DNA of 39,469 nucleotides from assembly GCA_028864875.1 (NCBI GenBank), contig JAGWLV010000003.1:1-39469 (forward strand), given 5' to 3'. Positions 1 to 39,469 of this stretch are shown piece after piece. Numbering within the stretch: position 1 is the stretch's first letter; the number at the start of each line of letters is the position of its first letter. The position numbers and the translations under genes were made by a program. The stretch comes from Patescibacteria group bacterium (GTDB taxonomy: Bacteria > Patescibacteriota > Minisyncoccia > Phycocordibacterales > SBAW01). The notes beneath the pieces are model-generated. The model made no database searches. It worked only from the letters and a program-made list of their open reading frames with translations, and was not told the origin of the DNA.

Positions 1-919
<919 letters not shown>

Positions 920-1096
920 GAATTCAGTTCTTGAATCTAGTCTCGATTGAACGGAACAAGAGAAAATTGTGTTTCCTCTTATTGCCTTCCCTGTTTATTT
1001 GGAAGGTCTTGCTTCGCCCCCTTACCCAGGGGGCATTTCGATCGGTGTGATCGTTCTTCCAAAAACCCTGGCGGCTTTCAGAAGTTTTTATTCGTT

Positions 1097-1129
1097 GTTG
1101 TCAAAAAACAGACCCGCCAGGGCGGGTCT
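1097..1129 (-). promoter_or_regulatory. boxB-like hairpin plus boxA-like element in the 16S leader
   Basis: Minus-strand hairpin AGACCCGCC-CT-GGCGGGTCT followed by TGTTTTTTGACAAC. A similar pair occurs in the 23S leader. Confidence 0.6.
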
Positions 1130-1170
1130 CCTAGAACAAGAGATATACCAACCTAGTAAGTCATACAGCC

Positions 1171-1198
1171 AGTATACGCGCCCACGCGTGTGTGTCAA
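1171..1198 (-). promoter_or_regulatory. sigma70 promoter of the 16S gene
   Basis: TTGACA (1193-1198), 16-bp spacer, TATACT (1171-1176). Confidence 0.85.
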
Positions 1199-1222
1199 AC
1201 CCGCCTTGCCGACAAGGCAGGT
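1199..1222. repeat. REP-like short palindrome
   Basis: ACCCGCCTTG-CCGA-CAAGGCAGGT imperfect hairpin without a U-tract. Confidence 0.4.
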
Positions 1223-1228
1223 GAACAG

Positions 1229-1265
1229 AAAAAGGCCGCCGGACTAGTCCGGCGGCCTTTATTTT
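1229..1265. terminator. intrinsic terminator, probably bidirectional
   Basis: Perfect 30-bp palindrome AAAGGCCGCCGGACTAGTCCGGCGGCCTTT (1231-1260) just past the stop of the 1279 ORF. Confidence 0.8.
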
Positions 1266-1278
1266 CAAAGAGGTTTGT

Positions 1279-1776
1279 CTATTGGCGCGCCCTCGGCGCA
1301 TCAATACCGGGTTGTACCAGTGGCGTCTGCCCACCATAAAACCGTGTGAGCATCGGATCGGGCTCGACGCCCGCCTCCATGCACGCAGCTTTGGCCAGTG
1401 CGACCCACCCATTCGGCCCCAGGGCAGTGTGGTGGGCCAGCGCGAGGTTAGCTAGCGGCGCGAGGTCGCCCAAGTCGAGAACCCTCGCCACATCCAGCAA
1501 AATCCAGGAATTCCAGCGCTCTTTGACCAGGATTTTGCAGACCGTGTCTTCAAACACGCGGGCTTGGTATGTCTGCGGGAGCTTCGAAAAGTGCTCGAGC
1601 ACAGGCAACCATATGCTTGCATAACAGCTCGTGTGTAGAATTATCTGCAGCTCCTCGCTATGCATGATACACACCGTGAGGAGCTCGCCTACATTGGCCG
1701 CAGTAGCATGGCCTTTTATGGCCGCCAGATTTCTTTGAATTAAGCCCAGCACCTCACTTTGTTGTTTCTGGTCCAT
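1279..1776 (-). CDS. hypothetical protein (about 165 aa, orphan)
   Basis: Start re-called at ATG 1776 (MDQKQQ...) with SD GGAGGG at 1781-1786. Upstream TTGAAA-17-TACAAC promoter candidate and downstream terminator. Confidence 0.65.
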   Translation of the reverse strand: MDQKQQSEVLGLIQRNLAAIKGHATAANVGELLTVCIMHSEELQIILHTSCYASIWLPVLEHFSKLPQTYQARVFEDTVCKILVKERWNSWILLDVARVLDLGDLAPLANLALAHHTALGPNGWVALAKAACMEAGVEPDPMLTRFYGGQTPLVQPGIDAPRARQ

Positions 1777-1855
1777 CACGCCCTCCAAGATTGGCCGCCC
1801 GAGCGGCATAATCCAGCCGCAGTAGTTGTACTCTCTCTTGGAACATTTTTCAAGC

Positions 1856-1894
1856 AAAGAAAAAGGGCGGCCAAGGTAGAGGAGGAGGCCGCCC
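1856..1894 (-). terminator. intrinsic terminator with C-rich loop
   Basis: GGGCGGCC-TCCTCCTCTACCTT-GGCCGCCC followed by TTTTTCTTT on the minus strand. Confidence 0.7.
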
Positions 1895-1994
1895 AGTTTA
1901 AACGCCACGCGGGAGGAACCTGCTACGAAACCAAGAGCTCTTAATCCGAGTATCCCCCGTTTGCCCCCACCCTGTCCACAGGGTTTATCCCCAA

Positions 1995-2897
1995 TTACTT
2001 TTTGGCTTGCCAGCCCTCCCAGGCCACGAGGAGCGGCGAGGCGAAGAAGATAGACGAGTAGGTGCCCACTATCATGCCCACCGCGAGTGTGAGCGCGAAT
2101 GCCTTGGTCGATGCCGGCCCAAAGGTATAGAGGCACACAAGCACGATGACGACGGTGAGGCTCGTGTTGATAGACCGGGCCAAAGTTTGTCTGATAGAGC
2201 GCCCGACAATGTCGCCAAAGCGCTCGCTTGCGCCGCGCGCGTGGGAGAGGCTCAAGTTTTCGCGGATGCGGTCAAAGACGACAATCTTGTCGTTGATAGA
2301 AATACCGAGAATGGTGAGGAGCGCGACAATAAAGAGTGCGTCGACTTCCGCACCGCGGAAGTGGCCGAGCGCCGCAAACACACCGACCGGAATGAGCGCA
2401 TCAAACAAGAGCGCGATGATGGCGACAACGCCGTACTTCCACGACGCGACCGGCCGCGAGACCTTGCGGAATGCGAAGGCGATAAACGCAACGATGAGGA
2501 GGAGAGCGAGACCTATCGCTATCCACGCTTTCTGAAGGAGCTCCGCGCCGATCGAGGGACCGACGGTGGTGAACTCCTCTTCGTGCACGGCGCCCACGTG
2601 GCCGAGCGCGGCAATAAATTGATTGTGCTCGTCGTTGGAGAGCGCCTTGGTGCGGATGATAAAGCCTGCGCTGCCTGTGGGCTGCACGCGCACCTCGCCG
2701 AAATTAAGCGGCGCTGTGGCGCTCTGTATCTGCGCCACGGTCGGCACCGGAGTGTTGTAGCTCACCTGGATGAGCGAGCCGCCCGTGAGATCAATCCCCA
2801 TGTTGAGCCCCCAGACTACAAGTGAGGCGAGCGCCGCGAGGACGAGGAGCCCCGGGAAGATAAAGTGCACAGCAAGATTTTTTTGGAAATTAAACAT
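1995..2897 (-). CDS. secF: protein translocase subunit SecF
   Basis: GLNMGIDLTGG, TVGPSIGAEL, GISINDKIVVFDRIREN and RSINTS motifs; six TM segments. Confidence 0.97.
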   Translation of the reverse strand: MFNFQKNLAVHFIFPGLLVLAALASLVVWGLNMGIDLTGGSLIQVSYNTPVPTVAQIQSATAPLNFGEVRVQPTGSAGFIIRTKALSNDEHNQFIAALGHVGAVHEEEFTTVGPSIGAELLQKAWIAIGLALLLIVAFIAFAFRKVSRPVASWKYGVVAIIALLFDALIPVGVFAALGHFRGAEVDALFIVALLTILGISINDKIVVFDRIRENLSLSHARGASERFGDIVGRSIRQTLARSINTSLTVVIVLVCLYTFGPASTKAFALTLAVGMIVGTYSSIFFASPLLVAWEGWQAKK

Positions 2898-2900
2898 ACG

Positions 2901-4232
2901 TTAGCGGTTGAGACCCGAACGCATGAGGAAGCGGCCGATGCCCGCGGTTGCGCGCAGCGGGAGCGCGAGCAGGAACGTGCGCGAGATAACGACCGCCGAG
3001 AGCATCGATACCACAACGCCGAGCCCGAATACAAGCGCAAAGCCTTTGATGAGCGACGTGCCGAACCAGAAGAGTATCACCGCGGCGATGATGTGCGCGA
3101 TGTTGGAATCGCGGATTGCGGTCCATGCGCGGATAAAGCCCTCGCGAATCGCCTCTTTGGTTTCCTTGCCCGCGGCGAGTTCCTCTTTGGTGCGCTCGGC
3201 GATGAGGATGTTGGCATCCACCGCAAGACCGACCGAGAGGATAAAGCCCGCGATGCCGGCCGCGGTGAGCACGACAGGGATGAGCTTGAAGACGGCGAGC
3301 ATGAGTATGACGTAAATAGCCAACGATACCGAGGCGACGAGCCCGGGGAGCCGGTACCACAGCACCATAAAGGCCGCCACGATGAGGAGCCCGATGAGCC
3401 CCGCATACACGCCCGCGCGCAGCGCCTGTTCCCCCAGTGTTGCGCCGATGCTCTGGGTCGACGCAAGCTCGATGGGCACCGGAAGTGCCCCGAGGTTGAG
3501 GTTGCTCACCATCTGTTTTGCAGCCTGCGCGGTAAAGTTGCCTGAAATAACCGCGGTGCCGTCGGTTATTTTGTCCTGGATGACAGGCGCGGAGATGAGG
3601 TTGCCGTCGAGGAAGATGGCTAGCTCGCGCCCGACGTTGGCACTCGTGATGTCGCCAAAGAGCTTGGCGCCGTCGCCATTAAACTCAATGCGCACCGCCG
3701 GCGTCGAAACTCCCTGTCCGTTGCCGAATTGCAGCGCGGCATGCGAGAGGTACTTGCCCGTGAGCCCCGTGTCGGCAAATGCCGCCGGGTTGGGCACCAC
3801 CTTGCCCGAGGAGTCGGTAATCGTGAGATTATTTTCGGAGCCCTTGTTGACGAGTTTAAACTCCAGAAGCGGCGTCTGCCCGATGAGCGCGACGGCTTGG
3901 TTGATGTCAGTCACGCCGGGGAGCTCAACGACAAGCCGGTACTGCCCCCCGCCGAGCGCGCCGCCCTGTTCGACCTGGACGTTGGGCTCGCCGACGCCAA
4001 AGGCGTTGACGCGCCGCTCGATGACGGCCTGGAGCGTTGAGAGGTCACCCGCGATGTCCGCGGACTGCAACTTGCTCGTGTCGGCGTTGTAGACAAGTTG
4101 CGTGCCCCCCGAGAGGTCGAGCCCGAGCTTAAAGTCGAAGCGCCCGTGGAGCCCGGTGGTGCTCAATACAAAAAAGCCCAAGGCGCCCGCGGCGAGGATA
4201 ATCAAAACAGCGGTGTACCGGGTCCAAAACAT
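2901..4232 (-). CDS. secD: protein translocase subunit SecD
   Basis: LGLDLSGG, IERRVNAFGVGEP, LVVELPG, ISAPVIQ, GALPVP, GLAVDANILIAERTKEE and DSN motifs. Start re-called at MFWTRY (4232). Confidence 0.97.
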   Translation of the reverse strand: MFWTRYTAVLIILAAGALGFFVLSTTGLHGRFDFKLGLDLSGGTQLVYNADTSKLQSADIAGDLSTLQAVIERRVNAFGVGEPNVQVEQGGALGGGQYRLVVELPGVTDINQAVALIGQTPLLEFKLVNKGSENNLTITDSSGKVVPNPAAFADTGLTGKYLSHAALQFGNGQGVSTPAVRIEFNGDGAKLFGDITSANVGRELAIFLDGNLISAPVIQDKITDGTAVISGNFTAQAAKQMVSNLNLGALPVPIELASTQSIGATLGEQALRAGVYAGLIGLLIVAAFMVLWYRLPGLVASVSLAIYVILMLAVFKLIPVVLTAAGIAGFILSVGLAVDANILIAERTKEELAAGKETKEAIREGFIRAWTAIRDSNIAHIIAAVILFWFGTSLIKGFALVFGLGVVVSMLSAVVISRTFLLALPLRATAGIGRFLMRSGLNR

Positions 4233-4374
4233 GAGCCCAAGAGTATCGAAAATATCTATAAAAGACAAGGCCCCGCCCGCGTGGTACAAGTACCTGCAAG
4301 CGGGGCCCGGTCACGCACCGGTGTTAAGAGGTCCACGAGGGATCCCGCGGCGCGCAACGGGACTACTATATCAC

Positions 4375-5442
4375 TTATAGCTTGCTGCGGCGCAGGTGGG
4401 ACGGGACGAACTCTTCGTATGCACCGTCGGTGTAGTAGAAGGCGTCAAAGGACGGGTGGGTGTAGCGGTAGCCGCGCTCGCGCGTGAGTTTGCTCCCGTC
4501 GACGGCAATGGGGTATGAATACCCTTTCCACGCGCCGCGGCCCGTCGGCACGCGACCGCGGCTGAGGTGCCAGAGTACAAAGAACGCCGCGCGCACAAGA
4601 TAGGGGTGCACGCGCACCAAGCGCTTGCCCGCGGCGCGCGCCATGTCCTCGCCCAAGACAACAGGCCCGGGTGGACAGATATTGTACACATTGAACTCGC
4701 CGTAGCGCGGTGCGCCAAAGGCCAAGATCTCGACAATGCTCACCACATCATCCTCGTGGATGAACTGCCGGCACCACTTTTTTGTCACCGGCACCACCGC
4801 GGTCAAAAGCGAGACGATGCGGTAGATACCGCCGCGCAACTGTCCCATGAGCGCGCTTTGGAGTCCGAAGCGCACCCGCATGTAGCGCCCCCGCGGCCCG
4901 GTGATAGCCGCGGGGCGCACGACATCGACTTGGATGTCTTTGTTGGCGCGGGTGTCCCACAGCGCGCGCAGGCGCTCTTCGGCAACGCGCTTTTCTTCCG
5001 CGTAGCGATAGTCGGTTGTGCGGAAGGGCTCGCTTTCAGTGAAGCGGTGTTCGATGGTGTTGTCCGGAAATGCGCCGTAGGACGCCACGGTCGAAAAGTA
5101 GACGAGCCGCTCTACGTGCGGGTGGTTGAACGCGTAGCGGAATACTTTTTCCGACCCGTCGATGTTGGAGCGCCACTCCTCGTCTTGCTTGCCGTACATT
5201 TCGCGTATCTGCCACGCGGCATGGATAACAACGTCCGGGTGATACGGCTCGACACCGGACTCCCACTCGTCGGCGACGTTGCGCTCTATATATATGAGTT
5301 TGTCGGTCCCGCGCAAAAACTCCGGCTCGGGCTCTTTATCAAGAGCAATTACGCGTTCAACGTCTTCTCGCGCGGAAAAGTGCCTGCAGAGCATCGCTCC
5401 AACGTAGCCCGCCGCTCCCGTGATGAGTATTGTGTGCTTCAT
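4375..5442 (-). CDS. NAD-dependent epimerase/dehydratase (extended SDR)
   Basis: TGAAGYVG Rossmann motif, HAA, YxxxK (YAEEK), VRPAAI and FIHEDDV. Confidence 0.92.
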   Translation of the reverse strand: MKHTILITGAAGYVGAMLCRHFSAREDVERVIALDKEPEPEFLRGTDKLIYIERNVADEWESGVEPYHPDVVIHAAWQIREMYGKQDEEWRSNIDGSEKVFRYAFNHPHVERLVYFSTVASYGAFPDNTIEHRFTESEPFRTTDYRYAEEKRVAEERLRALWDTRANKDIQVDVVRPAAITGPRGRYMRVRFGLQSALMGQLRGGIYRIVSLLTAVVPVTKKWCRQFIHEDDVVSIVEILAFGAPRYGEFNVYNICPPGPVVLGEDMARAAGKRLVRVHPYLVRAAFFVLWHLSRGRVPTGRGAWKGYSYPIAVDGSKLTRERGYRYTHPSFDAFYYTDGAYEEFVPSHLRRSKL

Positions 5443-5445
5443 ACG

Positions 5446-6819
5446 CTACCAGTCGCTTACGCGAAAGAGCATCCGTTTAAACGTTTTGAGCGCAATGATG
5501 AGGTCGAGCGTAAGTGAGCGGTTTTTTATGTAATAGAAGTCGTACGCGAGGCGCATCTTCGTCTCCTCGACCGATTGCGGGGAAATGTTGCCCGGCTCGT
5601 AGCGCTGGTTAATCTGCGCCCAACCGGTGATGCCCGGCGTGACCGTGTAGCGCACACTGTAGTACGGAATCTCGCTCGCGAGGCGGGCGCCCAAGCCCAC
5701 AATATCGTTGCGAGGTCCGATGAGGGAGAGCTGTCCGCGCAACACGTTGATGAACTGGGGGAATTCGTCGAGGCTCGTGCGCCGCAAAAAAGAGCCCACG
5801 CGCGTCACGGGGTTGTGCGCTTTCTCCTCCGTCGTCCACTCCCCGCTTGCAGCCTTGTTCAGCCGCATACTGCGGAACTTGTAGGCGCGCATAATTTCGC
5901 CGAAGCGGCCGATGCGCTCCTGGGCGATGAACACGGGCCCCGGCCCCTCAAACTTCATTGCGATGAACACAAACGGCGTGATGACGAGCGTGATGAGTCC
6001 CATGACGACACCGCCGAGAAGGTCGGTAACCGCTTTGAAGAACATGTACGCGCCCCCGCCTGCGATTTCTACATTGCGGAAGAACCAGTCGTAACGCAGC
6101 AGGGAGAGCGGCACGCGGTCGAAGATATCTTCGTAGAGGCGGTAAAAGTTTTCAAACTGGTAGCGATGCACGACGAGCGCGAGATCATACACCCGCGGCA
6201 AGGCCGCGCGCAGCGCGTCGTGCTCGGCATCAACAACAAGCAGCGACACCTTGGAGCGCTCGAGCTCGCGGGCAAAATCTTCGAAATTATTCTTTACCCG
6301 CGCGACACCCGCAACGACCTTGAAGCATATCGGGTAGCGCGGGTTGTTGTTGACTTCCGCGACGAGCTCATCGACTTCGGTCCCCTCACCGATGAGCGCC
6401 GCGTTGGTACGGAAGCCGCGCGCCGAGATGAGGCCAAACAGCCACAACCGCCACAGACAAATAAGCGCAAGCGAGATGATGAGGTAGATGACAAGAGTGG
6501 TTTTGGGCGCGATGCCGACTGCAGGAGTCAAGAAAAAGAAGAGTGCCGCGAGCGTGATGTTGAGGAGTTGCGTGCGCACGATGGCCCCCCACAGCTGCGT
6601 GCGGAACCAGATAACCTGCTTGCCATAGAGTCCCGCCATATAGAAGACAAGCGCCCACGCAACAAACAAGACGCCGAAGGGCACTGAGTACGGAGCGAGG
6701 GTCTCCCGGGTCGGGAGCGCCCCGTAGCGCAAAAGGAGAGTCAGCCACAAAGACACGCAAAAAACGGCGATATCGCCTATAAAAAGGAGAACGGTGGCTT
6801 TCCTGCCACTTACGCGCAT
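5446..6819 (-). CDS. polyprenyl-phosphate glycosylphosphotransferase (bacterial sugar transferase, WcaJ-like)
   Basis: Four N-terminal TM segments plus YKFRSM, VTRVGSFLRRTSLDEFPQ, GPR, PGITGWAQIN and YDFYYIKN. Confidence 0.93.
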   Translation of the reverse strand: MRVSGRKATVLLFIGDIAVFCVSLWLTLLLRYGALPTRETLAPYSVPFGVLFVAWALVFYMAGLYGKQVIWFRTQLWGAIVRTQLLNITLAALFFFLTPAVGIAPKTTLVIYLIISLALICLWRLWLFGLISARGFRTNAALIGEGTEVDELVAEVNNNPRYPICFKVVAGVARVKNNFEDFARELERSKVSLLVVDAEHDALRAALPRVYDLALVVHRYQFENFYRLYEDIFDRVPLSLLRYDWFFRNVEIAGGGAYMFFKAVTDLLGGVVMGLITLVITPFVFIAMKFEGPGPVFIAQERIGRFGEIMRAYKFRSMRLNKAASGEWTTEEKAHNPVTRVGSFLRRTSLDEFPQFINVLRGQLSLIGPRNDIVGLGARLASEIPYYSVRYTVTPGITGWAQINQRYEPGNISPQSVEETKMRLAYDFYYIKNRSLTLDLIIALKTFKRMLFRVSDW

Positions 6820-6895
6820 TGTGGTATGGTTATATCCTACTAAGGGACCCGGGTAAACCCGTCAAAAGCCCGTTGTCCCGTATAACTATTTTGGC

Positions 6896-8023
6896 ATGAA
6901 AAAGGTTCTGTATGTAATCACCAAGAGCAATTGGGGTGGCGCGCAGCGCTACGTTTTTGATATGGCCACGGCGGCCAAGGCTGCAGGGCTCGAGCCGGTG
7001 GTCGTCTACGGCGGGGCGGGTGAGCTTGCGACCAAGCTCTACAGCACGGGCATCCGCGGCATCGAGGTACCGGGGCTCGGGCGCAACGTATCTGTCGCTG
7101 ATGTGGGCGTATACCGGAGTTTGCGCGCACTGTTTGAAGAGGAGCGGCCGGACGTCGTCCACCTCAACTCATCAAAGATCGGCATTTTGGGCGCCATAGC
7201 CGCGCGCGTGAGCGCAGTCCCGCGCATCATCTTTACCGCGCACGGGTGGGCGTTTAATGAGCCGCGCCCGCTGTGGCAGCGCGGCGCCATTTGGTGTGCG
7301 CACTACCTCTCGGTCCTCCTGTGCGACGTGACGATTGCAGTCTCGCAGGCTGTTGTGCGCGACGCGCGCACCATGCCGTTTGTCGGGCGCAAGATCACGC
7401 TCATATACAACGGGCTCGCTCAGCCGGAATTCCTTTCACAAACAGACGCGCGCGTCGCGCTCGCCGGAAAGCTTGCGCCGGGGACGGCGCTGTCTCCCAC
7501 AAGCATGTGGCTGGGCACAATCGCGGAGCTCAATTGGAACAAGGGCCTCCACCACCTCATCCGCGCCGCGGGGCTCCTTGCGCGCAGAGGGTACGACTTT
7601 GTGCTCGCTATTATGGGCGAAGGGCAGGAGCGCGGTTTTCTCGAGACACTCATTCAGGAAGAAAAATTGGAAAACCGCGTCTTGTTGCTCGGGCATGTCG
7701 AGAACGCGGCGCGCTACCTTAAAGCGCTCGACATCTTCGTACTCCCCTCCCACACCGAGGCGCTCTCCTACGCGCTTATTGAAGCGGGGTACGCGGGACT
7801 CCCCGCCACGGCGACGCACGTCGGGGGCATACCTGAAATTCTAGAAAATGAGGTGAGCGGGCTCCTGGTGGCGCGAGACGACCCGCGCGCGCTCGAAGGG
7901 GGGCTTGAGCGCCTGCTGCGGGATGCAACGCTACGCGCGCGCTTGGGCCAGGCACTGCAAAAAACCGTGCGCGAGAAGTTCAATCTCTCGCGCATGCACG
8001 AACAGACGCTCGCGCTCTACTAG
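6896..8023 (+). CDS. glycosyltransferase family 4
   Basis: GGAQRYV, PDVVHLNSSK, TAHGW, IYNG, DIFVLPSHTEALSYALIEA and VGGIPE. Confidence 0.93.
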   Translation: MKKVLYVITKSNWGGAQRYVFDMATAAKAAGLEPVVVYGGAGELATKLYSTGIRGIEVPGLGRNVSVADVGVYRSLRALFEEERPDVVHLNSSKIGILGAIAARVSAVPRIIFTAHGWAFNEPRPLWQRGAIWCAHYLSVLLCDVTIAVSQAVVRDARTMPFVGRKITLIYNGLAQPEFLSQTDARVALAGKLAPGTALSPTSMWLGTIAELNWNKGLHHLIRAAGLLARRGYDFVLAIMGEGQERGFLETLIQEEKLENRVLLLGHVENAARYLKALDIFVLPSHTEALSYALIEAGYAGLPATATHVGGIPEILENEVSGLLVARDDPRALEGGLERLLRDATLRARLGQALQKTVREKFNLSRMHEQTLALY

Positions 8024-8024
8024 C

Positions 8025-9176
8025 CTAGCGCAGGATTCCCTTGAGCGCGTCGTAGCCACCTTGCCAGTCGCGCTCGAGGGATTCGGGGTGCGCGGCGCGC
8101 GCGTAGCGGCTCATCCCCGAGAGCATGCCGAGCGCGAGGAACTCGACGAGAAGGTGGCTCCCGCCGTAGCTCATAAATGGAATGGTGGTGCCGGTGACCG
8201 GCAGGAGGCCCATGTTGATGCCAACGTGGAGGATGACGTGCGCCATGAGCCACGAGAGCACACCGAGCGCGAAGAGGGTCTCAAAGTTCGATGCCCCACG
8301 CGAAGCTGCGCGCAACATCCGCCACGCGAGGATGCCGTAGAGCCCCAGTAAAAGCACGACGCCGAGGAACCCCCACTCTTCGGCAAAGGCCGCGAAGATA
8401 AAGTCGGTTTGGAACTGCGGGAGGAAACGCAGGCGGCTCTGCGTGCCGTACCCTATCCCCTTGCCGAGAAGTTGCCCCGAGCCGACGGCGACCGTCGACT
8501 GGTACGCGTTGTAGCCCGCCCCGTGCACATCGGTCGGATTGAAAAAGGAGATGATGCGCTGTTTTTGATAGTCGTGAAAGCCGAAGAACCACAAACCCCC
8601 AAAGAGGACGAGCCCTGCGCCGATGACCGCAAACAGGTGCGTGCGCGAGAGTCCCGACAAGAGCGCCATCCCGAACCAAATGCACGCAATGATGACCGCC
8701 GAGCCGAAGTCGGGCTGGAGCGTCACGAGCATAAAGAGCACCCCCGCGTAGGCGCCGGAGACCAGAATGTGGCGGATGTTGGCAATCTCGATGTGCCGGC
8801 GGGAGAAGTATTTTGCCAGGAGCACAATGAGGGCGAGTTTGGCCAACTCGGTGGGCTGCAGTCCTACGCCGCCGAGGTCAAACCAACTCTTGGCCCCTTG
8901 CGCTGTGTGGCCGACAACGACGAGGAGTCCGAGGAGTGCAACCACTGCGAGCCAGAACCCGAGCGCCACCCCGGTGCGTCGCAGAAAGCGCCAGTCGATG
9001 CGGCTTGCAGTAAAAAAGACTATAAGTCCGATACCTATCCAAAGCGCCTGGCGCACAAAGAAGGGGTCTTGCGGCTCAAAGGATGTCATCGTAGTGAGCC
9101 CCAAGAATGAGAGTGCGAGCGCGCAGAGGAGCGCCACCCAGTCTATGTAGGAAGGGCGGGCGGGGACAAGCGGCAT
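8025..9176 (-). CDS. rodA: rod shape-determining protein RodA (SEDS peptidoglycan glycosyltransferase)
   Basis: GAKSW, QPTELAK, QPDFGS, YQKQRI, GYNAYQS, TDFIFAAFAEEWG and PVTGTTIPFMSYGGS. Confidence 0.93.
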   Translation of the reverse strand: MPLVPARPSYIDWVALLCALALSFLGLTTMTSFEPQDPFFVRQALWIGIGLIVFFTASRIDWRFLRRTGVALGFWLAVVALLGLLVVVGHTAQGAKSWFDLGGVGLQPTELAKLALIVLLAKYFSRRHIEIANIRHILVSGAYAGVLFMLVTLQPDFGSAVIIACIWFGMALLSGLSRTHLFAVIGAGLVLFGGLWFFGFHDYQKQRIISFFNPTDVHGAGYNAYQSTVAVGSGQLLGKGIGYGTQSRLRFLPQFQTDFIFAAFAEEWGFLGVVLLLGLYGILAWRMLRAASRGASNFETLFALGVLSWLMAHVILHVGINMGLLPVTGTTIPFMSYGGSHLLVEFLALGMLSGMSRYARAAHPESLERDWQGGYDALKGILR

Positions 9177-9177
9177 A

Positions 9178-9924
9178 CTAAAAACTTGGGAGCACCACCA
9201 CCTCGGCGCGTACTATGTTTTGTACGCCGCCCGGCCATGTAAAGACCAGCGGTTCATCGCTCTTTTTGAGTAACCGCTCCAGCACAGTGATGGAGGCCCC
9301 GCGCGCAGTGCCCTGCGTGTCGTAGAGGACCGCCGCGACCGTGACGTGTCGGGCATCCTGCGGAGTCGGGTTGCTTATGGTGACCTCGAGTGTGCTCCCG
9401 TCGGTACTCAAAAGCTGCGAGGAGAGGGGCAGCTGCGGAGTCGTTGTGCGCTCCCACACAGGCTGTACCGCAAAGGAAAAAAGTGTCTTGGTAACGGTGC
9501 GATTGCCGACATTGATGTTGGGCACGACGATGGGGATGTTTTGCGTCGGCGGCAAGTCGACCGTGCCTGTGCGCTCGAGCACGAGCTCGTTTTGGTCGTC
9601 GTAGAGGTCGAAGGTGTAGGGCACACCCTTGGCTCCGGCGCCGGGGTTGCGGTTTTCAATGTACGCGGCGGCGGTGTAGGTGTGGAGACCGGTTTGGAAC
9701 GATCGGCTCCAGAGCACTTGCGCGGGCACGGTCTGGTTGGGGCACAACAAGGCGCAGGTGCCGCCGCAATCGACCCCCGCCTCGGTCCCGTCTTGTTTGT
9801 TGTTAAAGCACGACGGGGCGCTCGTCAAAAAGCTTTCGTACAAAAACACGAGCACGACGAGCGCCGCGATGCCCGCGACCGCGGTATACAACAATTGCCT
9901 GCGCCCGCTCCAGGAAAGTGCCAT
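9178..9924 (-). CDS. membrane-anchored hypothetical protein with CxxxxQDGxExGVDCGGxC motif
   Basis: N-terminal TM segment, Cys-rich motif and beta-rich C-terminal domains. Abuts rodA. TAGAAT lies 6 nt before the ATG. Confidence 0.8.
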   Translation of the reverse strand: MALSWSGRRQLLYTAVAGIAALVVLVFLYESFLTSAPSCFNNKQDGTEAGVDCGGTCALLCPNQTVPAQVLWSRSFQTGLHTYTAAAYIENRNPGAGAKGVPYTFDLYDDQNELVLERTGTVDLPPTQNIPIVVPNINVGNRTVTKTLFSFAVQPVWERTTTPQLPLSSQLLSTDGSTLEVTISNPTPQDARHVTVAAVLYDTQGTARGASITVLERLLKKSDEPLVFTWPGGVQNIVRAEVVVLPSF

Positions 9925-9940
9925 TGAACTATTCTAACGC

Positions 9941-9961
9941 AAAAAGCGCCTTACGGCGCTT
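9941..9961 (-). terminator. terminator after 5S rRNA
   Basis: AAGCGCC-GTAA-GGCGCTT followed by TTT. Confidence 0.75.
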
Positions 9962-9979
9962 GTCGCTTTTAGACCCTCT

Positions 9980-10097
9980 ACTCTGGCGGCTAGCTACTCT
10001 CGCCCTCCGATTAAGAGGACTACCATCGCCGCAAGCGAGCTTAACTTCCGTGTTCGGAATGAGAACGGGTGTGACCCCGCCGCCAAGCCACCAAAGT
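9980..10097 (-). rRNA. rrf: 5S rRNA
   Basis: Reverse complement has GGGGTCACACCCGTTCTCATTCCGAACACGGAAGTTAAGC and GCGATGGTA...GAGAGTAG, with paired terminal stem. Confidence 0.97.
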
Positions 10098-10137
10098 AGA
10101 ACGTCCAAAAAAACTGCACGAGGGTAATAAAACTTCA

Positions 10138-10159
10138 ACCCCTCGACTTCGCTCGGGGT
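10138..10159. repeat. REP-like palindrome in the 23S-5S spacer
   Basis: ACCCC-TCGACTTCGCTC-GGGGT, resembling the CTTCGACTTCGCTCAG-type short palindromic repeats. Confidence 0.45.
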
Positions 10160-10193
10160 AAACAACAAATTATTGCGACTCTCAAGTTTCCGC

Positions 10194-13212
<3,019 letters not shown>

Positions 13213-13369
13213 TCTCTTGCGAGACGCGGAAACTTAAGAACCGCAATAATTTGTTGTTTGTTTTGATTCGGCCTTATTGCAAAGCCGAATGGTGTTTATT
13301 ACCTGTTGTCACTTCCACGCGCTCAAAGACCCCATTGGTCTATCGAACAAGTGCATGGAGTGGGTTTCT

Positions 13370-13423
13370 GTTGTCAAAGTCCTGATATGTCTGGGCACAA
13401 AAAATCCCGCGCAGGGCGGGTCT
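13370..13423 (-). promoter_or_regulatory. boxB-like hairpin plus boxA-like element in the 23S leader
   Basis: AGACCCGC-CCTGC-GCGGG hairpin, then AGGACTTTGACAAC. Shares AGACCCGCCCTG and TTTGACAAC with the 16S leader. Confidence 0.6.
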
Positions 13424-13491
13424 AGAAGGCACGGAAGCGCCGTCTATCTCCGCAAAGGGGTATTTCGGGTGCTCAACATATCGATACGGCC

Positions 13492-13520
13492 AGTATATAG
13501 GAGCGATTATAGGGTGTCAA
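13492..13520 (-). promoter_or_regulatory. sigma70 promoter of the 23S-5S unit
   Basis: TTGACA (13515-13520), 17-bp spacer, TATACT (13492-13497). Confidence 0.85.
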
Positions 13521-13539
13521 TGAATCCCCCGCCGGGCAG

Positions 13540-13569
13540 CAAAAAACCCCGCCGTTGCGGGGTTTTTTG
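13540..13569. terminator. bidirectional intrinsic terminator
   Basis: AAAAAACCCCGC-CGTT-GCGGGGTTTTTT. Confidence 0.85.
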
Positions 13570-13590
13570 TAGTTAAGACTCTATTGAAGA

Positions 13591-14274
13591 CTAGCGCTTG
13601 TGCATGCCCTCGCGGACGCGCTCGATCCAGCGCGCTGCCGCCTCCTGGCCACCAAGGCCGAACGCAAGACCGAAAGCGAGCGCAAGAGCGATGACGATAC
13701 CCGTGAAGAGTTGCTGCACAAAGGGCGTGACCTCGAGCTGATCGAGGGCCGAGAGGATCGCGAAGATCCAGATAGCCCAGCGGGCGACCGTGCCTGCGAA
13801 GCCTGCGGCCACAACACCCGCCGCGCGCGCGGCGCCGGCGACCACCGCCTCCGCCACCTGCGCAATGAGCGCGGCAACGAGGATGATGATGGCGGCCGCA
13901 ATGACGTGCGGGATGTACGGGAGGAGCCCCGAGACCACGAACGTGGTCACAACCGCGAGGTTAAGCACCTGCAGCGCCGCAACCAGGACGACGATGATGA
14001 CGAACCATTTGACCAAGGCGCCGAGGAAGCGGCCCGAGTCCAAACGGTATCCCGCGCGGTTGACGACGTCCTCGACACCGGCGGCGCGCAGCGCGTGATC
14101 AACACGCAGCGCCTTGATGGCCTCGGCTACAGCCCAGCCGACCCACTCTGCAATAAACCAACCGACGAGGAAGACGATGACCGCCACCACGAAGTTGGGA
14201 ATGAAGTTGACCGTTGCTGTGAGGAGGTTGTTGAACGACCCCTGCAGCACGTCAACCCAATTCTGTGCGTACAT
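13591..14274 (-). CDS. TM-helix-repeat membrane protein (CmpX/MscS-like)
   Basis: Two repeats of (F/Y)IP.....IV plus ALALAFGLAFGLGGQE at the C-terminus. Confidence 0.8.
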   Translation of the reverse strand: MYAQNWVDVLQGSFNNLLTATVNFIPNFVVAVIVFLVGWFIAEWVGWAVAEAIKALRVDHALRAAGVEDVVNRAGYRLDSGRFLGALVKWFVIIVVLVAALQVLNLAVVTTFVVSGLLPYIPHVIAAAIIILVAALIAQVAEAVVAGAARAAGVVAAGFAGTVARWAIWIFAILSALDQLEVTPFVQQLFTGIVIALALAFGLAFGLGGQEAAARWIERVREGMHKR

Positions 14275-14352
14275 ATATAAAGTTACGTACTAAACGACCT
14301 ATTAAATTCGACCCTTTAATAATAACAAAAATGGACCCTTCACGGGGCTCCT

Positions 14353-14441
14353 TGGGGAAAGCGTGTGGATTACCTGTGGGCGAAGTGTGGCTCCGTATAA
14401 GGTGGAGTTTGTTGACAACACAGGGGATAGTGTGTGGACTA
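14353..14441 (+). promoter_or_regulatory. array of DnaA-box-like 9-mers
   Basis: TGGGGAAAG 14353, TGTGGATTA 14364, TGTGGGCGA 14375, TGTGGCTCC 14386, TGTTGACAA 14410, AGGGGATAG 14422, TGTGGACTA 14433. Confidence 0.5.
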
Positions 14442-15020
14442 CGATATGCCGATTTGGAGGCGGTCAAAAATGACCTCGTGCGTGTAGTCGAGTACGTCGC
14501 GCACGAGGCGGTCGTTCATGGTGAGCCGGTAGATAAAATCCTCGCTCCCCAACAGAGCGTAGCGCAACTCCTTCCCCAACTCGGCCTCGAGTGTGCGGAT
14601 GCGGGCACGCAGCTTGCGCTCGTTGATGCGGTCGCCGACCAAGAGCATATCGAGCCGGCCGTCCCACTCGCCCGCAAAAATCCCTGAAACAATAATGCAC
14701 TTTAAGGCACCGGTCCCGCGCAGACGCGCAGCGATGTCCTTGCTGCGGCTCGGCGCATTGATGAGCAGGTTCTGGAGCGCCTCGAGGTAGGTGAAGTCGC
14801 CGTTGAGCATGTAGCGCGCGCCCGTTCTTCGCACCGCGGCGCGCTTGATGAGCCCGGCGGCGAGGAATACCGCGAGCTCGCGGCGCACCGTGCGCGCGGG
14901 GACGCGCGAGTGCTGGGCAATCTGCGGAGTAGTGTAGACACTGCGTGGGTTGAAGAGGAAGAGGCGCAGGAGCTTGATGCGGGTCTGACTGCCGAAGAGT
15001 TTGCCCAAGACATCAATCAT
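14439..15020 (-). CDS. winged-helix plus degenerate nucleotidyltransferase-like domain protein
   Basis: LFGSQTRIKLLRLFLFNP...VRRELAVF HTH. SGIF...RLDMLLVGD and GKELRY resemble a minimal NTase fold. Confidence 0.75.
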   Translation of the reverse strand: MIDVLGKLFGSQTRIKLLRLFLFNPRSVYTTPQIAQHSRVPARTVRRELAVFLAAGLIKRAAVRRTGARYMLNGDFTYLEALQNLLINAPSRSKDIAARLRGTGALKCIIVSGIFAGEWDGRLDMLLVGDRINERKLRARIRTLEAELGKELRYALLGSEDFIYRLTMNDRLVRDVLDYTHEVIFDRLQIGIS

Positions 15021-15058
15021 AGGTGACCCAATTGTATCGGGTCTACAAACGCATGCAA

Positions 15059-15091
15059 CCCGCCTCGACTCGCCCGTCTAGGCGAGGCGGG
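15059..15091. repeat. REP-like palindrome
   Basis: CCCGCCTCG-ACTCGCCCGTCTAGG-CGAGGCGGG, with alternative inner stem CTCGCC/GGCGAG. Confidence 0.5.
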
Positions 15092-15107
15092 CGTAGACAA
15101 ATGAACG

Positions 15108-15138
15108 AAAAAGCTCTCGGGTATGGACCCCGAGGGCT
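15108..15138 (-). terminator. terminator of the 31-aa small ORF
   Basis: AGCCCTCGGG-GTCCATA-CCCGAGAGCT followed by TTTT, overlapping the TAG stop. Confidence 0.7.
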
Positions 15139-15232
15139 ATTCGTCTTCATCCTGCTTTTTCTCGAGGTCGGGCAGATATCCGAGACTTCCCCAAAACATC
15201 CAAAACGGCAGCCAGAAGATGAGTATCGGCAT
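15137..15232 (-). CDS. 31-aa small hydrophobic peptide MPILIFWLPFWMFWGSLGYLPDLEKKQDEDE (not in ORF track)
   Basis: Perfect SD AAGGAGGT (15238-15245) 5 nt before the ATG. Candidate extended -10 TGgGATACT upstream and its own terminator. Confidence 0.65.
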   Translation of the reverse strand: MPILIFWLPFWMFWGSLGYLPDLEKKQDEDE

Positions 15233-15270
15233 AGGCCACCTCCTTCCATATATAAGTATCCCATATAAAA

Positions 15271-15299
15271 GCAAAACCCCGGCAAGGCCGGGGATTTGC
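15271..15299 (-). terminator. terminator of rplJ-rplL
   Basis: CCCCGGC-CTT-GCCGGGG followed by TTTTGCTTTT. Confidence 0.8.
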
Positions 15300-15316
15300 A
15301 GAATATTTCGTAGGAA

Positions 15317-15673
15317 TTACTTGAGCTCGACTTTGCCGCCGGCGGCTTCGACCGCTGCCTTGAGCTTGTCGGCGTCCTCCTTCTTGAGTCCCTCCTTGAG
15401 CACCGTCGGAGCAGCGTCCACGAGGTCCTTGGCCTCTTTGAGGCCGAGACCGAGCGCGTCCTTGACCGCCTTGATGACGGCGACTTTTTGCGTGCCTGCG
15501 TCCTGGAGGTGAGCATTGAAGCTCGTCTTTTCCTCCGCCGGGCCCGCTGCCGGGCCCGCCACCGCGACCGCGGCCGCAGAAACGCCCCACTTCTCTTCTA
15601 TCGCTTTGACGAGCGTGTTGAGCTCGAGCACGCTCATCTTCTCAACCGCGTCAATGATTTGATTCTGATCCAT
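15317..15673 (-). CDS. rplL: 50S ribosomal protein L7/L12
   Basis: [29 protein letters not shown] and [12 protein letters not shown]. Confidence 0.98.
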
Positions 15674-15691
15674 AGTAATTATGATTAGTTA

Positions 15692-16180
15692 TTATCCTTT
15701 CTTTTCAGCTACCTTGCCGAGCGCCACCGCAAAGCGGGTGCGCGGCGAGTTGATAACTTGGGCGAACATGGTGCGCAGGGTGTCCATACCCGGGATAGCG
15801 GAGATAGCCGTAATTTCATCGCGGCCAACATACGTGCCGCCGAAGACGCCGCCCACAAAGGTGAGCGCTCCGCCGAACTTCTTGACGAAAGTGCCTATCT
15901 CGCGCGCGGGCGCAAGTTCGTCGGCGCCGTAGGCGAGTGCGATTTCGCCCTCGAGCGCGGGCATCGAGCCCTCGTACTTATGAGAGTCGAGTGCCCGGCC
16001 AAGCAGCGTCTTTTTGGACACCGTGTAGCCTATGCCCTGCGCTTTGAGCGCCTTGCGCATTTCGTTTTGCTGCGCGACAGTGAGCCCCTTAAAGCCGACG
16101 AACACCGCGGTCTTTGCAGACTTGAGCGTCGCTTCGAGCTTGTGGAGCACCTGTGCTTTCTTTTCTTTTGTGATTGCCAC
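15692..16180 (-). CDS. rplJ: 50S ribosomal protein L10
   Basis: MAITKEKK, FKGLTVAQ, KKTLL and GGVFGG; directly upstream of rplL; GTG start. Confidence 0.96.
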   Translation of the reverse strand: MAITKEKKAQVLHKLEATLKSAKTAVFVGFKGLTVAQQNEMRKALKAQGIGYTVSKKTLLGRALDSHKYEGSMPALEGEIALAYGADELAPAREIGTFVKKFGGALTFVGGVFGGTYVGRDEITAISAIPGMDTLRTMFAQVINSPRTRFAVALGKVAEKKG

Positions 16181-16189
16181 GTTTTATTT

Positions 16190-16292
16190 TGGGACAAAAA
16201 ATCCCTTTTGGTTAAGGGTTGGAGTTCGACCGTCTCGGCCGGCCTCTTGCGAGATTAACGGGCTTGCGCCCTACCGACTGTCTCTGACCCTA
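16190..16292 (-). ncRNA. ribosomal protein L10 leader (autoregulatory RNA)
   Basis: AGACAGTCGGT-[hairpin]-TTAA-[hairpin]-GCCGGCCGAGA pattern upstream of rplJ. -10 TATAGT at 16300-16305. Confidence 0.75.
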
Positions 16293-16310
16293 TGGCAAGA
16301 CTATATACAA

Positions 16311-16345
16311 ATAAGCCGGCGGGTGCAACTGCACCGCCGGCTTAT
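16311..16345 (-). terminator. hairpin/terminator after the orphan gene
   Basis: Inverted repeat ATAAGCCGGCGG...CCGCCGGCTTAT followed by TTGT on the minus strand. Confidence 0.6.
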
Positions 16346-16347
16346 GG

Positions 16348-16932
16348 CTATCCGACCACCCGCGCGAGGATGTTGCGGATTTTTTGCTCGAACAGGACCA
16401 TGTCGCGCGTGCGCGGGAACTCAAAGAAAGGCGACTCGTTGTGCACCACATGGTTGGTGAACTCGAACACCCGCCCAAACGCCCCGCACTGTGGGACATT
16501 GAGCTGCTTGGAGAGCACTTCGCCGTTCATCGCCATCTTCCACCCGTCGCCGTGGAGTTTGACCACCTGCTCCATCGATTTGACGAAAGCGATGGCGGTG
16601 TTGTCGAGAGCCGCCGCAAACTGATTGAGCGACCCGGAAACCTCCTGTTCGAGATTGTCAGGATGGACTTCCTCGATGACGCCGACGCTCACCAGCTTGT
16701 CGGTCTTGTACGACTTGGCCGACACGATGACGTGTCCGAGCATCACTTTGTCCTGCACCAAGTGGAGGCGCGAGAGCGTTGTCGTGTAGTAGAGTGCAAA
16801 GCCCTGCGGGAGCGACCGCGGCCCCATGCACAGAGCGACGAAGCCGTCCTTGCGCGCGTGCTCGCGCACGTGCGCAATGGTGTCGCGCCCGAAGCGCTCC
16901 GCCCCACGTTTGACTTTAAGCAAGGGAGCCAT
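16348..16932 (-). CDS. hypothetical protein (194 aa, orphan)
   Basis: SD AGGAGG at 16938-16943, promoter TTGACA-17-TAGCGT and downstream hairpin. Confidence 0.7.
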   Translation of the reverse strand: MAPLLKVKRGAERFGRDTIAHVREHARKDGFVALCMGPRSLPQGFALYYTTTLSRLHLVQDKVMLGHVIVSAKSYKTDKLVSVGVIEEVHPDNLEQEVSGSLNQFAAALDNTAIAFVKSMEQVVKLHGDGWKMAMNGEVLSKQLNVPQCGAFGRVFEFTNHVVHNESPFFEFPRTRDMVLFEQKIRNILARVVG

Positions 16933-16969
16933 GTGCCCCTCCTAACGTGTTACTTCAGCCTCACAGACG

Positions 16970-17107
16970 CTACTGTGGTATAGCCACGTTGTCAACGGGT
17001 GGGGGTATAAGCGACCCTCCCCATACGAGTACGCCAAAAGCAACGGCGATGATTATCAAAAACCCGACAAAGAACCTGAAAAACGTTTTCGTAAAATACC
17101 GTTCCAT
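16970..17107 (-). CDS. 45-aa single-TM small protein MERYFTKTFFRFFVGFLIIIAVAFGVLVWGGSLIPPPVDNVAIPQ (not in ORF track)
   Basis: Extended -10 TGcTAAAAT 7 nt before the ATG; positive N-terminus followed by a TM helix. Confidence 0.7.
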   Translation of the reverse strand: MERYFTKTFFRFFVGFLIIIAVAFGVLVWGGSLIPPPVDNVAIPQ

Positions 17108-17124
17108 TTGCTTTATTTTAGCAG

Positions 17125-17991
17125 CTAGAAGTTGAGGTCGCGGATGGTGTCGGCATCTATGGCCGTGATGTCGGTTTGCCGGATGGACCCGTAGATACGG
17201 ACTTTGTCCCCCACAGCAAAGCGGTTCAAATCTATTTTGGTTTTGTTTGAGCTGAACACCGAGACGCCGGCGGCGAGGAATACCCGGTAGTCCTCACCCT
17301 CGCTCGAGACAAGGAGCGATGTCGGGAGCGTAGTGCCGTCGATGCGCTCGATGGTCCCCTGAAAGTTGCGCGCTACAAAGAGTTTGGAGTCTTGGTAGAC
17401 GACTATGGTTGTGGCACTGAGCGTATTGCTTGAATAATCAAAAAGCCCTGAAGCCGAGATAATCTTGTCCCCTATTTTCAGGTCAGCCATCGTTATGGTG
17501 CGCTTGCCCTTGGTCATAGTTGCAGTCGAGCTCGCGACGAGCGTTATGGTGCCGAGATTCTTGTCGCGCAGCGTTAGCACCCCTTGCCCCAGTGCGTTTA
17601 TAGTGCCTGCCACTGTCTTTTGCTCGAAGTTGGCCGCATAGTCGACGATTTTAGTCGCGTTGATGAGCAGGTTGTCCGCGCCCAAGGCGAGCGTCCCTTG
17701 CACACTCAGAAGGTCGCCTTCAGAGATGTCGTCGACGGTGCCCACGCCGCCGTGGTTTTTAATAATTTTTGCAGGAGCCCCGCCGGGTGTTGTGAGTATG
17801 GTGATGCGCACGTACGCATCGCCCCAGCTCACGCGGCAAAAAAGATTTGTGCCGTTTTTCTGAAGCACGACAACGTTGTTAGCGGAGAAGACGCCCTTTT
17901 CGCTTATAGAAAGGCTCGATGTCGCCGCACGGGCGGGCGATGCCGCAACAAGGCTTACGAGCATGATGAGAGTGAATGTGATGTATTTCAT
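17125..17991 (-). CDS. secreted protein with repeated OB-like modules (DUF5666-like)
   Basis: Signal peptide ending ARA. Three repeats: DISEGDLLSVQG, DLKIGDKIISASG and RFAVGDKVRIYG. Confidence 0.75.
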   Translation of the reverse strand: MKYITFTLIMLVSLVAASPARAATSSLSISEKGVFSANNVVVLQKNGTNLFCRVSWGDAYVRITILTTPGGAPAKIIKNHGGVGTVDDISEGDLLSVQGTLALGADNLLINATKIVDYAANFEQKTVAGTINALGQGVLTLRDKNLGTITLVASSTATMTKGKRTITMADLKIGDKIISASGLFDYSSNTLSATTIVVYQDSKLFVARNFQGTIERIDGTTLPTSLLVSSEGEDYRVFLAAGVSVFSSNKTKIDLNRFAVGDKVRIYGSIRQTDITAIDADTIRDLNF

Positions 17992-17995
17992 GATT

Positions 17996-19051
17996 CTACG
18001 GAGATATGGTCGATCCGATATTCTTATAAATGAGAGCGCTCAAGTCGCTGATATTTTTTGCCAACACATCAAAGTCCTGCCCCCTACTCATAATGCACAG
18101 GAGGAAAGGCGACCCGGGTTTGTAGACTATACCGCAGTCGTGGAGCTCCCGGTCTATGAGTATCCCGGTTTGTGAATAGACGCTCCGCTCACCGAACTTC
18201 TGCGCCACGGTGACGCTCGCAGGTACCCCGCTTTCTATCCCCTGTGGGAAATCGTGAAGCGCCAGCAATTCAAGCGCTTTTTCAGAGTATTCGTAGTCGA
18301 GATACGTCGCATTGTAGAGGACCCTGAAGAACGAGGCGTACGACTTGACCGATATGTAGTCGATGTTGGGTCCTTTGACCGGAACGGGGAGCCCCAAATC
18401 GGTGTACACCTCTTTAAGCAAAGTCTGATCGATTGACTGTTCAAGCAGTGCTGCGGCGTTGTTGTCAGAGTAGCCTATCATGTCGCGGAGGAGCTCATCA
18501 ACACTATAGGAGACCCCCGGCTGTATGCCGTTTGACGATTTAAAATATTCGCCCGCATTTTGGTCGGTGCCATTGAATGCAAGCTGTTGTGAAAGGATGC
18601 CCGGATCGGATTGCGCGTACTTTAAAAAGGCCACCATAAGCGGCACTTTGAGCATGCTTGCGGGATCGTAGCGCTCGTCTTCGTCAACGCCGGCCCACTG
18701 TCCTGTCTGGTAGTTGACCAGGTACACCGACATCTTTTCGGCGGCTCCTTTTGACACACGGTCTTGGACGAACCCGTTTATCTTTCCTGCAAGCGCGCTG
18801 TCTTGATTAAAATTTCTTTGGTCGCTGGCATTGCACAACAGCAGGGGGCTGATGAGCGGGTACTCACTCTGCGATAGCCGCACGGAGGGGCTCGAGAGAG
18901 GACCGCCAACAGATTTTATAAAGAAATAGGTATTGGAGGCCCATAGCACGCTCACGCCGGCAAGAAACCCGGCCGCTACGATTATGGCCGCACTCGTAAG
19001 CGGAGCTCCGGAGATGCGCGAGCGCAGTACTTTCAGTAGTCGCTCGCGCAT
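17996..19051 (-). CDS. serine hydrolase, class A beta-lactamase-like fold, membrane anchored
   Basis: PASMLK (SxxK), YSDN, QKFG and HDCGIVY. Start re-called at MRERLL (19051). Confidence 0.85.
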   Translation of the reverse strand: MRERLLKVLRSRISGAPLTSAAIIVAAGFLAGVSVLWASNTYFFIKSVGGPLSSPSVRLSQSEYPLISPLLLCNASDQRNFNQDSALAGKINGFVQDRVSKGAAEKMSVYLVNYQTGQWAGVDEDERYDPASMLKVPLMVAFLKYAQSDPGILSQQLAFNGTDQNAGEYFKSSNGIQPGVSYSVDELLRDMIGYSDNNAAALLEQSIDQTLLKEVYTDLGLPVPVKGPNIDYISVKSYASFFRVLYNATYLDYEYSEKALELLALHDFPQGIESGVPASVTVAQKFGERSVYSQTGILIDRELHDCGIVYKPGSPFLLCIMSRGQDFDVLAKNISDLSALIYKNIGSTISP

Positions 19052-19052
19052 G

Positions 19053-19646
19053 TTACTTAAGATGCGCCTGTGCCGCCGCGAGACCATTGACGTAGTCTTG
19101 ATTATGAGGCTCCAGAGCAACCGCCGCTTGGTAATCGGCTTTGGCCAAGGCGAAGTCATGGAGGAAGTTGAGATAGAGGTCGCCCAAGTTGCCGTGCGCG
19201 GTGTAGTTGTAGGGAGCGGGCGAGACTGCGGCGACGTACGTCCATGCCAGGGCGGCGCCTTCGTAGTCCCCCGCTATCTTGCGGTCGGTGCCTAAGAGCA
19301 GCCAAAGGTCAACCCGCGTGGGGTCTGCTTTGAGTTGCGTGATGAAATTCTGCTCTCCGTCACGCAATATCTTTTGCGCATCCGGAGGCAGGTTGGGGTC
19401 GATGGTAATCGGTCGTGTGAGGGAGGGCGGCGGCACGGACACGCCGGTGTTGCTCACCAAGGATACGGTCACCTGCCCGCCCGTTGTTGTAATACCCGCG
19501 CCGCCGACAGAGGTGGTTGCGGTCGATGTCGCATTAGTACCTGTCGAAGTGGAGGTGCGGGCGGGCAGGCCGAAGAGGAGCCCTGCCGCGACGAGTATCG
19601 CGACACCCACCCCCACAAGCCCATACATCCATACACTCTGTTGCAT
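19053..19646 (-). CDS. membrane-anchored TPR protein
   Basis: N-terminal TM segment, Thr-rich linker and TPR motifs (WLLLG...GDYEGA; HGNLGDLY...AKADYQAAVALEP). TATACT 7 nt before ATG 19646. Confidence 0.8.
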   Translation of the reverse strand: MQQSVWMYGLVGVGVAILVAAGLLFGLPARTSTSTGTNATSTATTSVGGAGITTTGGQVTVSLVSNTGVSVPPPSLTRPITIDPNLPPDAQKILRDGEQNFITQLKADPTRVDLWLLLGTDRKIAGDYEGAALAWTYVAAVSPAPYNYTAHGNLGDLYLNFLHDFALAKADYQAAVALEPHNQDYVNGLAAAQAHLK

Positions 19647-19707
19647 AGACAGTAGTATATACGACAGCACTGCAGAGTAAAACTTTCTTTAAGGCTTCAG
19701 GCAAAAC

Positions 19708-19738
19708 AAAAAACCCACTCGTAAGAGTGGGTTTTTTG
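19708..19738. terminator. intrinsic terminator of the S-layer-like gene
   Basis: CAAAAAACCCACTC-GTAA-GAGTGGGTTTTTTG. Confidence 0.85.
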
Positions 19739-19777
19739 CTAAGCAGTTGTCTCCTGCCTATTCAGTAATCAGAGAGA

Positions 19778-22700
19778 TTACTGCGTGCGGTTCTGAACGA
19801 TACCGCTGGCCGGGAGCCCTGGAATACCGAAGGCGTCGGTCCAGTCGTTGCTTGCAGCAACTGCGGTTGTCGTCGAGTTCGGAGACCAGGTGAAGTTGGC
19901 ATTGCTCGTCGCAGTGCTGTTGTTCACTAGCTTCGTCGAGGTCGCGGCTTGGTCAGCAATCGCCAGGAACGCGCTGTCACCCGAGAGGGTTGTCGCTACG
20001 TTGTAGGTGGCTGCCGTACCAGAGACCGTGCCTTGCACCTGGAAGTAATAGGTGCCGCCTGCCGGAACTTCGATGAGCGAGGACGGGGTGATGGTGAACG
20101 CCGTCGCGGTCGGAGCGACCGAGGAGGAGTTGACCAAACCGCCCGTACCGACACCGGAGATAGGCTGGCTGTACGCCGCGTCGGTGTAGCCATACATGTT
20201 GATGGCGGTCACCGTTGCAGACGTGGTCGAGAGGGTGAACTTGAATTGGCTCAAGCCTACGGGGCCACCCGCGCTTGCAGTTACCTTAAAGCGCATGAGG
20301 CGACCATCACCGATACCATTGGCCGAGAGCTGGTTCGTGCCAGTCTCAAGAGCCACCGTCGGGTAGGACTTGAAGACACGGACACCGTTTGCGCCCGTCG
20401 ATGCGAGACCCGCGCCAATCGTGAGACCCGAGGACTGGCCGGAGCCTTCCGCGTTGAGCGGGTCGACTTTGACGAGGTTGCCCGGAGTACCCGGTTGGCT
20501 TGTACCCTGGTTTGCAAGGTCAGCCTTCACGACGATCGTCGCGTCGGTGTCCTTCGGAAGGACAACCGGGGTCGAAAGTGTGGAGGTTGCCGAGATGTTC
20601 GTACCCGTGATTACCGCCGTACCAAGGAGGGTGCCTGCTGCTACGTTGAGGCCGGAGCCTGCGTAGAGGTACACCTGGGTGAGGTCCTGAGCGGTCGAGG
20701 AGCCAGTGTTTGTACCCGAGCCACCAGTGAGCGTGAGACCAAGCTTGTTGAGCGTGATCGCTTCGTTGGCGGCGCGGAATTTAAGTACCGACATTGTCGT
20801 TCCGGTCGTGCCTGCTGTCGCAACCGTGTAGGAGGGCGATGAGGCGTCGACCGAGACCGTGAGAGAACCTGTGCCGACCGTCATCGTGCCGCCGGCGTTC
20901 GCGCTGTTGGTCACAGTGACCGACGAGCCCGAAGTGACGCCCGTTGCAGAGATCGTGTCGGAGCTGTTGAGCGAGACAGTGTACGTACCCGAGGCAGAGC
21001 TCGTAGTATTGCACTTCGCGCCGAGCGTGAGCACTGTACCCTTCGGCACCGTGAGGGTGTTGTCGAGGGTGAAGTTGTTCACCGCGCTGGAGCTGATGCT
21101 CGTCGGGACGTTGCTGCCCGTGTTGAGGGCAGTCGAACCGTTCCACACCTGGCAGGTCTGGAGGCCCGTGCCGTTGCTGAAGCGCAGCGGTATCGAGCTG
21201 AGGCGTACGTCCTCGCCGGACTGTGAAGCGTCAAGCTGCACGTTGCCGAAGAGGATACCCTGGCCGCCCGCCACGATGTTCTGGCTGACCGGAGTGGCCG
21301 CCATAGATACCGTGAGCGAAGCCGCCTTGACCGTCATCTGGTTGAGCGAGAATACACCGATCGAAGAAAGCGAAACGGTGTTGCCCGACACCTGACCAGT
21401 GACGCCCGTCCACGCGGACGGCGTGACATAGATCGTCACGGTCGAGCCGTTGCCCGCCGTGGTGCCGATCTTGCCCTTGAAGGTGTACGTGTGCGTACCG
21501 ACCGGGAAGGTGACCGTGTCGCTGAAGGTCAGCGCAGAACCGGTCGTGTCGTTGGTGGCCGTAGTCGTGTTGTCGATAGGACCGGCAACAACTAAGCCGT
21601 TTTCGTCAACGAGGCTGATGCTCGTGACACGGCCAAGTTGTGTCGATGAAGTCGATACCGAGAACTTGAGCCCGGTGACCGAGACCGGCTCGCCGCGGAA
21701 GTTCGTCACAAACCCGCCGAGAGGCTGGTTGTTGACGTTAACCGCGATGTTCTGCGCCGGAACCGACGTCGCCTTGCTGATGGAGGTCGCCGTACCAGCG
21801 TTGATGGTCGTCACATATCCTGCGCGCCACGGCTGGTTGGTGCACTGGAGTCCGGCACAACCGAGGTCGGTCGAGCCGTATCCGTACGTCTGGCCGACAA
21901 AGTACACATCCGTGTTCTTGTCGATGTCCATTTCAACCGTGCGGTTTGCAGAGTTGGTGCCGACGATGTCGCCCTGGACATACACGTCTACGCTGTTGCC
22001 CTTACCAATCAGGATGCCGCCCGGGAAGACGGTCGTGTAGTACCTGCCGGTAGAGTCAATGGTCGTCGGGTAGGACGTACCGTTGACAACAGTCGTGATG
22101 TTGGCGATGTCAGAGGCCGAAGCCGAGCCGACTTGGCGCCAGCGGAGGCTGTAGAGGCGAAGGTCTTCAGCAGAAGCTGAGGTAAAGCGCAGCCCCGAGA
22201 AGCGCACGCCCGTGTCGCCGATGTTCTTGGTCTGTGCTGCACCCGGGTCGTAGGACGACGTCGTGGTGGAGAACGAGCCCAAGGTCAACGTGGTGTTCAT
22301 GGTCTGAGAGGCACCCGTTATCGGGAGCGAGCCGGAGACCGCCGCCGAGGTGTTGACTGCAACAACCTGCAAGCTGACGACCTGGCCGCTGTTGCCGGTC
22401 TCAGCACCCATGTTGCCGACAACCGTGAAGGTCATCGACGCACCCGCCGCGATGGTAAAGCCATCGAGGTTAGCCTGGTGGTTGGAGTTGAGCGTCTTCG
22501 CGGTGCCGATCTGGAGGCCATTGCTGTCCACCAAGACGATACCCGAGAAGTTTGCGTCAACACCCAAACCGGTGCGCTGGACCGTCACCGAGTTGACCGT
22601 CACCGCAGCGGAGCTGTTGTTGGTGACAGTGAAAGTAGTGAACGGAACGCGCGTGGCGTTTGCCGGAGCAAGCGAGTTGGCCGGCTGCGCGCCGCCAGCA

Positions 22701-23131
22701 ACAACGAGCGTGCCTGTGCCTGTACCTGTGCCGGTGCCGGTACCTGTGCCGGTGCCACTCTGGGAGCCAGAGCAGACCGCAGAGATGGCTGCGCGGGTCA
22801 AAGGACCGACGATGCCGATCGGAGACACGTTGTTTGCCTTTTGGAACTTGACTACCGCAGCGAACGTAAGGCCACCGAAGTAGGTGGACTCATTGCCGGG
22901 GGAGCCAACACCCGATGCAGAAACCTGAGTACCGGCGTTGGAGTTAAGGAACACCTGGAGGGCCTTAACGTCCGCGCCGCTCATACCCTTGGAGAGCGAG
23001 CGGGTGAGAGCCGGGCAGGCTGCCGCCGCGTGAGCGGGGGTAACAGCGAAGGCGCCTGCGAAAGCAACCACCGCAACTACACCTATGGCAACTGCAACCA
23101 GCTTTTGCGAACTGATGCTAATTGAATTCAT
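19778..23131 (-). CDS. large secreted S-layer-like surface protein with N-terminal peptidoglycan-binding domain (1117 aa)
   Basis: Signal peptide ending AHA; PG-binding motif LSKGMSGADVKALQVFLN...YFGGLTFAAVVKFQ...GIVGPLTRA; (GT)n linker; several Ser/Thr-rich beta-sandwich repeats. The S-layer role is inference. Confidence 0.8.
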   Translation of the reverse strand: MNSISISSQKLVAVAIGVVAVVAFAGAFAVTPAHAAAACPALTRSLSKGMSGADVKALQVFLNSNAGTQVSASGVGSPGNESTYFGGLTFAAVVKFQKANNVSPIGIVGPLTRAAISAVCSGSQSGTGTGTGTGTGTGTGTLVVAGGAQPANSLAPANATRVPFTTFTVTNNSSAAVTVNSVTVQRTGLGVDANFSGIVLVDSNGLQIGTAKTLNSNHQANLDGFTIAAGASMTFTVVGNMGAETGNSGQVVSLQVVAVNTSAAVSGSLPITGASQTMNTTLTLGSFSTTTSSYDPGAAQTKNIGDTGVRFSGLRFTSASAEDLRLYSLRWRQVGSASASDIANITTVVNGTSYPTTIDSTGRYYTTVFPGGILIGKGNSVDVYVQGDIVGTNSANRTVEMDIDKNTDVYFVGQTYGYGSTDLGCAGLQCTNQPWRAGYVTTINAGTATSISKATSVPAQNIAVNVNNQPLGGFVTNFRGEPVSVTGLKFSVSTSSTQLGRVTSISLVDENGLVVAGPIDNTTTATNDTTGSALTFSDTVTFPVGTHTYTFKGKIGTTAGNGSTVTIYVTPSAWTGVTGQVSGNTVSLSSIGVFSLNQMTVKAASLTVSMAATPVSQNIVAGGQGILFGNVQLDASQSGEDVRLSSIPLRFSNGTGLQTCQVWNGSTALNTGSNVPTSISSSAVNNFTLDNTLTVPKGTVLTLGAKCNTTSSASGTYTVSLNSSDTISATGVTSGSSVTVTNSANAGGTMTVGTGSLTVSVDASSPSYTVATAGTTGTTMSVLKFRAANEAITLNKLGLTLTGGSGTNTGSSTAQDLTQVYLYAGSGLNVAAGTLLGTAVITGTNISATSTLSTPVVLPKDTDATIVVKADLANQGTSQPGTPGNLVKVDPLNAEGSGQSSGLTIGAGLASTGANGVRVFKSYPTVALETGTNQLSANGIGDGRLMRFKVTASAGGPVGLSQFKFTLSTTSATVTAINMYGYTDAAYSQPISGVGTGGLVNSSSVAPTATAFTITPSSLIEVPAGGTYYFQVQGTVSGTAATYNVATTLSGDSAFLAIADQAATSTKLVNNSTATSNANFTWSPNSTTTAVAASNDWTDAFGIPGLPASGIVQNRTQ
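22710..22756 (-). repeat. Gly-Thr coding tandem repeat (linker)
   Basis: GGYACN hexamer repeats encoding GTGTGTGTGTGTGTGT. Confidence 0.8.
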
Positions 23132-23417
23132 AGCTAACTAAAATGCACTTATTTGTAATCACCAGTAATCGAACATCTACCTCCCAGGCCTTTTAAGAAG
23201 AGGCACCGGGGTTGGTAGCAAGAAGGGAGAAGGGTCGAGCGGCCATGCAACAAGAAAGGGACATCCCGAATTTCAGAGAGGAGTTGAACACACGATTAAT
23301 TGACGCCCATAAGCACCAAGGCTTACGGAGTCTTCATGAATGTGATTCGCTATTAAGTTTTCAATGAGCCAAAACGCCCCGTCCGCAGGGTTGTATCCCC
23401 GCAGGCGGCTAGCTACC

Positions 23418-23462
23418 ATTATATGGGTACCCCTCTGGGCCTCCAAATAGTCGTGTGGATAA
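23418..23462 (-). promoter_or_regulatory. promoter of the S-layer-like gene with adjacent consensus DnaA box
   Basis: TTGGAG (23441-23446), 17-bp spacer, TATAAT (23418-23423). TTATCCACA at 23454-23462. Confidence 0.65.
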
Positions 23463-23590
23463 CACAAGTAGGCCCAAAACGGGCTTTTCTTTAGGTATCT
23501 AAACGACCCCTAAAACCTACACAAAATAGCCCAGTGGCGCAAGCCTACTCTAGGAAAGGGTAAAGTCTATAATATTAATTAGAGGGGCCC

Positions 23591-24265
23591 TTATAGGGGG
23601 AGATAGAGGGTCCAGCGGCGCTCCCCCACCTTGCGCACAAGACGGGCCTCTATAAGAGTAGCGATCTCCCGCTGGAGCGTCTTTTCGCTACACCCGCGGA
23701 CCTCCCCCGCTATATCCTTAATGGACACGCTCTTATTCTTTCGGACAATGTCCAATATCTTCTTGGCCCTGTCGCTGAGGGCCTTCAGCCCGCTCGATTT
23801 GCCGGCGGCCTTTCCGACCTCGAGCGCCGGGAGTGTGGCGTGTTGCCCATCCGGCAGAGTCACCGAGAGGTCCGCCGTCGCCGCAAAGGGGCTCGGGTGG
23901 CTCCCTGCAACCAGCCGCTCGGCCACCTGTTCATATTCCCGCTGCAAAATAAGGACATTTTCCCTATCGATGAGCTGCGCGGCCTGGAGTACGCGGAGCT
24001 CCGAGAGGAGCGCGTAGATGTCGGAGAGCACGATGGCGGCATCTATCTCGCCTGCGGCAAGGTGGGCAATCTGGGAGGGCAGTGCCGCTGCGGCGCGCAT
24101 TACCTCGCCCACATCGGGGGTCATAACGGACAGGTGCGCAAGCACTTGTGCAATCTTGTCTGTCTTTAAATAGCACCAATACCAATCAAGACGTCCTTTA
24201 AAAAGTACTGAATGTAAAGAGAATTCGTGAAATTTTGCACCTCGCTCTGACATGTCTTTTATCAT
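23591..24265 (-). CDS. helical-bundle plus C-terminal DeoR-type winged-helix DNA-binding protein
   Basis: C-terminal DRAKKILDIVRKNKSVSIKDIA...SEKTLQREIATLIEARLVRKVGERRWTLY. The N-terminal part is amphipathic helices. Confidence 0.8.
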   Translation of the reverse strand: MIKDMSERGAKFHEFSLHSVLFKGRLDWYWCYLKTDKIAQVLAHLSVMTPDVGEVMRAAAALPSQIAHLAAGEIDAAIVLSDIYALLSELRVLQAAQLIDRENVLILQREYEQVAERLVAGSHPSPFAATADLSVTLPDGQHATLPALEVGKAAGKSSGLKALSDRAKKILDIVRKNKSVSIKDIAGEVRGCSEKTLQREIATLIEARLVRKVGERRWTLYLPL

Positions 24266-24301
24266 TATGTCCTTTAATGTCCTTTAAAATCTATAAGACA
24301 T
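24161..24301. repeat. cluster of (A)TGTCYTTTA direct and inverted repeats
   Basis: TGTCTTTAAA 24161, ACGTCCTTTA 24191, ATGTCTTTTA 24252, ATGTCCTTTA 24267 and 24277, inverted TAAGACAT 24294. Confidence 0.75.
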
Positions 24302-24382
24302 TCTCTCGGACGTCATGGACGCCCGTAAGTATACACGAATCTGTGGAGTCAACCACTAGGAATGCCGTGATAAAATTGCGCA

Positions 24383-26578
24383 ATGGCGCGCAAGAAAGCC
24401 TCTAGTTTCGGCAATCCCCTCTCTGCCATACCCGCGGAGACAAGGCGCACCATACTTTCTATCGCCCTCACTGTGGCGGGGGTCTTTCTCACCCTGGCCG
24501 CCTTTGGGGCGGCGGGTATTGCGGGCTCAGACGCCTACCGGCTCTTTGCCGAGCTCCTCGGTGCCGGGTACTTCCTCGTGCCGGCGCTCTTTTTTGTCCT
24601 TGCAGCGGCCTTTTTTAAAGAGCGCGATGAGGGTGCCGAGAGTCCCGACTACCTCAAGCTCGTCGCGAGCATCTTTTTTATCATCTCGGGGCTCGGGTTT
24701 GTCGACATCGCGAGTGGACACGGCGGCATCGTCGGACATGCAATATCCGCGCCCATGGTCGCCTACTTCGACATCTACGCGGCGATGCTCATCTTGGGGG
24801 CAGTGCTTCTTGTGTCGCTCCTCCTCATTGTCGAAGGGCGCCTCTCCACCGCACCCTTTGTGGGGTTGTGGACCTTTGCGCGCGGGCTCTGGAGCCGCAC
24901 TACTCCCGCGTACGACCCGTTGAGTGCGTATGACGAGGCGCCCGCGGAAAACGAAGAAGAGTCTCAAGGGAAGGATGGCGAAGAAGAGGAATCTGAGTAC
25001 GAAGAAGATGACGAGGAGCCCGTCGCGCCCGCAAAGGCGCGCTCGGCCGCCGCGGCACTCAAGGCGCTCCTCGGACAGTACACTCCCCCGCCGCTCTCCT
25101 TGCTAGAGCGCGATCGCGGGCGCCCCGGCGTGGGCGACATTAAAGGCAACGCCAACATCATCAAGCGCACGCTACAAAACTTCGGCATCCAAATCGAGCT
25201 TGATGAAATTTCTATCGGGCCCTCGGTCACGCGCTACGCGATAAAACCGGCGGAAGGGGTGCGCCTCCAAAAAATCGTCGCACTCCAAAACAACCTCGAG
25301 TTGGCACTTGCCGCCCACCCGGTGCGCATCGAAGCGCCCATTCCGGGCAAGTCGCTCGTCGGCATTGAAGTGCCGAACTCAACCAAGGTGACCGTGGGCC
25401 TCGGCACCATTCTCGAGTCGCCCGACTTTGTGCAAAGCCACAAGCCGCTCGTGGTCGCCTTGGGCCGCGACATCGCGGGCGGGAGCCACTTTGCCAATGT
25501 CGCCCGGATGCCCCATGTGCTCATCGCGGGCGCGACCGGCTCGGGCAAGTCGGTCACCATCCACACGCTCATCACCAGTTTGCTGTACCGCTCTAGCCCC
25601 CAGCAATTGCGATTTATTATGATCGACCCCAAGCGCGTCGAGCTGACTCTCTACCGCAGCCTCCCCCACCTCTTAACGCCTGTTATCACCGACGCCAAGA
25701 AGGCCATTATGGCCTTGCGCTGGGCGGGCAAGGAAATGGAGCGGCGCTACAATATTCTTGAAGAGCACCGCGTGCGCGACGTCGAGTCCTACCACCAAAA
25801 TATTCTTGCCCCCAAGCTCAAAAAGCTCAAAGAGCGCGGGGCCGAGGAGGGCGCCGAAGTCCCTGAAGCGCTGCCCTACATCGTCGTCGTCATCGACGAG
25901 TTGGCCGACATTATGCAGAGCTTCCCGCGGGAACTCGAGGCCGCGGTGGTGCGGCTCGCGCAGATGAGCAGGGCGGTTGGCATCCACCTGGTGCTCTCCA
26001 CCCAGCGGCCGAGCGTCAACGTCATCACCGGACTCATCAAGGCCAACGTCCCCACCCGCATTGCGCTCCAGGTCGCGAGCCAGATAGACTCGCGCACCAT
26101 TTTGGACCAAGGCGGCGCGGAGAAGTTGCTCGGGAGCGGCGACATGCTCTACCTCTCGGGCGACATGAGCAAGCCGGTGCGCCTGCAGAGCGCGTTCATC
26201 AGCGAAAAGGAGGTGAAATCGGTTGTAGATTTTATCGCCAAGAACAACGAGCCTGAACTCCCGATAGAAATTGCGCCGGCGGCTGCGGGCAGCGACGGTG
26301 TCAGAGTCGGTTCAAACTTCGGCGGCGGGGGCGGCTTTGGCGATGAGGACGATGTCGACGACGACGTGTACCAAGCCGCGCGCGCTGCCGTTCTCGAGGC
26401 GGGCAAGGCTTCGACAAGCTACCTGCAGCGCAAACTGCGCATCGGCTACGCGCGCGCGGCGCGCATCATCGATCTCCTTGAAGAGCGCGGGGTCATAGGC
26501 CCCGGCGACGGCGCCAAGCCGCGCGAAATTTTAGATAAATCAGGGCCCCCCGAGCCCGCTGGCGAGGAAGAAGTGTAA
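24383..26578 (+). CDS. ftsK: DNA translocase FtsK/SpoIIIE
   Basis: N-terminal 4TM domain, RIEAPIPGK, PHVLIAGATGSGKS, MIDPKRVEL, DELAD, TQRPS and gamma domain STSYLQRKLRIGYARAAR. Confidence 0.98.
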   Translation: MARKKASSFGNPLSAIPAETRRTILSIALTVAGVFLTLAAFGAAGIAGSDAYRLFAELLGAGYFLVPALFFVLAAAFFKERDEGAESPDYLKLVASIFFIISGLGFVDIASGHGGIVGHAISAPMVAYFDIYAAMLILGAVLLVSLLLIVEGRLSTAPFVGLWTFARGLWSRTTPAYDPLSAYDEAPAENEEESQGKDGEEEESEYEEDDEEPVAPAKARSAAAALKALLGQYTPPPLSLLERDRGRPGVGDIKGNANIIKRTLQNFGIQIELDEISIGPSVTRYAIKPAEGVRLQKIVALQNNLELALAAHPVRIEAPIPGKSLVGIEVPNSTKVTVGLGTILESPDFVQSHKPLVVALGRDIAGGSHFANVARMPHVLIAGATGSGKSVTIHTLITSLLYRSSPQQLRFIMIDPKRVELTLYRSLPHLLTPVITDAKKAIMALRWAGKEMERRYNILEEHRVRDVESYHQNILAPKLKKLKERGAEEGAEVPEALPYIVVVIDELADIMQSFPRELEAAVVRLAQMSRAVGIHLVLSTQRPSVNVITGLIKANVPTRIALQVASQIDSRTILDQGGAEKLLGSGDMLYLSGDMSKPVRLQSAFISEKEVKSVVDFIAKNNEPELPIEIAPAAAGSDGVRVGSNFGGGGGFGDEDDVDDDVYQAARAAVLEAGKASTSYLQRKLRIGYARAARIIDLLEERGVIGPGDGAKPREILDKSGPPEPAGEEEV

Positions 26579-26620
26579 GTGCTAGAGTGTTTGCGGCTGA
26601 CAACAAAATGGGAGGCATCA

Positions 26621-27034
26621 ATGCTCTGCGACCTGGACAAAGTACAAGAACACGAAGCCGAGCAGCAGCGCTTGGTGGAAAGAATTGTCGATTCGCTCCA
26701 GCGGATAACCGAAGAAAATTACCGCATCATCTTCGGGCTGCACGCCAAGCGACTCCTCGAGGCACTCATCAACCAAAAGGCGCTCAACCCACACGTCGAT
26801 CTGCTGCTCTATACCAACGTGTGGAAACCGATTGAATTATTTACCTCCAATAAGACCGAGCGGCGGTATCTCTTACTGAAGGTGTTCGAGGGTGTCTTCG
26901 GTTCAGTGTCTTCCGGCATCGTGAGCGACTACCATAGCGAAGCGATGGGATTATCCCGCTCCGAGCCGCCACACGCTCAACCTGCGTCGGCGACTGCCAG
27001 TAACCCGCCAAACCCCGACCTCGGACTTCGTTGA
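26621..27034 (+). CDS. hypothetical protein (about 137 aa, orphan)
   Basis: SD GGAGG at 26611-26615 before ATG 26621. Extended -10 TGcTAGAGT just after the ftsK stop; terminator follows. Confidence 0.6.
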   Translation: MLCDLDKVQEHEAEQQRLVERIVDSLQRITEENYRIIFGLHAKRLLEALINQKALNPHVDLLLYTNVWKPIELFTSNKTERRYLLLKVFEGVFGSVSSGIVSDYHSEAMGLSRSEPPHAQPASATASNPPNPDLGLR

Positions 27035-27037
27035 CAC

Positions 27038-27066
27038 AAACGCCGCCCATGACGGGGCGGCGTTTT
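27038..27066 (+). terminator. intrinsic terminator
   Basis: AAACGCCGCCC-ATGACG-GGGCGGCGTTTT. Confidence 0.8.
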
Positions 27067-27083
27067 CCTATATACTACTCCGC

Positions 27084-27431
27084 ATGCGCCGCGCGGTTAT
27101 CGTCCTCATTGCACTCCTTGTCGTCGGCTACGGCCTGTTTGAGGCGCGCAAACTTATTGAGGGCCCGGTCATCACCATAGACGCGCCCAAGGACGGCTCG
27201 GCCACTTCCTCGCCGCTTGTCGTGGTCGTCGGGAGCGCCCAAAATATAGCTTTTTTGAGCATCAACGACGCCCCCGCATACACAAATGAAGCGGGTCAAT
27301 TTGTGGAGAAATTTGCCCCGCCCGCGGGGTATACTACAGTGACGGTTGCGGCGGTAGACCGCTTTGGCCGCCGGGCGCTCCGGACCATCACTATTAACGT
27401 TGTTAAGTACTGCTTTGAAACGCATGGCTAA
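27084..27431 (+). CDS. small membrane-anchored Ig-like domain protein
   Basis: N-terminal TM segment, [12 protein letters not shown]...LSIND...[21 protein letters not shown] 7 nt before the ATG; overlaps the recA start. Confidence 0.8.
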
Positions 27432-28503
27432 AGTTGCCGAAAAAAAGTCCGCCAAGGGCGGGTCCGCCTCCGGCGGAAAAGAGTCCGCCGCCATCGACGC
27501 GGCAATACGGGAAATAAAGACCAAGTTCGGCGAGGAAGCAATCATGAAGTTGGGTGAGGCACCCAAGGTCAACATCGACGTCATCCCCTCCGGCTCGGTG
27601 GGGCTCGATTGGGCGCTCGGCATCGGCGGGTACCCGCGCGGGCGCATCATTGAAATTTTTGGTCCTGAATCCTCGGGCAAGACCACACTCACGCTCCACG
27701 CGATTTCCGAAGCGCAGAAAAAGGGCGGCGTGTGTGCCTTCATCGATGCGGAGCACGCGCTCGACCCGGAGTACGCGCGCAAAATCGGCGTCAAGCTCGA
27801 TGAACTTTTGGTCAGCCAGCCCGACACCGGCGAGCAGGCGCTCGAAATCGTCGAGAGTTTGGTGCGCAGCGGCAAAATTGACCTCATTGTCGTCGACTCG
27901 GTGGCGGCGCTCACCCCCAAGGACGAAATCGAGGGCGATATGGGCCAGAGCCACGTCGGCAAGCAGGCACGCCTCATGTCCCAAGCCCTGCGCAAACTCA
28001 CGGCTATTGTCGCCAAGTCGAAGACCATCGTCGTCTTCATCAACCAAATCCGCATGCAAATAGGCGTCATGTTCGGCAACCCGGAGACGACAACCGGCGG
28101 CAAGGCGCTCAAGTTTTACACATCGGTGCGCCTCGACATCCGCCGCATCGCACAAATCAAAAAAGGCGAGGAGGTCGTGGGCGGCCGCCACAGGGTCAAG
28201 GTGGTCAAGAATAAAGTCGCGGCACCCTTCCGCTCGGTGGAGTTTGATCTCATGTACAACGAGGGGGTGAGCCGCGAGGGCGAGCTTATTGCGCTCGGCG
28301 AAAAGCTCGGCATCATAACAAAGAGCGGCACGAGCTACGCGTGGGGGGAGGAAAAGCTCGGCCGCGGCTACGACGCGACGCGCACGTACCTGCGGGAGAA
28401 TAAAAAGGTTGCCAACGAAGTGCTCAAAGAAATCCGCGCCCGGCTCAGCGAAGTTGCGGTTGCGGGCGCCAAGGTCAGCGGAGCGGAGGACGAAGGCGGG
28501 TAA
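27424..28503 (+). CDS. recA: recombinase RecA
   Basis: [46 protein letters not shown] and [16 protein letters not shown]. Start re-called at 27424. Confidence 0.99.
27448..27477 (+). repeat. 30-bp double-hairpin palindromic element in-frame in recA ([10 protein letters not shown])
   Basis: TCCGCC-AAG-GGCGGG-TCCGCC-TCC-GGCGGA, exactly 10 codons. Confidence 0.7.
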
Positions 28504-28504
28504 C

Positions 28505-28687
28505 CTAGTGTTGCGCGGTTGAAGGCGCGGTCCCTGTGGCCATATTGGCGGCCGTGCTCTGATTGTACGTGGGAGACAGGGTGAGAGTGGCGGGCGAACC
28601 TTGCCCCAACCACATCGCCGCGGCCAGCAGCACGACCATCACAAAAAACAGTACGAGCAGGTTGCGGGAGGAGTGCGCCGGGTGCAT
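28505..28687 (-). CDS. small single-TM protein (60 aa)
   Basis: Hydrophobic helix LLVLFFVMVVLLAAAMWL; TATACT 7 nt before the ATG. Confidence 0.6.
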   Translation of the reverse strand: MHPAHSSRNLLVLFFVMVVLLAAAMWLGQGSPATLTLSPTYNQSTAANMATGTAPSTAQH

Positions 28688-28705
28688 GCCCTCCAGTATA
28701 AACGA

Positions 28706-29026
28706 CTAGTGCACGAGCGCGCCCCGCTGCGAGAGGCCGCGCACGGCATCGACCGCAAGCCAACACCCGGTAACCGCGATGGCCGCGAGAGTGAGTTGCA
28801 CCGAGGCGTGCGTATGCACCACCGCGTAGGTGAGAAACTGCCACGTGCCGCGCAGCCCCACCGCCTGCCAGTTGGCGAATACTTTGTGCACCCATGTGAG
28901 CTGCCACAGTGCAATGAGCCCGGCCGCAAGTACATAAAGTTTAAGCGCCGTCAGGCTCGCCGCTTTGCGTGCGGCGTACACGACCCCCACGCCCGCCATC
29001 ACCTGTTTTTCAATGCTTGATGCCAT
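28706..29026 (-). CDS. small two-TM protein, candidate anti-sigma factor
   Basis: Immediately downstream of the ECF sigma gene; two hydrophobic segments. Confidence 0.65.
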   Translation of the reverse strand: MASSIEKQVMAGVGVVYAARKAASLTALKLYVLAAGLIALWQLTWVHKVFANWQAVGLRGTWQFLTYAVVHTHASVQLTLAAIAVTGCWLAVDAVRGLSQRGALVH

Positions 29027-29039
29027 AACACTTTTGCAA

Positions 29040-29618
29040 CTACGGCTTAGCCTGTAAAGTTTCGTACACTTTGCGGAACTCGGCCTTGGCCCGGTGGACG
29101 CGCGTTTTGATGGCCCCGACCGATACGCCCGCCTCCCCCGCTATCTCCTCTTGGGTCTTCCCCTCTATAAAAAAGGCGTTCAATGCTGCAGCCAAGGGGC
29201 CCGGCATGCGCGAGAGTACCGAAGCAATCAAATCCTGCAGCTCGCGGCGCTCAAACTGTTGGAGATTTTTGTCGGGGATGAGCGCCCAAATCTCATCGTC
29301 GAGGCGCGCGGTCGAATCGCCGCGGCGCTTTGCCCGCGCGTAGTGCGTGAGCGCGGTGTTGATGAGGATGCGGTACCCCCAGGAGGAAAAGCTCGCGCCT
29401 TCCTGCTTTTTAAACTTACCCGCGTTGAGGTAGATCTTGGTGAAGGCTTCCTGCACCACGTCCTGTGCCGCGTCCTCGGCGCGCACAATAGAAAGCGCTT
29501 TGCGCATGAACGGGGCCTCGTACTTACGCACAATGAGCGCAAACAGTGACGGGTGCGAGGTGCAGAGCGCAAGGATATCCTCGTCACTGCGCTCTTTGGA
29601 GTCTTCAAGTAAACTCAT
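29040..29618 (-). CDS. ECF RNA polymerase sigma factor
   Basis: Region 2 AQDVVQEAFTKIY...FSSWGYRILINTA; region 4 EGKTQEEIAGEAGVSVGAIKTRVHRAK. Start re-called at 29618. Confidence 0.93.
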   Translation of the reverse strand: MSLLEDSKERSDEDILALCTSHPSLFALIVRKYEAPFMRKALSIVRAEDAAQDVVQEAFTKIYLNAGKFKKQEGASFSSWGYRILINTALTHYARAKRRGDSTARLDDEIWALIPDKNLQQFERRELQDLIASVLSRMPGPLAAALNAFFIEGKTQEEIAGEAGVSVGAIKTRVHRAKAEFRKVYETLQAKP

Positions 29619-29681
29619 CCCCACAGCATATACACTCACACCCTTTGTAACAAGGGCCGCTCCGGCGAAGTTTCAAGAGAC

Positions 29682-30404
29682 TTAGTGGGTGGCCGGAGTC
29701 GAAGTGGCGGTCAAGCGTTTTATCTCATCCCCAATGCGCTGCAAGAGGGGCTTGAGCGCATCTGCAAAGTTCTGAGATGCACCTTCAAGGGCGGCTACTT
29801 TATTTTGAATGTCGCTGAGTTGCGCGCTTGTGGGCGTATCGCCGTAGAGGAGATCCTGGATAGCAGCCGCGTAGGTCGTGAGCGCCCCTCCGAGCGCCTG
29901 CCCCGCCGTGACGGTCGAGTTGGTTGTGGACTTGATTAAGGCATCGCTCGTTTTGACGTTGGCTTCCCCGAGCGCACTTATGTGGAGATTAAACTGCGCC
30001 GCAAGTGTGGAGTTGCGATTGGCCAATTGCCGCGCTTCGGTTATGAGGTCATAAAAGTCGGTGTAGCGGCACGAAAGTGTGAGTTGGTTGAGTTGATCGA
30101 GCACAGGGCCAAGTTGCGTGTTGACGTCGTTGAGCTGATAAGTGTCCCGCAAGACGTTATTAAACGCAAGGTAGTAATCCTCCGTCGCATCCTCTTTGGG
30201 GATGGGGAAGTATGCCTGCTGGCTCGATGTTGCTTGCGGAATAGACGCGGGCGCTTGCGGCGCTTGGTAGTGTGCAACCAAGAAATCCCGCAGCATGCGC
30301 TGCCCTTGCGGTGTCGTGCCCGCCCAATACAACACCCCGGCATCCAGAGCGGTGCTCAATACAAACACGAGAAGCGTGATACCTATGGTGCGTAAGATTC
30401 TCAT
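29682..30404 (-). CDS. membrane-anchored helical hypothetical protein
   Basis: N-terminal TM segment and long amphipathic helices; fills the gap between recognised genes. Confidence 0.7.
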   Translation of the reverse strand: MRILRTIGITLLVFVLSTALDAGVLYWAGTTPQGQRMLRDFLVAHYQAPQAPASIPQATSSQQAYFPIPKEDATEDYYLAFNNVLRDTYQLNDVNTQLGPVLDQLNQLTLSCRYTDFYDLITEARQLANRNSTLAAQFNLHISALGEANVKTSDALIKSTTNSTVTAGQALGGALTTYAAAIQDLLYGDTPTSAQLSDIQNKVAALEGASQNFADALKPLLQRIGDEIKRLTATSTPATH

Positions 30405-30477
30405 GTGTGTACAGCGCGGCTAGGCGAACTCATGTTGAGTATATACTTAAAAAAGACGGTGCTACACCGTTATCTAC

Positions 30478-39469: not shown

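Follow-up and report, generated by a model that had tools for sequence, protein, structure and literature searches.

Results

The stretch of DNA that was analysed, here called the window (39,469 nt in full), carries a putative regulator gene with a product of 220 amino acids plus stop in the list of open reading frames, and ~460 nt past it lies the gene of a large surface protein (Table 1). The start of ftsK is 130 nt from the regulator start, so that the promoters of these two genes stand back to back. At E <= 1e-3, 355 homologues of the regulator were found. An alignment with 19 of its homologues begins at M5 of a 224-aa open reading frame, and as the homologues align from residue 5 of this frame, the true start is the ATG at 24251-24253 and not the one at 24265. 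The preliminary description of this DNA had used the longer frame and had read 'IKD' as protein; the start is the fifth codon of that frame, and 'IKD' is untranslated leader DNA.

Table 1. Features of the regulator locus, with positions in the window
Feature	Position	Strand	Basis
Regulator gene	23591..24253	-	List of open reading frames; homologue alignment from M5
Divergent ftsK	24383..26578	+	Pfam FtsK_SpoIIIE (E 4e-61) plus alpha, gamma and 4TM domains
Large surface protein, 1117 aa, N-terminal PG_binding_1	19778..23131	-	Downstream of regulator, same strand
N-terminal four-helix-bundle domain, residues 1-125	23879..24253	-	AF2 and fold matches
Disordered interdomain linker, ~residues 126-159	23777..23878	-	AF2 pLDDT; linker DNA of relatives; site map
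C-terminal winged helix-turn-helix (wHTH), ~residues 160-220	23594..23776	-	Weak Pfam HTH, fold matches, invariant columns
-10-like hexamer TATACT, regulator promoter	24328..24333	-	Conserved column block in alignment of relatives
Promoter-proximal leader, opposite-orientation sites	24292..24325	-	Weight matrix; alignment with relatives
Three same-sense leader sites	24252..24287	-	Weight-matrix scores 17.8, 18.1, 17.5; positions occupied in relatives
Intragenic site, codons 15-21 S V L F K G R, TTTTTAAAGGACG	24191..24211	-	Synonymous positions frozen
TTTAAAGACAGA in codons YLKTD, probably a chance copy	24159..24170	-	Weight-matrix score 13.5
Perfect DnaA-box-like 9-mer TTATCCACA (gene strand)	23454..23462	-	Between regulator stop and surface-protein gene

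The window was compared with 43 relatives, hence 44 loci, of which 43 have a divergent ftsK beside the regulator, 36 have recA nearby and 40 have a large surface-protein gene downstream. Within the same GTDB family the regulator is single-copy in 83 of the 88 genomes and is always placed between ftsK-recA and the large surface-protein gene; most likely, it is a lineage-specific transcription factor of one Patescibacteria family. An iteron or Rep initiator system was rejected, as no Rep family (such as Rep_3) was found in Pfam/NCBIfam and the gene is chromosomal, single-copy and syntenic.

The predicted protein has two folded domains. AF2 models the N-terminal domain alone with a pLDDT of 91.4 and a pTM of 0.81, and the winged helix (residues 161-219) with a pLDDT of 94-96; in the linker, residues 131-152 fall below 50. 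In the winged helix, the signatures CSEKT.QRE and GERRW are invariant across the homologue alignment, as is the recognition region. Pfam HTH matches to this domain are weak (E 0.003-0.03), and its fold matches are the wHTH domains of BlaI/MecI, ArsR and MarR, with Z ~10-11.

The N-terminal domain is a four-helix bundle, as had been proposed beforehand, with 8ub7_B Avd (Z 12.7), 2rld_A (Z 12.7), 2gsc_A (Z 11.9) and 4dwl_A (Z 11.8) as its top folds, scores which have to be read with caution since Z < ~13 is common among helical bundles. The nine best rows of a Foldseek search are 2gsc and 2rld chains (TM 0.60-0.73), and the domain superposes on the solved members of the IVP/Avd group with an rmsd of 2.1-3.0 over 98-111 aligned residues. 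A designed ROP bundle matches it nearly as well (Z 11.4), so the match to IVP/Avd may reflect a common helical arrangement only. The likeness to IVP and Avd is one of fold, and homology finds no support in the sequence comparisons: the N-terminal domain of the window has no Pfam match (0 for PF05635), 1 in 41 relatives matches PF05635 (E 0.056), and an hhalign comparison of A3 with 24 Patescibacteria IVP proteins (A4) gives a probability of 7.9% over 21 columns, with a pairwise E of 0.0044. A genome-wide search of G000 for PF05635 returned none at E <= 1e-8. The N-terminal domain and the IVP proteins show a short local likeness (RAAxLPxxIAH versus RRAAVSIPSNIAE). Among ESM Atlas look-alikes of the N-terminal domain, the top score was 0.84, in unnamed clusters that gave no lead.

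A repeated motif with the 9-nt consensus TAAARGACA surrounds the start of the regulator gene. Allowing for at most one mismatch, ATGTCYTTTA occurs 6 times in the window, and five of these matches are found within 24191-24301, at 24191, 24252, 24267 and 24277 on the plus strand and inverted at 24292-24301; shuffles of the whole window contain 2.0 matches on average, and 1 out of 100 reaches 6. With a weight matrix trained on the relatives alone (247 sites), the AT-rich stretch 24254-24382 contains 3 sites where 0.09 are expected (none of 2000 dinucleotide shuffles has as many), and 24140-24382 contains 6 where 0.25 are expected (0 of 2000 shuffles). The repeat array is real and far beyond chance. 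The perfect tandem noticed earlier is reproduced in the two copies of TAAAGGACAT, spaced by 10 nt (24267-24286 on the plus strand), and AAAAGACAT overlaps the regulator start codon (24252-24261). Closer to the promoter, the motif TATAAGACAT (24292-24301) and two degenerate GGACG copies (24308-24322) are opposite to the gene; the inverted site at 24291-24302 has a weight-matrix score of 9.5. No clear -35 element is seen in the window, where the candidate TTGACT is just 13 nt from the TATACT box. The window has a reduced form of the array, as its first same-sense site after the -10 box is degenerate, unlike in the relatives, and its linker DNA has no motif array, unlike that of most relatives.

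Upstream of the gene, AAAGACA is present in 55 copies in 44 stretches of 123 nt (35 of the 44 sequences), where the flanks of these loci would predict 0.34. The T (83-93%) and A (87-93%) flanking this core are conserved too, although they were outside the search pattern. In the window and the 43 relatives, the sites are confined to three places, namely the leader, codons 15-21 (+50) and the DNA encoding the linker, and the 2-kb flanks are nearly devoid of them. The leader of ~75 nt is filled with sites and starts directly past the TATACT -10 box; a strict TAYACT box is present in 25 of the 44 sequences, and in 24 of these 25 a site follows exactly 1 nt after it. The last leader copy abuts the start codon. 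Most relatives have a second array in the linker-coding DNA, ~450-520 bp downstream of the leader array.

The intragenic site, present in 40 of the 43 relatives, is conserved at the nucleotide level. In codons 15-21 of the 44 sequences, CTT occurs in 42, TTT in 44, AAA in 40, GGA in 41 and CGN in 44, its last position being free, and codon homozygosity for Ser, Leu and Gly at this site is 0.82-0.91, where 0.17-0.26 would be expected. The KG codons of the relatives' linker are frozen likewise (AAA 0.95, GGA 0.90), and neighbouring codons drift. The preliminary description had placed a multi-site array in and around the winged-helix gene and had proposed synonymous-site conservation in homologues as a check; the motif is indeed enriched at the homologous genes, and it is kept both in codons 15-20 and in the KG codons of the linker. 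The 24191 copy (FKGR) proves to be a real element, conserved in the relatives. The copy TTTAAAGACAGA at 24161 (LKTD) is probably there by chance, as its codons vary freely in the relatives, and those reported at 23950, 23743 and 23256 have no counterpart there; the Lys codon of SIK near 23712 (IKDI) is not frozen (0.52 versus 0.51 expected). That the motif shapes the protein itself is correct for LFKGR in the window and for the KD..KGQ..KG linker of the relatives.

Of 43 pairs of neighbouring leader sites, 26 have a spacing of 10-11 nt and 7 one of 21-22 nt, and the sites occur in both orientations, an arrangement that fits duplex DNA. Such a spacing, which equals the helical repeat of DNA, and the conserved positions held by the opposite-orientation copies argue against the alternative that the repeats act in mRNA, where an RNA-binding protein, perhaps the regulator, would attach to UAAARGACA and control translation or stability. 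The copies at all three places are transcribed, mostly in sense orientation, which makes recognition of single-stranded RNA possible, and the abutment of the last copy on the start codon would suit such a control, as would the unusually long leader in a genome whose long open reading frames show no enrichment of Shine-Dalgarno-like k-mers upstream (TATAC and ATACT are enriched instead). However, the first site overlaps the -10 box and the start region, arrays at a second locus (see below) are found beyond 3' gene ends and antisense, the winged-helix fold matches DNA-binding repressors, and no conserved RNA structure or covariation was seen in the leader. There, RNAalifold yields -1.76 kcal/mol with 0 compensatory pairs, and pairing in a candidate 5' hairpin is 68.6% versus 67.2% in shuffles, 87 of 500 shuffles being as high. 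I regard action in mRNA as very unlikely. A Shine-Dalgarno role for AAAGGA was rejected on the lack of enriched Shine-Dalgarno-like k-mers upstream of long open reading frames, and as most copies read AAAGACA; CsrA-type GGA sites were rejected by reasoning only, on the same ground. Rfam reports only rRNAs in the whole window.

Tandem sites are present in 82 of the 88 genomes of the family (control pattern: 0-2 matches). In a phylum-wide sample they occur in 128 of 401 genomes, mostly as single matches, a background level near that of the control. Homologues at ~27% identity and those from other families of the order also combine the winged-helix signature with AARGACA sites around their starts, but these distant relatives were fetched with the winged-helix peptide pattern itself and cannot probe co-variation of recognition helix and motif.

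The second conserved motif locus comprises the CCA-adding enzyme, tRNAs and UPF0102. It repeats the layout of a -10 box followed by sites, with arrays that lie past the 3' ends of genes and antisense, and Rfam finds only tRNAs above threshold here. Inside or beside these arrays, 9-mers resembling the DnaA-box consensus occur. The 588,602-nt genome has 7 perfect boxes of this kind, among them the 9-mer at 23454..23462; 3 of the 7 adjoin arrays or the regulator gene, and a box with at most one mismatch is found in the same orientation 40-200 nt past the regulator stop in 41 of 41 loci. These boxes could indicate that another factor, for example DnaA with a partner or a global regulator, binds the arrays, and that the winged-helix gene is its target. 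Yet a conserved DnaA box is missing from the leader of the regulator itself, the motif is unlike a DnaA box, and the arrays track the protein family, being common within the family and at background across the phylum; moreover, the densest arrays lie on the regulator gene itself, the usual signature of autoregulation. Binding by another factor thus seems unlikely.

In the relative G710, the second array locus (291.7-293.7 kb), with 3 DnaA-box-like sites, is situated at the far edge of a flat GC-skew trough that has dnaA (254,248-255,588) at its other edge. The cumulative G-C minimum (253,899) coincides with dnaA, 38 kb away from the arrays, and as this skew is ambiguous the second locus was not adopted as an origin. 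The trough-edge position, the neighbourhood of ftsK and recA counted above and the resemblance of the bundle to IVP and Avd entries would nevertheless suit a factor that organises the chromosome or is linked to replication (centromere-like, nucleoid or origin-accessory), with the arrays as its loading or titration sites. I hold this to be highly improbable, since the skew minimum lies at dnaA, the arrays are consistently preceded by -10-like boxes, as is usual for operators, and no match to a ParB, Rep or NAP family was found. The genome scan for motif clusters, which finds arrays at only about two loci per genome, also speaks against the centromere or nucleoid module considered in the preliminary description.

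Discussion

Two features of autoregulated repressors are present here, a winged-helix domain and conserved, repeated sites that overlap the promoter and transcription start of the gene itself. I consider it probable, though far from settled, that the regulator represses its own gene cooperatively and has a small regulon, and that it binds the array. Co-location and co-conservation suggest the regulator as the binder of the motif, and the position of the sites points to repression rather than activation. The winged helix, joined to the bundle by a flexible linker of ~35 residues, would read the 9-nt TAAARGACA on double-stranded DNA. The operator array would start 1-2 nt past the -10 box, and hence lie over the transcription start, occupy the ~75-nt leader with copies spaced by one turn of the helix, reach the start codon and continue into the gene with a single site at codons 15-21. 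Multiple molecules of the protein, which presumably oligomerises through its bundle domain, would occupy the array cooperatively and shut off transcription of the regulator's own gene, either by blocking the promoter or as a roadblock; in the relatives, looping to the intragenic linker array may occur as well. The same protein probably controls the locus of the CCA-adding enzyme, tRNAs and UPF0102, and the back-to-back arrangement suggests a possible control of the ftsK promoter too. A switch for the S-layer gene, as proposed earlier, is not borne out, as the sites at its promoter are sporadic and not conserved.

More speculatively, the protein could form an oligomeric, Avd-like and perhaps pentameric hub, whose tethered winged helices read helically phased arrays and which together with DnaA forms a switch coupled to replication or the cell cycle in these minimal bacteria. 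Through the arrays in its own leader and coding sequence, linker codons included, such a switch would tie its own level to the genes for tRNA maturation, to ftsK/recA and to the major surface protein, and the second array locus, next to cca, would be an element close to the origin or accessory to it. I deem this larger scheme rather unlikely.

To my knowledge, gene regulation in the Patescibacteria (CPR) is nearly unknown, and these bacteria are not culturable alone. The autorepressor proposed here is nearly universal in one family, where it occurs as a single copy, and divergent forms of it are found across the order. It comes with a precise candidate motif for binding, and its operator layout and small regulon are predicted as well, all of which could be tested with recombinant protein, without the need for a culture of the organism. 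The locus is a clear example, too, of a signal at the DNA level that constrains protein sequence, as the operator array dictates the invariant LFKGR and, in the relatives, KD..KGQ..KG of the regulator's own disordered linker. In the literature listings that were searched, no IVP/Avd-like bundle joined to a winged helix came up, and the motif strings returned unrelated papers only.

Several known systems resemble parts of this arrangement. The N-terminal domain is a four-helix bundle of equal size and topology to PF05635 IVP proteins and to Avd, an accessory protein of DGRs which forms pentamers; these are, however, stand-alone proteins without a DNA-binding domain, whereas the regulator carries a wHTH. 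With respect to the DeoR HTH (PF08220), for which many relatives have a precomputed match, residues 166-213 of the window protein align to the HTH_DeoR profile, but with 14.7 bits against a cut-off of 21 bits (E 0.027). The DeoR-like wHTH without a sugar-binding domain, as it had been described, therefore holds for the wHTH and for the missing C-terminal sugar-phosphate effector domain, and not for membership of the DeoR family, from which the C-terminal position of the HTH differs as well.

Auxiliary intragenic operators and looping are familiar from LacI (O2 in lacZ), GalR (OI in galE) and the multi-operator looping of DeoR. Similarly, the relatives pair a promoter-proximal array with a distal array in coding DNA at the distance given above, but their distal sites lie in the regulator's own gene and dictate residues of its own linker; furthermore, the sites form direct-repeat arrays, the window is without the distal array, and looping in the relatives is proposed from the layout. 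BlaI and MecI are small autoregulated repressors working in a divergent intergenic region. Here the regulator differs by its reversed domain order, with the helical domain N-terminal and the wHTH C-terminal, by the long disordered linker between them and by sites that form a direct-repeat array, some of them in coding sequence, instead of one or two palindromes. The nearest solved winged-helix fold is nonetheless that of MecI (1okr_A, Z 11.3, rmsd 2.2 over 66 residues), and a profile search of PDB sequences, which returned weak wHTH matches only, includes BlaI (1p6r, E 0.032) among them.

The repeat array and the limits of the gene

Six matches to ATGTCYTTTA with at most one mismatch are found in the window, five of them within 24191-24301, and the total of six was reached by 1 of 100 whole-window shuffles (mean 2.0). 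Because the array region is AT-rich, with a GC content that drops from about 0.65 to 0.31-0.38 across 24150-24350, I tested the enrichment again locally with a weight matrix trained on relatives only (247 sites). Three sites are observed in 24254-24382 (0.09 expected) and six in 24140-24382 (0.25 expected), numbers that none of 2000 shuffles reached in either interval, and the repeat array reported in the preliminary description is therefore real.

The reading frame initially assigned to the regulator, the winged-helix protein gene divergent from ftsK, translates into 224 amino acids, and the stored gene call (P0001) has 184, beginning at a later methionine. A protein-collection search gave 355 homologues with E<=1e-3 out of 1753 candidates; the best 120 of these have lengths of 224-280 amino acids and share 47-54% identity with the query, of which they cover 95-100%, and they are mostly unnamed, with a few labelled Candidatus Adlerbacteria. 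The alignment of 19 homologues, in which KFHEF, LFKGR and DWY.CYLK are nearly invariant, begins at residue 5 of the reading frame, which sets the start codon and a protein length of 220 amino acids (see table); the codons formerly read as the protein's MIKD are thus leader DNA.

Positions of the regulator gene, its repeats and other features
Feature	Position	Strand	Remark
Initial reading frame of the regulator	23591-24265	-	224 aa
Regulator gene, revised	23591-24253	-	start codon 24251-24253
Perfect tandem motif copies	24267 and 24277		pattern match
Inverted motif copy	24292-24301		pattern match
Perfect DnaA-box-like 9-mer	23454-23462		between regulator stop and surface-protein gene
rRNA matches	1-919, 9981-10095, 10192-13212	-	
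cca-locus arrays, window's genome (L079)	C2:8520-8570 and C2:6690-6810		
Noncoding stretch and gene remnants	C2:8580-9430 (L079:3580-4430)		
Facing tandem pairs, distant order member (L146)	G324:C1:66396-66447		

Elsewhere in the window, the 23S and 5S rRNA genes lie together, and the 16S gene, of which the window edge leaves only the 5' part, is found downstream of 5S and not upstream of 23S, an order that departs from that of the usual rRNA operon. The 23S match is 3021 nt long, compared with 2925 positions in the model.

Upstream regions of relatives

A scan of species-representative genomes yielded at least 599 matching stretches, 569 of them encoding a relative, from which 78 loci were retained. 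The FKGR..W anchor is present in 45 of the 78, and 43 of these have at least 200 nt upstream; with the window they make up an upstream set of 44 sequences. L019, at a contig end, was left out of the upstream analyses, and L057, with a truncated gene, out of the codon analyses.

These upstream regions have a promoter layout in common, in which TTGCnn is followed after about 16 nt by TATACT and, one base further, by an AAAGACA site; about 5 nt on come an inverted TGTCYTT and then a second inverted copy, and the leader ends with TAAARGACA sites in the gene's own sense, two or three of them, of which the last touches the start codon. The 44 upstream stretches of 123 nt contain 55 copies of AAAGACA (in 35 of the sequences), against 0.34 copies expected from the loci's own flanks, and the motif is thus clearly enriched around homologous genes. 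The bases flanking the searched core are conserved as well (T 83-93%, A 87-93%). The first site follows a strict TAYACT box by exactly 1 nt in 24 of the 25 sequences having such a box, which places the beginning of the array over the inferred transcription start of the regulator. Of 43 pairs of adjacent leader sites, 26 have a spacing of 10-11 nt and 7 one of 21-22 nt. Unlike in the relatives, the site next to the -10 box is degenerate in the window.

Genome-wide, the 5-mers TATAC and ATACT show the strongest enrichment in the 22 nt that precede the first ATG of long open reading frames in the window's genome (G000), and no Shine-Dalgarno-like k-mers are enriched upstream of these ATGs, which suggests that many mRNAs may be leaderless or have short leaders.

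Sites inside the coding sequence

In the codon alignment of the 43 relatives and the window, synonymous positions are frozen in two places. The first is the region of codons 15-20, where Ser is TCA (homozygosity 0.82 vs 0.17 expected), Leu is CTT in 42 of 44 sequences, Phe TTT in all 44, Lys AAA in 40, Gly GGA in 41 and Arg CGN in all 44 with N free; Asp, Tyr, Cys and Leu codons nearby are subject to drift. This site, found in 40 of 43 sequences, is the copy originally noticed at 24191. The second is the interdomain linker of the relatives, with its KD and KG(Q/H) codons (AAA 0.95, GGA 0.90, GAC 0.83), the DNA of which carries two to four copies of TAAAGGACA at a spacing of mostly 12-13 nt. 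The preliminary description had held that a genuine motif should be conserved even at synonymous sites, and in both places it is. As no TAAAGGACA-type copy is present in the linker of the window (PALEVGKAAGKSSGLKA) and its first site is degenerate, the array of the window is a reduced version. Several intragenic or neighbouring copies listed earlier are not conserved: at 24161 (YLKTD) the codons vary freely in relatives, and for those at 23950, 23743 and 23256 the relatives show no conserved equivalent. At the place of 23712 (IKDI) the Lys codon of SIK is not frozen (0.52 vs 0.51 expected). Across 2 kb to each side of the gene, the upstream region of the surface-protein gene included, sites are nearly absent.

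Recognition as DNA or RNA

The repeats might act at the RNA level, and the first inverted pair could form a 5' hairpin. In the 44 leaders RNAalifold finds only a 4-bp mini-hairpin of -1.76 kcal/mol with no compensatory pair. The possible 5' hairpin has 68.6% of cells paired vs 67.2% when shuffled, with 87 of 500 shuffles as high; its pairing is no better than that of shuffles and is therefore due to the palindromic motif, not to covariation. I consider action in RNA improbable and favour recognition of the motif as duplex DNA by a candidate binder, because conserved copies occur in both orientations, the sites are helically phased and overlap the -10 box and the start region, and at a second locus, near cca, they are placed antisense.

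Distribution and gene neighbourhood

The N-domain profile matches one copy each in 83 of 88 genomes of the same GTDB family (82 of 87 without G775, flagged as unpublished), and 63 of 65 high-quality genomes. Matches at E<=1e-5 are found in 19 of 301 genomes drawn evenly from the same order, and 40 of 401 genomes matched in the phylum sample, G000 included, mostly in the winged-helix part only. In five genomes from other families of the order the regulator is built alike, with a helical domain, a variable linker and SIKDI..CSEKTIQRE..RRWS, and AARGACA sites surround its start; both are seen in relatives at about 27% identity.

ftsK is divergent from the regulator in 43 of 44 loci, the single miss being a contig end, with recA beyond it in 36; in 40, the regulator is followed on its own strand by the gene of a large surface protein. 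The domain content of FtsK was confirmed, as was PG_binding_1 in the surface protein. In the window the starts of ftsK and the regulator are 130 nt apart, so that their promoters stand back to back, and the array might conceivably affect that of ftsK too.

A second array locus and DnaA-box-like sequences

Of 88 family genomes, 82 have the tandem AARGACA-N3-6-AARGACA (82 of 87 without G775, which has none), with 1-6 hits each vs 0-2 for the reversed control; in the phylum sample 128 of 401 genomes have it, mostly as single hits, at about control level. In most of the family genomes among the matches listed (150 of 207), a pair ending in GTAAAGGACA is located outside the regulator gene. The six such places that were fetched are one locus, with the CCA-adding enzyme, tRNAs, UPF0102/YraN and a methyltransferase (Pfam check on the copies of the window's genome; relatives' copies, L110-L115). 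Its arrays occupy three spots: just past cca on its 3' side, between cca and UPF0102, and between UPF0102, whose stop they follow immediately, and a tRNA. The first and third follow a -10-like ATACT box, the layout of the regulator's own promoter. A factor other than the regulator might bind the arrays; in the family the regulator and the tandem sites are both nearly universal, and I think such a factor unlikely.

Next to the cca arrays of the window's genome, about 380 noncoding nt precede apparent gene remnants, namely an ABC-ATPase C-terminal fragment and a small RHH-like reading frame; the sole RNA match there is a weak, sub-threshold Rfam hit. In the distant order member, a short GC-rich palindrome is flanked by two facing tandem pairs AAGGACACTAAAGGACA directly 3' of a reading frame with a SecA-like zinc-finger tail at its end, an arrangement that may represent an operator or a terminator-like palindrome.

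The cca-locus arrays are interleaved with DnaA-box-like 9-mers (TTATCCACA, which I take to be the DnaA-box consensus). Seven perfect ones are present in the genome, with about 2.5 expected by chance from base composition, and two of the seven are inside these arrays. Another lies upstream of the surface-protein gene (see table), where a box with at most one mismatch is found in the same orientation in 41 of 41 loci. It stands just upstream of a promoter-like TTTGGA-18 nt-TATAAT, which suggests that the major surface protein may be under DnaA-dependent control. In the nearly complete relative G710 (L116-L140; C1, 495,613 nt) the cumulative G-C minimum is located at 253,899, at dnaA, within a trough, flat between about 250 and 290 kb, the edges of which hold dnaA with a DnaA-box cluster (254 kb) and the cca array locus with three boxes (291.7-293.7 kb). 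These positions might point to an origin link of the cca array locus and to a chromosome-organising role of the regulator, a role that I hold to be rather doubtful.

Protein fold and overall reading

AF2 models the whole regulator at pLDDT 85.9, with helices at 3-14, 22-44, 46-56, 58-66, 72-91 and 97-118, a disordered 131-152 and residues 161-219 folded as a winged helix; modelled by itself, the N-domain reaches pLDDT 91.4 and pTM 0.81. With Pfam, all HTH hits to the regulator are sub-threshold and the N-domain has no match. The structures closest to the N-domain are Avd 8ub7_B and the IVP-family 2rld_A (both Z 12.7), IVP-like 2gsc_A (11.9), Avd 4dwl_A (11.8) and the engineered ROP bundle 1yo7_B (11.4), at Z values which, below about 13, are common among helical bundles according to the comparison tool's warning. 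The nine top Foldseek rows are 2gsc and 2rld chains (TM 0.60-0.73, E 0.05-0.3), after which TM falls. The PF05635 profile matched 1 of 41 members (E 0.056), and hhalign of the N-domain alignment against 24 Patescibacteria IVP proteins gave a probability of 7.9% over 21 columns. The likeness to IVP/Avd four-helix bundles proposed at the outset therefore holds at the level of the fold; the sequence tests give family membership no support.

Stand-alone PF05635 proteins (23S rRNA IVP) are present in 135 of 251 phylum genomes sampled (134 of 250 without the unpublished G154), frequently in multiple copies, with up to 15 matches per genome (L080-L109); in the same tally the window's genome has none.

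The best-supported reading, and one that I think is probably right, is that the regulator would repress its own gene cooperatively and control a small regulon. A literature search, short of full texts, gave no match for the regulator family, the motif, or arrays in a gene's own coding sequence. In structural comparison, the winged helix resembles those of known repressors, foremost MecI (1okr_A, Z 11.3), followed by ArsR and MarR types (Z about 10).
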